Assembly: GCA_000965745.1 (NCBI GenBank) | Contig: CP009479.1 | Span: 1,120,001 to 1,184,000, forward strand | Origin: an uncultured archaeon | Lineage (GTDB): Archaea > Thermoplasmatota > Thermoplasmata > Thermoplasmatales > Thermoplasmataceae | DNA: 64,000 nucleotides | Direction: 5' to 3' | Shown here: positions 1-64,000 of the stretch, piece by piece | Layout: each line of letters begins with the position of its first letter | How positions within the stretch are numbered: position 1 is the stretch's first letter | Made by a program: the position numbers and the translations under genes | Notes under the pieces: model-generated | Told to the model about the DNA's origin: nothing | Databases searched by the model: none | What the model saw: the letters and a program-made list of their open reading frames with translations, nothing else

Positions 1-1785
1 TACCTCTATTTGATCTAAATCCTCTTTACAGGCACTCAGGAAGTATTCCTTTTCCTTTTCTGTTAGCAGGCATCTTTCCTGAAGGTCCCTGTATTTCTCA
101 CTTTCGAATATATTGGGGGGCATATCCTCATCAAAATCGAATAGTGGATCGTCAGCCGCACTTCTAGGCAGGAAATACCCTTCTGAATTAGCAAACTCCA
201 TCGCTTTCTCCATGTACGATGAAATGGATTTCAGTGTTTCTCTGAAAGCGTCCTGGGAACTCTCAAGTCTCTTGAATAAGTTAAGCCTCACTATGGTTTT
301 TACAAGTTCCTTGAGCTTCTCCTTTTTTTCTCTTTCCTTGAACTGTGAAATTGATTGCCCAGTGGGAAGTTTTAGCTCTGTAAGCTTTTCCACAGAAAAC
401 TCGTAGGGAGCAAAGTGTAATTTCTCGAGTTTGTAATCGAGGTCTTCATATTCTATATTGGAAGTGTATCTGTTGTTTTTGTTCGTGTCGATTACCCTTT
501 CGGGAAATCCTTTCATGTCCTTTTCAAGCATCTGGGCAAATTTTCTTGAATGTCTTACTACGAACCGTTCGAGGACCTGGGACATCTCAAACGATTTCCC
601 CTCAAGAAGCAATTTCTGGCTGCTTCCAAAATACCCCTTAAGGGTCATACCTTCTATATCCATTATTGATTCCTCCGACGCGAAAAGAGCGATGAGATTG
701 TATAGATCCATTAGGCTGTTGTTGACTGGAGTGGCAGTTGCAAGGACCACTTCTGCGGAGTTGTGAAGTATCAAGTCCCTTAGAGCCTTATACCTGTTGG
801 AGGATGAAGATTTGAAGTAATGAGCTTCGTCCACCATAATGAAGTTGTTTCCCTTGCCACTATATTTCTCCACAAAGTCATCTGGGTTTGCAGAAATATA
901 CTCTGAATTGATGCCTTCTATTTTTGTGTCGAGAACTTCCATCTCCTTTTCCCAAGTGGTTTCGAGGACACTTTTCGGGGCAATAAGCAATACTTTCTTT
1001 CCCTCCCTCCTTGCTTCATGAGCTAGAGCTATCATGGTTCTTGTTTTTCCCAATCCTGTGGAGTCCGCTATAACTACGCCCTTGTATTCTGAAAGTATCT
1101 TTCTGGCTTCAAGGACAGAAACCACTTGAAATCTCTTTAACCCCATCATCTTGATTTTCTCCGCCTCTTGAAGGTCTTTGTTGTAGTATTCGTACAACGC
1201 CTTTGAGGCTACTTCATACGGAGTATGGGTGATTGTATAATTCTTCAGGAAGCTAATAAAATTGCTCTTGTAATCTTCTGCCGATTGCCATTTATCGTCA
1301 AACCAGGTTGTTATCTCCCTAAGCAACTCTCTATCTGTATTCTCAACGTTTAACTCACTGTTTGTCTTCAAACCCGCATAGGTGAAGTTGCTGGACCCAA
1401 CGATGCCAATTCCAGTCTTCGGGTTATCAAGACTTGGAGAAACTCCAACGTACGCCTTTCCGTGAAAGAATGGGCCATTCTTCTTTCTAACTTCTCGTTT
1501 ATCGTTTGAAAAGTAGTTTACGGCATCCATCATAAGTGAGTAATACTCTGGATCATCCTCCTGCTCCTCAAGCTCCCTGACAATCTCTTCCTCAAATGTT
1601 ACACTTTCATCCTGAGGTCTGCCTAACAGAAATTTTAGTGGTTTATCCTCGATAGAATCTTTGAGGAGACCAAACCCTCTAATATTGAAGTAAGCAGATG
1701 CAAATGCTAGTTCATTGACGCTTTTTAGTTCTTGATTGAGAGAATCCGCAAGCTTCTCCTTCCCGTTGTCAATTATCCTGCTCAT
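1..1785 (-). CDS. PLD(HKD)-nuclease domain fused to SNF2/SF2 helicase (3' end runs off window)
   Basis: Not in ORF track; translated by hand from ATG at 1785: MSRIIDN...ASAYF...FHGKAY...IVGSSNFT..GL..NSELN (PLDc_2-like), ADSTGLGKT (Walker A), MVDEAH (Walker B), ATATPVNN (motif III). Confidence 0.9.
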   Translation of the reverse strand, partial: MSRIIDNGKEKLADSLNQELKSVNELAFASAYFNIRGFGLLKDSIEDKPLKFLLGRPQDESVTFEEEIVRELEEQEDDPEYYSLMMDAVNYFSNDKREVRKKNGPFFHGKAYVGVSPSLDNPKTGIGIVGSSNFTYAGLKTNSELNVENTDRELLREITTWFDDKWQSAEDYKSNFISFLKNYTITHTPYEVASKALYEYYNKDLQEAEKIKMMGLKRFQVVSVLEARKILSEYKGVVIADSTGLGKTRTMIALAHEARREGKKVLLIAPKSVLETTWEKEMEVLDTKIEGINSEYISANPDDFVEKYSGKGNNFIMVDEAHYFKSSSSNRYKALRDLILHNSAEVVLATATPVNNSLMDLYNLIALFASEESIMDIEGMTLKGYFGSSQKLLLEGKSFEMSQVLERFVVRHSRKFAQMLEKDMKGFPERVIDTNKNNRYTSNIEYEDLDYKLEKLHFAPYEFSVEKLTELKLPTGQSISQFKEREKKEKLKELVKTIVRLNLFKRLESSQDAFRETLKSISSYMEKAMEFANSEGYFLPRSAADDPLFDFDEDMPPNIFESEKYRDLQERCLLTEKEKEYFLSACKEDLDQIEV

Positions 1786-4700
1786 CTGAATTCTCCCTCG
1801 ACTTAAGTGGGCGTGCCGCCTTCAGCAATCTGTCCTCCACTAACTCAATAAATTCTGTGTAAAGTTGTTCCAATGAGAGATCGTCAATGCCAATCGCATT
1901 TAACGTATCGGCATCAAGCGCTTGTCTGTCCTTCATCTTTATTTCATCAAAGTAAATTCGTACATCTCGATTCATTGTAATACCATGTTCCTTAACAGAA
2001 TAGAGATTCAGATCTGGGACGGGCATCTGTTCATAATCTCCCACCATTATATCTGATGCTCCCCCTCCCAATCGTCTGCAAAACAGCTCAACTGTCATTA
2101 AGAATAGAGTTGAATTCAGGTATTTCCAGATCCTTTCTGGATCCTTAACGTCCAACGCATACAGCCGATGGTCACAAATAACTGGTTCGTGGGAGATGGG
2201 AATGTACAGTTTATCCATCATTGACATGGGTAAAAGTATTCTTACAGGCTTCAAATCCGCAAGTTTAAACCAGGGCTTCCTGTTTTTGGTGGTTTCAAGA
2301 CTGTTGTACCCTTTTACTTTTCTGCCTTTTCCTCTCACTTCAATTTCCTGCTGTTCACCCCACCTTATGTATTGTTCAGTCAGGCTTCCGGGTTCGTGCG
2401 TGTAAAGACAGAGCGTGATAGGTTCTTTGATTACATAACTGCCAAGTTGTTTTGGACTTCGAATTAAAGGCTTGACATCTTTCTTGTCTAAAACAAACCT
2501 CTCACCACCCTCATTCTCAATATAGGTGAGGTCTTGCTCCCTCAGCTCATTCTCATTTTTTGCTTTAACGCCCGACTCATCGAATTTTCTTGGATTGGAA
2601 TGATAGTCGGCTTCGTACTGTGATGAGACATCTTTCATGTAGAAGAATTCGTTTGCTCCCGTTGTGAATCCACGCTTTATTTCGGTAAAGTCACCCAGCT
2701 TGTGCGTAAGTTTAGGGTAGACCTCCTCCATGAACATTTTCGGAGCGCGAAGATAGAACCATTTCCCCGGTCTAAGATTGTATCTGACAAATGTTACATT
2801 GTTCCGAGCCTGTCGAGATAGGTAAGATTCCAGATAGACAAAATCTGTGTTCTTTGAAGAATCCGTCTCGGAACTGTAAACGAAGATTATGCTGTTTATA
2901 TCTGCTCCAAATGTTCTATTTCGCTGCCCATATATGCCTATGAGTCTCGATGACAACCTCTCTTGAATGTCAGCTCCATAACCGGTTTCAAGCCACTTAT
3001 CAGAACTTATTACGGACACCACTCCATCGTCACGCAGCAGTTGAAGAGCCCTAACTATGAAATACCCGTACAAATCCGATTTTTTATTGAGCTTGTGTGC
3101 GGAGTTATAATATTTTTTCTTATCCTCTGGTATGTTTTCCTGTCTAACATAAGGTGGGTTCATGACTATTATGTCTGCTTTGTCAGGCAGCCAGGACTCT
3201 ATCATGCCTCCTTTGATTCCTGTCTTAATTTCCAGTTCCATCTGAATTTCGGCCAATTCTCTCCTTAACTTTGCTCTTTCAGTGGAACTCGTGGCATTGG
3301 TAAACCTCTCTCTAATAAATTTCATTCTTTCGAAAATGTCTAAAGATTCGTCGCCTAACTTTGCTTGAACGCCTTGTGGTTTAACCAATGAGTCTCCTAT
3401 TGTCACTAAGTTCATATCTAAGCTTCTAAGAACTTCAGGGTCCTTCTTATCTACAATCATGGATAGCCACAGACGGAGTCTGGCAATCTCTATTGCTTCA
3501 CCCTCAATGTCAAAACCAAAGAGGTTCTGAAGTATCTGATCCTTGTATTGGTTAACGGAGGATTTCCAACCAACGGACTCGTCCAATCTTGTGAGAATTC
3601 CAATTATCTCCTGCATCATACCCAGAAGAAAGCCTCCAGAACCTACTGCTGGGTCCAGTACTCTGATACTTAGTAGTTTTCTTCTTAGTTCCAGAACATC
3701 TTTCTCACTCCTTTTTTCACTCAAGGTATTAAGGAGAATATCGATCCCATCTTTCAGAACTTTTTTGCCATCCAGCTGTTCAACTGGTTCAGACATTCCC
3801 AGAAAGTTTGACAGCGCCCTTCTGCAAATAAAAGATATTTCTTCAGGGGGAGTGTAGAAGGTTCCTTTCGACCCCCTCTCATTCTCAGGCAGCATATTCT
3901 CGAATATCGTTCCTATCATTGCAGGGTCTACGCTTACTTCAACGTCATTTGGCGACAACTCATCTACTGTAAAGTTGTATTTGTTCAGGAATTCCCTTGC
4001 CTTGTAAAAAATGTCATTCATGGGTTCGCGCAATTCCTGCTCAATGCTTTTGGGGAAGTAGTCCTCCCTCTCAAACAGCGTTCCGTCTAGATATGGAAAA
4101 CCTACATTGCCTTCTTTGCTTAGTGCCTCGTAAAATATCCAATTCAGTTCATCATAGTTTTTGACGGTGTCTACGAACTTACTATCTCCTTTCAGCCAAC
4201 CCTTTTTCTGAAGGAAATAAAGGAACATTAACCTGCCCAGGAACCTCTGAGAATACGCGTTCGTATTAGATCCAAGAACATCCTTGGTTACGCTATAAAT
4301 TTCTTGATATATATCCCTGTATTCTTGGAAAAACGCCTCTCTTAACTTTTCATAGGGTAGAAATTCATTGTCGTATGCTTCTCTCAGGGCTTTCTTATCG
4401 GATATATACTTAAGTGAACTAAGAGCCTCGGAATCGGTCCTGTATATATTACCAGAGAGACTCAGAATTCTAGCTTTCGTGGAATCCTCCTCAACTGCTC
4501 CAGGAATAACTATTGAATAGCTATCTTGTCCATCTTCGAAAATAATCAACTGCCTTCCCTGCTGATGGGTTTTCCAGTATCGTGAAATTCTTGAGGCAGC
4601 TGCCCTGGTTGGCAATTCATCAAATTCAAGAAGTATTAAATCAAAAGTAAGAGGGTCTGAATAGAAAAGAATGCCTCTTTTGAGATTGACACCTGGAGGA

Positions 4701-4813
4701 ATGGCTTTTCTCTCTCTTAGAAAATTCACAGGAATGTCTGTTTCCCCGGTAGGGTAGCCTAATTTTATCAGGCGTTCATGCCAGAATGCTCGTCCGAATT
4801 CTTCATTTGCCAC
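1769..4813 (-). CDS. Large N6-adenine DNA methyltransferase (Eco57I/type IIG-like, gamma class)
   Basis: GTFYTP, VLDPAVGSGGFL (motif I), GFDIE, IVMNPPY (motif IV), C-terminal TRD-like region; overlaps helicase start. Confidence 0.9.
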   Translation of the reverse strand: MANEEFGRAFWHERLIKLGYPTGETDIPVNFLRERKAIPPGVNLKRGILFYSDPLTFDLILLEFDELPTRAAASRISRYWKTHQQGRQLIIFEDGQDSYSIVIPGAVEEDSTKARILSLSGNIYRTDSEALSSLKYISDKKALREAYDNEFLPYEKLREAFFQEYRDIYQEIYSVTKDVLGSNTNAYSQRFLGRLMFLYFLQKKGWLKGDSKFVDTVKNYDELNWIFYEALSKEGNVGFPYLDGTLFEREDYFPKSIEQELREPMNDIFYKAREFLNKYNFTVDELSPNDVEVSVDPAMIGTIFENMLPENERGSKGTFYTPPEEISFICRRALSNFLGMSEPVEQLDGKKVLKDGIDILLNTLSEKRSEKDVLELRRKLLSIRVLDPAVGSGGFLLGMMQEIIGILTRLDESVGWKSSVNQYKDQILQNLFGFDIEGEAIEIARLRLWLSMIVDKKDPEVLRSLDMNLVTIGDSLVKPQGVQAKLGDESLDIFERMKFIRERFTNATSSTERAKLRRELAEIQMELEIKTGIKGGMIESWLPDKADIIVMNPPYVRQENIPEDKKKYYNSAHKLNKKSDLYGYFIVRALQLLRDDGVVSVISSDKWLETGYGADIQERLSSRLIGIYGQRNRTFGADINSIIFVYSSETDSSKNTDFVYLESYLSRQARNNVTFVRYNLRPGKWFYLRAPKMFMEEVYPKLTHKLGDFTEIKRGFTTGANEFFYMKDVSSQYEADYHSNPRKFDESGVKAKNENELREQDLTYIENEGGERFVLDKKDVKPLIRSPKQLGSYVIKEPITLCLYTHEPGSLTEQYIRWGEQQEIEVRGKGRKVKGYNSLETTKNRKPWFKLADLKPVRILLPMSMMDKLYIPISHEPVICDHRLYALDVKDPERIWKYLNSTLFLMTVELFCRRLGGGASDIMVGDYEQMPVPDLNLYSVKEHGITMNRDVRIYFDEIKMKDRQALDADTLNAIGIDDLSLEQLYTEFIELVEDRLLKAARPLKSRENSDEQDN

Positions 4814-4985
4814 TTAAATCACCGTCAATTCTCTTTGGTATGGTGAATGATTTACCCTCTCCCACATATATATTAAAATTTTCTCCACATTCCGAACACT
4901 TGACTCTTTTTACGAGATAGGTTCCAAATTGCCATGACTTGAATGGTTCATTAGAATTCTCTAGCCCGCAAGTTGGACATTTCAT
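4803..4985 (-). CDS. Small Zn-ribbon protein
   Basis: CPTC...CSEC motifs; overlaps MTase start by 11 bp. Confidence 0.7.
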   Translation of the reverse strand: MKCPTCGLENSNEPFKSWQFGTYLVKRVKCSECGENFNIYVGEGKSFTIPKRIDGDLSGK

Positions 4986-5044
4986 AAGTTGATCAAGAAG
5001 TGTGTATATAATAAATTTTCAATCAAACAGTTGCAGATTAGTAA

Positions 5045-5209
5045 TCACTCCAATTTTTCAATAACCACCTTCCCGTCCTCCAGGTAAAAGCCAATTATCT
5101 CTTCAGCACTGAGGGCCAGTACATTCGTAACCTTACGTGGAACTGTAATCCTCAACGAAGATCCTCTCTTTGAAACATGTGACACATCTATCAATTCTTT
5201 GTGCATCAT
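5045..5209 (-). CDS. AbrB/MazE-type swapped-hairpin regulator (paralog A, 54 aa)
   Basis: Below ORF cut-off; MMHKELIDVSHVSKRGSSLRITVPRKVTNVLALSAEEIIGFYLEDGKVVIEKLE. Confidence 0.8.
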   Translation of the reverse strand: MMHKELIDVSHVSKRGSSLRITVPRKVTNVLALSAEEIIGFYLEDGKVVIEKLE

Positions 5210-5278
5210 TTGCTGCATGATTGTTTGCGAACGAATGGAATTGGAACTTCAACTATACAGGATGCCGGTCAGCAAAGT

Positions 5279-6319
5279 TCACTCAAGTTCCAAGTCCGAA
5301 CGGCTGAAACCAAACTTCTCCAACAGCTCGTATGATTTCATGACAATATTGCTCGCACTAAGATTAAGCATAAGCCATAGTCCCCCATTGATCGGTTTTC
5401 CTCCAGGGAGAGGTTTCCCATTCTTATTGCGATTCTCTTTGTTGATAAGATATCTCTTGTATCCTGCTTCTATCGGAACATTATTTCTAGAGAGCTTTCC
5501 CTTCTCTACAAGCCAGTTTGCCACATTTATGAGAATCTGGTTTTGGGCACTAATTTTATACTCCCTGCCATTGAGGCGCATTTTGGTATAGTATCTGTTG
5601 CTGTAACTTGTCTCAATATCGTTGTGATCCATCACAGGAGGTTCTACAGACCCAGGAGACAATAATGACTCCGCTTTTTCCCTGAGAAAATCGCGTACTT
5701 CCTCAAGTTCATATTTAAACTGTGCAGATCTTGAGCTCAACTGTTCGATGAAATAACTTGAGAAAACATTAGAAAATGCCTCTGGGTCTTCTATGAGTTC
5801 GTCCCACAGTGAATTTAGGTTATCGTTCTTAGCTACTAGTTCCTCAATCTTCATCACGTTGTTCGGGGACAGACTGCTTAGATTTCTGAGCACTCTTTCA
5901 ACAGAGTCATTCTCAATATTGACTCGCCATATGACTCTGTCAATATATGGCTTGAACTCTTCATAGGACTTGAACAGAACAAAGTCGGAACCATTTGTTA
6001 TGAGACCGTATCTAGATCCTACGTCGGATGAATACCTGGCAAGCTGCTTTATCTTCTGCATAGTATCCTCCCGCAGTTTCTTTGCCTCGAGTAGAATGAT
6101 TTTTTTATCTTCTTGAAGGAGGGAATAGTCAGGAAATCCCCCTTCTCCAGTATTTTCTTCTGGTACAACTTCGTCCGGATTCTCGATATCCCATCCAAGC
6201 TCTCTTAGTATTGGGTCTATAATCTGTTGTCTTACAGCTGCCTCGTTCCTGTCATACAGGTCTCTGTGGTCTTCTATTCTCTTCTTAATTTTCTCGACAA
6301 ACATCTTATCAAATGACAT
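5279..6319 (-). CDS. HsdR_N-type PD-(D/E)xK endonuclease with C-terminal DNA-binding domain
   Basis: NEAAVRQQIIDPILRELGWD...E...PDY...LEAK, GLITNG; GGAGG SD upstream. Confidence 0.8.
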   Translation of the reverse strand: MSFDKMFVEKIKKRIEDHRDLYDRNEAAVRQQIIDPILRELGWDIENPDEVVPEENTGEGGFPDYSLLQEDKKIILLEAKKLREDTMQKIKQLARYSSDVGSRYGLITNGSDFVLFKSYEEFKPYIDRVIWRVNIENDSVERVLRNLSSLSPNNVMKIEELVAKNDNLNSLWDELIEDPEAFSNVFSSYFIEQLSSRSAQFKYELEEVRDFLREKAESLLSPGSVEPPVMDHNDIETSYSNRYYTKMRLNGREYKISAQNQILINVANWLVEKGKLSRNNVPIEAGYKRYLINKENRNKNGKPLPGGKPINGGLWLMLNLSASNIVMKSYELLEKFGFSRSDLELE

Positions 6320-6423
6320 AACTTATCCTCCCATATCGATTGCATGAACGAGTCTGAGGTGATTTGGGCAAAGTCTCTGTATACTTGTAATTAAGGAACT
6401 GTAATAAACTAATAAATTATTGC

Positions 6424-7424
6424 TAGTGCGTTGCACAATTCAATAGGCATGTGTCATCTCTCTCATGATGTTGTAGTACTGCACCTTCAGGGCGATCTCC
6501 TGAACTATGTAATCAGACCTGACAGCCTTGATCACCTCACCCATTGTTCTCTTGAGACCTGAGAAATATATCTCTACATTCCACCGTTTCCCATACTGTA
6601 CCGATTCCTTCCACCTCTTCTCAGATGTCCTTCTGATCTGTCTGACAACCTTAGCCCTTGCCGGTGATCCCCTGGATTGTGTGGAGGCGTTCTTCCTTGG
6701 CGGTATTATTGTGCCATGCCCAAAGTCATTGAATATCTTCTTTGAATCATATCCCTTGTCTCCGTATATCCTCAGTATTCTGTCCCTGACAGATTCCAGT
6801 ATCTTTCTGCCCTCCTTCGCATCATGGACATGCTCATCGGTGATGGAGAAGGAGAGCACCGAGACATCATGTATTGAGATGACCGCATGGAGCTTGTTCC
6901 ATCCTCTTCTGCGGCGATTCCATTTAGTACCCAGATAATCGCCCCTGATAGTGATCTTGAAACCGGTGGAATCAATGGCACAGTCCACCGGTTTCCCATC
7001 AGTATGGGGAAGAGTTGGCACGATCTTCCTGATCCTCCTGAATATGTTGGTATAGCACACTGTCCTGATTCCCGAGATCCTGGAGAATACCCTGGCAATT
7101 CCTTCAAGAGACCTGAAGGGAACGCTGTACAGTGCTCTCAGCTTCGCAAGGAATGTTATGAACGCATTTGGTGTTTTGAAGGGATGTCCTCTCTTTCCTC
7201 TGTTGTTATCCTGCAGCAGGTTCTTCCAGTTCATGAGGAATGAAGGGTCCATGAGGTCTTCAACCCTGTTCACCAAGGATCGGTTGTACCTGTCATGCCT
7301 TCGGTTAGAACCAACCCAATATCTTCTTGTGCTTCTATTGCCTATTGCAGTGATTTGTTGTGGTGTCATAACAACAAATCGTTCCCCTGTATTTCATTAT
7401 ACAGGGGAATTATGCAACACACTA
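6424..7424 (-). mobile_element. IS5-family (IS903-group-like) insertion sequence, 1001 bp
   Basis: 18-bp TIRs 6424-6441 / 7407-7424 (2 mismatches); 9-bp target duplication AATTATTGC at 6415-6423 and 7425-7433. Confidence 0.92.
6440..7369 (-). CDS. IS5-family DDE transposase
   Basis: YNRSLVNR, AIDSTG, KLH, GDKGYDS, Y..RWNVE.YFS motifs. Confidence 0.92.
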   Translation of the reverse strand: MTPQQITAIGNRSTRRYWVGSNRRHDRYNRSLVNRVEDLMDPSFLMNWKNLLQDNNRGKRGHPFKTPNAFITFLAKLRALYSVPFRSLEGIARVFSRISGIRTVCYTNIFRRIRKIVPTLPHTDGKPVDCAIDSTGFKITIRGDYLGTKWNRRRRGWNKLHAVISIHDVSVLSFSITDEHVHDAKEGRKILESVRDRILRIYGDKGYDSKKIFNDFGHGTIIPPRKNASTQSRGSPARAKVVRQIRRTSEKRWKESVQYGKRWNVEIYFSGLKRTMGEVIKAVRSDYIVQEIALKVQYYNIMREMTHAY

Positions 7425-7664
7425 AATTATTGCGTTACTCTTATAATTCTGTGCATGTAAACGGCAACTGAATTGTACCCAGTTATGGCAAACGAAAAGT
7501 ATCCAGTCTTGGGAGCAGAACCAATGTAACTGGTTCCTGGATAGGACAGGTAAAGTCTAAAGTTGACGTCGTCGAACTTATTGCACTCTAAGCTCCTATT
7601 GGTACGCTGGATTTTTACATGATACGATTGCTATAAGCCAACTTCGGCAGTATGCAATGTACAG

Positions 7665-8441
7665 TCAATTTTTATGAGTCTTTTTCTTGGGCCTTTTCTT
7701 CTTCTGAACTCGGCGTACCATGTATATAGCTGATTTTGACCCATCCTCTCTGATGTCTTCCAACGAAAATATATCGGGCAGGTTTCTAACGAGGTCAGTT
7801 AATTTTTTAAACCCAAACGATCGTTGATCGAACCCAGGGTTTATCTTGCGCACAGATTCACCTATACAGGTCAGATAAGCCTTTTCCTCATCCTTTTCAC
7901 ACATTTCGTAAGCTCTAAGCAACTGGTCAATTATTTCCCTGTTCTTTTCCTTGCTCCTTGGAGACTCTTCTAGAATCACTTTCACATCTTTTTCTGCCTT
8001 GGTTAAATTATCAGTGTAAACAAACACATTACATGCATTCACCAAGGAAGAAGAGGTTATATTTCTGCCAATTCCAAGGACAAATTTTCCACTTTCCTTC
8101 AGCCTTAAAACTAGTCTTGTGAAATCACTGTCACTCGACACAAGGCAAAAGGCGTCTATTTCGTTATTATACAGTATGTCCATCGCATCTATCACCATAG
8201 CAAAGTCCGAGGAATTTTTGCCGGAAAGATTGTGTATCTGAAGAACTGGAGAGAATGCTTTCTCAAGAATAACCCTGTTCCAAGGGCTCATGCTCTGAAT
8301 CGTGAAGTCACCATATATTCTTCTGATTACCACCTCTCCATATTTTCCTATCTCATCCACAACAGAGTCTATGAGTTTATGTTCTGCGTTTTCAGCATCA
8401 ATAAGCAGGGCAAATTTTAGCGATCTGTCAGATTCTTCCAT
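7665..8441 (-). CDS. NYN (LabA/DUF88) ribonuclease with C-terminal OST-HTH/LOTUS domain
   Basis: LIDAEN, GKNSSDFAMVIDAMD, LVSSDSDF, PGFDQRSFGFKKLTDL; likely start ATG 8441 right after AbrB stop. Confidence 0.88.
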   Translation of the reverse strand: MEESDRSLKFALLIDAENAEHKLIDSVVDEIGKYGEVVIRRIYGDFTIQSMSPWNRVILEKAFSPVLQIHNLSGKNSSDFAMVIDAMDILYNNEIDAFCLVSSDSDFTRLVLRLKESGKFVLGIGRNITSSSLVNACNVFVYTDNLTKAEKDVKVILEESPRSKEKNREIIDQLLRAYEMCEKDEEKAYLTCIGESVRKINPGFDQRSFGFKKLTDLVRNLPDIFSLEDIREDGSKSAIYMVRRVQKKKRPKKKTHKN

Positions 8442-8442
8442 G

Positions 8443-8601
8443 TTATTCCAGTATAGAGAGTGATACCTTATCACCTTCTCTGTAGAAACCAATAATCGAT
8501 CCTTCGCTTATCGACAGTAAGGATGCAACTTTCTTCGGTACCGTAATTCTAAGCGAAGAACCTCTCTTCGACACATGTGACACATCTATCAATTCTTTCA
8601 T
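8443..8601 (-). CDS. AbrB/MazE-type regulator (paralog B, 52 aa)
   Basis: Below ORF cut-off; MKELIDVSHVSKRGSSLRITVPKKVASLLSISEGSIIGFYREGDKVSLSILE. Confidence 0.8.
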   Translation of the reverse strand: MKELIDVSHVSKRGSSLRITVPKKVASLLSISEGSIIGFYREGDKVSLSILE

Positions 8602-8699
8602 AAATTGTAATTATTGCACAATATAAGTACTTACTTTCTTTCTATTAGGAAATGAGATTAAACTGAGTGATAAGCAGATAAGTTGTAAAGCTAAGATAT

Positions 8700-9403
8700 T
8701 TAGAGAAACTACAAGGTTAAGTGGTAATATCGGCGCTTCTGGAAGTGTTACTGTTGTCATTACTTCGACTGGTAAAGTCCTGACGCATAACAACACCCTT
8801 GACGATGGCTCGGGGAACATGTTTCCAGCAGGTTACACGACGTTAGGTGGTGGTGCTAACGTAGGAACTTCAGCAGGAACATTAAACGCACACCATGAGA
8901 GTCATTTCGATAATGGTTCATATTCAGACCCCGATTCTGGCATAACAGGAGACGTAAAAGCTGGGCAGAACGGTATAGCTATCAATGGCGGACTGAAAGT
9001 AAATAGCGGTAACACTATTCTGAATGGCGGTAACGGCATAACACAGTATCGTAATATTGGCTCTTCGGGATGGGGAATGGCACAGGTTGTGGCACAAACT
9101 AGTGGGTCAGGAAGCGTGAGCGCAACATTTCAGATAATTAATTATTCCGCACCCACAGGTCTGTATTTAGTAATGTTTCAGGGTAAAGTAGATACTACAT
9201 GGGGCGTTATTGTGACTACTTCTAGCGATGTATCCGGTGGCAGTTATTCGATTGACAACTTTAGCGGCTCTGGAAGTGGCACACGACATTAACTTGTTAA
9301 TACTGTGTCGGCCGGTTTAGGTGGCTCTACCATAACAGTGAAGTTTAACAATAGCGGGACTGCGAGTGCTTGGTGGAGTGCAGCAATAGTGAGAGTGTAT
9401 TGA
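8700..9403 (+). pseudogene. Gly/Ser/Thr-rich fibre/surface-protein fragment (5' truncated, internal stop)
   Basis: Frame of ORF 8819-9292 is open upstream without a start codon and continues in frame after TAA 9290-9292 to TGA 9403. Confidence 0.55.
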
Positions 9404-9407
9404 AAGA

Positions 9408-10124
9408 TTAGATGGAGATTACTCCACTCTCATATTTTGCAGACGTGTTATTGCTGATTGCGTTGCTGACAAAAGGAGATGCAAAGGACATTATAGATGG
9501 AGACGGACTATTGACTGTATCATCAAAAGAATATTGATAATTTGCCAGTGTTATTGATAGTATAGCACCTGCTGGAACGTTTATCTGTTGTCTATTCTGC
9601 ACTATCCATCCGTTCCCTATTTCAAAATAGTTAGTGTTGTTGAGCCAACTTCCAATATTAGATGGTGCTGCTGAAAGATTGACTACGCTAAATGTCTCAT
9701 TCCCTGTAGTAGCATTCCGTATAACCTTCTCAAATACCATAGAAGTATTGCTATTGTTCAGATTATAATAGAAAAATTGTCCATGCGTGTAATTAGTAGT
9801 TATGGTCAGATTCACCGAATAGTTCAGAGTATTTTTCATACTTACTAGATATACGTTATACGGAGTGTCGATTGCGTGCCCCCAAGAATCGTTCATCGTA
9901 ACTACTATGCTTGTATTGTTTACTGCATAATTCCGCAGGCTCGATGTGAACCACGTATGGTTGTTGTAGCCTGTTACCTGAAAGCTGGGGTCAACAATGC
10001 TGCCACTGATGAAGTACTTGCTCTCCAGTGTTTTTTCTATGTTCTTGCCGAAGGGCAGGAAGGCGACAGTCAGCACGATTGCAACCACAACTACTGCGAA
10101 TACAGGTAGTATTTTCTTGTTCAT
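9408..10124 (-). CDS. Membrane-anchored/secreted Asn/Thr-rich surface protein
   Basis: Basic N-terminus + hydrophobic helix; many N-x-S/T sequons. Confidence 0.75.
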   Translation of the reverse strand: MNKKILPVFAVVVVAIVLTVAFLPFGKNIEKTLESKYFISGSIVDPSFQVTGYNNHTWFTSSLRNYAVNNTSIVVTMNDSWGHAIDTPYNVYLVSMKNTLNYSVNLTITTNYTHGQFFYYNLNNSNTSMVFEKVIRNATTGNETFSVVNLSAAPSNIGSWLNNTNYFEIGNGWIVQNRQQINVPAGAILSITLANYQYSFDDTVNSPSPSIMSFASPFVSNAISNNTSAKYESGVISI

Positions 10125-10725
10125 GTTATCATCCTCTTATTATTATTCAGGACTTAAATGCGAAATGAATAGTGAATCAATTGTATTGAAGGCAATGATT
10201 GGAAATATTAAAATCCTTGTACCGTTATTGAAATACCATTCAACAATTTCCAAAGCCTTTTATATAGCATTTCAGCGAAAGATGTTCAGGGGCATTCCTA
10301 TTGTTATTCCATCATGCCCGTGTGTTTTTAACTCTGCTTCAGGAAATGACAGTAGAAAGGTACCCTCAAGAGATGAATGTGGAACCTCTATTTTTCAGAA
10401 TCTTTGACTCGTCGAAGGTTTATTCCTGCCATATTTTACCTTTGCATTCCATTACGATATAATTCTCAAATCCCAATTTTGACGTGGATGAACAGGTCTT
10501 TGAACGGGCATATGAACTTGGAGAAACTGCAAGGTCTCCTTGCTGACATCCTCTCTTTTTTTACTAGTTATACACCACGATTCTACACCAGATTTAATGT
10601 TCAAAATAACCAGTATTTGACAACAAATTCTCACAGTTTTAACCAATAGAACACATACCTGACACATATCTGAAAAATACCTGAGGAAATATATGTTTAT
10701 ATAGATGATTTGATTCTATATATTA

Positions 10726-11364
10726 ATGCCAAAAAGCAAGCATTATCCACCTTCCTACATAAGGTATCAGATAGAACATCCTCCTGTTACAGTTCATCTC
10801 AGCAAGAAGGTCAAGGAGAACCTGGATGCCCTCAAGGGAAACAGGTCGTATGCAGAAGTTATCAATGAAATTCTCGACAGAACATTCAACCTTGAACACG
10901 AAATAAAGAGACTCCCAGTCAATGAAGCGGTTATATCATATCACAGAGGTTTTAGAGAAGCTGAATCAAGATATGCACAGTGGGGCGTCTGCAAGAAGTG
11001 TGGAAGAGAATGGACTCTCTGGAAAGATGGGAAATGTGATCTCTGTCACAAAGAAGGATCAAGCCCAGATTATTCATACTTCAGGGACAGCGAATCCACT
11101 AAGGTGGTCAATGAAGAGGACTTTGAGAAAGCAAAAGCGAAGCTGCCAAGACTTGAGAGACTGTCATACGAAAATGGTAAAAAGAAAGGGCATGAAGATG
11201 GCTGGGCTGACGGCTACGATGAAGCCATTGAAGATTACAGGATAACATACCCCTGCAAGGTTTGCGGAAAGGCTATTGTGATGAAGACTGGAGATAATGG
11301 CCATAAGGCGATGATCGAATACATGAAAGAACACGGCTGGTCCCATTCAAGTTGCCTTAAGTAA
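10726..11364 (+). CDS. RHH/CopG-like DNA-binding protein with two Cys-rich Zn-ribbon modules
   Basis: VTVHLSKKVKENLDALK..RSYAEVINEIL; CKKC..CDLC and CKVC...H..C. Confidence 0.65.
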   Translation: MPKSKHYPPSYIRYQIEHPPVTVHLSKKVKENLDALKGNRSYAEVINEILDRTFNLEHEIKRLPVNEAVISYHRGFREAESRYAQWGVCKKCGREWTLWKDGKCDLCHKEGSSPDYSYFRDSESTKVVNEEDFEKAKAKLPRLERLSYENGKKKGHEDGWADGYDEAIEDYRITYPCKVCGKAIVMKTGDNGHKAMIEYMKEHGWSHSSCLK

Positions 11365-11407
11365 TGCAGTAAACGGAAACATTACCAACCTTCAAGAGGG
11401 AAGTCTT

Positions 11408-13471
11408 TCACTCACTTGCGATGCTTTCTATTTTGCCCTGATCGATGCATTCTTTGACAAAGGGACTTTCTGGATACCATAGAACGATTTCTCCTTCCTT
11501 GTAGACATGACCCATATGAGCGAACGTTTTCATAACCCTGTACGGTCTGTTGGAAGAGTTTTTTTGTGAGTCGGCATCTTTGGGTAACGGATCAACGAGT
11601 TCTGTCGTTACCGAACTTTTTCCCGCGTTCTCTAAGGTAGATTTCACATCGGTAACGTCGCTGTACCTATTTCTCTCATACTCTGGACTGGAACCATCAT
11701 GCTGCAACATGAGCTTCCCATGGTTACCATTTCTCTCCCGCTCAAAACTGGACAGATCTTTTTGCGGTAACGTCTCAATCTTATGATCCGTTACCACATC
11801 GTTCGTGACAATTATTGCAATGTCCCGCCATGCCCGTAGAGGTGCAGAGTTCCCAACCTTCTTTTGTACTGTCAGGTTGGCGTACCCTTTGGAACTTAAG
11901 GCCCTACCAAGTGCCTTGGAATCAACGTTTTTGGCTGGAAATCCTTTCTTGGTTGCCCAATTAGCCGCTTCGGTCAAAACATCCTGCTTTATTGTGGTCA
12001 GATACTCGGCTCCATCTTGGCTTATTGTCAGGTATCTCGACTTCTGTTCCCTGCTCATTCCGATCTCTAGGAACTTTATTTTGGCATCCTCAAGGTCTGT
12101 AAGTATAAGCCCCTCTGAATCTTTCACCTTCAAATAAGAGGCGGCGGGGTTTGATCTCTCTTCCCATTTGGCTTCTGCATCCATCACATTTAGGTGGCCT
12201 GTGAATTTCATTCTCTTCACGAGAGGTGCATAGAAGTTATCTATCACATACGAGAAGATTGCATCAAGCTCACTCCCTTCCTTTAGGCTTCTTGCAATGG
12301 AATCAATTTCACTCGGGGAAAGCACGGACTCAAGCATGTTGGGAAAGTCAATTATGGTTATCACTCTCCTGTAGAAAGCCCTCAGTTCATTCTCTTTTTC
12401 AGGAAGCTCGTTTGTGTCTATGATCATCTTTGCGTGGCTCTTTATTTTGAATGGGTGACCGTTCTTGCGATCCACTGTAATTTCCGTGCCATCAGTCAAC
12501 CGCTTGAACCATTCTGATGTGATGATCTCAGTTGTGCTTTCACTAATCAGGTTAGCCCATGAACCTGCCAGCTCTGCCCTCTTGAATTTGTCCGTCTCGA
12601 GTTCACCCAGACTGATGGACGAAGTCTTATCAAGGAGAAGGCCAATTATCAAATGTATTATTGACTTTCCTTCACCTCCTTGGCCATATAACACAACTGC
12701 ACCTTGTATGTTGTAGTTCTTCATCAAAGTCCAGGCAATTGTCTCGAACAACTGCGTAGTCTTCAACTCTTTTTCTGGATCGCCTGAAAATACTTTGTCT
12801 AAGAATTCAAAAAACACCTTTGGCTTTGATCCTTTCACGTAATTCCTCGGAATGAATTCTGTATAGAAGTAGTCTGGACTGTGCCTCGTTGTTTCTCCGC
12901 TGATGGGATGTAAGAGACCTTCACGTATTGGTATCGTGTGTTCGGGTAGAGGCATCAGCTCCTCCATTGGCACACCAATTTCCTCTGGACTGCTGATTCT
13001 TGTGGAGTTCTTGATAGATTCGACCGCCGATCGTATCTGAGAGGGCGTTATCCTGCCAGGCTCCTCCAGGTTTGTCTTAATCAGTCCCTCGGCATCTCTG
13101 AGCCAGTGGGTACCAACGAATTGGCTTACGGTCCCGTCCGAACCCACATATTCAGTCTTGACATTTGGATAAACACTCATGTAATCCTCGGCACATAAGT
13201 GTGGTACAAATTTAGGACCTTTCTTTGTTTCAACGAACCAGGAATCAGGATTGAGGTCATCAGACCTCTGTTCTGGACCAGAAATAGCTTCTATTTTCTC
13301 TCTAATTATTTTCTTCAGGTCATTCCTTTCGAGCTTATGCCATAGTCTGTTAATACCAATATTTCTAAGATACTCTGAGTCTGGCGAAGTATCAAGAAGG
13401 TCAGACAGTGCGCAAAAGAGAGCGTAACCTTCTAGCTCGTCGAAGCTTACGTTATGGTCCTCGCCAGCCAT
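11408..13471 (-). CDS. D5/P4-family SF3 replicative helicase (phage/plasmid primase C-terminal family)
   Basis: D5_N-like IPIREGLL...HSPDYFYT; Walker A YGQGGEGKS; LAGSWANLISE; motif C TNELP; FYRR. Confidence 0.88.
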   Translation of the reverse strand: MAGEDHNVSFDELEGYALFCALSDLLDTSPDSEYLRNIGINRLWHKLERNDLKKIIREKIEAISGPEQRSDDLNPDSWFVETKKGPKFVPHLCAEDYMSVYPNVKTEYVGSDGTVSQFVGTHWLRDAEGLIKTNLEEPGRITPSQIRSAVESIKNSTRISSPEEIGVPMEELMPLPEHTIPIREGLLHPISGETTRHSPDYFYTEFIPRNYVKGSKPKVFFEFLDKVFSGDPEKELKTTQLFETIAWTLMKNYNIQGAVVLYGQGGEGKSIIHLIIGLLLDKTSSISLGELETDKFKRAELAGSWANLISESTTEIITSEWFKRLTDGTEITVDRKNGHPFKIKSHAKMIIDTNELPEKENELRAFYRRVITIIDFPNMLESVLSPSEIDSIARSLKEGSELDAIFSYVIDNFYAPLVKRMKFTGHLNVMDAEAKWEERSNPAASYLKVKDSEGLILTDLEDAKIKFLEIGMSREQKSRYLTISQDGAEYLTTIKQDVLTEAANWATKKGFPAKNVDSKALGRALSSKGYANLTVQKKVGNSAPLRAWRDIAIIVTNDVVTDHKIETLPQKDLSSFERERNGNHGKLMLQHDGSSPEYERNRYSDVTDVKSTLENAGKSSVTTELVDPLPKDADSQKNSSNRPYRVMKTFAHMGHVYKEGEIVLWYPESPFVKECIDQGKIESIASE
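11583..11795. repeat. Six GGTAAC(G/C) iterons in dyad symmetry; putative replication origin
   Basis: Motifs at 11583+, 11606-, 11651+, 11722-, 11766+, 11789-; both outer pairs have 16-bp spacers. Confidence 0.7.
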
Positions 13472-13477
13472 GCTAAA

Positions 13478-13657
13478 TCACTTGTTTCGATCGGTGGCTC
13501 CTATTTCCGATGTGAATGCTTCTTTAGCAGGACTACCTTTGTTTTGACTATCTGCCGCTTTCTTGGTATTGGTCGTTTCCTCATATATTTTAGGATCCGA
13601 CAAGAGGTCTTCACCGATTATCTCCTTCCATAGCTCGAAAACCTTTGCCCAGCTCAT
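13478..13657 (-). CDS. Small hypothetical protein (59 aa)
   Basis: MSWAKVFELWKEIIGEDLLSDP...; ATGA-coupled to upstream ORF, ends 6 bp before helicase start. Confidence 0.6.
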   Translation of the reverse strand: MSWAKVFELWKEIIGEDLLSDPKIYEETTNTKKAADSQNKGSPAKEAFTSEIGATDRNK

Positions 13658-13800
13658 TTTAGAGCCTCCACAATGAGCTTTTCTGCAGAATCAGAAATCC
13701 TCACATACTGGGGAAAATCGTTAGTTCTCACCCAATCTATGGGAAGTTCTATCAAAGCATATTCTCTCCTCCTTGTCACCTTACGAATCACATCAATCAC
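13654..13800 (-). CDS. Small AbrB-like regulator (about 48 aa, GTG start)
   Basis: IRKVTRRREYALIELPIDWVR...VRISDSAEKLIVEA pattern of swapped-hairpin proteins. Confidence 0.55.
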   Translation of the reverse strand: MIDVIRKVTRRREYALIELPIDWVRTNDFPQYVRISDSAEKLIVEALK

Positions 13801-13821
13801 AATAATATATAGAAACTAAAC

Positions 13822-13849
13822 ATTTAAATCATAATATTGAGTTACTCAA
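13822..13849. promoter_or_regulatory. Palindromic TATA (ATTTAAAT) between divergent genes plus operator-like palindrome TTGAGT-T-ACTCAA
   Basis: TATA centre about 26-28 bp from both start codons; 13-bp palindrome 13837-13849. Confidence 0.55.
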
Positions 13850-13852
13850 CTT

Positions 13853-14938
13853 ATGGAAGGAAAATTAAGTATGAACCAACTTAAGACTTTGAGCTCCCTT
13901 TCCTCACCAGAGAAAAACTGGCATGGCGCCCCAGAAAAAGGATTCTCAGAGATTAAGGAGTGGTTCTCTAAGAATAATCTGAGTATTTCAGATAATGGAC
14001 TCTCTAAAATACTGATCAAATTGAGAGAAGGCGGCTATGTAAAGAAATTTGTAAATTCTGAAGGAAAGATGAAATACAGAATCACCACTTTGGGTGCAAA
14101 CCACCTCCAGAAATACTACTGGCCTTTGATCGACACCCTATCCATTATGGATAGGGAAAAATCATTATATTTTATGTTCTCTCATTTTGGTTCGGACTAT
14201 CATTATATAGAAGAACTTGGCCAGCGTCCTGGAACCTCATACGTATCCTATTACACGGTACCTTTACCCAACGAATTTTATTACAATATGTTATCCACCA
14301 TGGCTGTTAAATTAGTGTCGGGCGAACTGGACAATATTATACCTAATGGAAAATGGGATAACAGCGATGAGAGACATGATATCTACTTAACGACTCATTA
14401 CAATCTTGCAGAACTAAATGAGGTTGCAGAAACCTTTTGGCAATTATGGTCTCATGCCCATTCGGACATTGAATCTTTAACTGACATTGTGGCACATTTG
14501 ATCAGCAACAAGAGTAAGTGGATTCAAAGGGATCTCTTTTCCTCTATGGCAACAATGCTAGTATCTACTTCTGTATGGCTGATGAACAAAAGTGAGGATG
14601 CAGAGATGCAAAATAGAGTGGAGGAGCTTGATAAGAAATTAGGTGAGATCTTCCTTAACAGAATGGACTTGACATCAGACTTGGACAAAGAGTTGATCGA
14701 AATATTTATTGAAGATATTGAAGCTGAAAAAGACCCGCTTGAAGATGAGAGAGTTATGAGAAACAAGTTGATATTGGAACATGAATATGAAGGTTTCAAC
14801 AGCTATATGATACAGGATTATGTTAGAGGAGCCGCGATTAAGAAAGGAGAATTAGACTTTATTGTGAAGGCAGAAAACTATCTGAAGGGGACACAAGGGA
14901 TTCTCATAAGGACTCTGATGTATCAACAAGGCAAATAG
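13853..14938 (+). CDS. Winged-HTH regulator with large unknown C-terminal domain
   Basis: GFSEIK...ISDNGLSKILIKLREGGYVKK...KYRITTLG wHTH signature. Confidence 0.75.
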   Translation: MEGKLSMNQLKTLSSLSSPEKNWHGAPEKGFSEIKEWFSKNNLSISDNGLSKILIKLREGGYVKKFVNSEGKMKYRITTLGANHLQKYYWPLIDTLSIMDREKSLYFMFSHFGSDYHYIEELGQRPGTSYVSYYTVPLPNEFYYNMLSTMAVKLVSGELDNIIPNGKWDNSDERHDIYLTTHYNLAELNEVAETFWQLWSHAHSDIESLTDIVAHLISNKSKWIQRDLFSSMATMLVSTSVWLMNKSEDAEMQNRVEELDKKLGEIFLNRMDLTSDLDKELIEIFIEDIEAEKDPLEDERVMRNKLILEHEYEGFNSYMIQDYVRGAAIKKGELDFIVKAENYLKGTQGILIRTLMYQQGK

Positions 14939-14954
14939 AAAATTCATAGGTGTT

Positions 14955-16124
14955 CTAATTGTCATAATTAGAAAGTAGATCATGCTGGATTGTATTGCTT
15001 TCCTTCTTACTTTTTTTTCTGGTGTTATGCTTATGCTTCGAGAGATGCATTAAAAGATTGGCTTTCTTCTTATCGACTGGATCTGGCATTTCGTCAGGCT
15101 TAATCGAGTTTAGATTATCAATAAGCTTTTTTATATCATTTCTAACCTTATAGGTCCCTATCCCTCCTTGTTGCCTTGTGACTAGATTTGAGTCCTCCAT
15201 TATTCCAAATAATTCTTCAGCGTATTCTTGGGAAACCGTGACTTCGTCATTCTCAAAAGCCCCGATAATGGCGGAAATCGCGGTCGATTTCGTAAATTGT
15301 GAGCTCGGGCTAAGAAAGAAGTCTGATGTCTTCATCAGAAGTATTATGTTCACATAACGGTCGACTACTTCAGGCTTGGAAAGTCTGAAAGTTGACTCTA
15401 TGTGCTGGCTTCCGTTAATAAGCCATCTTTTAAGTCTTTCACTATCGTTAACGCAAAAATTGTTTGAAGACTCTGAGCAATTTGTCCATTTGGAAATACC
15501 TGACAAATTACCGTAGGCATATTTTATTCTATAGTTAGAAATCCCTTGAGCTATATTTATCCCCCACAAAATAGTCTTACACTTGGGTAGACTGAAGTTC
15601 TCATCGCTTACTCTTGCGTCAATACCATTAGATTGGTCTAAAGTCAGTTTAAGAACACTGGTTAAATCATCAAAAAGATCGCTGTATGAGAACACAACGA
15701 ACTCAGATGAGCCTTTGACGTATTGCTTTCCATATAACCAATGTAGGCGATTATGGCTAAATAGTTGCTCTCTTTTCTTCTGGTCTTCCATTACCAGTTC
15801 AAAATCCGTTTTCTTAGAGCATATGTCTTCCCAGATCTTCTTAACTCTTCCATTCGACTTCACTTCAATGAAAATAGGCTTAACAGATCCATTTTCGAGT
15901 TCTTGTTTGTCACATAGCATGACGTCTATGGAGCCCTTAATCCTTTTATCAGGATGTAGAATCTCTGTGGCAACAAAAGCATGCCCGTGTCCTTCGTCTG
16001 ACGTGAATGCATCAACAAGATACCCAACGAGGTAGGAATGAAGGTAAGGTCTTCTAAGTTGATCATATAATATCTCTAATACATTATAGTCGTACTTAGA
16101 TCTTCTTTGCTTGCTCTTGCCTAT
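14955..16124 (-). CDS. PD-(D/E)xK nuclease-domain protein (probable non-AUG start; ORF track starts at 15920)
   Basis: Frame open upstream of 15920; ATE...GSIDVML...FIEVKS motif straddles the called ATG. Confidence 0.7.
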   Translation of the reverse strand: MGKSKQRRSKYDYNVLEILYDQLRRPYLHSYLVGYLVDAFTSDEGHGHAFVATEILHPDKRIKGSIDVMLCDKQELENGSVKPIFIEVKSNGRVKKIWEDICSKKTDFELVMEDQKKREQLFSHNRLHWLYGKQYVKGSSEFVVFSYSDLFDDLTSVLKLTLDQSNGIDARVSDENFSLPKCKTILWGINIAQGISNYRIKYAYGNLSGISKWTNCSESSNNFCVNDSERLKRWLINGSQHIESTFRLSKPEVVDRYVNIILLMKTSDFFLSPSSQFTKSTAISAIIGAFENDEVTVSQEYAEELFGIMEDSNLVTRQQGGIGTYKVRNDIKKLIDNLNSIKPDEMPDPVDKKKANLLMHLSKHKHNTRKKSKKESNTIQHDLLSNYDN

Positions 16125-17194
16125 CCTATCACCGTCGCTTCCTTGATGTTTTCCCCTTCATCAATCGCTGAATATATTTGCACAGCACGATAACTGTCGC
16201 CTTTCAACGTGGTAACAGTCGCATAGTTGTTCGTAATCGTCAAGGAGTAGTGACCAAAGTTTATCCAACCTTCTGCCCCTTCTCCCTGGTAAACTATATA
16301 GGCTGTAATCATCCAATCTTCCCGCTTGTCCATTATAACTACTATGGGCCTCTCCATCCTGATACCCTGTGGAGGTGGGGCAAGAGAAGCAACAATCTTG
16401 TCAAAGTAGTTCTGAGTGTCGATTTCTTTGTCAAATTCTATCAAGACCTTCTTCTTAGAAGATAAATTACTTTCTGTTGGACTTGTAAAAATCGCCTTAC
16501 TAGCTTGGGTAAAAATATGCTTGCTGGTTTCACTAATCTCGTCTAGCAACTCATTAAAGAATTCAATATGTTTTGTAGGATTCTCCACTAGTAATATTCC
16601 ATGGTGATGAATCTCAAATTCATCTGTCTTGTTTGTCTTCAAGGAAAAAGTCGCCCTATATGGCTTCAACCCCATCTTCTTGTCTTGGTCAAGTCTTTGA
16701 AGTATGTAATCTAAATCTGAATGGTCTTTGAAGTACGATTGCAACTGTTTCTTTCCAGCACGGTACTCCCTCAGAATGTAATTATCATATTCCGTCTCAA
16801 GAATGCTGAACATCTTGCTCTTTGTTACGAATACTGGGTAAATTTCATAAAACCTAAGCTTGTACGCAAGCAGTTCAATATCACGTCTTGATTTTACAGT
16901 CCCAAAAGCTAATGAGAGACCCGTTTTGTTCCTTAGTAGAACTATATCTGTATGGTCCCTCAATGGCCCATCGATAAAAGACACTCGAACCGCTCGTTCT
17001 GAGACTTTTTCCTTCTTAAATTGACCACTGGTTGATTGTCTTTTTTTCGCCTCTATTACGGGGGAAAAAAAGAAGGATCGAAACTTCCCCCTATCTTCAC
17101 TGAGGAATTCTATATCACTCAACTTAAGAATTGACATCATAGCATCATCTTTACCTGGAATACCAGACCATGAAAAGTCTTTTGCACTATCCAA
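16121..17194 (-). CDS. Hypothetical protein, partner of downstream nuclease
   Basis: 357-aa ORF whose stop overlaps inferred nuclease start; no motif recognised. Confidence 0.75.
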   Translation of the reverse strand: MDSAKDFSWSGIPGKDDAMMSILKLSDIEFLSEDRGKFRSFFFSPVIEAKKRQSTSGQFKKEKVSERAVRVSFIDGPLRDHTDIVLLRNKTGLSLAFGTVKSRRDIELLAYKLRFYEIYPVFVTKSKMFSILETEYDNYILREYRAGKKQLQSYFKDHSDLDYILQRLDQDKKMGLKPYRATFSLKTNKTDEFEIHHHGILLVENPTKHIEFFNELLDEISETSKHIFTQASKAIFTSPTESNLSSKKKVLIEFDKEIDTQNYFDKIVASLAPPPQGIRMERPIVVIMDKREDWMITAYIVYQGEGAEGWINFGHYSLTITNNYATVTTLKGDSYRAVQIYSAIDEGENIKEATVIG

Positions 17195-17477
17195 TTAGAA
17201 ACTCCCCTATTTTGAAAAGTACCAAAATTCTCCCTAGAGGCTGAAGCTATTTTTTCCATCAATGAGTGAACTATCATATTCACAATACGTTAATTGTAAT
17301 ATAAATATATTATCTACATCAAATTAATTTTCAATGAAATGCAAGCTGATTATTAGAGATCCCATCTAGGTAATAACTTGAAATAGTGGATCATAAAGTA
17401 TAAAATATGGTGAGAATATTATATCATACAACAAAAATTATTTGTAGAAGCCGTAGAGCACTGGGTTTTTATTTAAG

Positions 17478-17552
17478 TGCTCCGGTCGGGATTTGGACCC
17501 GAGTCGAGGGATTGAGAGTCCCTAATGCTTGACCGTGCTACACCACCGGAGC
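17478..17552 (-). tRNA. tRNA-Glu(CTC)
   Basis: GCTCCGG/CCGGAGC acceptor stem, AGGGA-CT-CTC-AA-TCCCT anticodon arm; T-loop reads TCCAAAT. Confidence 0.9.
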
Positions 17553-17601
17553 AGTGGAGCGAAATAACCAATCAGCATTTATTTCTTTTGCCTGTGGGAA
17601 A

Positions 17602-17766
17602 TTAGGACGGCCAGAAAACTTTTGTGAGCTCAACAACGATGGCCATTGCTATTCCGATGTATATAACAAGTTTGGGGTCCAGCGCAGGTCCGTTTATCTC
17701 TTCTTCTTCAAAGTACCTTATTAATCCGGCTCCTGACTGGAATCCTTCTCCCTTCTTCTCGGCCAT
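17602..17766 (-). CDS. secG: Preprotein translocase subunit Sec61beta
   Basis: FQSGAGLIRYFEEE...LDPKLV + TM helix. Confidence 0.9.
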   Translation of the reverse strand: MAEKKGEGFQSGAGLIRYFEEEEINGPALDPKLVIYIGIAMAIVVELTKVFWPS

Positions 17767-17854
17767 CGCCACTCCAATTGAAACCAACGATTTAACCTTT
17801 TTCTATTTGCATTTGCGTGCCTAACAGATTGGGTTACACCGTTTAATCTGAAAA

Positions 17855-18679
17855 ATGGTTGATTTAAATATGAATTTGCGGAAAGTTATTGGCAATCCTC
17901 TGTCAATAGTTCTCGTGGTATCTCTTTCAGTTCTTGTGATATTCTCCGCATATTCAAACCAGCTGCCTCCGATTAGTGTTGTGGAGTCCGGAAGCATGCA
18001 GCATTCAAGCACATGGACCCCCGGAGTCATAAACACAGGCGACCTGATAATGGAGAAAAAGGTTTCAAATCCCGTGCAGGATGTTGTCACCTACGTTCAG
18101 GGAAGGAGCACGAATTTCACGACATATGGCGATTACGGGGAAGTCATATTGTATGATGCACCCGGTAACTATAGCATTGTCCACAGGGCTATGTTCTACC
18201 TTGATTGGAACGGAACCTATCCTGTAGTGGTCGGGTACAGCGGCCAGAGCTGGATCAATATAACACGTGGCGAGGTGATAATCAAAGATGTCGGATACAG
18301 CCACAGAAATCTCATCGTTTCAGTGAGCAGTTTTGTAGGTCAGAGTGGATTCATAACAATGGGGGACAACAATCTTGGCACCTCAAGCTTGAATGTTTCC
18401 ACAGGGGGGGCATTCATTGCAGCGGACCAGAACATATTCGGCTTCTCGCCAATTAAGCCGTCCAGCGTGACAGGGATAGCATACGGCCATATCCCGTGGG
18501 CAGGATTGATTAAGCTGAATATAATGCGTGTTCAGGGCGACTGGCAATATTATAATGACGTCCCTCAGTACAGCTACTTCTATCTCTCACTTTCAATCTC
18601 CGCTATTCTGGCAGGCTTGATCGTATCGCTCTATCTTCTTGACAGGAACGGCAAAAAGAAGGCTCTGAGACGGAATTAG
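17855..18679 (+). CDS. Signal peptidase I (S26, archaeal type)
   Basis: VVESGSM, GD, IVHRA, TMGDNN; terminal TM helices. Confidence 0.88.
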   Translation: MVDLNMNLRKVIGNPLSIVLVVSLSVLVIFSAYSNQLPPISVVESGSMQHSSTWTPGVINTGDLIMEKKVSNPVQDVVTYVQGRSTNFTTYGDYGEVILYDAPGNYSIVHRAMFYLDWNGTYPVVVGYSGQSWINITRGEVIIKDVGYSHRNLIVSVSSFVGQSGFITMGDNNLGTSSLNVSTGGAFIAADQNIFGFSPIKPSSVTGIAYGHIPWAGLIKLNIMRVQGDWQYYNDVPQYSYFYLSLSISAILAGLIVSLYLLDRNGKKKALRRN

Positions 18680-19656
18680 CCTCTTGTAAGGTTTGCGCCT
18701 TTGGCGACTTTGAGAGGAACCGGATCGGAGTCGTATTTTAGCGCTTCTTCCATGACCATTTTGTAGTTCTTCTTTTCAACCGGGACAAAGACGTTTGAGC
18801 CCCCGGTAACGATGTAACTCATCCAGGCCCCAGACCTCATTTCCTTGACCCTCTCTATAAAGGTTCTCATTTCAGGGGTAATAACATGCACCCCCACACT
18901 TTCTATCAGCCGGTGGTACTCATCCGTATCAGACATTGCCAGCTCGAAAATGCCTTTGACATCATTTTCTTCAGCGAGTTTCTGAAGCTTCTCCCCCTTC
19001 TTCCGGGTATTTTCAACCCTTTTTCCGTATTCAGGGCTTTTCACTACGTTCTCATGAATCCTGTCGGAAGGCTTCCTCTGTGTGTTGAACCTGCAGCCAA
19101 CGATTACATAATCCCTGAAGGAATCGGCATCGAGAAGCTTCTCCGTGTAGGGAAGTTCAGCCTCCCTTGTTATGGTCAGTCCACCATAAACACTTCTGCC
19201 TACACTTTCAGAAATCATTCTCAGCTCGTTCTCAAATTTATTCCACTCCATGGGCTGGCGGCAAAGCCCTTCTACACATTTTCCTATGGCAGCCGCCGCT
19301 CCATCGGAACTTCCGCTCAAAACCCCAACGTTTCTTGACTCAAATGAAAGCCTGACCTTATCTTCCTCAAGGCTGTTGTTTCTGGCAATTAAACCCCGGT
19401 ACCTGTTTATGAGCTTGAATGGTGATCTGCTGCCGCTCAGGTCAACTCTGTCGCCATTGATGTACCCCGCTTCCATTGAAGATGAAAAAAGCCTTGTTTC
19501 AACAAATATCTCATCGTCGAGCCCTGTGTAGGCAAATCCGGCTGAAGTATGCCTTGGGATCCTGCGATCCTTGTCTGATATTCCCCCGAGCAGTATTATG
19601 CCGACAGTAGGGTAGGCCCTGGAAGTAACTGAGATTTCCTGCATGGATTTGGACAT
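18676..19656 (-). CDS. Mevalonate-3-kinase (Thermoplasma-type MVA pathway, GHMP/MVD-like)
   Basis: AYPTVGIILLGG...HTSAG, LSGSSD, SESVGRS.YGG, VTGGSNV match recalled Ta1305 sequence. Confidence 0.85.
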   Translation of the reverse strand: MSKSMQEISVTSRAYPTVGIILLGGISDKDRRIPRHTSAGFAYTGLDDEIFVETRLFSSSMEAGYINGDRVDLSGSRSPFKLINRYRGLIARNNSLEEDKVRLSFESRNVGVLSGSSDGAAAAIGKCVEGLCRQPMEWNKFENELRMISESVGRSVYGGLTITREAELPYTEKLLDADSFRDYVIVGCRFNTQRKPSDRIHENVVKSPEYGKRVENTRKKGEKLQKLAEENDVKGIFELAMSDTDEYHRLIESVGVHVITPEMRTFIERVKEMRSGAWMSYIVTGGSNVFVPVEKKNYKMVMEEALKYDSDPVPLKVAKGANLTRG

Positions 19657-19770
19657 CGCCCTTTCAGTGATAGGTATATGTTAAAACTTTCTCATGGTAT
19701 TTCACGAATGCACAGTAAAGGTTTCAAGAAAGATTAATAGAAGTCGATCCGCTTTTGCATTCCGATTAAA

Positions 19771-21111
19771 TTGATGGCCAACGATGAAGTTTCTTCGATG
19801 ATGGCCCAACTGGGCATTAGCGATATTGACGAACTTTTCAGGGACATACCGCAGAGTATCAGAAAAAAGAGTATAGATCTGGATGATGGCATCAGTGAAT
19901 TTGAGATTATCAGGAAAGCAGAAGAGAGGGCCGCCAGAAACAGTGGATACAACTTCATCAAATTCCTGGGCTGCGGGATATATGACAGGGTCATCCCGTC
20001 CGCAGTTGACTCAATAATTGGCCGATCTGAATTTCTTACATCCTACACCCCATACCAGCCGGAAATCTCGCAGGGAATGCTCCAGTCAATGTACGAGTAC
20101 CAGAGCATAATGTCCGATCTCAACGGAATGGATGTTACCAACTCATCAATGTACGACGGATTCACTGCTCTGGGAGAGGCAGTGAGAATGGCCTACAGGA
20201 TCAATGGAAAATCCGAGATTCTGGTCCCGGAAAATATGTACCAGAGCAAGACGGATGTTATCAGGAGTTACATCTGGGGCCTGGGCATCAAACTCATCCC
20301 GTACAGGATTAACAGGGATACGGGCTACGTAGACATGGAGGATGTTCAGGGAAAACTGAATGACAACACAGGGGCAATCGTAGCTGAGAACCCAAATGCT
20401 TATGGAATCCTTGACGAAAATGTCCTCCATCTTAACGATATAAAGAGGCAATCACTTCTAATCACCTATTTCGACCCGATCTCATTGGGGGCTGTAAAGC
20501 CGCCAGGAAGCTACGGAACAGATATTGCTGTGGCCGACGGGCAGCAGCTCGGGATCCACCCATTCCTTGGAGGTCCCTTGCTCGGAATCATGTCATTCAG
20601 GAAGGAGTATGCCAGAAAATCACCGGGCAGAATAATCGGCGAATCGATAGACAGGGACGGCAAGAAGGCATATGTTATGACCCTTCAGACAAGGGAGCAG
20701 CACATCAGGAGGGAGAAGGCCATGAGCAATATATGCACGAATCAGGCACTGATGGCACTGGCAGCAGCAGTTTACGTATCCACACTCGGTGCACCAGGAC
20801 TCAGGAAAGTTGCCCTTACTACCATGGGGCGAAGCAGGAAACTGAGGACCACAATCTCAGGCATTGACGGATTCGACGCAGACCTGTTCAGTGGAACAAG
20901 CTTTTCGGATGTTCCGGTCAAGTCCAGCCATCCCGTAGTAAAAATAAGGAAGCATCTTCATGATAACAGGATACTGGGGGCTGTTCCACTGGCGAAACTC
21001 ATGCCTGCAATGGAGAAACATTTCCCGGACACCTCTTTCTTCTCGGTTACGGAGAAGAATGACACAAGCCAGATTGAAACTCTCAAGGAAAAACTGGAGG
21101 AGATCCAATGA
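19771..21111 (+). CDS. gcvPA: Glycine dehydrogenase (decarboxylating) subunit 1
   Basis: SYTPYQPEISQG, NSSMYDG, LQTREQHIRREKA.SNICTNQ. Confidence 0.95.
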   Translation: MMANDEVSSMMAQLGISDIDELFRDIPQSIRKKSIDLDDGISEFEIIRKAEERAARNSGYNFIKFLGCGIYDRVIPSAVDSIIGRSEFLTSYTPYQPEISQGMLQSMYEYQSIMSDLNGMDVTNSSMYDGFTALGEAVRMAYRINGKSEILVPENMYQSKTDVIRSYIWGLGIKLIPYRINRDTGYVDMEDVQGKLNDNTGAIVAENPNAYGILDENVLHLNDIKRQSLLITYFDPISLGAVKPPGSYGTDIAVADGQQLGIHPFLGGPLLGIMSFRKEYARKSPGRIIGESIDRDGKKAYVMTLQTREQHIRREKAMSNICTNQALMALAAAVYVSTLGAPGLRKVALTTMGRSRKLRTTISGIDGFDADLFSGTSFSDVPVKSSHPVVKIRKHLHDNRILGAVPLAKLMPAMEKHFPDTSFFSVTEKNDTSQIETLKEKLEEIQ

Positions 21112-22538
21112 GCTATCATCAGGCCGAATATGATGAGCCTCTCATCAAGGATATGAAGTCAGGCACGACATACAGGACTCCGGGGGATGATCTTGAAGAC
21201 TCTCCTGTACCGGAGTCTCTTCTCCGTGAAAGTCTTGACCTTCCCGATGTTGCTGAATTTGACGTTGTAAGGCATTATACAAGGCTATCCCAGATGAACT
21301 ACGGTGTTGATATCGGGATGTACCCACTGGGTTCGTGCACCATGAAATACAACCCCAAATTTGCCGACCAGATATCAGCAATGGGAGAATTCAGTGAACT
21401 GCACCCATTCCAGGAGGAGGGTGACATACAGGGGGCACTTATGGTGATGTTCGAGCTTCAGCATGCCCTCATTAAAATTTCCGACATGGATGCAATAACA
21501 CTCCAGCCTCTTGCCGGTGCACAGGGAGAGTACACCGGAATTCTGATAGCAAAGAAATACCTGGAAGCAACAGGCCAGCTGGACAAGAGAAGAGAGATCA
21601 TAGTTCCTGATTCTGCACATGGGACAAACCCGGCTTCTGCATCCATGGCCGGCTTTGACGTGGTTGAAATACCATCCAACGGTGATGGCACCGTGAACCT
21701 CGAAGCCCTTGACGCGGCACTGTCCGGGAATACTGCAGTTTTTATGATTACAAACCCGAACACCCTCGGGATCTTCGAAGGACACATTGAAAAAGTTGCC
21801 AAACTTGTTCATGACGCAGGGGCAGTTCTTTACTACGATGGTGCAAACCTCAACGCCATAATGGGAAAAACTTCCCCGGGCCTTATGGGATTTGACATTG
21901 TACACTTCAATCTGCACAAGACATTTGCAACACCGCATGGAGGTGGTGGACCAGGATCAGGCCCCGTTGCAGTCAAAGGGTTCCTGAGAGACTACCTTCC
22001 TGTCCCCATTATAGGCAAGGAAGGTGACAGGTATTTCCTGGACTATTCAATGCCGCACAGCATCGGGAAAGTGGCACCGTACTTCGGCTCCTTTGCAATG
22101 CACCTCAGGGCTTGGGCATACATCACCTATCATGGGGCAGACGGCCTCACCAGAAACACTGAAAGGGCAGTACTCAACACCAATTACCTCGCAAGCAAGC
22201 TGAAAGATACATTCAGCATTCCGTTCAGCCCACTGAAAAAACATGAGCTAGTTCTCTCAACAGAAAACACGGGAAAGAGGGCCCTGGAAATAGCAAAATA
22301 CCTTCTAGATGATGGCATTCACCCACCCACTGTCTATTTCCCGCTTATTGTCCATGAGGATATGATGATCGAGCCCACTGAATCTGTAAGCAAGCGTGAT
22401 CTGGATTTCTATGCTGAAGCTATGAAAAGAGCTGCCAAAGTTGACGAGGACGAGCTCAAGAAGCACCCGCTGAATCTCCCCGTAAAGAGGATAGATGAAG
22501 TGAGGGCGGCAAGGCAGCTGGTTCTCAAGTGGTCATGA
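21108..22538 (+). CDS. gcvPB: Glycine dehydrogenase (decarboxylating) subunit 2
   Basis: YPLGSCTMKYNP, SAHGTNPASA, NLHKTFATPHGGGGPG. Confidence 0.95.
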   Translation: MSYHQAEYDEPLIKDMKSGTTYRTPGDDLEDSPVPESLLRESLDLPDVAEFDVVRHYTRLSQMNYGVDIGMYPLGSCTMKYNPKFADQISAMGEFSELHPFQEEGDIQGALMVMFELQHALIKISDMDAITLQPLAGAQGEYTGILIAKKYLEATGQLDKRREIIVPDSAHGTNPASASMAGFDVVEIPSNGDGTVNLEALDAALSGNTAVFMITNPNTLGIFEGHIEKVAKLVHDAGAVLYYDGANLNAIMGKTSPGLMGFDIVHFNLHKTFATPHGGGGPGSGPVAVKGFLRDYLPVPIIGKEGDRYFLDYSMPHSIGKVAPYFGSFAMHLRAWAYITYHGADGLTRNTERAVLNTNYLASKLKDTFSIPFSPLKKHELVLSTENTGKRALEIAKYLLDDGIHPPTVYFPLIVHEDMMIEPTESVSKRDLDFYAEAMKRAAKVDEDELKKHPLNLPVKRIDEVRAARQLVLKWS

Positions 22539-22877
22539 ACTGAGTTCTTTCCTCTCAGAATTTTCTGAAAGGAACTCTTCTATCTTTTTGGAGAGGCTCT
22601 CACCGATTTTTACGCCATTTTTAGATGCCTGTTTAAGCTCTTCCCGAATCTGATTGGCCGTTCTGAACAGCTCGTTGTAGGAGAAGTTTACCTTGTATGT
22701 TACGTTGCCAAGGAGCGTTTTCAGCCTTCCGGCCTTCACTGTTTCCTTCTCGAAGGAATCATAGCTTTTCACCAGCTTTTTGGCTGATTCGAGGTAATCG
22801 GACTCATGCTCATCCAGTTCCCTGATCTCATCTTCGGAAAGGCTCATCAGCCTCTTCACGGCATCAATCTCTTCCAT
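22533..22877 (-). CDS. Hypothetical helical protein
   Basis: Charged 114-aa ORF coupled to upstream ORF. Confidence 0.65.
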   Translation of the reverse strand: MEEIDAVKRLMSLSEDEIRELDEHESDYLESAKKLVKSYDSFEKETVKAGRLKTLLGNVTYKVNFSYNELFRTANQIREELKQASKNGVKIGESLSKKIEEFLSENSERKELSS

Positions 22878-23067
22878 CTTTGCCCTCCGTAAGTTCTGCC
22901 AGTTTCCTCAGGAGGTTCTCGCCCAGCTCAATCTCGTCCAGGACCTGGTCCAGAAGTATCTCAGCCTCGCTAACCTGCTTTTCCAGGCGCTTTACCTCTT
23001 CTTCAACCTCTCGTATCTTTTTATCGTAGTATTGAGTCTCCTCGTCCATTCTGTCCTCTAGCGACAT
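22864..23067 (-). CDS. Small coiled-coil protein
   Basis: Heptad E/K/L pattern. Confidence 0.65.
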   Translation of the reverse strand: MSLEDRMDEETQYYDKKIREVEEEVKRLEKQVSEAEILLDQVLDEIELGENLLRKLAELTEGKDGRD

Positions 23068-23173
23068 TACAGTGCTGGGATTATGACATGATATTTATTT
23101 TCACGTCGGGTTTTCAGGAACTTTCAGTATACACAAATTCAATATTATTATAGGAACCTGTCATTCCCCATTC

Positions 23174-23980
23174 GTGTCCTCCATAGAGCTTGACGTCATC
23201 TACGATCCCGACGAAATCGGCAAAATAGTCCCAGTTATAAGTTCAGCCTGGGGAATGGAATCCGTTGGAACCCTTATCAAGGACATAGTATCGGCGATGC
23301 GGTATCATGGCGGTGTAGTGATAGGCGCCTACGAGAATTCAAAGATGGTTGGCATGCATTTCAGCTTTCCCGGGTATAGGAAAGGGAAGGTGTACCTGTA
23401 CTCTCATATGACAGGGGTGGTGAGCGGCCTGAAATATTCAGGAATAGGCTATCAGCTCAAGATGAAGCAGAAGGAATGGGCACTGGACAACGGATATGAC
23501 CTGATCGCCTGGACGTATGATCCCATCATGAGCCTCAATGCCAATTTCAACCTCAGGAAACTGGGGACAATTGCAAGAAGCTACATTGACAATTTTTATG
23601 GCACCATGGAGGATTCCATAAACTTCGGGATACCGACAGACCGTGTTGTGACTGAGTGGTGGATCAGGAAAGAGAAGAAGGTTGACTCTGGTGGATTTGC
23701 CCCAATCAACCCATTCGAATCTGAATACTCCTTTGATTTTTCATTCGACAAGGAAAATCTGCCACCAAAGGCGATGGTACAGATTCCGGGCAATTTTGTG
23801 GAGGTAAAGAAAAAAGACAGGGAGGTTGCAGTTAACTGGAGGATGTACCTGAGGAAAGTTCTCAGGTCCCTGTTCTCAAAGGGCTACACTGCGGTTGGTT
23901 TCGATCCCCGAAAGAACGCATATCTTCTCGAGAAGGGCTGTGATTTCCCCGGAAAGGAGAACCCTTCGGTCTTCGGCTGA
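23174..23980 (+). CDS. GNAT-family acetyltransferase
   Basis: LYSHMTGV...GIGYQLK..QKEWAL...WTYDP...NA.FN..KLG. Confidence 0.85.
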   Translation: MSSIELDVIYDPDEIGKIVPVISSAWGMESVGTLIKDIVSAMRYHGGVVIGAYENSKMVGMHFSFPGYRKGKVYLYSHMTGVVSGLKYSGIGYQLKMKQKEWALDNGYDLIAWTYDPIMSLNANFNLRKLGTIARSYIDNFYGTMEDSINFGIPTDRVVTEWWIRKEKKVDSGGFAPINPFESEYSFDFSFDKENLPPKAMVQIPGNFVEVKKKDREVAVNWRMYLRKVLRSLFSKGYTAVGFDPRKNAYLLEKGCDFPGKENPSVFG

Positions 23981-23981
23981 T

Positions 23982-24812
23982 CTAAAGGGCTTTGTATCTT
24001 TTCAGGGAGACCTCGTAAATTTCACCATCAGATCCAAGGGCATTGAGAATCTCATCTACTTCCGTCTGCTCCATCCCCTGGTTTGAGGCTGCTATGACAA
24101 CATCCTCATATCTGCACCCCTTGCCGTCTGTATCATTGTCCCGGACATATTCCAGGACAAATTTCTTCGTCTCTGTCGACTGGGAAGATGGCTTTATGAG
24201 CGAGTCAATAACTCCCTGGGCGACTTCCTGAAACCTCTGGAAGTCGTACTCCTTGTATTGCTGCTTCGCCCTCATGGCATCCTCTGCTTCCTCACGGCTG
24301 TAACCCAGCTTTGAAAGGCCATCCTCGTCGGGGGTCTCGCTTTTCATCGCTTCCCGGATTGCATAGAGTTTCCTCTTTGCAACGTATGCGGTCCGGAGAT
24401 TCCAGAAATCCACTGCTGTGCTGTCAGCCCTGGCAACGAATTCGGGGTTTATGTTGAAGTAGTAGACTCCGTCATCTGTCCGGAAAGGGTTAATCCTTCC
24501 CATTATCGTGACAAGCGTTTCGGTCTCAAGGCCGTCAAGGTCATTCTTCTGCTCTATGTTGAAGTCGTTGGCAAATGCATTTACATAGAAAGTTCCGGTT
24601 GCATCAGAGACTGCGACCTTTGTGAGGTTCTCCTCGGAATTCTTTGACGTGACGGTTCCGGTAATGAGGATCCTTTTTGCCCTGGTTCCAAGTGGCGTTA
24701 TAACATACGGCTTTCCCTTCTCGTCAGGGTCCTTCTCCTCTATCATCATGCAGTCCTTGAGCTCCTTGGCAAATATCCACTTTGCCGGCTCCCTCTTCTT
24801 GGGGGCAATCAT
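23982..24812 (-). CDS. RPA-associated OB-fold protein (RPA32-like) with C-terminal wH
   Basis: REPAKWIFAKEL, ITPLG..RILITG, DATGTF; follows RPA gene. Confidence 0.8.
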   Translation of the reverse strand: MIAPKKREPAKWIFAKELKDCMMIEEKDPDEKGKPYVITPLGTRAKRILITGTVTSKNSEENLTKVAVSDATGTFYVNAFANDFNIEQKNDLDGLETETLVTIMGRINPFRTDDGVYYFNINPEFVARADSTAVDFWNLRTAYVAKRKLYAIREAMKSETPDEDGLSKLGYSREEAEDAMRAKQQYKEYDFQRFQEVAQGVIDSLIKPSSQSTETKKFVLEYVRDNDTDGKGCRYEDVVIAASNQGMEQTEVDEILNALGSDGEIYEVSLKRYKAL

Positions 24813-25936
24813 AGTTCCACCTCCATCTCTCTGATGAACGACTTCACATCGTCCCGGGATATCCTCGAGATGTCAGATACCCTTAAGGAAAGCCCGTTGT
24901 TGCCCTCAGCAAGGTCGCCTTCAAGGATGAACGGCTTTCCGTGCAATTCCTTTCGAATGCTGCTGTACACTTCCCTCTTGGTCAGGCTACTGCTGGCAGG
25001 GTCCAGATCGGATTCCTGCATTCCAAGCAGCTTCATCAGGGCTTCCCTTCCGCTTGTGCACTGGATATAACCTGTTCCATCAGACAGGGTGAAATAAGCG
25101 AAAAGATCGTAAATGAAAGGTGCCGAGGGGTGATCAGGACACCTCACATCCTCAATAGTCTTCCTGCACTCAGAGCATCTCAGCCTAAGCCCGCTCTTTT
25201 CCCCCAATGATATGATAAAACCTGAAAATGAAACTCCCCCGACTGGGGAGCCAAGGTCTGAAATGTTGTATAACCTCCTCCCGGGAGGGGGAGCAACGTT
25301 GACCTCGCCGATCTTTGTTTTTTCATTTACTGAGATTCTTATCCTCCCCTTGTACTCGGAGACCTTTGCACCCTCTATCTTTACGCCGGTGCCTTCGGGA
25401 AGGGATCTGCCGAAGGATGAAACCCTCACTTTCCCGGTTTCATCAGCAATGTCCCCGAAATAGACCTTCCTGGTCTCACCATCCCTCTCGTATTCCCTGG
25501 ACCTGACGTCAGAGATTATTCCCTGAACAGTAACATAGGGGTCCCTGGTGCTGAGATCCTTTATCTTTGCCTCCTTGAAACTGCGCTTGACTTCCATCTT
25601 CTCCTCCGGAAGAAGAATTATTTCCGATCTGTTGTCAAGATACAGCCTCAGGGTGCCATTGAACTCCTTTGTGTAGCAGTTCTTCAGCTCCAGGACATCA
25701 CCTGCCTGAACGTTGGGGTTAAAACTCCATGCAGTGAAAAACATGGTCCCGGTCTCATCACCAAGAAGCCCATAATGGTAAACATTCTCTCCCTTGTCTG
25801 ACTTCGTGGTGCGCTTCTCTACATTAATCAGTTTTATCTTCAGTGAGAGGTTCTTTTCCTCTCCCTTGATCTCCTCGATCTTCTTGAAATCCAAATTAAC
25901 CCTCCTATCCGTAAAGCCTGTCTTCGGTTTCTCCAT
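24809..25936 (-). CDS. rpa: Replication protein A large subunit (OB folds + Zn finger)
   Basis: Repeated GDETG/ADETG/SDGTG OB-fold motifs, CSEC..C..H. Confidence 0.85.
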   Translation of the reverse strand: MEKPKTGFTDRRVNLDFKKIEEIKGEEKNLSLKIKLINVEKRTTKSDKGENVYHYGLLGDETGTMFFTAWSFNPNVQAGDVLELKNCYTKEFNGTLRLYLDNRSEIILLPEEKMEVKRSFKEAKIKDLSTRDPYVTVQGIISDVRSREYERDGETRKVYFGDIADETGKVRVSSFGRSLPEGTGVKIEGAKVSEYKGRIRISVNEKTKIGEVNVAPPPGRRLYNISDLGSPVGGVSFSGFIISLGEKSGLRLRCSECRKTIEDVRCPDHPSAPFIYDLFAYFTLSDGTGYIQCTSGREALMKLLGMQESDLDPASSSLTKREVYSSIRKELHGKPFILEGDLAEGNNGLSLRVSDISRISRDDVKSFIREMEVEL

Positions 25937-26516
25937 TGTTTGCTACTGGATAAACCTGGCTGATTATCTCTTCCGCATCCTCTTTATTTATTCCAATTTT
26001 TCCCACAAGTATGTTCTCAATATCCTGTTTCGTCTTCCCCTGTTTCACAAAATCCCCGATCATCTTGAACATCCACTGGAGGATCTGCTGGTTGAACTCC
26101 TCCTCAATACGGAGTGCATTTGCCATTATGTAGAGGGAAGTGAGGAGCAGATTCAGGCTCACATCTATCTTGTCCTTGGTCACCTCGTCAATCGGGAGAT
26201 CGACCCTTAAAGTTATTTCCTCATTCATTCCGGCCAGCATGAACTTTACATGTTCTATCTGCCTGTTCAACATAAGCAGAGTCCTGTATATGGCCAGCCT
26301 CGGCTCACTCTCGATAACTGCAGTCTCTATTTCCGTCCTCATGAACATCTGCACGCTCTTGTTCAGAAACAGCATATGGATCTTGAAAGGTACGTGCTTA
26401 TGATCAAGTATCAGATAATCGCCATGTTTCTTAATCTTCCAGGGGAGGTCAATAAGCTTTTCAGATTCATCATCTCCTGCTGCAAGCCAGGAAATGATCT
26501 TTTCTTTTATATCCAT
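25905..26516 (-). CDS. Hypothetical protein (YbjN/CesT-like fold possible)
   Basis: YRTLLMLNR...VKF pattern. Confidence 0.65.
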   Translation of the reverse strand: MDIKEKIISWLAAGDDESEKLIDLPWKIKKHGDYLILDHKHVPFKIHMLFLNKSVQMFMRTEIETAVIESEPRLAIYRTLLMLNRQIEHVKFMLAGMNEEITLRVDLPIDEVTKDKIDVSLNLLLTSLYIMANALRIEEEFNQQILQWMFKMIGDFVKQGKTKQDIENILVGKIGINKEDAEEIISQVYPVANNGETEDRLYG

Positions 26517-26713
26517 TAAATCATTAAATTATACTCTAGTTTCATATATTGTTTTCTAGATACAACGCGACAGTCTACTATATACAATTCAGGCAATTCT
26601 TCAATAAAGGTCAGTAATGGCGGATTGCAGTCATCTATGATTTATAAGGGATAAAGCACTTCCGAAAGAATCAGGGGGTTATCACTACGTACAGTACTAG
26701 ATTCGCAGGCACC

Positions 26714-27832
26714 ATGATAATGCTTTCCCGTCTAGTATACGCGATGAACTGGTATAACCTGTCTCCTGCCATAGGCCAGATATCGAGGGCATTTGGAGTG
26801 AACTTTGCCGAAACGAGCCTCCTGTTTTCCTTCTTTCTCTTTGGGGCGGGAACATTCCAGATACCTGCGGGCATACTTGCTACCAGAATCGGGTCAAAGA
26901 AGGTTGCCATGAGCGGATTGTTCGTGATGGCGTTTACTGCAATACTTTCAACTTTTTCACCAAGCTATTTTGCCCTCATAACTCTGAGATTCATCACCGG
27001 GTTCGCTGCTGCATTTTTCTTCTCTTCGGCAATAGGAATACTCAACGAACTCTACCAGAGGGACATTACCAAAATGGTGGGAATATACAACGGCTTCTTC
27101 GCTATCGGTGGTGGCGTTGGCATATTCCTTTTCACCCCTATTGTGAACTCGATGGGCTGGAGGATGGGATTTCTTATTGCAGGACTTGTGACACTAGTTG
27201 TGGCTGCGGTCACGACATACAGCCTGCCGAAAACACGCATAACTGGAAAATTCAACATGAAGGCAGTGACTGAGAGGCTGACAGACAAGACAATATGGCT
27301 CGTCGCCCTTGGCCTGGACGGCCTGTGGGGGCTGAACTTCACTTTCTCCGAGTATTTCAAGTCGTATGCGATATTCATAGGCCAGCCAGAAATAATTGCA
27401 GGCTTGATGGGCGGCATGATCCTTTTCCTTGGAATTGTAGGGGGCTACCTTACTGGGGCTTTGAGGAAGTACAGCCCGTTGAGGACAGTTTCGATTCTTA
27501 CAACAATCGTGGGGGCCTCCATTGCAGTCATTCCTTTCCTGGCCGGCTACACAATATGGATGCCGGTGATTCTTGACGGGGTGTTCTCTGTCGTGATAGT
27601 GTCAATGGAATACGGCATACTGATCAGGCTGAACAAGGACCCGCGTTATGTCCCTCTGAGTCTGGGAACAGTCAACTCAATACAGATAGGCTTCGGGTCC
27701 CTCATTCCATTTGCATTTGCATTCCTGAACAAGGGAAATTACACTTTCTCCTGGATATTCCTGGGGCTGCTTTCAATTGTGCTCCTCCCACTCCTCTGGC
27801 TTGAGCTGAGGAACAAGCACGTTGAAACGTGA
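26714..27832 (+). CDS. MFS transporter
   Basis: About 12 TM, G.LA.RIG.K motif A. Confidence 0.88.
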   Translation: MIMLSRLVYAMNWYNLSPAIGQISRAFGVNFAETSLLFSFFLFGAGTFQIPAGILATRIGSKKVAMSGLFVMAFTAILSTFSPSYFALITLRFITGFAAAFFFSSAIGILNELYQRDITKMVGIYNGFFAIGGGVGIFLFTPIVNSMGWRMGFLIAGLVTLVVAAVTTYSLPKTRITGKFNMKAVTERLTDKTIWLVALGLDGLWGLNFTFSEYFKSYAIFIGQPEIIAGLMGGMILFLGIVGGYLTGALRKYSPLRTVSILTTIVGASIAVIPFLAGYTIWMPVILDGVFSVVIVSMEYGILIRLNKDPRYVPLSLGTVNSIQIGFGSLIPFAFAFLNKGNYTFSWIFLGLLSIVLLPLLWLELRNKHVET

Positions 27833-27928
27833 TCAAGCATCAGACCTGAAGTGCGTAATTAGTATTCCTCATTTCAGGGCCTATCAGGAGATTTAAATAC
27901 CTTCAGTTAAATCAATTGGTACAGGATA

Positions 27929-29173
27929 ATGAGGATATCCAAATCCCTGAAGATTCCGGCGTCGCTATGTATAAGGTGCAGAGGCACCAAGATGCTCTGC
28001 GGTCTTTCGTACTGCCCGATTACTGTAAAGAACCTCGTAGAACCGAAGCTAAAGCAGATCAAGGGCAACGAGCTTACGGGATCGTCTCCCCCTTCGGTTT
28101 TTGTTGGAAGGTTCGGCTATCCCAAGGTCAGGCTTTACCCGTCATCACCGCCCGTGATCGGTGATACGTCAGATTATGAAGACCCCGGGAGATGGATCAA
28201 TATTGCCATGGATGAGTTTCTAAGCAAGAGGCTCTCTCTTTTGCGTGGAGGGATGATAGCGGAAGTCCATGGGGCATCAGACCCGACAAGGACCCTGCAG
28301 GATGTCCAGCTGATGTCCATGTCCCGTGAACCCACAACGGTCAATATGCAGTTTTCAAAGAGCCTTTCAAGCGACAGGTCAGTGCTCGACGACCACGTGA
28401 CTCCAATGGGTCCATGGTCTCCGCTGAAGAAACTTGAAATTGAGCCCGGAAAACATGAACTTGTTGTAGAGAAGGTATGGGGCGATGCAGACTTCAAAGC
28501 CCAGAACGCCATGTTTGAACTCTACAAATCGGGAATCAAGGAGTACAGGATATCGAAGATACTGAGCGTGGGAGCCATCGGAGTCTCAAAGAAAAGAAAA
28601 ATGGTTCCCACAAGGTGGTCCATCACTGCAACAGACAAGTCACTCTCTGATCAGGTTGTCGCTGATATAAAGGGATATTCCACCGTTGATGAGCACCTTG
28701 TTTATGTAAGAAAAACCTCAGGAAACCTCTTCATGGCAATACTGAGCCCGAGAAGCTGGATGTTTGAATGGGGCGAGTCATGGTTCCCGGGAAGCACATG
28801 GAACCAGTGGGGAAGTGCAGCACAGGTTGAGATAGATCATGAGGGATATTACGGAAGGAAGGACTACCCCGGAATTGGCGGTTGCTATTACGCGAGCCGG
28901 CTGGCGGTTGCTGAAGCTCTCGCAACCATGAAAAGGCAGGCTACTGCAACCCTCTGGAGAGAAATATACCCTGGATTTAACCTTCCTGTTGGCGTCTGGT
29001 TTGTAAGGGAGAACATGAGGGCAATGTTTGCCACTAAGCCCTACAGGTTCAGCACTTTCCAGGACGCAGTCGATTTCCTGTCAAAATACACTAAGGTGCC
29101 GGTTAAGTACTGGCTTGCAAAATCCGGAAACTATCCGTTCCTTCGTACGGGAGGACTTGATGACTATCTGTAG
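27929..29173 (+). CDS. nreA: Nre-family archaeal DNA repair protein
   Basis: CIRC..K.LCG...CP, GSSPPSVFVG..GYPKV, VPTRWSITATD, GGCYYASRLA, PVGVW.VRE. Confidence 0.9.
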   Translation: MRISKSLKIPASLCIRCRGTKMLCGLSYCPITVKNLVEPKLKQIKGNELTGSSPPSVFVGRFGYPKVRLYPSSPPVIGDTSDYEDPGRWINIAMDEFLSKRLSLLRGGMIAEVHGASDPTRTLQDVQLMSMSREPTTVNMQFSKSLSSDRSVLDDHVTPMGPWSPLKKLEIEPGKHELVVEKVWGDADFKAQNAMFELYKSGIKEYRISKILSVGAIGVSKKRKMVPTRWSITATDKSLSDQVVADIKGYSTVDEHLVYVRKTSGNLFMAILSPRSWMFEWGESWFPGSTWNQWGSAAQVEIDHEGYYGRKDYPGIGGCYYASRLAVAEALATMKRQATATLWREIYPGFNLPVGVWFVRENMRAMFATKPYRFSTFQDAVDFLSKYTKVPVKYWLAKSGNYPFLRTGGLDDYL

Positions 29174-29181
29174 GTGGTAAG

Positions 29182-30036
29182 ATGAGAAATGTCACTGTAA
29201 AAGAGATAAGGACGTCTTCAGCCCTTACGAAATCAGGCCTGCCTGAACTTAAATATGCCCTCAACCCGTATCTCGGGTGCCTGCACGGCTGCGTGTACTG
29301 TTACGCAATGGATTTTACCAATGATAGGGAAGCAGCCGGCAACTGGGGTTCAGTAATAGCAGTAAAAATAAACATACTCGAGGCACTGAAAAAGGACATC
29401 AGCCGACTTTCCAGAGGTGTGGTGGGCGTGTCAACGGTCACGGATCCGTATCAGCCCGTTGAAGGGAAGTACAGGCTGACCAGGAACTCTATCGACATGC
29501 TTTCAAGGAATGGATTCAGGGTATCAATCCAGACTCGATCTCCCCTGGTCACAAGAGATCTGGACATAATGCAGAAGAATCCCGGCATGTTCGATCTTGG
29601 AATGACAATTGCCTCGCCTTCAGAATCGCTTACTGATATGATAGAACCCGGGGCACCATCACCTGCTTCAAGGATGGGTGCCCTGAGGAAGGCTTCAGAA
29701 ATGGGTATTGAGACATGGATTTTCCTGGGTCCCCTTATCAGGGGGTTCAATGACACAGATGAACAGGTAAGTGAAATAATAGAATTTGCAGCAGAAAACG
29801 GATCAAGGGTGATATACGACAAATTTTCCCCATACAGGGGTCCGGCAAAGCTCATGGAAAACATCCTCCCGGAAGGAAAGTATGACTACATCAGGCATGC
29901 TGACAGGAAATGGTGGGAATCGATGAGGTCCACTATCATGAAGAAATGTGAAAAGTCTGGAGCAAAATGCAATTCGCAGGCAGAGGACTGGAAATACGAG
30001 AAGGCAAAGCTCGTCAGGCCACTGACCGATTTCTGA
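29182..30036 (+). CDS. Radical SAM protein (SplB-like repair family)
   Basis: NPYLGCLHGCVYCYA, TDPYQPVE. Confidence 0.88.
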   Translation: MRNVTVKEIRTSSALTKSGLPELKYALNPYLGCLHGCVYCYAMDFTNDREAAGNWGSVIAVKINILEALKKDISRLSRGVVGVSTVTDPYQPVEGKYRLTRNSIDMLSRNGFRVSIQTRSPLVTRDLDIMQKNPGMFDLGMTIASPSESLTDMIEPGAPSPASRMGALRKASEMGIETWIFLGPLIRGFNDTDEQVSEIIEFAAENGSRVIYDKFSPYRGPAKLMENILPEGKYDYIRHADRKWWESMRSTIMKKCEKSGAKCNSQAEDWKYEKAKLVRPLTDF

Positions 30037-30101
30037 AACGAATTATGTAGAATGGATGGCAGGCTACACAAGAATTATATGTCCGCTAGTCTTGTTTTAC
30101 T

Positions 30102-31184
30102 ATGGTTGTACAGGACATTTTCAGAAATTTGCAGGAAACGGACACCATTCTGATCATGAACGGTGGAGAAAACGCGATTGACAAGACATTCTTCTATCTC
30201 ACCGGTGCTGAAAGCGGATTATTCGAGGGATCCGCCGTAATCGCAAATGAAGACAGGATAGAACTGATAGCATACAACCTTGAGGAGCAGTCTGCAAGGG
30301 AAACTGGAAAGGAGGTCACAGTTGTTGACACAAAGAGGCAGATGGAAGAAAAAGTTGCGGAAAAGCTGAAAGGAAAAAACAAGATAGGGGTGAACCTGGA
30401 ATCGCTGACCGCAAATATGTTCTCCAGCATCAAGAAGCTACTCCCCGGAAGTGAATTTATTGATGTATCAAAAATAATCGCAGATGCAAGGACGACTAAG
30501 TCTCCTGACGAGATAAAAAAACTTCGGGAGGCCGCCAGGATTGGAAGCGAGATTTACACGGATGTTCTCGACAACCTCAAGGAAGGAATGAAAGAGACGG
30601 ATGTCGCAGCTGACCTCGTTCATGGGATGATGAGGGGAGGAGCTACGGGGCCTTCTTTCATGCCAATTGTAGGCTTCGGCTCAAACAGCTCGATACCGCA
30701 CTACTTCCCTGGAGAAAGGAAACTGAAAAAGGGGGATTTTGTCCTTACCGATTATGGTGCCCTTTACAAGCGGTATTGCTCAGACATCACAAGGACAGCA
30801 GTTTTCGGAAGAGCCACCGATCAGCAGAAGGAGATGTATGAGATTGTCCGCAGGGCACAGATGGAAAGCATGCACATGATAAAGGCGGGTGCCAATGGCA
30901 GGCTTGTAGACAGGAAGGCCCTGGAAGTTATTGATGCAACAAAATACAAGGGACGCTTCATGCACGGCCTGGGCCATGGGCTCGGATTAGAAGTTCATGA
31001 CCATTCAGCACTGGGCAGGACGGAGGATTTGGAGCTTAAGGAGAATATGGCAATCACCGTTGAGCCCGGAATCTACATACCTGATTACGGCGGAGTCCGC
31101 ATAGAGGATGATGTGCTCGTGAAAAAGGACGGTTTTGAACAGATCACGGGCAACTCCTCAAAGGAGTTGCTGGAGGTATCCTGA
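30102..31184 (+). CDS. pepQ: Xaa-Pro dipeptidase (M24)
   Basis: PH, D.G...YCSDITRT, HGLGHGLGLEVHD, EPGIY, GVRIEDD. Confidence 0.9.
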   Translation: MVVQDIFRNLQETDTILIMNGGENAIDKTFFYLTGAESGLFEGSAVIANEDRIELIAYNLEEQSARETGKEVTVVDTKRQMEEKVAEKLKGKNKIGVNLESLTANMFSSIKKLLPGSEFIDVSKIIADARTTKSPDEIKKLREAARIGSEIYTDVLDNLKEGMKETDVAADLVHGMMRGGATGPSFMPIVGFGSNSSIPHYFPGERKLKKGDFVLTDYGALYKRYCSDITRTAVFGRATDQQKEMYEIVRRAQMESMHMIKAGANGRLVDRKALEVIDATKYKGRFMHGLGHGLGLEVHDHSALGRTEDLELKENMAITVEPGIYIPDYGGVRIEDDVLVKKDGFEQITGNSSKELLEVS

Positions 31185-31191
31185 ACTATTT

Positions 31192-32472
31192 ATGGAAGAT
31201 GCCGGGGGCGTTTATGATGTGGCCGTAATAGGGGCCGGCATCACCGGCCTGACATCGGCCTATTATATCAAGAAGAACGACCAAAGCCTGAGGGTCATCG
31301 TGATCGACCGTGCACGGTCATTCGCCCAGGGCAACACAGGAAGGGCAACAGCAGGCTTCAGGGACCTGTTCTCATCGGGCATAAACTTCAACCTTTCCAA
31401 TTCATCTATCTCTTTTTACAGGAGCATCCAGGACGGCTCAAATTATGACATGGGTATGAAATTCGTCGGATACATGTTCCTTCTCAATGAAGACGATTCG
31501 AGGCTGGATGTCCTCGATGAAGTGAGAAGGAAAACAAAAGTCCGGGTTCTCGGGAGGGACGAATTGGAAGGCATAAGAGGGCTATCGTTGGAAATGCCGG
31601 GCGAGGAAAGCTCTCTGCTCGGCATAAAGCCGGCAGTTTCTGCCTATATTGGGGAAAATTGCGGCATCTTCGAGCCCGATCTCGTGGCAGGGTTCTACTT
31701 CGATGAGCTCAGGAAAATGGGAGTTGAGTTTCTCTTCAATACCGACGTCAAGAAATTGATCCTCACCCCACGCGAGCCTCTTGATTACCCCGGGGAACCT
31801 TTTCTCTGGCAGGATAAGAAGATAGGGGGGCTGGATATCAGCAGGGGCGAGATAAGGGCCGATTTCTACGTCATAGCAACGGATGTATGGACAGACTTCC
31901 TGCTTGGGCCGGTTGGCATCGACAGCCATATGCGCCCAAGAAAGAGGCAGGTTTTTCAGATCGGCGGACCACATGTGGAAGCTATGCTGACCGAATTCAG
32001 CATCAACAACACAGGAATATTCCCATTCACTGTTCTCCCGTATTACGGAGTTCATTTCAGGCCCGCCCCTAAAGAGAAGCAGATGAGGGTGAGCGCTCCG
32101 GATTACATAGGACGCAATTTTTCACTTGAGGAATACCCTGAGGCCGAAAAAAGCTACTATGAGTACAGCATAAAGCCTGTGCTGCAGTCATACTTCCCGT
32201 CACTTGGTGATGCCAGGATCAAGGGGATGTGGGCGGGATACTATTCTTACAACACTCTGGATGCACATCCATTCATCTTCAGGGATATGAACATCATTGT
32301 TGCCACGGGGACAAGCGGCAGCGGCCTCATGAAGGGTGATGCAATAGGGAGGATCGTCGCTTCAACGTACTCAGGAAAAGAGCGGACTGAGTTATTCAAC
32401 GGACATGAAATTGAAAACAGCAATCTTGGTGTCGTGAAAAGAGAAGTTCCAAGGGAAAGGTTCGTCCTGTGA
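31192..32472 (+). CDS. FAD-dependent oxidoreductase (DAO / dye-linked amino-acid dehydrogenase family)
   Basis: IGAGITG, GNTGRA.AG, WAGYY, G.SGSG.MK; likely start 31192. Confidence 0.85.
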   Translation: MEDAGGVYDVAVIGAGITGLTSAYYIKKNDQSLRVIVIDRARSFAQGNTGRATAGFRDLFSSGINFNLSNSSISFYRSIQDGSNYDMGMKFVGYMFLLNEDDSRLDVLDEVRRKTKVRVLGRDELEGIRGLSLEMPGEESSLLGIKPAVSAYIGENCGIFEPDLVAGFYFDELRKMGVEFLFNTDVKKLILTPREPLDYPGEPFLWQDKKIGGLDISRGEIRADFYVIATDVWTDFLLGPVGIDSHMRPRKRQVFQIGGPHVEAMLTEFSINNTGIFPFTVLPYYGVHFRPAPKEKQMRVSAPDYIGRNFSLEEYPEAEKSYYEYSIKPVLQSYFPSLGDARIKGMWAGYYSYNTLDAHPFIFRDMNIIVATGTSGSGLMKGDAIGRIVASTYSGKERTELFNGHEIENSNLGVVKREVPRERFVL

Positions 32473-32549
32473 TCCGTGCTCACAATTTTCCCGCTCTCCA
32501 TCTATTTCGGAATAATCTAATTACCAGATATCAATAATGGAACATCAAA

Positions 32550-32975
32550 ATGCATGAAGAGTTCAGCAGTGGAATGATCGTTTACAAAGGAGACGGCAAT
32601 AACCCAATGTTTCTTTTCCTTACACGCAAGGAGGGATTCCTGGATTTCCCCAAGGGGCATATCGAGGAAGGCGAGACTGAAGTTCAATCTGCAATAAGGG
32701 AGACTAGGGAGGAAACGGGACTGAAGATCACCCCCGATACCGAGTTCAGGTACAACCAGGTTTACTGGTACCAGAGGGGCGGTGAGAGAATAAGGAAAAG
32801 CGTCATAATGTTTTTAGGTGAGGCTGCAGAAAACTCCCGGGTGCAGGTCTCCTTTGAGCATGAAGGCCACAAATGGCTCACGTTTGAGCAGGCGATGGAC
32901 CAGCTTTCATACAAGAACCAGAAGGAGATGCTCACTTCGGCCATGAACTACATTATGGTGCACAAGGCAAAGTGA
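32550..32975 (+). CDS. Nudix hydrolase (Ap4A-hydrolase-like)
   Basis: Nudix box PKGHIEEGETEVQSAIRETREETG. Confidence 0.9.
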   Translation: MHEEFSSGMIVYKGDGNNPMFLFLTRKEGFLDFPKGHIEEGETEVQSAIRETREETGLKITPDTEFRYNQVYWYQRGGERIRKSVIMFLGEAAENSRVQVSFEHEGHKWLTFEQAMDQLSYKNQKEMLTSAMNYIMVHKAK

Positions 32976-33059
32976 TCCGGACAGGGAAGAGAAGGATCCA
33001 ACCGCAGCAGGGTTAAGTTCTCTAAAAAATTATAAATATATTCCAAATAATATAACACA

Positions 33060-33563
33060 GTGTCGAAGCTGACATCCGGTGGAAAGTCAGGCATCATCGC
33101 TGGAGTTCTGTACGGTGCCATTATGGGCGTAAACTATCACTTTATCCTCGTCTACCATAAATCAGTAATAATGCAGATAATCACAAATTCATTGACTCCA
33201 AATTCAACCTTCACTGCGGACCAGCTATACAATGCAACCCTGTACGGGATTATAATAGTTTTCATAATTCTCGGACTGATTGTGGGGGCCATACTTGGAC
33301 TTATATTCGGAGCTGTTTACGACCGCATCCCTGGTAAAAAAGCCACGATGAGGGGGCTGGTTTTCGGGCTGATCATCTGGGTGATTCTCGATGTTCTGCT
33401 AAACTTCAGGGATCTCGTATACGGCGTGCTGTACCTGATACAGTCCCTCGGAATAGGGCTTGTAGCCTCCCTTGTATACGGATACGTTATGGGCCTTATC
33501 TTTGAAAGGTACATGAAAAGGGAGGAACCCATAGAAGACCCCTTTGCCGACATTATGGGGTGA
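33060..33563 (+). CDS. Four-TM membrane protein
   Basis: Gly-rich hydrophobic helices. Confidence 0.75.
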   Translation: MSKLTSGGKSGIIAGVLYGAIMGVNYHFILVYHKSVIMQIITNSLTPNSTFTADQLYNATLYGIIIVFIILGLIVGAILGLIFGAVYDRIPGKKATMRGLVFGLIIWVILDVLLNFRDLVYGVLYLIQSLGIGLVASLVYGYVMGLIFERYMKREEPIEDPFADIMG

Positions 33564-33737
33564 AAAAGTACTGCCTTTCATCGGGGGAATGCACATCCGC
33601 CCAATGGTTTTGCTTCGTGCCCGGCGAGGAGCCTTGGCTGCAACCCAACAAAAACTACAGGGGTATGAGGAGGGAGCTGCAAAAGAAGGGAACATTGATA
33701 TCCCCGCGGGGCAATGTCATGAACGATGACGACCTTA

Positions 33738-33772
33738 AAACCCCACATGCTTTAGCCGTGGGTGCATGCCAG
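33738..33772 (+). mobile_element. Orphan IS200/IS605-type end hairpin (remnant)
   Basis: CCCACATGC-TTTA-GCCGTGGG followed by TGCATGCCAG resembles IS605 subterminal hairpin/right end; no tnpA/tnpB. Confidence 0.45.
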
Positions 33773-33870
33773 AGGAGAAATTATAGAAATTAGAAATTAA
33801 GGAAAAAAAGCACCTTAACCGTTTAAGCCCACGTTGAAGTAGTGGCACCTTCTGGAAATCATTTCCCCTA

Positions 33871-34344
33871 TCATGATCCAGGCTCTTTTATTCTTGGCAT
33901 TCCCCAATGGAAGTAGGTCCTTACACTGGATCTGAGCATCAGGTATACCGATGCTGCTGCAATTCCAGCTACAACGATTGCGTAGCTTATGATCACAGGC
34001 CACCAGCCGGCTATTCCAAGTGGGTACAGAAGTACTGCTTGGGTTGCAATCCAGACAATCTCCAGACCCGCAAGACCTAGTGATCCGTACAGGGCCCATT
34101 TTTTGTCGTAGTATAAGCCGAATGCAAGTATTACAGGTAATGCAGCGAATGCAACAACCAGCCATATGGCGAACGGCATGAAGTTAGACACGAATGGAAT
34201 GTATCCAATTGTTGGGTCTATCTGCATTGTAACTCCGGTAGGATCCATCATAAGATTAACTCCGCCGAACAATGCCAGACCTGCCAGTACGAGATCTAGT
34301 GCGATCAGGATCAGCACGCTTACAGGCATCCTCAATTTTTTCAC
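33871..34344 (-). CDS. Membrane protein
   Basis: ALFGG..LM.DPTG, four TM segments. Confidence 0.75.
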   Translation of the reverse strand: MKKLRMPVSVLILIALDLVLAGLALFGGVNLMMDPTGVTMQIDPTIGYIPFVSNFMPFAIWLVVAFAALPVILAFGLYYDKKWALYGSLGLAGLEIVWIATQAVLLYPLGIAGWWPVIISYAIVVAGIAAASVYLMLRSSVRTYFHWGMPRIKEPGS

Positions 34345-34387
34345 CTCCTTGCTTAAATATTGGATAAGGTGGTTAAATGTGTGTTGT

Positions 34388-34999
34388 CTAAAAGTTAAGG
34401 ATGTCGGTTAATCTCTTTCCTTCTGCAATCTGCTTCCTTATGGCGCTTTCCTTCTCTACAACAGCCTCGGCCTTGTTGATCGCCTCCCTGATCTCGCCCT
34501 TTGGTACACACACGACTCCAGATCCGTCACATGCAAGGAAGTCTCCGGGGTTTATCCCTACCCCGTTGATTGTGATAGTGACACCAACTTTTCCTTCCCT
34601 GTCAGGATCTCCGGCATTTGGAACAAAATTCTTTGCATATATGGGAAATCCAAGTGCTTTCAATTCTGGAAGGTCCCTCACTGCCCCGTCTATTACCATT
34701 GCCACCACACCCCTTAGTTTGGCAGAATTTGCGAGCAGCTCACCCATTATGGCCTTGCTATTGCCATTCAGTGATGTTGCGACAACTATGTCTCCAGGCC
34801 CGGCGGCGTCAATGGCCTTGACCACCGCCCACCAGTCACCGTTGTTGGTCTCACATGTAACTGCTTTTCCATAAACGGTCGCCCCCGGAGGGCTCAGGAT
34901 CTGGAAAGCACCGAGTGAACCCCTTCTCCCCATAGCATCGCTCAGATTGCAGGTTGAAATAGCTTCAGGTATCCTGTCTGGCAGTACTGAATCGGTCAT
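34388..34999 (-). CDS. RraA-family / HMG aldolase-like protein
   Basis: STCNLSDA, GELLA, VIDGAVRD, PGD...D..GV. Confidence 0.88.
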   Translation of the reverse strand: MTDSVLPDRIPEAISTCNLSDAMGRRGSLGAFQILSPPGATVYGKAVTCETNNGDWWAVVKAIDAAGPGDIVVATSLNGNSKAIMGELLANSAKLRGVVAMVIDGAVRDLPELKALGFPIYAKNFVPNAGDPDREGKVGVTITINGVGINPGDFLACDGSGVVCVPKGEIREAINKAEAVVEKESAIRKQIAEGKRLTDILNF

Positions 35000-35130
35000 G
35001 ACTTTACCATGGGTATGTTTGATTTAAGGGTATCCAGACATATTCTGCACAAATTGTTCTATAAACTGCTATAGAAATTGTGTCACATTGTACCACAAGC
35101 GACTTATGCCCATAACCCGATAAAAGTCAA

Positions 35131-35370
35131 ATGATTAAAGCAGTGGCTATAGTTCTTGCGTTTGTAGTAGGCGGACTTGGCGTTGCGTCGGCAGCAACAG
35201 TGCACTCAGGCTCCGGAATAACGCACCTGATACCCACAGGAAGCGGGGATGGAAGTTCAGTTCAAGACCACAACGGTTCAGCAGACCTTAACGAACAGGG
35301 TGATCTGAATGAAACTTCAAATACTAGCGAAACACAGGAGTTTGAGGGTCAGGACAGTATTGCATTATAG
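35131..35370 (+). CDS. Small secreted protein with acidic tail
   Basis: Signal-peptide-like N-terminus; E/D/N/Q-rich C-terminus. Confidence 0.55.
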   Translation: MIKAVAIVLAFVVGGLGVASAATVHSGSGITHLIPTGSGDGSSVQDHNGSADLNEQGDLNETSNTSETQEFEGQDSIAL

Positions 35371-35428
35371 GGTTTCCTGACTGTCAGCGGAGTGCGACAG
35401 TAGGGAAGCTTTCAGGATGAACTGCCAA

Positions 35429-36331
35429 TTACCTCTTGCTGTCAACAATGGAGATGTAGATATCCTCAAGTGTATCGTATTCCCCAAACGATTCAACTGA
35501 AAGCCCCATCTCCATCAGTTCCATCAGAACCTCGTTGTTTGGAATTTTTTCATTTTTCTTCAGGATTAATCTTGTACCGTCTGACCTGAACTCAGAGGAG
35601 AACTTTTTCAGGAACGTTGTATCCTCTGGAAGTTTATCCAGCTTTATGGCCATCCACTGCTCATTGTCAGGGGTTTCAGAGTCATAAGCAACCTTTCCGC
35701 CGTTCACGATGACCACCCGGTCACATACCTCGTTTATCTCATATATTAGATGGCTGCTCAGAAGGATGATCGACTCTTTCTCCCCGTTTATCTTCTTGAG
35801 CAGTTGCCTCATCTCTTTCATTCCCTTTGGGTCAAGGCCGAATGTAGGCTCGTCAAGAATGAGGACCCTGGGATTGCATAGAAGTGCAGAAGAGAGTGCA
35901 ACTCTCTGGTTCATGCCTCTTGAATATGACCCGGTCTTCTTGTCCAGGTAACCGGAAACCCCGGTCAGTTTCGCTACCCTTTCGATCTCATCCTGGCACT
36001 CCTTTCTTTTCATTCCCTTTATCCTGCATACAAAATACAGTGATTCAAGGCCGGTGAGGTAGGGGTAGAACTTGGGGTACTCAACCAGCGATCCGACTTC
36101 CTTGAGGGCTTTCTTGGGGTTGCTGGAAACATGGACTCCACCTATCTCTATTCTTCCTGATGTAGGCTTGAGTATGTTGGTGATGGCCTTCATCATCGTG
36201 CTCTTTCCTGCTCCATTGGGCCCAAGCAGCCCAACGCAGGATGCATCATTCACATCGATGCTTACATTGTCTATTGCGGTGACGTTCCCGAACTTCTTTG
36301 TAAGGTGGGAGACTTTTATGTCGTGATTCAT
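35429..36331 (-). CDS. ABC-2 type transporter ATP-binding protein
   Basis: GPNGAGKS, YSRGM, LILDEP, SSH. Confidence 0.93.
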   Translation of the reverse strand: MNHDIKVSHLTKKFGNVTAIDNVSIDVNDASCVGLLGPNGAGKSTMMKAITNILKPTSGRIEIGGVHVSSNPKKALKEVGSLVEYPKFYPYLTGLESLYFVCRIKGMKRKECQDEIERVAKLTGVSGYLDKKTGSYSRGMNQRVALSSALLCNPRVLILDEPTFGLDPKGMKEMRQLLKKINGEKESIILLSSHLIYEINEVCDRVVIVNGGKVAYDSETPDNEQWMAIKLDKLPEDTTFLKKFSSEFRSDGTRLILKKNEKIPNNEVLMELMEMGLSVESFGEYDTLEDIYISIVDSKR

Positions 36332-37161
36332 GAAGCTGCCTCCATTCTCTCAAACATTACAACGGCAACTGCAAGGGAAATTGCAGTGTAGAGTGACATC
36401 ACCAGCACAGAAACCATTATTTCAGGAAATGTGGCCGGTGAAAGCGATCCTCCGCCAAGGAGGGTGCTTGGGTTTATGTCTATGTAAACACGCCCCACCA
36501 TTCCGGAGGCACTGCTGAGCAGGAAGGAAGCATCCATGTTGTAAAGTATCTGAAACACCAGTGTCATCGAGTTGAAAATCAGGAAGTATATGACGAAAAC
36601 AGTGATGTACGCATAAAGGTTCTTGGTGAATATGCTGCTTATCATGAAAGTGAAGGCCATTATCGCCACAACAAACAGCACTGCCATGATATATGAATAG
36701 TAGAACTGGACAACCGGCCCTATGTTGAAGACATAGTCGATCACGAGGACCTGGACTGTCATGTAGAAAGTGATGAGAATTACTGTGACAGAAAGTGCTG
36801 CGAGGTATTTTCCTATCAGGAGGGTGTACCTGCTTATCGGAAGCGGGAATATATGGAATGCGGTGTTGGACTCCACTTCGCTTGAAATTGATGGTGACCC
36901 GAAGAAGACCGAGGCGAATACAGGGAAGTTTGAGAGTCCAAAGGCCCAGAGGTAGTTGAAGACCCTTGCCTTCAGGGTCAGGGACAGTGAGGAATAGACA
37001 CCTCCTCCGATAAAGGCCGGGATGGCATTGTGGTACCTGAAGGTCAGGTAAGTCATCATGAAGCTGATTATCACTACCAGTATGAGCATCAGATAGAAGC
37101 TCCTCGAACGGTAGTAGTTCTTGAAATATTGCTTATATACAATTGCAAGCAAATTTAACAC
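36328..37161 (-). CDS. ABC-2 type permease
   Basis: ISSE..S.T....PISR...GK, six TM. Confidence 0.88.
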   Translation of the reverse strand: MLNLLAIVYKQYFKNYYRSRSFYLMLILVVIISFMMTYLTFRYHNAIPAFIGGGVYSSLSLTLKARVFNYLWAFGLSNFPVFASVFFGSPSISSEVESNTAFHIFPLPISRYTLLIGKYLAALSVTVILITFYMTVQVLVIDYVFNIGPVVQFYYSYIMAVLFVVAIMAFTFMISSIFTKNLYAYITVFVIYFLIFNSMTLVFQILYNMDASFLLSSASGMVGRVYIDINPSTLLGGGSLSPATFPEIMVSVLVMSLYTAISLAVAVVMFERMEAAS

Positions 37162-37171
37162 CTTTTCCTGG

Positions 37172-38023
37172 TCAGATATTCAGCCCACCTATCATGGTGG
37201 AAATGCCATCGTTGCTGCTCAAAAACCGGAAGATGTCCTGGATGCCTTTTCCGGTTACAAGCTCAATAGAGTTTTCATGCAGATAAACATGCAAACCATA
37301 TTTTACAGCAATGGTAGAAAGGGAAAGCAGTGTGGTCGAATTCAGGTTGTTGAACCCTATGTAGATCTCTGTTGAATTGTAGGATACGTTCAGGCTTACA
37401 TGATTGACGTTTAAGGATGGTGGCGAGAAATAGAATAGGGAAATATTGCTCGAATAATCGAATATTACATTCCTTTGAGAATGGAGGGCACTGTGATTCA
37501 TGTAAGCATCTATTGAATCCTCTATGAGTGGAACACTTCCTATGACGGAAATAGTGTTCTGCGGGCTTGCGATATAAAACGTCAAGTCACTCATTGACGC
37601 ATAAAGATTGGTCGCATTGACGAAAAGTGAAATTGCCGGCTCCTCCTCAACGAAAGACCTCAGTAGTCCTGAGGCATTTATCCCGTCCAGCTTGAATATA
37701 CTAATTTCCCGGTACTCCTCATAATACTGTAGGGTGGTGTTGTCGGTGATATTGGAAGGAATCCCCTGGTAGTTAAACAACTGGGGAATCGCAAAAACAG
37801 AGATTGAGGTTATGATTCCGACAGTATTGTTTTCAACGTAGATATAGTATACCCCATAATCGCTGCTTACACGGCTCACGAACTGTGTATCGGCAGGCAG
37901 ATAATTTTCAGGGTTTTTCTCATATTGCGATCCCTGATAGTATTGCATGGTGAGATATATCGAAGGAACTGTAACCGAGATCGTGACGATCATAACAATG
38001 ACACGCTTTAGTAGCAGTTCCAT
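37172..38023 (-). CDS. Membrane-anchored extracellular protein in ABC operon
   Basis: N-terminal TM, sequon-rich. Confidence 0.7.
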   Translation of the reverse strand: MELLLKRVIVMIVTISVTVPSIYLTMQYYQGSQYEKNPENYLPADTQFVSRVSSDYGVYYIYVENNTVGIITSISVFAIPQLFNYQGIPSNITDNTTLQYYEEYREISIFKLDGINASGLLRSFVEEEPAISLFVNATNLYASMSDLTFYIASPQNTISVIGSVPLIEDSIDAYMNHSALHSQRNVIFDYSSNISLFYFSPPSLNVNHVSLNVSYNSTEIYIGFNNLNSTTLLSLSTIAVKYGLHVYLHENSIELVTGKGIQDIFRFLSSNDGISTMIGGLNI

Positions 38024-38222
38024 AATTATTTATCCGATAAGAGTACTTAAATAAGCATTCTTACTATTAATTTCTCTTATTTATTTAATACCTGAAAACA
38101 CCTGATCGACGGCATTTCCAAAGGCGGCAGAAAAGAGGGCAGGAGAGAAGAACGGGCAGTCGATCAATTCCGAATAATGAATTATAGTTAAGTATCAGCA
38201 TCCCCTAGGAATATGTCGTAAA

Positions 38223-40835
38223 ATGAAGATTCCAGCGAGTACCTACAGAGTCCAGCTAAACAAGACTTTTGCACTCCAAGACCTTGAGCGGCTGATCCCC
38301 TACTTTCATAAAGCCGGGGTTTCCCACATCTACGCATCTCCAGTCCTCGCCGCTGTCCCTGGAAGCATGCATGGTTATGATATGACCGACTTTCGTTACA
38401 TTAATCCTGATATCGGAACATTGGTTCAGCTTGAAAATATCGCGAAAAGGCTGCATGATTCAGGTATGGGATGGATTCAGGACTTCGCCCCGAATCACAT
38501 GGCATATAGTGAACTCAACCCGTTCATGCTTGATGTGATGGCAAACGGAAGGGATTCGATATACTCAGATTATTTCGACATTCTTTGGGAGCGGGATAAT
38601 GAAACCCATCCAGGGAAGGTGTGCGCCCCATTTCTTGGAGAAGAACTCAACGCTTCCGTTGCGGAAGGGAAACTGAGGGCAAGGCTCAACGAAGAACTGC
38701 ATCTTGATTATCAGGGACGATATTTTCCACTGTCCAGCGAAAGCATAGAAAAACTTGATTCTATGATTTCAGAAGCCCCAGGCAGGGAGCTGCCGAATGA
38801 AAGCACGCAATATCATGGGTCTGATCAGGCTGGGAACGCTCCACATGATCATAGGTATCTGTTGTCCGTCCTTAATTCCGGCCAGGGTTTTCTTGAAAAG
38901 GCTGCATCAATGCAGAATTACAGGCTGGAGCACTGGAAGAACACTCTGATCGAAATAAATTACAGGAGGTTTTTTTCCATTAACGACCTCATAGCTTTGA
39001 GAATAGAGGATGAGAAAGTCTTTGAAGATGTTCACAATTTTGTTCTCGATCTCATCCGCAAGGGAGTAATCGACGGTCTGAGGATAGACCACATTGATGG
39101 CCTTCTGGAACCCGGTAAATACCTGGAAAGGCTGTCTGGCAAAACTGATTTCTACAAAGTGGTTGAAAAGATTCTTGAGGACGACGAACAGCTCCCTCAA
39201 AGCTGGGATTGCCAGGGAACGACAGGTTACGATTTTCTGAACGCTTTGAACCAGGTATTCACGCTCAGCAAATCAGAGCAGAAATTCACCGACAATTACA
39301 GGATGATCTCAGGAGGACCTGGATATTTTGCAGGACAGCTACGGGAGGTAAAGAGGGAGAAGCTTCACAACGAATTTTCAGGAGATCTGGAGAATGTGAT
39401 ATCTGAAATGAATCACGCTATAGACGTTCCTCGGGAAGACCTAAAACAATTCCTTTCAAGCCTGATATCACGCATGGATGTTTACAGGACATACATTTCT
39501 GACTCCTCAGGCAAGTGTGGGGAGTCATATCTTGCCAAAACTGTGCAGGACCTCGTGACGGAGGAGCCTGATTTGCGCACGGTAGGGGAGTCTATTCTTG
39601 AAGAGTTGCACGGGGCCAAAAGGCTGACCGCACTATTCGGGAGATTTCAGCAGCTCAGTTCCCCCGTAATGGCCAAGTCTCTGGAAGATACAATGTTCTT
39701 CAGGTACAACAGGCTGATCTCACTGAACGAAGTTGGGTGCGACCCCGCAGTCTTCGGGTACTCACTACCCAGATTCCATGAATTCATGAAGAGCAGGGGG
39801 GAAGCGTGGAAGTATTCAATGAATTGCACCTCAACCCACGATACCAAGCTTGGTGAAGACTCCAGGATAAGGCTTTCGGTTCTCAGTGAAGTCCCAGAGG
39901 AGTGGTTCCCGGTTTATAAAAAATGGACAGCACTCAATGCCAGGTTCAAAAAAGAAATCGACGGAAAGTTTGCACCCGATCCAAACGAGGAGTATTACCT
40001 GTACCAGGTCATGCTTGCAGGAAGGTATTTCGATGAAGATTTCAATGAAAGTTTCAGGAACAGGATCTCTTCCCACATGATTAAGGCACTCAGAGAATCC
40101 GGCACAAAGACCTCATGGATTAATGGAAACTCAGTGTATGAATCCCAGATCGAGTTATTTGTCAAGAAGATACTGGATCCCGAAATCTCAGGCGAATTTC
40201 TTTCATCATTCGACGAATTCCTTAATGTAATTTCGAAATACGGTGCATTGAAATCTCTTTCCCAGTTGGCCGTCAAGATGACATCACCTGGAGTTCCGGA
40301 TATTTACCAGGGTTCTGAGACATGGAATTTTTCCCTGACTGACCCAGATAACAGGCGTCCCGTGGATTACAATGAACTCGAAAAGTCCCTGTCCGAAATC
40401 GAAAGGCGAAAGGGGGATCCCGATCTGGCATCCAAGTTGCTCTCGAAGTACCGTGACGGCCTAGTGAAGCTATACCTGACCAACATTCTGCTCATTCACA
40501 GAAGGAATAACCGGGAATTGTTCCTTGAGGGCTCATACACTCCTCTGGAGTGTGGGGGCGATCATGAAGATAACCTGATTGCATTCTCCAGGGAGTTCAG
40601 GGGGAAAATCTCTATTACCATTGCACCAAGATTCTTTTCCGGACTGGTTTCAAGTGATGGGAAAATTCCCGGTCCTGAGTCCTGGGGAGATACATATTTA
40701 AAAATTGGCTGGCGGGCCTCAAGGCTCGTTGACATAATCACAGGGCGTCAGATTGAACTGGGGAATGATAACAGGATTGGAGCAGGGAATCTTTTAAACA
40801 AGTTTCCCGTTTGCATACTGTACGGTGAATCATGA
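38223..40835 (+). CDS. treY: Maltooligosyltrehalose synthase
   Basis: STYRVQ, HGYD, PNHM, INYRRFF, GLRIDHIDGL, VEKIL, STHDTK, PGVPDIYQG. Confidence 0.95.
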   Translation: MKIPASTYRVQLNKTFALQDLERLIPYFHKAGVSHIYASPVLAAVPGSMHGYDMTDFRYINPDIGTLVQLENIAKRLHDSGMGWIQDFAPNHMAYSELNPFMLDVMANGRDSIYSDYFDILWERDNETHPGKVCAPFLGEELNASVAEGKLRARLNEELHLDYQGRYFPLSSESIEKLDSMISEAPGRELPNESTQYHGSDQAGNAPHDHRYLLSVLNSGQGFLEKAASMQNYRLEHWKNTLIEINYRRFFSINDLIALRIEDEKVFEDVHNFVLDLIRKGVIDGLRIDHIDGLLEPGKYLERLSGKTDFYKVVEKILEDDEQLPQSWDCQGTTGYDFLNALNQVFTLSKSEQKFTDNYRMISGGPGYFAGQLREVKREKLHNEFSGDLENVISEMNHAIDVPREDLKQFLSSLISRMDVYRTYISDSSGKCGESYLAKTVQDLVTEEPDLRTVGESILEELHGAKRLTALFGRFQQLSSPVMAKSLEDTMFFRYNRLISLNEVGCDPAVFGYSLPRFHEFMKSRGEAWKYSMNCTSTHDTKLGEDSRIRLSVLSEVPEEWFPVYKKWTALNARFKKEIDGKFAPDPNEEYYLYQVMLAGRYFDEDFNESFRNRISSHMIKALRESGTKTSWINGNSVYESQIELFVKKILDPEISGEFLSSFDEFLNVISKYGALKSLSQLAVKMTSPGVPDIYQGSETWNFSLTDPDNRRPVDYNELEKSLSEIERRKGDPDLASKLLSKYRDGLVKLYLTNILLIHRRNNRELFLEGSYTPLECGGDHEDNLIAFSREFRGKISITIAPRFFSGLVSSDGKIPGPESWGDTYLKIGWRASRLVDIITGRQIELGNDNRIGAGNLLNKFPVCILYGES

Positions 40836-42916
40836 TGCCGGAGAAAAATCTGGATGTATCGGTTGAGGCTGGGGCAAGGTTCGCATTCTGTGTTCACTCC
40901 CACCAGCCTGCGGGGAACTCTCCTGATGTCCTGGAGAAGGTTTACGGGAAGTCCTATCTGCCTTTCTTTGAGAAGATGTATGAGCACCCGGGAATCATGT
41001 TAAACGCCCATTTCAGCGGTTATCTTCTCGAATGGCTTATAAAGATGCACCCGGAATATGTCGATATGCTGAAGGAAATGGTTTCCAGGGGACAGCTCGA
41101 AATCCTCGGAGGGGGAATATACGAACCAATTCTTGCGGCAGTTCCCCTGGATGATGCTGTAGGTCAGATAAAAGAGCTCAACAGCCTGGTGCTCAAAACG
41201 TTCGGAACCTATCCGGGTGGAATGTGGCTTGCAGAAAGGGTGTGGGAACCCCATCTGCCAGAGGTAATCAAGCAATCAGGGCTCACCTATACCCTTGTGG
41301 ATGATCTCGGCTTCATGAATGCAGGAATACCGAGAGAATCCCTCTCAGGTTATTACACGTCAGAGTTCAACGGGAGTGAGGTGGCCGTATTTCCGATAAA
41401 TCTCGAGATCCGCGACTCAATACCCTTCTCGGGATACATAAAGGCACTCAACAACATTGAGAGGGCTTCCACGAGAAATTCCGGCAAGCTGATCGTATTC
41501 GGAGACGACTGTGAAAAGTTTGGCTCATGGCCCGGCACCTATGAGGATGTATACAAGAAAAAATGGCTGGAGAGATTTCTGACAGGGCTGGAGAAGAGGA
41601 ATATAGAGACAGTGCACTTTTCCGACTACAAAGAGAGGGAAAGCACAACCGGAATGGTTTACCTGCCCACATGCTCCTATCCGGAGATGATGACCTGGGC
41701 CCTCGATCCGGCGGACCAGAAGAAGGCGGAATCGCTGATGAAGAAGAGGGGCATGGGGAAATCCCGGTTAATGCTGGGTGCCCACTGGAGGAACTTCCTG
41801 ACGAAATACAGCGAATCACTTCAGCTGTACAGGAAAATAAGGTTTGTCAGCGGTATGGTGCAGGAGGCCGGTGTCGATCACGAAGCTAGGATGCACCTGT
41901 ACAGGGGTGAGGCCAATGACGCCATGTGGCACGGAGTTTTTGGAGGCATATATCTTCCCCTGCTCAGGATGAAATCATACTCCAGCCTTATCCATGCCCA
42001 GAAGCTTGCTGAACACTCCCTGAGGAGAGTTGAATACTTCCGCCGGTTTGGCAGCGATCTGATGAGGAAGGATTCGTTCTGCATCTCAACTGGGGGCTTG
42101 TGGGTTTACGGAGGCGCCTCCCACGGCCTTGAAGTTGAGGAAATCGACCTCAAGGATGCAGCCCTTAACCTGACCGACTCTCTAACGAGAAGGGAGGAGG
42201 AATATCATGCCTCAATACAGCGGATACTGAAACGTGGGTCAAGGAAGAAGGGAAACATTGGCAAGGGTGTCTTTGTAAAGGATATAGGTGACATAAGCAG
42301 CCTGATCTACGATCACTCTCCAAGGAGGTCCTTCAAGGATCACTTTATAGGCACGGGGGAAGGGATTGAGGAACACATGGTTTCAGCTGACGAGGATCTG
42401 CACTTGCATTCGACATTCACAGAAATGGCCAACGAGGAGAGATTCTGGATATCCAGAAGTTATCGGGCTAATTTCAGGAATGCCAGTATTGGAATTGACA
42501 AGGAGATCTCGGTCAGGAAGAAATCAAACCAACTTACGGCGGCTTACCGGTTCTCCGGCATTTCTTCAGAGGGGGACACTTTGAGACTGGGCAGTGAGAT
42601 AAACCTTTCCGCATTCTCATCTGATTTTGACAGTATAACTGTCAACGGGAGGAGAATAGAGTCCCTGAAGGGGCGTGCGTTTGAAACCTCAACACTTGCA
42701 CTGGATTATCATGACCTGAATCTCAGGGTAGTTGTGGATGTATCGGGAAGCAAGCTCTTCTGGGTTTACCCAGTCGAAACAATAAGCAATTCTGAGGAAG
42801 GGCTGGAGACCATTCTTCAGGGAGTTTGCGTCATGCCGGTAACAGAACTGTCAGAGGGGGGGAGATTTGAAATATCGATCAAGGCCATGGACATCCCCGC
42901 AGAAAGGAGGTGGTAG
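40832..42916 (+). CDS. GH57 4-alpha-glucanotransferase / alpha-amylase
   Basis: HSHQPAGN, WLAERVW (nucleophile), GDDCEKFG (acid/base), WHGVFGG.Y. Confidence 0.9.
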   Translation: MMPEKNLDVSVEAGARFAFCVHSHQPAGNSPDVLEKVYGKSYLPFFEKMYEHPGIMLNAHFSGYLLEWLIKMHPEYVDMLKEMVSRGQLEILGGGIYEPILAAVPLDDAVGQIKELNSLVLKTFGTYPGGMWLAERVWEPHLPEVIKQSGLTYTLVDDLGFMNAGIPRESLSGYYTSEFNGSEVAVFPINLEIRDSIPFSGYIKALNNIERASTRNSGKLIVFGDDCEKFGSWPGTYEDVYKKKWLERFLTGLEKRNIETVHFSDYKERESTTGMVYLPTCSYPEMMTWALDPADQKKAESLMKKRGMGKSRLMLGAHWRNFLTKYSESLQLYRKIRFVSGMVQEAGVDHEARMHLYRGEANDAMWHGVFGGIYLPLLRMKSYSSLIHAQKLAEHSLRRVEYFRRFGSDLMRKDSFCISTGGLWVYGGASHGLEVEEIDLKDAALNLTDSLTRREEEYHASIQRILKRGSRKKGNIGKGVFVKDIGDISSLIYDHSPRRSFKDHFIGTGEGIEEHMVSADEDLHLHSTFTEMANEERFWISRSYRANFRNASIGIDKEISVRKKSNQLTAAYRFSGISSEGDTLRLGSEINLSAFSSDFDSITVNGRRIESLKGRAFETSTLALDYHDLNLRVVVDVSGSKLFWVYPVETISNSEEGLETILQGVCVMPVTELSEGGRFEISIKAMDIPAERRW

Positions 42917-42917
42917 C

Positions 42918-44702
42918 TTGATCTGGAGTTTCGGATCCAGGTATGTTTCAGAAAATGAAGCTGAATTCAAGGTTTGGCATCCATTCGACAGGGATATTGA
43001 ACTGAAACTTCTCACTTCGAAAAGAACGGTTCCTCTGGAGCAGGAAGATAATGGAATCCTGGCTGCCACTGCAAGAGTAGCCAGAAATGAGCTCTACATG
43101 TACAGGGTGGGCAACTCACTGTTTCCCGATCCGGCTTCCCACTACCAGCCTGATGGTGTGCATGGCCCTTCGATGGTCGTTGACCACTCATCTTATTCCT
43201 GGAGGAATGAGGGATGGAAAGGGCGTCCCATGGACGAGTACATACTGTATGAACTGCATGTTGGAACATTCGGTGAGAAGGGCACATACATGGATGTTTT
43301 GCCGAAGATAGATCATATCAGGAATCTGGGCATCACTGCAGTGGAACTGATGCCAATCAGCCAGTTTCCAGGTCGCAGAAACTGGGGGTATGACGGAGTG
43401 CAACTCTATTCCCCGCAGAACTCATACGGCGAAACCGGAGACCTGAAGAGACTGGTGGATACGTTTCATGGTGCAGGAATTGATGTTGTTCTTGATGTGG
43501 TCTACAACCACGTCGGCCCGGAGGGGAATTATCTTCCCATTTTCGGGCCATACTTCACAAAAAAATATTCGACCCCATGGGGGAAAGCGATCAACTATGA
43601 CGATTCGTATTCCGACATGGTAAGGAAGTTCATCGTTGAAAACGCACTTTACTGGCTTTCCGAATTCAGGTTTGACGGTCTGCGGCTGGATGCCATACAC
43701 GGCATATACGACTTCTCCCCAAGGCATATACTCGAAGAAATAGAGGACGCCGCGGAAGGACTGTCACAGGAAACCGGGAGGAATGTGAACATAATCGCGG
43801 AGAGTGACCTCAACGACCCCGTGCTCGTACAGAGCAAGGAAAGATGCGGCTTTGGGCTTGCCGGCCAGTGGAACGACGACTATCACCACGCCATTCACGC
43901 CTTCCTGACCGGGGAAAGAAATGGTTACTATTCAGATTTCGGCAGATTCGGGCAGATAACAAGGTCCTTGAAAAATGGCTTTGTTTATGACGGCGTCTAT
44001 TCGGAGTACAGGAAGAGGACCAGGGGGGCACCCCTCATGGCGGTTCCCCTGAACAGGCTTGTCGTCTACAGCCAGAACCATGATCAGGTTGGGAACAGGG
44101 CAGGGGCGGATCGCCTGACCTCACTGGTTGCAGTGGAGAAAGTTAAAGCTGCAGCATCCCTGGCCGTACTGTCCCCTTTCACACCCCTGATCTTCATGGG
44201 GGAGGAATACGGCGAAAATGCCCCCTTCAACTATTTCATTGACACAGGAGACAGGAAACTGGCACGTGCAGTAAGGGAAGGGAGGAGCAGGGAATTCATG
44301 AATTTCGGGATGAAGTACGACTTGGACCCCAACAATCCTGAAATGTTTGAGCAGTCGAAGCTGAAATGGGGGCGTATGGATACCAAATCAGGCAAGGCCA
44401 TGTTCAACTTCTACAGGGACCTTGCCAGTGTAAGAAAAACCATAGGAAAGAGAAGAATGGCTCTGCACAGCGTATCTTCCCCGGCAGAAAATCTGATACG
44501 CATATCGTATGGAAAGGATGAAAAACTTGACGTCTTCATCTCCCTCTCCAATGGAAAAATCAGCCTTGAGGGGATTGTCCCCCAAGGCAGCAAGGTCCTG
44601 TTCAGGTCCGGATGGAGGGACTACGGTGGCACTCTGGAACCATCCGGGCAAACAGCAGTTGAGATTGAGCCTTTCGAATCAATCGTTTCATCGCCGCCAT
44701 GA
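42918..44702 (+). CDS. treZ: Maltooligosyltrehalose trehalohydrolase
   Basis: DPAS.YQP.GVHG, RNWGYDGV, RLDAIH, AES, QNHDQVGNR; probable TTG start 42918 after GGAGGTGG. Confidence 0.93.
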   Translation: MIWSFGSRYVSENEAEFKVWHPFDRDIELKLLTSKRTVPLEQEDNGILAATARVARNELYMYRVGNSLFPDPASHYQPDGVHGPSMVVDHSSYSWRNEGWKGRPMDEYILYELHVGTFGEKGTYMDVLPKIDHIRNLGITAVELMPISQFPGRRNWGYDGVQLYSPQNSYGETGDLKRLVDTFHGAGIDVVLDVVYNHVGPEGNYLPIFGPYFTKKYSTPWGKAINYDDSYSDMVRKFIVENALYWLSEFRFDGLRLDAIHGIYDFSPRHILEEIEDAAEGLSQETGRNVNIIAESDLNDPVLVQSKERCGFGLAGQWNDDYHHAIHAFLTGERNGYYSDFGRFGQITRSLKNGFVYDGVYSEYRKRTRGAPLMAVPLNRLVVYSQNHDQVGNRAGADRLTSLVAVEKVKAAASLAVLSPFTPLIFMGEEYGENAPFNYFIDTGDRKLARAVREGRSREFMNFGMKYDLDPNNPEMFEQSKLKWGRMDTKSGKAMFNFYRDLASVRKTIGKRRMALHSVSSPAENLIRISYGKDEKLDVFISLSNGKISLEGIVPQGSKVLFRSGWRDYGGTLEPSGQTAVEIEPFESIVSSPP

Positions 44703-44706
44703 TGCC

Positions 44707-46824
44707 TCAAGGAGGGGATTCCACTATAACAGCAGAACTGTCGGAAGGGACAAGAATACTGCCTTCGGTTAACTTCCTGGGATATTCATCCAGCTTTGTA
44801 TCCCACGTGCAGAGGTAGATGTGGCTCCCCTTGGGGGTTTCGGGAAGCTTGAACTCAACCGCAGTCTGGCTGGGGTTGAAGAGCAGCACGACATCACCGT
44901 CCGTAATGGCTTCACCCTCATACGGTATCTCAGTGGTTATCTGGCCGGATATGTGCGCTGCAACAGGCCTGGAGTCCGCCATTACCCAGTCCTCCTCAGA
45001 CATCTCGCTCCCATCGGGGCGAAGCCAGGTCAGATCCTTTCCATCCGGAGTAGCCTGACCACTGAAGAAATTTCTCCTGTGGAACACAGGGCTGAGTTTC
45101 CTCAGGGCAATCAGGCGCTTCGTGAATTCGAGCAGAGACTCCTTCCTTTCGTCCATTTCCCAGTTCACCCAGCTCATTTCGTTGTCCTGGCAGTAAGCGT
45201 TGTTATTGCCCTTCTGAGTCCTTAGAATCTCGTCACCGGCAAGAAGCATTGGGGAACCCTGTGATGTGAACAGCGTAAGGAGATAATTGCGGATCCTCTT
45301 GTCCCGCAGCCAGGTGATCTCAGGATCATCCGTATCTCCTTCCACACCGAAATTTTCACTGTAGTTCTCATCGGTGCCGTCTGAATTGTTCTGCAGGTTC
45401 GCCTCATTGTGCTTCTCTTCGTAACTTACCAGGTCCCTCATCGTGAACCCGTCGTGGGATGTTATGTAATTAATGCTTGAATACGGATTCTTTCCTATAT
45501 TTTCGTAAAGGTCGGATGATCCAGAAAGTCTCTTTCCGAAATCTCCCAGCATCCACTTATCATCCCTCCAGTATCTCCTCATGGAATCCCTGTACTGGCC
45601 ATTCCATTCTGCCCATTGCAGGGGAAAGTTTCCGACCTGGTACCCTCCGGGCCCAACATCCCAAGGCTCGGCGATCAGTTTCACCTGAGATATGACGGGA
45701 TCCTGGTGAATAATGTCAAAGAAGCCAGAAAGCTTGTCAACATCATACAGCTCACGGGCAAGCGCGGATGCGAGATCAAAGCGGAAACCGTCAACATGCA
45801 TCTCGGTTATCCAGTATCTCAGGCTGTCCATTATAAGCTGTAAAACATGTGGCTGCCGGGCGTCAAGGCTGTTCCCGGTTCCGGTGAAGTCATAGTAAAA
45901 CCTGGGCTGCTCGTTGCTGAGCCTGTAATAGGAGGCGTTGTCAATGCCCCTGAAGCTTAGGGTGGGGCCAAGCTGGTTTCCTTCCGCAGTGTGGTTGTAC
46001 ACAACATCAAGTATCACCTCTATGTCGTTTTCGTGGAGTGTCCTCACCATCTCCTTGAACTCCACTATCTGCGAGCCCGGATATCTTGCCACCGAATACC
46101 TGATGTCCGGGGCAAAAAATGCTATGGTATTGTAACCCCAGTAGTTGGTCAAGTCATTCACCTCGAGCATCATTTCATCGGCATGGTGATGCACGGGCAT
46201 CAGCTCCACCGTGGTGATTCCCAGATCCTTCAGGTACTGAATGACACGATCCGAGGTAAGGCCCCTGTAGGTTCCAGCAATATTGCTGTCAATATCATAC
46301 CTGAGTTTGGTGAACCCTTTCACATGGAGTTCATAAATCATGGTCTTGTTCCACGGGTTCTTTGGGCTGGAAGTACCCTTCCAGTCAAAGTAAGGGTGCG
46401 TCACTACGGATTTCGGGACATTTTTGGCATCGTCGCGCTCGTTTTTTGAGAGGTCTTTTCTATCATCGTTCAGATCGTAACCGAAAATATTATCGCTCCA
46501 GTTGATAGTTCCAGAAAGGGCCTTTGCATAGGGGTCTATCAGGAGCTTTGACTTGTTGAATCTGTGGCCAAGCTCCGGCTTGTACGGCCCGTCAACCCGA
46601 AATCCGTACAGATCGCCGGGTTTTATGCCCGAGACAAACTGATGCCATACATAGGCTGAATTCTCCTTCAGTTCTATAACTTCCTTCGGGTCCGCAGAAT
46701 CATTGAACTCGTACAGTTCAAGATACACAGCTGTTGCGTTCTGGGAGAAAAGTGAAAAATTTACACCATCTTCATAAACTGTCGGTCCAATAGGGTAGGA
46801 AGATCCACGCCTTATTTCTCTCAT
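44707..46824 (-). CDS. glgX: Glycogen debranching enzyme (isoamylase, GlgX/TreX)
   Basis: NYWGYNT, DVVYNHTAEG, GFRFDLA, AEPWD, HDGF, QKGNNNAYCQDN. Confidence 0.95.
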   Translation of the reverse strand: MREIRRGSSYPIGPTVYEDGVNFSLFSQNATAVYLELYEFNDSADPKEVIELKENSAYVWHQFVSGIKPGDLYGFRVDGPYKPELGHRFNKSKLLIDPYAKALSGTINWSDNIFGYDLNDDRKDLSKNERDDAKNVPKSVVTHPYFDWKGTSSPKNPWNKTMIYELHVKGFTKLRYDIDSNIAGTYRGLTSDRVIQYLKDLGITTVELMPVHHHADEMMLEVNDLTNYWGYNTIAFFAPDIRYSVARYPGSQIVEFKEMVRTLHENDIEVILDVVYNHTAEGNQLGPTLSFRGIDNASYYRLSNEQPRFYYDFTGTGNSLDARQPHVLQLIMDSLRYWITEMHVDGFRFDLASALARELYDVDKLSGFFDIIHQDPVISQVKLIAEPWDVGPGGYQVGNFPLQWAEWNGQYRDSMRRYWRDDKWMLGDFGKRLSGSSDLYENIGKNPYSSINYITSHDGFTMRDLVSYEEKHNEANLQNNSDGTDENYSENFGVEGDTDDPEITWLRDKRIRNYLLTLFTSQGSPMLLAGDEILRTQKGNNNAYCQDNEMSWVNWEMDERKESLLEFTKRLIALRKLSPVFHRRNFFSGQATPDGKDLTWLRPDGSEMSEEDWVMADSRPVAAHISGQITTEIPYEGEAITDGDVVLLFNPSQTAVEFKLPETPKGSHIYLCTWDTKLDEYPRKLTEGSILVPSDSSAVIVESPP

Positions 46825-46872
46825 AATCTTATTCTCCTCTCATTAGTTATTCATGATTGCAGTCAAATGAAT

Positions 46873-48321
46873 TTAATCACGCAATTTCCGGCATATTTCC
46901 ACAATGGAAGATGCCGGTATCCAGATCCAATTCGGCCTGTATAATGCCTCGTATTTCATTTCGTACACCGCTTTTTCAAGGACGAAAAAGCTGAGTAATT
47001 TCTCGAAATCCTCCCTGTCCGGTGGAAGATAACCCCTGTTTCGCTCATGTTCTTTCCAGTACTGCTCGACCATTGCCTCTACTGCAGCATCCCTGAGCTT
47101 CTCCGTTCTTCCTTCTTTCCCGCTGCTCATAGAAGCAACTGCCGCTGCATAGTCGAATGACCTTACCAACCCCCCGAGGTCCTTTATTGCACAGTTCTTT
47201 GCCCTGCGGTATTCTGCAGACCGTGCGGGCTCTCCCTCAAAATCAATGACAGAATACCCCTGCTCCGTTTTCAGGATCTGCCCCAGGTGATAGTCACCAT
47301 GTATCCTGATCTTTTTCACAACGTCCCCTGTGAGCTTATCCAGCAGCCTTCCTGCATTCTCTATCTCATCCCTTGCGCCAAGTATATCTTCCAGATGGTA
47401 CCCTTCTTCCCTTACATCCAGAGCTGCGATAAGTGGTACTGTCTCGGACACGAGCTTCCTGTACTGTACCTGCCATGATTCAACATCATCATTCCCGATC
47501 AGCTCGGGCGAGAAAGATTCATCATCCGATGCAGAGGAAAGTGCATTGTGCATCTCTGATGTGAGGGCTCCTATCTTTCTGCACTCCCCAAGGATTGCAC
47601 TGTCATCATTCATGAAGGAATCAAGGAAGTATTTCCAGGCTTCTCCACTGTTCTTTTCGTAAACAGACAGGATGCCTCCCATTGCACGAATTGTTTCGCC
47701 TCTGTAGATAGAGTAGGCAAGAGGCCTCGGAGTTATGGATTTTTCAGAGTGCTTATTCAGGAAGTAAGGAACTTCATAATCCGGGTTCGGCATTGTGGAA
47801 AGTTTCCTGAAGCTCTTGTATATGTAGTGATCTCCGAAAATTACTGAAGAATTGCTCTGCTCGGATGTGATCACCCTTGTTTCGTGCATGTTATTGTTGC
47901 TCAAACTTGCCGGTGCAAGATCATTGAGATGGTAGGACACTGTGCCTCTGCCAGACTTGAAGGAAAGTTCCCCTGAAAGCAGGTTCAGGAGCTCATGGTG
48001 GTATTCCGGGTCAGATACGGCATCCGTGATGCTGTATGTCACTCCACCAAAATCTGCAGAAAAGGAAAGCCGGCTGTCAGCAGCCTCCTTCTGCTCGCTT
48101 ATTCTGAGAGGGATCTGGTAAAGATCCTCATTACCGTCATCTGCCATGATTTTCAGTATTGCAAGGAAATAAGAGGACTCTTTGCCAAGCTGAATGATGT
48201 CCGCAATCGCGGCCTGGCCGGCCATTGGGGCCTTTCCCGGAAACCATCTCTGCTTTGCTGCGCTGTTTCGAAGGCCATCCAGGAGGTACCTCTCTGCGTC
48301 TTCAATAGTTATGTCCCTCAA
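46873..48321 (-). CDS. mak: Maltokinase (Pep2/Mak)
   Basis: QRWF.GK, EQSNSS, RIHGDYHLGQ, IDFEGEP, EKAVYE..YE...RP.W. Confidence 0.9.
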   Translation of the reverse strand: MRDITIEDAERYLLDGLRNSAAKQRWFPGKAPMAGQAAIADIIQLGKESSYFLAILKIMADDGNEDLYQIPLRISEQKEAADSRLSFSADFGGVTYSITDAVSDPEYHHELLNLLSGELSFKSGRGTVSYHLNDLAPASLSNNNMHETRVITSEQSNSSVIFGDHYIYKSFRKLSTMPNPDYEVPYFLNKHSEKSITPRPLAYSIYRGETIRAMGGILSVYEKNSGEAWKYFLDSFMNDDSAILGECRKIGALTSEMHNALSSASDDESFSPELIGNDDVESWQVQYRKLVSETVPLIAALDVREEGYHLEDILGARDEIENAGRLLDKLTGDVVKKIRIHGDYHLGQILKTEQGYSVIDFEGEPARSAEYRRAKNCAIKDLGGLVRSFDYAAAVASMSSGKEGRTEKLRDAAVEAMVEQYWKEHERNRGYLPPDREDFEKLLSFFVLEKAVYEMKYEALYRPNWIWIPASSIVEICRKLRD

Positions 48322-49985
48322 TCCGATGCCTCCCCATTCTCATCCGACCTCAACTGGAACCAGAAGAAAGACCTCGGGGCCATTGTAAAGAAATAGGGAT
48401 CGCTGCCTATGGCGGGAAACGGAGTATTGGACCGGGCTTCAAACGGCTTTAACCCTTCAAATTCAGGAAGCTCCACATGCAGAGACACGGGTTCCCTGGA
48501 CAGGTTCAGGAGAAAAAGCAGATGAACATCATCCCTGTTCCTCATGTAGACGAGGACTTTCCTGTTGTCAGTCTTGGGGAAACTTATTGTTCCAAGCCCT
48601 ATGGTTTCAGAATACTCCCTCCTGGTCCTTATCATCTTTCTAAGCCAGTTCAGGAATGAGGTATTGAGTTCAGACTGGGTCTCCACATTTGCAATTTCAT
48701 AGCTGTATGGAGCCCTGGTTACGATCGGGCTGTACAGTTTCTCAGGATCGGTTGATGAGAAGCCTGCATTTTTTCCCGAAGTCCACTGCATAGGAGTTCT
48801 GACCCCATCCCTGTCTCCGAGCTCAATGTTGTCGCCCATTCCGATCTCATCCCCGTAGTAGAGGATTGGAGTTCCGGGCATAGTGAGAATCAGGCTGTGG
48901 AGCATCTCCATTGTGGGCCTGTCCTGTTCCACAAGAGTTGAGAGCCTCCTCCTGATCCCAAGATTGAGCCTCATCCTTGGAACCTTTGCATACTCCTGGT
49001 ACATCAGGTCCCTCTCCTCATCCGTGACCATCTCAAGCGTCAACTCATCATGGTTTCTCAGGAAAACACCCCACGCACAGTTGTCGGGTATTCCGATAGT
49101 CTGGGCGATCACACTTACTATGGGCAGTGAATCCTCTTTGGCAAGGGCTATGAATATTCTGGGCATCAGCGGGAAATTGAAGGCCATGTGAAACTCATCG
49201 CCGTCTCCAAAGTATTTTGCGGCATCAGTTGGCCACTGGTTTGCTTCGGCAAGAAGGACTATACCGGGAAACTCATCGTCAACCATCTTCCTGAGCTCCT
49301 TGAAATAAAGGTGTGTTTCAGGCAGATTTTCGCAGTTCGTTTCCTCATCCTCGAACAGGTAGGGAACGGCATCACACCTGAAACCATCAACTCCCAACCC
49401 TGCCCAGAAGCGGACCACGTCCTTCACTGCCTCCCTCAATTCAGGGTTCTCATAATTCAGGTCGGGCTGGTGGCTGTAAAACCTGTGCCAGTAGAACTGC
49501 CCTGTTCCCTCATCCCATGTCCAGTTGGATTTTTCTGTGTCTATGAAGATTATCCTCGCGTTCCTGTATTTTTCGTCAGTGTCGCTCCAGACAAACCAGT
49601 CCCTTTTTGGGGAGTCCCTGCTTGATCTGGCTTCCCTGAACCATTCATGCTGATCCGAAACATGGTTCAGAACCAGGTCAATTATGACCTTGAGGCCAAG
49701 GGAATGAGCCTTCTCCAGGAATTCCTTAAAATCCTCGAGTGTCCCGTAATCGGGGTGGATGGAATAATAATCAGAAACATCGTAACCGCCATCCTTCATC
49801 GGCGATTCGTAGAAGGGAAGAAGCCATATGCAGTCCACACCAAGAAACGTGAAATATTCCAGCTTTTCCATCATCCCCCTGAAATCTCCGATCCCGTCTC
49901 CATTGGAGTCAAAGAACGACTTCACAGGAGTCTCGTAAAAGATTGCTTTTTTGTACCACAGCGGGTCATGGTCTGAAGAATTCAC
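48318..49985 (-). CDS. treS: Trehalose synthase (maltose alpha-D-glucosyltransferase)
   Basis: WYKKAIFYE, HRFYSHQPDLN, DAVPYL, LAEANQW, FLRNHDELTLE, GIRRRL, DRDGVRTPMQW. Confidence 0.95.
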   Translation of the reverse strand: MNSSDHDPLWYKKAIFYETPVKSFFDSNGDGIGDFRGMMEKLEYFTFLGVDCIWLLPFYESPMKDGGYDVSDYYSIHPDYGTLEDFKEFLEKAHSLGLKVIIDLVLNHVSDQHEWFREARSSRDSPKRDWFVWSDTDEKYRNARIIFIDTEKSNWTWDEGTGQFYWHRFYSHQPDLNYENPELREAVKDVVRFWAGLGVDGFRCDAVPYLFEDEETNCENLPETHLYFKELRKMVDDEFPGIVLLAEANQWPTDAAKYFGDGDEFHMAFNFPLMPRIFIALAKEDSLPIVSVIAQTIGIPDNCAWGVFLRNHDELTLEMVTDEERDLMYQEYAKVPRMRLNLGIRRRLSTLVEQDRPTMEMLHSLILTMPGTPILYYGDEIGMGDNIELGDRDGVRTPMQWTSGKNAGFSSTDPEKLYSPIVTRAPYSYEIANVETQSELNTSFLNWLRKMIRTRREYSETIGLGTISFPKTDNRKVLVYMRNRDDVHLLFLLNLSREPVSLHVELPEFEGLKPFEARSNTPFPAIGSDPYFFTMAPRSFFWFQLRSDENGEASD

Positions 49986-49990
49986 CTTAA

Positions 49991-51928
49991 TTACCTCACA
50001 AGCCTCAGTATGTGTGCAGACTGCTCACCCGGTTTCAGGCTCACGTGATTGTATTCGCCCTGCCACTCATAAACCTGATCCCTCATCAGGTCCCTCACCT
50101 TGAATGGTTTTCCATAGGGGATATTCAATTTCCACAGAGGAATTCTGATCCTTCCAGTGTGCGCCTCGAAGGGGTTTATGTTGACAATTATGATCAGAGG
50201 GTCTTCCGGATCGTCAGCCCAGCGCATGTATGCAACCATGTTAGGATTGTCTTTTTCAAGAAACTCTATGTTTCTGAAGCTCTGGAGCTGCATGTTCTCA
50301 CTCCTGATCATGTTCAGCCTGGCTATATGCGCTTTTATGTTTCCCTTCTGGCCGAAATTTCTTGCCCTGATCTCATACTTCTCGGAATTTAAATATTCTT
50401 CAGTTCCCGGCACCCCTTTGTTCTCGCAGAGTTCAAACCCGCTGTATATCCCCCACATTGGAGAAAGGGTTGCAGCAAGGACGGATCTCATAATGAAGGC
50501 TGGCCTGCCGCCTTCACGAAGCACGGCAGTCAGGATGTCAGGCGTGTTTGCAAAAAGGACAGGCCTGAAGTGTTTACCTGCTTTTCCCCCCGATATCTCC
50601 TTGAAATACTGTTCTATTTCCCAGTCATAATTCTTCCAGGTGAAGAAGCTGTATGAGCATGTGAATCCTATCCTTGAAAGCTTGTACATCACCTTTGGCC
50701 TTGTGAATGCTTCGGCAAGGAAGATTACATCCGGGTGCTCTTTCTTTATGTCTCCCAGTATCTCTTTCCAGAAATTGAAGGGCTTGGTGTGGGGGTTGTC
50801 TACCCTGAACACCCTGACTCCAACCTCTATCCAGTAAAGGAAAATACTTTTGAGTTCCTCCCATAGCTCCTTCCAGTTAGGATTGTCAAAGTTGAACGGA
50901 AAGATGTCATAGTACTTCTTGGGTGGATTCTCCGCGTACCTTATTGACCCATCAGGCCGGTGGTAGAACCACTCGGGGTGCTCGGACACGTAGGGGTGAT
51001 CAGGGGAACACTGGAACGCGATATCGAGTGCGATCTCGATTCCAGCCCTGCGTGCTTTCCTCAACAACCTCTTGAAGTCATTCAGGGTTCCCAGGTCCGG
51101 GTTTATGGACTTGTGACCGCCGAATGCGTTTCCTATGGCCCATGGGCTCCCAGGATCGCCCTTCTTCGCTTTCATCGCGCCATTCTTCCCTCTCCTGTTT
51201 GTTGCACCTATCGGATGAACGGGCGTCAGGTAGAGTATATCAAAACCCAGGGATTTCACATATTCAAGCGTGCTTTCGCAATCCCTGAACGTACCAGGTC
51301 TTCCCGGATCATCCGTCTGTGACCTTGGAAAAATCTCATACCAGCTTGAAAAAAATCCATAATGCGGAACAGACTCGATCTCAAGAACCGGGGAGTATGT
51401 TTTCAGCTTTGTTTTTTTCTGGTACTTCCTGAATACTGATACTGCTTCGGCGCTCTCGCCCAGAGCGATCGCATCCTTCACAGAGTATTCACTGTAGAGT
51501 GTCAGCATGGATTTGAGAAGCCTCTTCTCACCCTTGCTGGCCTTTCTGCGTATCGATGCAATGAGATTTTCAATGGTGTGAAAATCCGGGGAAATATCTT
51601 CCCCCGCATCAAGCCATTTCCTGATATTCTTAATCGCACCGGTATATCTATCGACCCACGCCTGCACCGTAAATTCATACATTCCAGGTGGGCCAATCCT
51701 GAGGTTGCAGGACCATCTGTCGTTGTCCCCTTTCTTCATGGGCCTGTATTTCCAGCCTCTATCTCCGATTCTCCTGTACCTGATCCTGGCATCTACCAAC
51801 TCAGTTCCATGAATGTAGATGTCTGCAGATACTGCCAGCCTCCGGCCTGAATTGGCTTTGTAGGGGCTTTTTCCGCCTGCCACTGATGGAAATACATTCT
51901 CGATAACTATCTGGTCGGAAACCCTCAT
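49991..51928 (-). CDS. glgE: Alpha-1,4-glucan:maltose-1-phosphate maltosyltransferase
   Basis: WYEIFPRS, PGSPWAIG, QCSPDHP, AENPPKKY.DI, FRVDNPHTKP, LAEAFT, NTPDIL, SEKYE. Confidence 0.95.
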   Translation of the reverse strand: MRVSDQIVIENVFPSVAGGKSPYKANSGRRLAVSADIYIHGTELVDARIRYRRIGDRGWKYRPMKKGDNDRWSCNLRIGPPGMYEFTVQAWVDRYTGAIKNIRKWLDAGEDISPDFHTIENLIASIRRKASKGEKRLLKSMLTLYSEYSVKDAIALGESAEAVSVFRKYQKKTKLKTYSPVLEIESVPHYGFFSSWYEIFPRSQTDDPGRPGTFRDCESTLEYVKSLGFDILYLTPVHPIGATNRRGKNGAMKAKKGDPGSPWAIGNAFGGHKSINPDLGTLNDFKRLLRKARRAGIEIALDIAFQCSPDHPYVSEHPEWFYHRPDGSIRYAENPPKKYYDIFPFNFDNPNWKELWEELKSIFLYWIEVGVRVFRVDNPHTKPFNFWKEILGDIKKEHPDVIFLAEAFTRPKVMYKLSRIGFTCSYSFFTWKNYDWEIEQYFKEISGGKAGKHFRPVLFANTPDILTAVLREGGRPAFIMRSVLAATLSPMWGIYSGFELCENKGVPGTEEYLNSEKYEIRARNFGQKGNIKAHIARLNMIRSENMQLQSFRNIEFLEKDNPNMVAYMRWADDPEDPLIIIVNINPFEAHTGRIRIPLWKLNIPYGKPFKVRDLMRDQVYEWQGEYNHVSLKPGEQSAHILRLVR

Positions 51929-51929
51929 T

Positions 51930-54125
51930 CTATGTACCTTCCACGCTGAGCACAAAAATCTCGCCGGCCAGTGGCGGAAGGGTAAGAGAGATAGAGTATT
52001 TTCTTCCGTGGCTCGGCTTCCTCTCGGATTTCACGGAACCAAGATTGCCGACCCCGCTTCCCCCGTATTCTTTGGCATCGCTGTTGAGCATCTCCTTGTA
52101 CACTCCCTCTTGATCAACACCTATCCTATACCCGTATCTCGGGACAGGCGTCATGTTGAAGACAAACAGGGCAGATTTCTTCCCTTCTTCTGAAAACCTG
52201 TAGAATGATATCACGCTGTTTTCAGTATCCTTGAAGTCAATCCACTGGAAACCCGGCGGGCTGCAGTCTCCCTGGTACAACTGAGGCATACTGCGGTACA
52301 GGCGGTTCAGGTCCTTTACGAGATGCATGAGGGAATTGTGCATTGGCTCATTCAGCAGTTCCCACTGTAGTGTGCCGTCGACGCTCCACTCTTTTGGCTG
52401 GCCGAATTCATCACCCATGAAGTGCAGCTTCTTTCCCGGGCTGCCTATCATGTACGTGTAAAGCAGCCTTAAGTTTGCAAATTTCTGCCACCTGTCCCCG
52501 GGCATCTTGTTGAGCATAGACCCTTTCATGTGGACGACCTCATCATGCGACAGGGGAAGGATGAATTTCTCGCTGAAAGCATACCAGGCCGAAAAAGTGA
52601 GGTTGTTATGCTCATGTTTCCGGTAGACAGGGTCGCGGGAAAAATAGTAGAGTGTATCGTGCATCCAGCCCATGTTCCATTTGAAGTCAAAGCCCAGCCC
52701 TCCCTGGTAGTGGGGTATTGTTACTCCTCCCCAGGCCGTGGATTCCTCAGCAACGGTGATGACTCCGGGATAGTTGTCATGGATCGATCTGTTCAGGTAC
52801 TTGATGAAATCGATTGCCTCGAGGTTCTCCCTCCCTCCATGTATGTTCGGGAGCCATTCTCCTTTTTTTCTTGAATAGTCCAGGTATAGCATGGAGGAGA
52901 CAGCATCAATCCTGATCCCGTCGATGTGATACTGTTCCAGCCAGAAAACTGCGTTCGATGACAGAAAGGCCCTTACCTCGTTCCTTCCATAATTGAAAAT
53001 CCTGGTGCCCCAGTCGGGATGAAACCCTCTCCTTGGATCTTCATGATCGTAAAGGTGCGTGCCATCAAAATTGGACAGCCCGTACTCATCAGACGGAAAA
53101 TGGGCAGGGACCCAGTCGAGAATAACGCCAATGCCGTTGACGTGGCACTGGTCCACAAAGTACATGAAGTCCTCAGGCGTGCCGTACCTCGATGTAGGCG
53201 AGTAATAGCTGACCACCTGGTATCCCCACGATCCGTCAAAAGGGTGCTCCATAACGGGCATTAGCTCTACGTGTGTGTAACCGAGGTCTTTCAAGTATGG
53301 TATCAGCTGGTCCGCTATGTCCCTGTAGTTAAGGAATTCCCGAGGATTTTCCCCCGGACGCCTCCACGAGCCGAGATGCATCTCGTAAATCAGGAGAGGC
53401 TCTTCATAGAAGTTCCACCTTTTTCTTTCTTCAACCCACCTGTTATCTTTCCAGTCATAGTTAAGGGGAGATACAACAGATCCCGTTCTTGGCCTGAGCT
53501 CAGTGCGGAAGGCGTACGGGTCAGCTTTGTCCAGAACTTTTCCGCTGCCAGTCCTGATCGCATACTTGTACACCTCTCCTCCCGTTACTCTTGGTACAAA
53601 GACTTCCCATATCCCTGAATCGCTGACGTTGGTCATGGGGGTGGCCCCTGCAATCCAGTGATTGAAATCGGCGATCACAGAAACAGCCCGAGCAGTTGGG
53701 GCCCACACTGTAAACCTGACTCCGGCAACTCCATCTCTCTCCTCGAAATGGGCACCAAAGGTCTCATAGCTTTTCAGAAATTCGCCTTTCTTGAACAGAT
53801 ATACATCATAATCGCTCACTGTGGCAGTGAAGGAATATGGATCCTCCCTCTTTTCCGTGTATCCGGATTTTTCGGTGAAACAGATCAGGTAATTGCGCCT
53901 GAATTCAGACTTTTTCACTTCTGCCCTGAAAGTTTTTCCGTTTCCTGATCGTTTCATATTGACAACGGAACCCTCCGGGCTGTTCTCTATCCAGGCATTT
54001 TCTGCCCTTGGCAAGTAAGCAACAATCCTGTAACTGCCCTCACCAGTAACATGCGGGCCCATCGTTCTTTCCGGATGGGCTTCATTGAATCCGGCGATTC
54101 TGAGTTCCTGCTCCGACAGAGACAT
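51930..54125 (-). CDS. glgB: GH13 1,4-alpha-glucan branching enzyme
   Basis: YE.HLGSW, SWGYQ, DWVPAHFP, RIDAVSSMLY.DYSR, AEES, KWNMGWMHD, LSHDEVVH.K. Confidence 0.95.
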   Translation of the reverse strand: MSLSEQELRIAGFNEAHPERTMGPHVTGEGSYRIVAYLPRAENAWIENSPEGSVVNMKRSGNGKTFRAEVKKSEFRRNYLICFTEKSGYTEKREDPYSFTATVSDYDVYLFKKGEFLKSYETFGAHFEERDGVAGVRFTVWAPTARAVSVIADFNHWIAGATPMTNVSDSGIWEVFVPRVTGGEVYKYAIRTGSGKVLDKADPYAFRTELRPRTGSVVSPLNYDWKDNRWVEERKRWNFYEEPLLIYEMHLGSWRRPGENPREFLNYRDIADQLIPYLKDLGYTHVELMPVMEHPFDGSWGYQVVSYYSPTSRYGTPEDFMYFVDQCHVNGIGVILDWVPAHFPSDEYGLSNFDGTHLYDHEDPRRGFHPDWGTRIFNYGRNEVRAFLSSNAVFWLEQYHIDGIRIDAVSSMLYLDYSRKKGEWLPNIHGGRENLEAIDFIKYLNRSIHDNYPGVITVAEESTAWGGVTIPHYQGGLGFDFKWNMGWMHDTLYYFSRDPVYRKHEHNNLTFSAWYAFSEKFILPLSHDEVVHMKGSMLNKMPGDRWQKFANLRLLYTYMIGSPGKKLHFMGDEFGQPKEWSVDGTLQWELLNEPMHNSLMHLVKDLNRLYRSMPQLYQGDCSPPGFQWIDFKDTENSVISFYRFSEEGKKSALFVFNMTPVPRYGYRIGVDQEGVYKEMLNSDAKEYGGSGVGNLGSVKSERKPSHGRKYSISLTLPPLAGEIFVLSVEGT

Positions 54126-54294
54126 ATGCAGTATATATTAGAGCAACACTATTATACAAACATTATGGAATATCGCCCGAATAAAAAATGGCGCATTTGG
54201 GCAGATAATCACTCAGTACAATTCTCCGGGCGCCTGAAATATCCGAAAGGCGAACACGCAAAGAATTAAGAGTCGAATTCACTTCACACCTTAC

Positions 54295-56244
54295 ATGGTA
54301 AGATATCTTCCATTGGCAAATGGGAGACTCAAGGTAAGTTTTGACCGTAATCACAGGATAGCAGACTTCTATTTTTCGGAATTTGCGACCGAAAACCACG
54401 CAGGAGGAAGCACCTTCAGGCATGGAATATCGGTAAACGGAGATTTCCGCTGGGTGGATTCAGACATCATACGAAACATGACTTACTTTGACCATACACT
54501 TGTGGGGAATGTTGTCTACGAGGTTGATGGTCTCACAGTGGAGAATTTTGATGCAGTTGACATCTACAAGGACATCTACCTGAGGAAAGTTAAAATAAGC
54601 AACAGGACAGACCAGCGAAAGGAAGTCAGGTTCTTTTATCACCAGAATTTCAATATCCGGGGAAGCGACATAGGCGATACCGCCCAGTATGTGCCTGAAC
54701 TCCTCGGCGTAATGCATTACAAGGCGGACGCCTATTTTCTTGCGTCCGTGCTGGATCAGTTCGGGAACAGCATTGACCAGTATGCAACCGGCGTTGAGAA
54801 ATTTGATGGCAAAGAGGGGACATGGAAGGATGCAGAGGACTCTGAACTCTCAATGAACCCTGTGTCCATAGGTTCTGTAGACTCAGTAGTACGGTATTCA
54901 CTAACAGTTGAGCCTGGCGGGGAATCCGAGTTTTTCTATTTCATACTCTGCGCAGACCAGATGAAGAACCTGTCGGAACTCAGGAAGAACATCAGCTACA
55001 CAGACCTAGAAAAAAGCCTGGCAAGAACATCAAATTACTGGAGGTTGTGGTCATCGAAAAAACAGCTTGCCATGGACGAAGCCGCCAATTCCCTTTACAC
55101 ATCCTCACTCCTTATTCTCAGGACTCACGCCAATGACATCGGGGCAATTGTTGCATCCTGCGACAGTGATGTCCAGGGGTTCAACAAGGATGGATATTAC
55201 TATGTATGGCCCCGTGACTCATCCTTTGCTGCGTACTCTATGGCCCGTGCCGGCCACAGTACCCCTGCGAGGGCTTTCTTCACTTTCTGCGGCAATGCAA
55301 TCACCGATGAAGGGTATCTTCAACACAAGTACAGGGCAGACGGGGCACCTGCCAGCACATGGCTCCCGCACGTAATCAATGGAGTGCCAATTCTTCCTGT
55401 TCAGGAGGACGAAACTTCCCTCGTGCTCTGGGCGCTGAAAAAGTACTTTGAAGAATACAGGGATGTCGAATTCATATCCTCGATTTATGAGAAGCTGATC
55501 AGAAAGGCCGCGGATTTCGTAGTTGCTTTTACTGGGGAAAACGGCCTGCCAAAGGAATCATTTGATCTCTGGGAAGAACGCTATGGCGTTCATGCGTATA
55601 CCGTTGCCACTTCATACGCTGCACTCAAGGCGGCTGCGTATTTCGCAGACGTGTTCGGGGATGTCGAAATGGCAGTGGTCTACAACAACCAGGCTGAGAT
55701 AATGTCCGAGGCTTTTGAAAGGCTTTTCTATTCCGAAGAGAAGGGTTACTATGCCAGGGCGATAATAGGAGGTGTCCCTGACTTTACGGTTGACAGCTCA
55801 TTAACCTCGCTTTACAATTTTGGATTCCGGGACCACCGGAACCCCAGGGTGAAGGCAACGGTGCAGCAGATAGAGAACAGGCTATGGGTCGGGCAATCCG
55901 GAGGAATAGCACGATATGAGAATGATCCTTATCAGCGGAGGTCGTTCAGTTCAGACACCCCCGGCAATCCATGGATAATTACAACCCTCTGGGTGGCAGA
56001 TTACCACATCAAGACAGGCGACCTTCCAAAGGCTAGGAAGTACATTGACTGGGTTATTTCTACCAGGAATTCCACGGGAGTATTGCCGGAACAGGTGAAC
56101 CCCCTTGATTTGTCTCACATTTCAGCTTCTCCACTTGTATGGAGCCATGCCCAGTTTATAATCACTCTGATGGATTACAAGGAAGCCCTTGAAACCAAGT
56201 CCGGCCAGCAAGTGAGGGCAGATCCGCTTCCACTGAGAAGTTGA
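54295..56244 (+). CDS. GH15 glucoamylase / glucan 1,4-alpha-glucosidase
   Basis: Y.YVWPRD, QEDET, DLWEE, LPEQ, PLVWSHA. Confidence 0.9.
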   Translation: MVRYLPLANGRLKVSFDRNHRIADFYFSEFATENHAGGSTFRHGISVNGDFRWVDSDIIRNMTYFDHTLVGNVVYEVDGLTVENFDAVDIYKDIYLRKVKISNRTDQRKEVRFFYHQNFNIRGSDIGDTAQYVPELLGVMHYKADAYFLASVLDQFGNSIDQYATGVEKFDGKEGTWKDAEDSELSMNPVSIGSVDSVVRYSLTVEPGGESEFFYFILCADQMKNLSELRKNISYTDLEKSLARTSNYWRLWSSKKQLAMDEAANSLYTSSLLILRTHANDIGAIVASCDSDVQGFNKDGYYYVWPRDSSFAAYSMARAGHSTPARAFFTFCGNAITDEGYLQHKYRADGAPASTWLPHVINGVPILPVQEDETSLVLWALKKYFEEYRDVEFISSIYEKLIRKAADFVVAFTGENGLPKESFDLWEERYGVHAYTVATSYAALKAAAYFADVFGDVEMAVVYNNQAEIMSEAFERLFYSEEKGYYARAIIGGVPDFTVDSSLTSLYNFGFRDHRNPRVKATVQQIENRLWVGQSGGIARYENDPYQRRSFSSDTPGNPWIITTLWVADYHIKTGDLPKARKYIDWVISTRNSTGVLPEQVNPLDLSHISASPLVWSHAQFIITLMDYKEALETKSGQQVRADPLPLRS

Positions 56245-56258
56245 TTTCCTTCATCTGT

Positions 56259-57239
56259 TTATGAGTTGTAGATTGTGAGCACTGTTTCCAGATCTCTCAG
56301 TGCCAGTTCAGGCGGGAATGGAACATCGGAATCGTTGTTTATGCTGTCAATGAATCCCTGAATCTCAGCATAGAACACATCGAAATACCCGGTCTGAAGG
56401 ATCCTGTTATTCACGACTGGGTCTCCAAATGCCCGGTAACCTCTCAGGGCCTGGAACCCAGGCCCCGGCCTTGTCCCCAGATCCTCTATTATTGCACCGT
56501 TGTCGCCGATTATCTCATAAGAGGGGACCTGCAGCATGCCGGAATATGCCCAGGAGTGAAAAAGGAGGCCCTTGGCACCGCTCGTGAAGTCGAATATTGC
56601 CATTGCAGTATCTTCGGCAGCCCTTAAAGAGTCGCCCTTGTAGCATCTTGAAGTTACAGCCTCATATTCGCCGCCTATGTTCAGCATGGCATCGACAAAA
56701 TGGATTCCGCCGTCTATGAGGGACCCTCCGCCATTTGCCACCGGGTCCCACCTCCACTCTGTTCCTCGGTGAAGTCTCTGGTTTCTCATTATGATGGTGT
56801 GCATTCTGCCAATCTCGTTTTTCAGGATTGAGTCCCTTATTCTTGCTATTGCCGGGTCGAAATAATATTGTTCTGCAACCATCAGTTTTTTCCCGGTTTT
56901 TTTCGACAGTCCAATCATTGATCTTGCATCTTTAACATCTGTAGCAAGTGGTTTCTCAACAATCACATGTTTACCTGCATTCAGTGCCTTCAACGCCATA
57001 GGGGCATGGAGGTTATGCGGCACAACAAGGTCGATCATGTCCGCATTGCTCCTGAGCGCTTCATCGAATCCACCGTAGACAGATTTTATGTTGTAGTTGT
57101 CCCTGCATAATTTCACGGTTTCGTGGTCTCTCTCAACTATGCTGACATCGACATCGATTTTGGAGAGCGCTTCGAGGTGATACTTTCCGAAACCTCTGCA
57201 GCCTACAACCACGTATTCCATTGGAAAAAGTATTCTCAC
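56259..57239 (-). CDS. Gfo/Idh/MocA oxidoreductase
   Basis: VVGC.GFG, AGKHVIVEKP, GGGSLIDGGIH. Confidence 0.9.
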   Translation of the reverse strand: MRILFPMEYVVVGCRGFGKYHLEALSKIDVDVSIVERDHETVKLCRDNYNIKSVYGGFDEALRSNADMIDLVVPHNLHAPMALKALNAGKHVIVEKPLATDVKDARSMIGLSKKTGKKLMVAEQYYFDPAIARIRDSILKNEIGRMHTIIMRNQRLHRGTEWRWDPVANGGGSLIDGGIHFVDAMLNIGGEYEAVTSRCYKGDSLRAAEDTAMAIFDFTSGAKGLLFHSWAYSGMLQVPSYEIIGDNGAIIEDLGTRPGPGFQALRGYRAFGDPVVNNRILQTGYFDVFYAEIQGFIDSINNDSDVPFPPELALRDLETVLTIYNS

Positions 57240-57288
57240 ATCGTTTAACTATTTTGGGAGAGTCGGCGTGTATCTGCGGGCGGTGACA

Positions 57289-57881
57289 CTAAACCTCCTT
57301 CACAATATCGAATTCATCACCATTTCCAGATGACTCCCTGCTGTACTCAGAATGGCCCCTGAGAATCCGGATGGATTCGCCAATCAGCATCCCCGCAGTC
57401 AGGGCCAGGACTGAATCAACTATGAAGGCAATCTCGAAGTTCGCGCCGTAGGCGCAAACAGGGTGGGCCTGGCCACGTATGGGGCGAGCCAAATTACCGT
57501 CACCACGGGCGATCTCTTGAAGAATAGGGCTCACCCGTTTTTGAGGAACGAGATCTGTTTACCGAACATGTAACCTATGCCAAAACCTACCGGCATTGTT
57601 AGTAGTGATTTAAATGCTATAGGATAAGCATATTCGAGGGGAACTATGATCGCTGCGGTAAGAATCACATAGATGATCGGGAGGGACAGGACTCTTCCCC
57701 TGCTGAATCTTCGCCCTCTCACTGCCCACATTATACGCCTTACAACAACCCAATCAACAATTACGAGTAAGAAAGCAAGGTCCCCTGGATTTCCCAATCC
57801 GGTGGGGGAGGTGGCGGTGTCTGGCTTGAAGCGCTGTCGAGAATTGAAATAAGGGCTTTCTCCAGCAACAATATCTGACAT
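57289..57881 (-). pseudogene. DUF1453/CcdC-like membrane protein, disrupted
   Basis: In-frame TGA 57531-57533 followed by family-like LFFKRSP..V.IWL, then frameshift near 57450 into frame of ORF 57289-57534. Confidence 0.6.
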
Positions 57882-57980
57882 CTGTCAGATTTTGTCTTAT
57901 AAATATTCTCGATGCAAATTCCGTCCGGAAACCCTTCAGACCCGATATCTATTATGTATCCCGGGCATAACAGTTCAAAG

Positions 57981-59057
57981 ATGTGCAATCCGGATACCAC
58001 CCACAGGATATACTTTGAAAAGTCTCACGAAATGAAACAGCTTGAGGACGAATCTGTGGACCTGGTGGTCACTTCTCCACCGTACCCTATGATCTCAATG
58101 TGGGACGACCTTTTCACTTCCATGAGCCCGGAAATCGGTCTGCAACTTAACACCGAAAACGGATGGATCGCATTTGACATGATGCACACTGAACTCGATA
58201 AGACATGGGGCGAACTGTACAGGGTTATGAGGAACGGCGGGCTTGTCTGCATTAATGTCGGAGATGCCACCAGGAAGGTGGGGAATGAGTTTGCTCTATA
58301 TTCATCACACAGCAGGATAACAGAACTGATGCTGCAGCATGGCTTTCATGCCCTCACAGGCATATTGTGGAGAAAGCCTACCAACTCCCCGAACAAGTTC
58401 ATGGGGTCCGGAATGCTCCCAGCGGGAGCCTACATAACTCTTGAACATGAACATATCCTCGTCTTCAGGAAGGGCGGGAAGAGGGTGTTCGCCACCGAGA
58501 AGGAAAGGGAGAACAGGCGCAAGAGCTCATATTTCTGGGAGGAAAGGAACAGGTGGTTTTCAGATATATGGCAGGACCTAAAGGGTGCAAGCCAGATCCT
58601 TGACCCGGAAGGGCCAAGGAAGAGAAGCGCTGCATTCCCCATCGAATTGCCGTTCAGGCTCATAAACATGTTTTCAGTGAAGGGTGACACAGTTCTCGAT
58701 CCCTTCCTCGGTACCGGAACCACGTCGGTTGCTGCCCTGATGTCGCAGAGATGCAGCATTGGGTATGAAATGGATGAAAAACTATCCGGGATTATACACG
58801 AGAGAATTACAAATTCAGGAAGCATTTCAAACGCGTATCTTATGGACAGGGTCCTGAAGCACAGGGAATTTGTCAGTAACCAGCAGGAACTCGGGAAACA
58901 GTTCAAATATCACAACGACCACCTCGGAGTGCCTGTGAAAGAACGTTCCGAACAGTACATTGAGCTGAACCTTGTCAAAAAAGTCTCACCGATTGAGCCG
59001 GGAAGGCACTATACGACAATTTACGAGCCTGTCAAGCCTCTTCCGGGGAGACGGTGA
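57981..59057 (+). CDS. Orphan beta-class N4/N6 DNA methyltransferase
   Basis: VVTSPPY before VLDPFLGTGTT; no adjacent endonuclease. Confidence 0.88.
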   Translation: MCNPDTTHRIYFEKSHEMKQLEDESVDLVVTSPPYPMISMWDDLFTSMSPEIGLQLNTENGWIAFDMMHTELDKTWGELYRVMRNGGLVCINVGDATRKVGNEFALYSSHSRITELMLQHGFHALTGILWRKPTNSPNKFMGSGMLPAGAYITLEHEHILVFRKGGKRVFATEKERENRRKSSYFWEERNRWFSDIWQDLKGASQILDPEGPRKRSAAFPIELPFRLINMFSVKGDTVLDPFLGTGTTSVAALMSQRCSIGYEMDEKLSGIIHERITNSGSISNAYLMDRVLKHREFVSNQQELGKQFKYHNDHLGVPVKERSEQYIELNLVKKVSPIEPGRHYTTIYEPVKPLPGRR

Positions 59058-60294
59058 CGCCGTGAATTTTCTCATTACGGGTCAGGAAAGCTGATGTCAG
59101 AAATCCTATGATCATAAAGGTTGTGACCGAAATTACCCCGGTTAACCTGAAATTCACGAATGACAGCATGACTCCAAAGAAAGTTCCTCCTATGATGCCT
59201 CCCGCGTAATAGAAGGTGAAGACGAGCCCGGAAGCGGCCCCCACCGATCCCTTGTCTGCGTAATCCTGGGCGGATGCTGCAATAACAATGATGAGGCCGT
59301 TGTAGGATGCACCGAAAATGAAGCTTATGACTATCAGCGCTACTGAATTCATGTAAACCCCGAAAATGATGAACGAAGTAACAGCCAGCAGCCCGTAAAG
59401 AAGCAGTAAAACATTCTTGCGCCCGATCCTGTCACTTGCATAGCCGAACGGGAGCGTGAATATTATGCCCCCTATTCCAAGCATGGAAGCCGTGATTGCA
59501 CTTATGAACTGGCTCATGTGCAGATAGTTTATGAGGAAATGGGAAAAGTAACCAATAAACCCAAAGAAACCGATGCCATAGAAGAATATTCCTGTGAAAA
59601 CAAGCGTCGTGTTCCTGTTGAACAAACCTTTCCTGGAAAGTCTTCTCTTCTCCCCTCTACCGCTGTATACATTCGGCATGAAGGCAAGCACGAGTAGTAT
59701 GCTGGCAACACCTATTACACCTGCGATCAGAAATGACTCAAGGTAAAGTGGGGCGATAAAGGACTCAGAATATGGCCCGAACAACAGGCCTATGCTGAAG
59801 GCAATACCAGTCAGTGAAAGCAGAAACCCTCTCTTCTCGGGGTAAGCAGTACCCATGAAACCCATCACGGTCCCCTGCAGCATACCGGTTCCCATTCCAA
59901 CCAGAAACCGGAGGAGAAACAACTCGGGAACATTTTCCACGAAGCCGGTTAGCACTGACCCGCTTGTAGCAAATATGAGGGACAGGAGGATAATCAGTTT
60001 TATGGAAATCCGGTTGAACGCTATTCCCCCTACTGTGGCAAATATGATCACCCCCAGTGTGAATGCACTTACCGATATGCCTATGAAAAGTGTGGGAGCT
60101 TTCAGGTAGGAGACGATGAAGGTGGAAGCATAGAAGTACAGGTTTATGTCATACGATGCAACAAAGAATGTAAAGACGAGCGAAAAAACAAGCAGTGTGT
60201 ATATTAGCATCTTGCCGGAGAATCGCTCTTTTACATCCTCAATATCTAGGTGGCCTTTGTGTCCGCTCATTGAACTCATGGGACCTCTTATCAC
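59032..60294 (-). CDS. MFS transporter
   Basis: 12 TM, GYASDRIGRK. Confidence 0.88.
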   Translation of the reverse strand: MIRGPMSSMSGHKGHLDIEDVKERFSGKMLIYTLLVFSLVFTFFVASYDINLYFYASTFIVSYLKAPTLFIGISVSAFTLGVIIFATVGGIAFNRISIKLIILLSLIFATSGSVLTGFVENVPELFLLRFLVGMGTGMLQGTVMGFMGTAYPEKRGFLLSLTGIAFSIGLLFGPYSESFIAPLYLESFLIAGVIGVASILLVLAFMPNVYSGRGEKRRLSRKGLFNRNTTLVFTGIFFYGIGFFGFIGYFSHFLINYLHMSQFISAITASMLGIGGIIFTLPFGYASDRIGRKNVLLLLYGLLAVTSFIIFGVYMNSVALIVISFIFGASYNGLIIVIAASAQDYADKGSVGAASGLVFTFYYAGGIIGGTFFGVMLSFVNFRLTGVISVTTFMIIGFLTSAFLTRNEKIHGVTVSPEEA

Positions 60295-60439
60295 GGGTAT
60301 TGCAACATCAGTATAATTATCATTAGGGATTAATTCAATAAAGGTTCAGATCAGAACCATCTTCATGCCTCTACAATTCCTGAAGATGGATGTGACTCCC
60401 ACATCACTTTATATTTCATCTTATCATTTTGTGGCGCAA

Positions 60440-61123
60440 ATGAAAAGCAGCACCATTCGAACAATATTTTTTGATCTGGACGGCACCATAGTTGACAGCG
60501 AAGCAAAGGCAGTTAACGTGGTTCAGAGAATAATGCCAAACTATCTTGGGAGAACCCTGACCGGAGTTGAGCTAAGGAACTTCAAGGGAGTTCCATGGCT
60601 GGGTGCATTCCGGGAAATGCTTCCCGGCAGGGAATATGAGATATATGAAGAATGTCTGAAAGAATGGGACAGGATACCCACCAAACTCAACGTTTACAGC
60701 GGAATTGTTGAGGAGATTAAACATCTGAATAGAATGGGTTTCACCCTTGGAATAGTCTCCTCCAAGGAGAGCAGGTACATTCATATGGACCTTGAAGACT
60801 TCTCCATTTCAGATTATTTCAGTGTTGTAATCGGAAGCGATGATACCTTGCGACACAAGCCGAACCCGGACCCACTGATTGAAGCTGCAAGGAGGATCAA
60901 CAGGAATCCCGCAGATTGTATTTACATAGGCGATCAGCCAACTGACATGTCAGCTGCAAGGATGGCTGGAATGAGGTGCGGGGGAGCATTGTGGGGAGAT
61001 GGTGAGTATGAATATCTCAAAGATTCCGCACCGGATTTCATGTTCAAAGACCCCGCTGATATCACCGAGAATCTCATCGGCCTTTCTGAAAGTAGAGCAG
61101 GAAGCTCACAGGACAATTATTGA
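60440..61123 (+). CDS. HAD-family phosphatase (PpaX/Gph-like)
   Basis: FDLDGTIVDS, KPNP, YIGD..TD. Confidence 0.9.
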   Translation: MKSSTIRTIFFDLDGTIVDSEAKAVNVVQRIMPNYLGRTLTGVELRNFKGVPWLGAFREMLPGREYEIYEECLKEWDRIPTKLNVYSGIVEEIKHLNRMGFTLGIVSSKESRYIHMDLEDFSISDYFSVVIGSDDTLRHKPNPDPLIEAARRINRNPADCIYIGDQPTDMSAARMAGMRCGGALWGDGEYEYLKDSAPDFMFKDPADITENLIGLSESRAGSSQDNY

Positions 61124-61200
61124 TTAAACCTCTTGTCCGGTCATTTTTATGGGTCATTTCGGTAAAAATTCATTTTTGTTATCCAAAAATTTCCAAAATA

Positions 61201-61285
61201 TGCGAGGGATGGGATTCGAACCCACGAACTCCTACGAGACAGAATCTTAAGTCCTGCACAGTTGGCCAGGCTTTGTTACCCTCGC
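61201..61285 (-). tRNA. tRNA-Leu(TAA)
   Basis: GCGAGGG/CCCTCGC stem, CAGGA-CT-TAA-GA-TTCTG arm, long variable arm, GGTTCGAATCC. Confidence 0.92.
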
Positions 61286-61570
61286 AATCAATCGGTTTAT
61301 ACTCCGGGAATATATTAAAAGTGCTGAAATTCGACGAATTAGGGAAAGGTGTCCTGTCTTGAGAATTGATTGTGGGAGAACACTGGGTTAACCCGACTTG
61401 AAAGATTTTCATGTAATACGAGTATATACAGGTATATACACGTATTACAAATCAGATAACGAATTTGTATGGAGATTTCTCGATAATTTGTCCAACATCA
61501 GAAAATAACGGTTTAAATGTTGATTGTGAACTATTATTCATAGCAATGAACAGCCAAAGAAAGAGACAGA
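61260..61570. repeat. Direct repeat copy 1 (tRNA-Leu 5' end + promoter + flanking unit)
   Basis: 61260-61333 identical to 63517-63590; decaying similarity for about 300 bp. Confidence 0.9.
61412..61449. promoter_or_regulatory. 38-bp near-perfect palindrome (operator-like)
   Basis: TGTAATACG-A-GTATATAC-AG-GTATATAC-A-CGTATTACA; shorter version at 63671-63698. Confidence 0.55.
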
Positions 61571-61610
61571 GGAACAGGCAGCCATAAGGAAAGAGATCAG
61601 GATAATTTAG
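61540..61610 (+). pseudogene. Degenerate paralog of the 67-aa gene at 63789
   Basis: ATG changed to ATA, frameshift; QPKKETEEQAAIRKEIR vs KPEKKETEDQQKLRQEIR. Confidence 0.65.
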
Positions 61611-61645
61611 AGAAATAATTGCAGTAATTTTATTCATAAAGGGAT

Positions 61646-62107
61646 TTATGCCTTAATACCTTCTTTCATGGTTATCATGTCATGTAGGACAACACTCATG
61701 ATTCCTGCCACAAATGTTCCTATACCTATTACGAACATGCCCGACAGGAAACCAGAGGGAACAGTCCAATGGAGACCCGGGTAGTATTCAAAAGTTGAAG
61801 TTAGAAAGTCCATAGAATTCAAGATAAAGGCAGATGCCGTCAGAATAAGTCCAATAACGGCGATAATGAATATTCTTCCTTTTGGCTGATAACCTAATCC
61901 AAATGCAAGCAAGACTGAGGCACCAGTTGAAATTCCTCCAGGTATATTTGCTAAAATTCGATTATATGTGTTCAAATTGGAAAGCGAAGGGTTATTCACA
62001 AGCCAAAGTTGAATTATTTCAGCTACTATTTCTGCAGCGAGAAAAATTACTATTGAAGATATCAGGAACACCCTTGATTGCTCTAGTGTAATCCCTTTGC
62101 TTTTCAT
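61646..62107 (-). CDS. Four-TM membrane protein
   Basis: Hydrophobic segments, AT-rich. Confidence 0.7.
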   Translation of the reverse strand: MKSKGITLEQSRVFLISSIVIFLAAEIVAEIIQLWLVNNPSLSNLNTYNRILANIPGGISTGASVLLAFGLGYQPKGRIFIIAVIGLILTASAFILNSMDFLTSTFEYYPGLHWTVPSGFLSGMFVIGIGTFVAGIMSVVLHDMITMKEGIKA

Positions 62108-62315
62108 ATTATAATTATCCTATATAACTATAAAATTATTGTCCAGTCCTAGAAAATAATGGTTTAAATGCAGATTGTGAATTATTATTCATGGCAAAGG
62201 GACAGTCTAAGAAAGAAAAGTGGTAGTTTGAAAAACATTATGCACAATTGAGCGCCATAATGTGAGTCATATAGTTATTCATAATTATTATATACAACAA
62301 TAGAATGTTTGGTGC

Positions 62316-62501
62316 ATGGTGCAAACTACCATCCAGGTGTCCAAGGAGACCAGAGAGAAGCTCAAGAAGATAGGTGGCAAAGGCCAGACTTACGATGAAA
62401 TAATTGAAAAGCTTCTTGAGATCGGTCAGAAAGTAGCATTTTTCAACGAACTTGACAGGATTTCTGATAGCGAGGAGTTCATACCTCTTGACGAACTATA
62501 A
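62316..62501 (+). CDS. RHH-like antitoxin
   Basis: TTIQVSKETREKLK...TYDEIIEKLL; overlaps toxin. Confidence 0.8.
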   Translation: MVQTTIQVSKETREKLKKIGGKGQTYDEIIEKLLEIGQKVAFFNELDRISDSEEFIPLDEL

Positions 62502-62766
62502 AGTTCTAGTTTCCCAGACCGCAGCCAAAGAACTGAGGGTTTTAGAGAAGAGTCTGCAGGACCGGATAAAGGAAAGACTGAGGGGACTGTCAAAAGATCC
62601 TATTAATAGTACTGGAAGATTGGACGTAAAAAAGCTTTCAGGAACTGGAAGAAATTACAGCAGGCTTATGGTAGGGGACTACAGAGTTATATTTTTCGTG
62701 GATGGTATGAAAATCAAAGTTGTAAGGATAGCTAAGAGATCTGATGTCTATTCTTGGCTGGATTAG
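62488..62766 (+). CDS. relE: RelE/ParE-family toxin
   Basis: YKV.VS..A.KEL..L, KKLSG, RL.VGDYRVIF, I.KRSDVY; likely TTG start 62488. Confidence 0.88.
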   Translation: MTNYKVLVSQTAAKELRVLEKSLQDRIKERLRGLSKDPINSTGRLDVKKLSGTGRNYSRLMVGDYRVIFFVDGMKIKVVRIAKRSDVYSWLD

Positions 62767-62829
62767 TGCATGGCTGCCATCAATCGAAAATCTTAATAGA
62801 CTATCTGGTTTAACTAGGGTTGAGCTAGT

Positions 62830-63090
62830 TTGACACTGAAGTTGAAAGTTGGAAAAAAAGGTTACGTGATTCTTCCTAAGGCGCTACGAGAAGCTGTTGG
62901 AATCGAAGAAGGAGATGATCTGACAGTGAGTGTTAACGATGGGATTACATTGACACCTTCCAAGAAGTTCGACAAATCTGCATTCGAGAAAATCGCAGAA
63001 AAACACAAAGATACAATTCTCTCATTGAAGGATGCAAAAGCCCCAGAACCGGGTGAAGCCAAAAAATACTCCTTGGAGGATGAATTTTGA
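62830..63090 (+). CDS. vapB: AbrB/MazE-type antitoxin
   Basis: KVGKKGYVILPKALREAVGIEEGD. Confidence 0.85.
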   Translation: MTLKLKVGKKGYVILPKALREAVGIEEGDDLTVSVNDGITLTPSKKFDKSAFEKIAEKHKDTILSLKDAKAPEPGEAKKYSLEDEF

Positions 63091-63491
63091 CTGGCGTGTT
63101 CATAGATACTAACTTCTTTATTTACATGAACACACCAACGAAAACTCTGGACAGATTCATAGAGCACTATGAGGTAGAACTATCCAATAACAGAACCTTC
63201 ACCAATATGATAGTTCTGGATGAGCTCATTTATGTTTCCAAGAAGAAATATTCCATCCCTGTTGAAGTGACTCTTGAATTTATTGATTCCATGATACTTC
63301 CGTTCACTTCTATATTACCACTTGAGGAAAATGATTATCACGTATTGAAAGACATGATAAACTATTGCCCCAAACCGAGTGACGCATTGATTGCCTCTTC
63401 CATGAAACGCAATTCTATCATGGACATCCTTAGTGAAGACAACGACTTTGACAAGGTTCCTGGGATTAACAGGAGATGGTTGGCCCTCTGA
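63087..63491 (+). CDS. vapC: PIN-domain toxin
   Basis: FIDTNFF, DE, PSDALI, SED.DFDKV. Confidence 0.9.
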   Translation: MTGVFIDTNFFIYMNTPTKTLDRFIEHYEVELSNNRTFTNMIVLDELIYVSKKKYSIPVEVTLEFIDSMILPFTSILPLEENDYHVLKDMINYCPKPSDALIASSMKRNSIMDILSEDNDFDKVPGINRRWLAL

Positions 63492-63516
63492 GAAGGTACA
63501 TTACAGGTCCCATTAA

Positions 63517-63820
63517 AGTTGGCCAGGCTTTGTTACCCTCGCAATCAATCGGTTTATACTCCGGGAATATATTAAAAGTGCTGAAATTCGTTGAATTAGG
63601 GAAAAGTGTCCTGTCTTGAGAATTGGATGCGGGAGAATACTGGATTAAATGGAGATGTAATTTTTTTTTCTGTAATATACGTATATATCTGTATTACAAA
63701 TCAAGTTAGGAATTTTTATGAGGACTTCTCAATAATTTGACCAACCCAGTGAAACAACGGTTTAAATATTGATTGTGAACTATCACACATGGCAAAAGAC
63801 AAGCCTGAAAAGAAGGAAAC
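63517..63820. repeat. Direct repeat copy 2 containing 26-nt 5' fragment of tRNA-Leu and its promoter
   Basis: Offset 2257 bp from copy 1; tRNA fragment 63517-63542. Confidence 0.9.
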
Positions 63821-63992
63821 GGAAGATCAACAGAAGTTGAGACAAGAGATTAGAAAGTTATGGAGCGATATTGAGCCTCAACTGATTACCATGGCCCACA
63901 AACTCGAAGATGCAGGTTGCATTGAAAACAAGGACTATATCTGGCTCAAGTCAAGAATCTCGAATTTGTCCAAACATTTCGATAAACAGTAA
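63789..63992 (+). CDS. Small hypothetical protein (67 aa)
   Basis: TTTAAAT box about 22-29 bp upstream of ATG; two decayed paralogous starts nearby. Confidence 0.7.
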   Translation: MAKDKPEKKETEDQQKLRQEIRKLWSDIEPQLITMAHKLEDAGCIENKDYIWLKSRISNLSKHFDKQ

Positions 63993-64000
63993 TTTTTTCG

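What the first reader, a model, noticed from the sequence alone, without database searches (positions are those of the whole stretch)
11583..11795. Dyad-symmetric six-iteron array hidden inside the 3' end of the SF3 helicase gene
Seen: GGTAACG at 11583, 11651 and 11766; CGTTACC at 11606 and 11789; GGTTACC at 11722. Both outer inverted pairs have exactly 16-bp spacers, and the whole set is mirror-symmetric about ~11689 (gaps of 38 and 37 bp). The encoded protein stretch is low-information (VT../LP repeats). Known: P4 and PICI replicons use short inverted iterons bound by their helicase/initiator. Inference: this is the element's origin of replication.
Basis: partly seen in the sequence, partly recalled or inferred. 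Interest (0 to 1): 0.72.

Follow-up and report, generated by a model that had tools for sequence, protein, structure and literature searches.

The report
Replication origin written inside helicase gene
A mirror-symmetric set of six short DNA sites inside the tail end of a mobile element's helicase gene in a Thermoplasmatales archaeon is almost certainly that helicase's own docking array (its replication origin), because relatives keep the same layout at the same spot with different site sequences.

Summary
Six GGTAAC(G) sites lie at 11583-11795 in the order + - + - + -, with start-to-start gaps of 24, 44, 72, 43 and 24 bp. This is the densest GGTAAC cluster in the 2.23 Mb genome (about 1e-6 genome-wide).

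The sites fall inside a 687-aa SF3 helicase gene. They lie just after a confidently modelled winged-helix domain, in codons for a predicted disordered linker. They occur in two codon phases and both orientations, so selection acts on the DNA.

In eleven related or analogous loci, the most repeated short word sits at the same place. The layout is usually the same dyad, but the word differs by clade (GGTAACGG, GGTAGCGG, GGTAGCAC, AGTACCAG, CAGTCCCCGA, CGGAAC, CCTATGGCA).

In close protein pairs, all sites appear to switch A to G together. That switch tracks a Ser/Asn change on the first wing strand of the winged helix.

The nearest solved structure is SaPI5 PriRep5. Its winged-helix wing reads iterons that lie just downstream of its gene.

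Best reading (0.75): a SaPI-type self-loading-helicase origin, here overprinted on coding sequence as with lambda ori in gene O.

Caveats: no AT-rich centre, no primase in this copy, and no binding or replication data. I class it as a new variant of a known kind.

The parts
11408..13471 (-). SF3 (D5/DUF5906-type) helicase gene, 687 aa, with no primase domain
   Evidence: ORF and translation. Pfam DUF5906 at 4e-17 and a weak D5_N hit; PHROG primase/helicase families. Nearest solved structure is SaPI5 PriRep5.
11816..12010 (-). Codons for the winged-helix domain (about residues 488-552), the proposed iteron reader
   Evidence: AF2 model: helices 495-509 and 518-527, strands 533-537 and 545-549, pLDDT 81-92. 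The domain aligns across all homologs.
11864..11866 (-). Codon of residue 536 (Gln here) on the first wing strand, in the motif TV-x-KK; candidate specificity residue
   Evidence: In relatives this residue is Ser with GGTAAC-type linkers and Asn with GGTAGC-type linkers, across several sister contrasts. Codon read directly from the sequence.
11471..11800 (-). Codons for the predicted disordered linker (residues 558-667) that carries the array
   Evidence: pLDDT 26-30 over residues 558-667. Length and sequence vary among homologs.
11583..11795 (.). The whole dyad-symmetric six-site array, the proposed origin
11583..11594 (+). Site 1, GGTAACGGATCA (full consensus); read as S-V-T in the protein
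11606..11612 (-). Site 2, CGTTACC; inverted partner of site 1 across a 16-bp spacer; read as P-L-P
11651..11657 (+). Site 3, GGTAACG, left inner site; read as D-V-T in another codon phase
11722..11728 (-). Site 4, GGTTACC (GGTAACC on the minus strand), right inner site and the weakest match; read as G-N-H
11766..11772 (+). Site 5, GGTAACG; read as T-L-P
11784..11795 (-). Site 6, TGATCCGTTACC (full consensus on the minus strand); inverted partner of site 5 across a 16-bp spacer; read as V-V-T-D
11411..11566 (-). Codons for the small C-terminal domain after the linker (about residues 636-687). It is swappable among homologs and shared with a second helicase in this genome.
   Evidence: 40% identity to the C-terminus of the ORF at G000:1506953. 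Homologs carry other C-terminal modules.
10709..17504 (.). Probable extent of the roughly 6.8 kb mobile module carrying the helicase, ending in tRNA-Glu (17477-17552, minus strand)
   Evidence: Metagenome contigs break at about 10709 and 17504, and other strains carry different DNA left of 17478. tRNA; GC 38-43% here against 46-50% in the flank.

Best explanation
The array is the cognate iteron set, and therefore the replication origin, of the SF3 self-loading helicase whose gene contains it. Shown: the six sites exist and form a dyad. They sit in the codons of a predicted disordered linker directly after the helicase's winged-helix (WH) domain. Homologs keep an array at this place with clade-specific words. 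Inferred: WH domains of helicase subunits dock on the GGTAACG(G) sites through the beta-hairpin wing. The two mirror halves (an inverted pair with a 16-bp spacer plus one inner site) each nucleate one hexamer. DNA opens between or within the halves, and the two hexamers unwind outward. Priming is done by a PrimPol in relatives, where it is a separate upstream gene or fused. In this primase-less copy it would fall to a host or co-resident primase. Because the origin is in-frame coding DNA, initiator and origin are inherited as one unit and their specificity can change together.
For: 1. Significance. This is the densest GGTAAC cluster of the 2.23 Mb genome, P about 4e-11 locally and about 1e-6 genome-wide. 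The palindromic unit occurs only here.

2. DNA-level selection. Sites occur in two codon phases and both orientations, giving VT, LP, GN and DVT peptides. The relative L006 adds GNG, NVT and QVTG.

3. Conservation. A de novo 6-mer scan puts each homolog's top repeated word 0-171 nt after the WH domain. Examples are L006/L033 GGTAACG x10; L023 GGTAACGG x8 with gaps 12, 24, 43, 70, 44, 24, 12; L007 GGTAGCGG; L009 GGTAGCAC; L024/25 CGGAAC x9; L026-30 AGTACCAG x6 with gaps 33, 45, 90, 45, 33; and L031/32 CAGTCCCCGA x6 with gaps 35, 42, 87, 42, 36. Two further helicases in the same genome also have arrays: L004 CCTATGGCA x5 and L005 CTGACATTA x6.

4. Concerted switch. P0038 and P0041 are 78% identical and differ in the linker by VT>VA three times, VT>AT twice, with RY and LP kept. 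That is exactly what GGTAAC>GGTAGC predicts when read as F R F R F R R. Linker dipeptides split the family into the two types.

5. Reader. Wing-strand residue 536 is Asn in all 11 GGTAGC-type proteins and Ser in 12 of 17 GGTAAC-type proteins. It switches in each sister contrast on a core-only tree that needs at least 5 type changes. The two DNA-verified cases agree: L023 is Ser with GGTAACGG, and L007 is Asn with GGTAGCGG.

6. Homology. The best solved match by sequence (E 1.5e-11) and by fold (TM 0.65-0.75 on the target) is SaPI5 PriRep5. SaPI Reps bind 6-12 penta- or hexanucleotide iterons next to the rep 3' end through a C-terminal WH (PMC9371898). The PriRep5 wing reads the bases, and inverted iterons 15-17 bp apart are melting points (bioRxiv 10.64898/2026.10.17.759575).

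7. The linker is predicted disordered, so it can tolerate DNA-imposed codons.
Against: There is no AT-rich unwinding element. The array centre is 52-53% AT against 55% for the gene, and the two spacers are 56% and 69%. The only AT-rich stretches nearby are at 13771-13870 and 10651-10730. Only 2 of the 6 window sites match the 8-mer consensus GGTAACGG. This copy has no primase and no recognisable integrase. Contig depths give no hint of extra copies. Concerted changes in forward and reverse sites would also preserve hairpin pairing. No binding or replication experiment exists.
Confidence: 0.75

Rival explanations
1. The helicase (or another element protein) binds the array, but the array acts as an operator, copy-control or incompatibility site rather than the start site. 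Binding inside the gene's own 3' part would block transcription, or would handcuff copies together.
For: The array lies inside the transcribed gene. No AT-rich unwinding region sits inside it, whereas the AT-rich promoter region at 13771-13870 could host melting. Iterons double as control sites in many replicons (general knowledge of iteron plasmids).
Against: The dyad with two mirrored halves matches origin architecture in SaPI replicons (PMC9371898). No GGTAAC sites occur in the AT-rich regions. The array keeps its position even where upstream regions differ.
Confidence: 0.12
2. The array is a centromere-like partition site, or the target of a different DNA-binding protein of the element such as an AbrB/RHH-type regulator.
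For: Phage N15 carries a centromere site inside repA (PMC2847241). Small regulators with AbrB/VapB-like N-termini are encoded nearby.
Against: No ParA/ParB-type genes were found in the roughly 6.8 kb module. The site sequence co-varies with a residue of the helicase's own WH wing. Neighbouring genes differ between loci while the array stays attached to the helicase.
Confidence: 0.06
3. The inverted repeats act as nucleic-acid structure, either mRNA hairpins or a DNA cruciform or stem-loop as proposed for the pRN1 origin, rather than as protein-binding words.
For: The single strand folds somewhat better than shuffles: z = -2.2, with 3 of 200 shuffles as good. An A>G change in forward sites with T>C in reverse sites keeps pairing intact. 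pRN1 uses a stem-loop downstream of its primase-helicase gene (PMC4234260).
Against: All 6-10 sites of an element share one word, which a set of independent stems does not require. Relatives have tandem same-orientation sites (L023, L006, L024, L005) that cannot pair with each other. Stems would be only 7-12 bp, with partners up to 200 nt apart.
Confidence: 0.05
4. The array is a chance cluster, or a by-product of a repeated peptide motif.
For: The window-wide GGTAAC count is as expected. The two outer pairs are 61 codons apart in the same phase and give similar VT...LP peptides.
Against: The genome-wide P is about 1e-6. The inner sites use another phase and give other peptides. Arrays recur at the same place in at least 9 clades with different words.
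Confidence: 0.02

Closest known systems
SaPI (PICI) Rep / PriRep self-loading SF3 helicases and their iteron origins (Staphylococcus aureus)
   Same: The helicase core is homologous and gives the best solved-structure match (7OLA). Both have a C-terminal winged helix. Both have 6-12 short (5-7 bp) iterons at the 3' end of rep, split into two oppositely oriented halves with inverted pairs. Spacers are 15-17 bp there and 16 bp here. Iteron words differ between elements (PMC9371898; bioRxiv 10.64898/2026.10.17.759575).
   Different: The host is archaeal. The array lies inside the ORF, in codons of a disordered linker followed by an extra C-terminal domain, rather than in non-coding DNA after the stop. 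There is no AT-rich centre. No helper-phage link, packaging genes or integrase were seen.
Phage lambda ori inside gene O
   Same: Dyad-containing iterons bound by the initiator lie within the initiator's own coding sequence (PMC3349717).
   Different: Lambda O is not a helicase and recruits DnaB. Lambda has four direct 18-bp iterons plus a 38-bp AT-rich tract. The proteins are not homologous.
Phage-plasmid N15 RepA
   Same: Bidirectional replication starts within the gene of a multifunctional primase-helicase type initiator (PMC2847241). That the ori lies in the 3' part of repA and that RepA is P4-alpha-like is my own recollection and was not checked here.
   Different: The host is bacterial and RepA is a far larger protein. 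The site architecture was not compared here because the primary paper was not held.
pRN1 ORF904 (Sulfolobus) and SCCmec Cch2
   Same: Both are primase/SF3 or MCM-like helicases with a C-terminal DNA-binding domain that acts on sequence immediately 3' of its own gene (PMC4234260, PMC7581432).
   Different: pRN1 uses a 100-nt stem-loop. Cch2 uses three direct AAGTG repeats. Both origins are non-coding.

Membership tests
SaPI-type self-loading Rep helicase with iteron origin | SF3 (D5/DUF5906-like) hexameric helicase core | tested here: met
   Pfam DUF5906 at 4e-17. A profile hit to 7OLA at E 1.5e-11. Foldseek top hits are 7OLA/7OM0 with TM 0.65-0.75 on the target.
SaPI-type self-loading Rep helicase with iteron origin | C-terminal winged-helix DNA-binding domain | tested here: met
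   The AF2 model shows helix-helix-hairpin at residues 495-549 with pLDDT 81-92. The match to the PriRep5 WH is by topology only; no residue-level alignment was obtained.
SaPI-type self-loading Rep helicase with iteron origin | Six to twelve 5-7 bp iterons at the 3' end of rep, in two opposed halves with at least 2 inverted on each side | tested here: met
   The window has six sites in the order + - + - + -. Relatives have 5-10 sites.
SaPI-type self-loading Rep helicase with iteron origin | AT-rich region at the centre of the origin | tested here: not met
   The centre is 52-53% AT against 55% for the gene. Among relatives only L024 has a clearly AT-rich centre, 76% against 62%.
SaPI-type self-loading Rep helicase with iteron origin | Origin lies in non-coding DNA just downstream of the rep stop codon | tested here: not met
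   The array is in-frame coding DNA at residues 559-630 of 687. The same holds in L006, L009, L024-29 and L004.
SaPI-type self-loading Rep helicase with iteron origin | Rep binds its own iterons specifically and melts the origin | not testable with these tools
   Only indirect support exists: co-variation of wing residue 536 with the iteron word.
Phage-inducible chromosomal island / satellite | Integrase, att sites, helper-dependent induction and packaging functions | tested here: inconclusive
   The module abuts tRNA-Glu and is strain-variable. No integrase family hit and no att repeat were found. No capsid or packaging genes were seen.
Lambda-type origin inside the initiator gene | Initiator-bound repeats located within the initiator ORF, in a flexible-linker coding part | tested here: met
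   the lambda comparison comes from PMC3349717. That the lambda ori codes a flexible linker of O is my own recollection.
pRN1-type stem-loop origin | Long conserved stem-loop 3' of the replication gene | tested here: inconclusive
   The DNA fold gives z = -2.2, and pairing is limited to the iterons themselves.

The most novel reading that the evidence does not exclude
A whole family of archaeal mobile-element helicases may carry its replication origin overprinted, in frame, on a disordered protein linker. Under this reading the iteron word can be read off the protein sequence (VT/GNG/PLP against VA/GSG/PLP). Origin specificity would be reset by a single wing residue (Ser/Asn) together with one base in every iteron. 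The origin-linker would also act as the joint at which different C-terminal adaptor domains are swapped. If helicase binding to its own coding DNA further gates synthesis of the full-length protein, that would couple initiation to initiator supply.
Probability: 0.3. Interest if true: 0.8.

Novelty: new variant of a known kind. Interest (0 to 1): 0.62.

Why it matters
Origins of archaeal integrated elements and plasmids are largely unmapped. This result gives a concrete 213-bp origin candidate for a widespread Thermoplasmatales element family, and a simple rule for finding the origin in its relatives: look just after the helicase's winged helix.

It extends the SaPI-type self-loading-helicase logic from bacterial satellites to archaea. 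It also supplies natural specificity variants (GGTAAC against GGTAGC, paired with Ser against Asn on the wing). Those variants make protein-DNA recognition by this helicase class directly testable.

Finally, it is a clean example of dual coding, where a DNA-binding array dictates recurring peptides in a disordered linker. That matters for interpreting 'low-complexity' protein segments.

Tried and rejected
- **Homolog DNA:** Their iteron type is inferred from peptides only.
- **Collection scans:** The metagenome, genome and viral scans gave 10, 1 and 3 loci. The viral loci were too distant to use. A class-wide genome search added no close homolog.
- **att sites:** A search with the tRNA-Glu region found no repeat.
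- **Primase:** A search with the L006 primase found none near the helicase.
- **Neighbouring genes:** Pfam and PHROG searches of the neighbours found no integrase or partition gene.
- **Unwinding element:** An AT-rich stretch inside the array was not found.
- **Second cluster:** The second-densest GGTAAC cluster, at genome position 2005144, has no common extended motif and is taken as chance.
- **Sequencing runs:** Only contig-level DNA runs were available and no RNA holder was listed. Depths are per contig and cannot show copy number. The joint 8608>17482 has only 22 nt on its short side and is not relied on.
- **N15 primary paper:** PMC275552 is not held, and two malformed queries failed.
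- **C-terminal domain:** The small domain after the linker matched no Pfam family.
Full report
**What is in the window**

GGTAACG is at 11583, 11651 and 11766; CGTTACC is at 11606 and 11789; GGTTACC is at 11722. Both outer inverted pairs have 16-bp spacers. The inner gaps are 38 and 37 bp, and the whole set is mirror-symmetric about 11689.

Counted as hexamers, the orientation runs + - + - + -, with start-to-start gaps of 24, 44, 72, 43 and 24 bp. The two outermost sites extend to a perfect 12-bp inverted repeat, GGTAACGGATCA / TGATCCGTTACC.

**Is it more than chance?**

GGTAAC is not enriched across the window as a whole: 18 copies found against 17.2 expected. A third of those copies, however, fall within 213 bp.

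In the full 2,226,687-bp genome, 0.055 sites are expected per 213 bp. Six gives P = 3.7e-11, or about 4e-7 to 2e-6 after correcting for the genome scan. No other place in the genome has more than four. The runner-up at 2005144 shows no common extended word.

The unit GGTAACG-N10-22-CGTTACC occurs only twice in the genome, both times here, and its reversed control occurs 0 times.

**Genomic setting**

The array lies in the minus-strand gene 11408..13471, which encodes 687 aa. The protein matches Pfam DUF5906 (4e-17), weakly matches D5_N, and matches PHROG primase/helicase families.

The host is a Thermoplasmatales-type archaeon. A mevalonate-3-kinase gene lies next door, and homologs come from Thermoplasmata MAGs.

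The gene sits in a low-GC stretch that ends at tRNA-Glu, 17477-17552. Metagenome contigs break at about 10709 and 17504. Other strains carry different DNA left of 17478. This points to a strain-variable module of about 6.8 kb.

No integrase, partition or primase gene was recognised in it, and no att repeat was found.

**Selection acts on the DNA, not the peptide**

An AlphaFold2 model built on 28 homologs shows a confident winged helix. It has helices at 495-509 and 518-527 and a hairpin at 533-537/545-549, with pLDDT 81-92. Residues 558-667 follow with pLDDT 26-30.

The array encodes residues 559-630, so it lies wholly in that predicted disordered linker and starts 23 nt after the conserved AW(R/K)DI motif.

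The six sites are read in two codon phases and both orientations. They give V-V-T, T-L-P, G-N-H, D-V-T, S-V-T and P-L-P. A peptide repeat cannot produce one DNA word in several phases.

**Relatives**

A protein search found about 70 homologs at 40-63% identity, nearly all from metagenomes. I obtained DNA for these by whole-genome and collection searches.

An unbiased scan for the most repeated 6-mer in any 320-bp window of each locus returned, in every case, a word located 0-171 nt after the WH domain. The table lists what was found.

| Locus | Word | Sites | Start-to-start gaps (bp) / notes |
|---|---|---|---|
| L006/L033 (59% id) | GGTAACG | 10 | |
| L023 (61%) | GGTAACGG | 8 | 12, 24, 43, 70, 44, 24, 12 |
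| L007 (58%, pseudogene) | GGTAGCGG | 5 | |
| L008 (53%, pseudogene) | CC(G/A)CGAC(A/T)G | 6-7 | |
| L009 (43%) | GGTAGCAC | 6 | |
| L024/25 (42%) | CGGAAC(T/C) | 9 | |
| L026-L030 (39-40%) | AGTACCAG | 6 | + - + - + -; 33, 45, 90, 45, 33 |
| L031/32 | CAGTCCCCGA | 6 | 35, 42, 87, 42, 36 |

Two other helicases in the same genome show the same plan. L004 (26% identity) has CCTATGGCA five times inside its ORF. L005 is a different P-loop helicase with its own WH and linker. It carries CTGACATTA six times and then the same small C-terminal domain as the window protein.

In intact genes the array is in frame. In L023 the gene is frameshifted but the array is intact.

In more distant helicases (L012/13), a weaker repeat of four copies lies just after the stop codon, which is the arrangement known from SaPIs. 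I treat that case as tentative.

So the place and the dyad plan are conserved while the word changes by clade. That is the signature of an initiator-iteron pair.

**A concerted word switch, visible in protein**

Linkers of the homologs carry recurring mini-motifs: VTD, NPPLPP, SGNGS, SVTE, KQVTG and DPLPxPLP.

One subset has VA, GSG, SAT and QVAG instead, while PLP and RY stay. This is what a GGTAAC>GGTAGC change predicts when read in every allowed phase:

- GGT AAC > GGT AGC turns GN into GS.
- G GTA ACx > G GTA GCx turns VT into VA.
- GTT ACC > GCT ACC turns VT into AT.
- CCG TTA CC > CCG CTA CC keeps PLP.
- CGT TAC C > CGC TAC C keeps RY.

Linker dipeptide counts split the family cleanly, and these dipeptides are 5-10 times denser in the linker than in the rest of the protein.

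The clearest pair is P0038 and P0041, which are 78% identical. They differ by VT>VA three times and VT>AT twice, with RY and LP unchanged. The implied site order is F R F R F R R.

L007 shows GGTAGCGG directly at the DNA level.

**Who reads the sites**

P0007 (GGTAAC-type) and P0010 (GGTAGC-type) are 83% identical and share the same C-terminal domain. That domain is therefore not the specificity reader.

Outside the linker, the alignment column that best separates the two types is residue 536, in the motif TV-x-KK on the first strand of the WH wing. It is Asn in 11 of 11 GGTAGC-type proteins. In the 17 GGTAAC-type proteins it is Ser in 12, Asn in 3, Gln in 1 and Thr in 1.

A tree built only on the helicase core (residues 75-488) needs at least five changes of iteron type. 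In each sister contrast the residue flips with the type. The contrasts are P0038/P0041, P0004/P0017+21, P0007/P0010+12, and P0006 or P0029 against P0008/9/15.

The two DNA-verified cases fit: L023 has Ser with GGTAACGG, and L007 has Asn with GGTAGCGG.

There are caveats. Three exceptions exist (P0035, P0036, P0047). The types were defined from peptides. Recombination of a WH-plus-origin module would give the same pattern as repeated point mutation.

**Comparison with what is known**

The nearest solved protein is the SaPI5 primase-helicase PriRep5, both by profile search (7OLA, E 1.5e-11) and by fold (Foldseek ranks 1-7, TM 0.60-0.75 on the target).

SaPI Reps are SF3 self-loading helicases. 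Their C-terminal WH binds 6-12 penta- or hexanucleotide iterons lying immediately downstream of the rep ORF. Half the iterons lie on each side of an AT-rich centre, with at least two inverted on each side (PMC9371898).

A 2026 preprint reports that the PriRep5 wing (strands beta-3 and beta-4) contacts iteron bases in the major groove. It also reports that inverted iterons 15-17 bp apart mark initial melting points (bioRxiv 10.64898/2026.10.17.759575). Both fit the 16-bp spacers here and the wing position of residue 536, though that match is by topology and not by a residue-level alignment.

Other known cases put the origin just 3' of the helicase gene: SCCmec Cch2 (PMC7581432) and pRN1 (PMC4234260). 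Origins inside the initiator gene are known for lambda O (PMC3349717) and N15 repA (PMC2847241).

**What differs here**

- The host is archaeal.
- The array is in-frame coding DNA for a disordered linker.
- The linker is followed by C-terminal modules that differ among close relatives.
- There is no AT-rich centre. The centre is 52-53% AT and the spacers are 56% and 69%, against 55% for the gene.
- The only AT-rich stretches nearby are the promoter region at 13771-13870 and the module edge at 10651-10730.
- The window's copy also looks somewhat worn or minimal. Only two sites match the 8-mer consensus, there are six sites against 8-10 in relatives, and there is no primase. L006 and L023 have a PrimPol gene overlapping the helicase start, and the distant clade has it fused.

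**Rival readings**

- An operator or copy-control role for the same protein-DNA contacts cannot be separated from origin firing by sequence alone.
- A centromere or a different binding protein is less likely, given the co-variation with the helicase's own wing and the changing gene neighbourhoods.
- A pure structure model has modest support. The fold gives z = -2.2 and hairpin-preserving changes are possible. It does not explain why all sites of an element share one word, nor the tandem same-orientation sites in relatives.
- Chance and peptide repeats are excluded.

**Verdict**

I put 0.75 on the array being the helicase's iteron origin.

It is a new variant of a known kind: a SaPI/P4-type self-loading-helicase origin, moved into the coding sequence in an archaeal element family. 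It comes with a natural specificity switch that makes the recognition code testable.

I found no sign in the literature searches that this family or its origin has been described. Those searches cover only the held library.

Noticed in passing
L005 1477-3276 (G000:C1 about 1506929-1508728, minus strand): A second, unrelated P-loop helicase (599 aa) in the same genome has the same plan. It has an NTPase, then a WH-like region, then a low-complexity linker carrying CTGACATTA six times (L005 1683-1840). It ends in a small C-terminal domain 40% identical to residues 585-682 of the window protein. A weak primase-like match lies just upstream, at genome position 1508766-1509050.
   Followed up: partly
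L004 2633-2853 (G000:C1 about 891565-891785): A paralogous D5-like helicase (721 aa, 26% identity) carries CCTATGGCA five times, alternating + - + - + with gaps 58, 75, 58 and 21, inside its own 3' coding part.
   Followed up: partly
window 9005-9036: Two direct GCGGTAAC sites lie 21 bp apart (9008 and 9029) inside the ORF 8819..9292. This is outside the 6.8 kb module suggested by contig breaks. It could be chance, or an auxiliary site like P4 crr.
   Followed up: no
window 6421-7424: The IS (DDE transposase, 6440..7369) has contig depth 200-260, against 40-60 for its surroundings, in two metagenome runs. All four runs have loose ends at 6421 and three of them (X1, X3, X5) also at 7424, so it is a multi-copy element with exact ends at these places.
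   Followed up: partly
window 10709 and 17478-17504: Assembly graphs of several runs branch at these two places. Other strains carry different DNA left of the tRNA-Glu 3' end. One contig joins 8608 to 17482, but the short side is only 22 nt, so that evidence is weak. The right flank has about three times the depth of the module in runs X1 and X3.
   Followed up: partly
homologs P0001-P0050, C-terminal parts: After the origin-linker, close relatives carry at least five unrelated C-terminal modules. They include a small YRV..GxVY domain, a ferredoxin-like GYHV..YHIR domain, and two WH-like domains. P0046 has a faint sub-threshold Gins51_C match (E 0.0046). They may be adaptors to host replication factors.
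   Followed up: no
L007, L008, L023: Three homologous helicase genes are broken by stop codons or frameshifts, yet they keep recognisable arrays of 5-8 sites at the usual place.
   Followed up: partly
window 13771-13870: This is the most AT-rich 60-100 bp near the helicase operon (77-80% AT). It lies between divergent genes and has no GGTAAC sites. Another first-stage note also flagged it as a divergent promoter.
   Followed up: no
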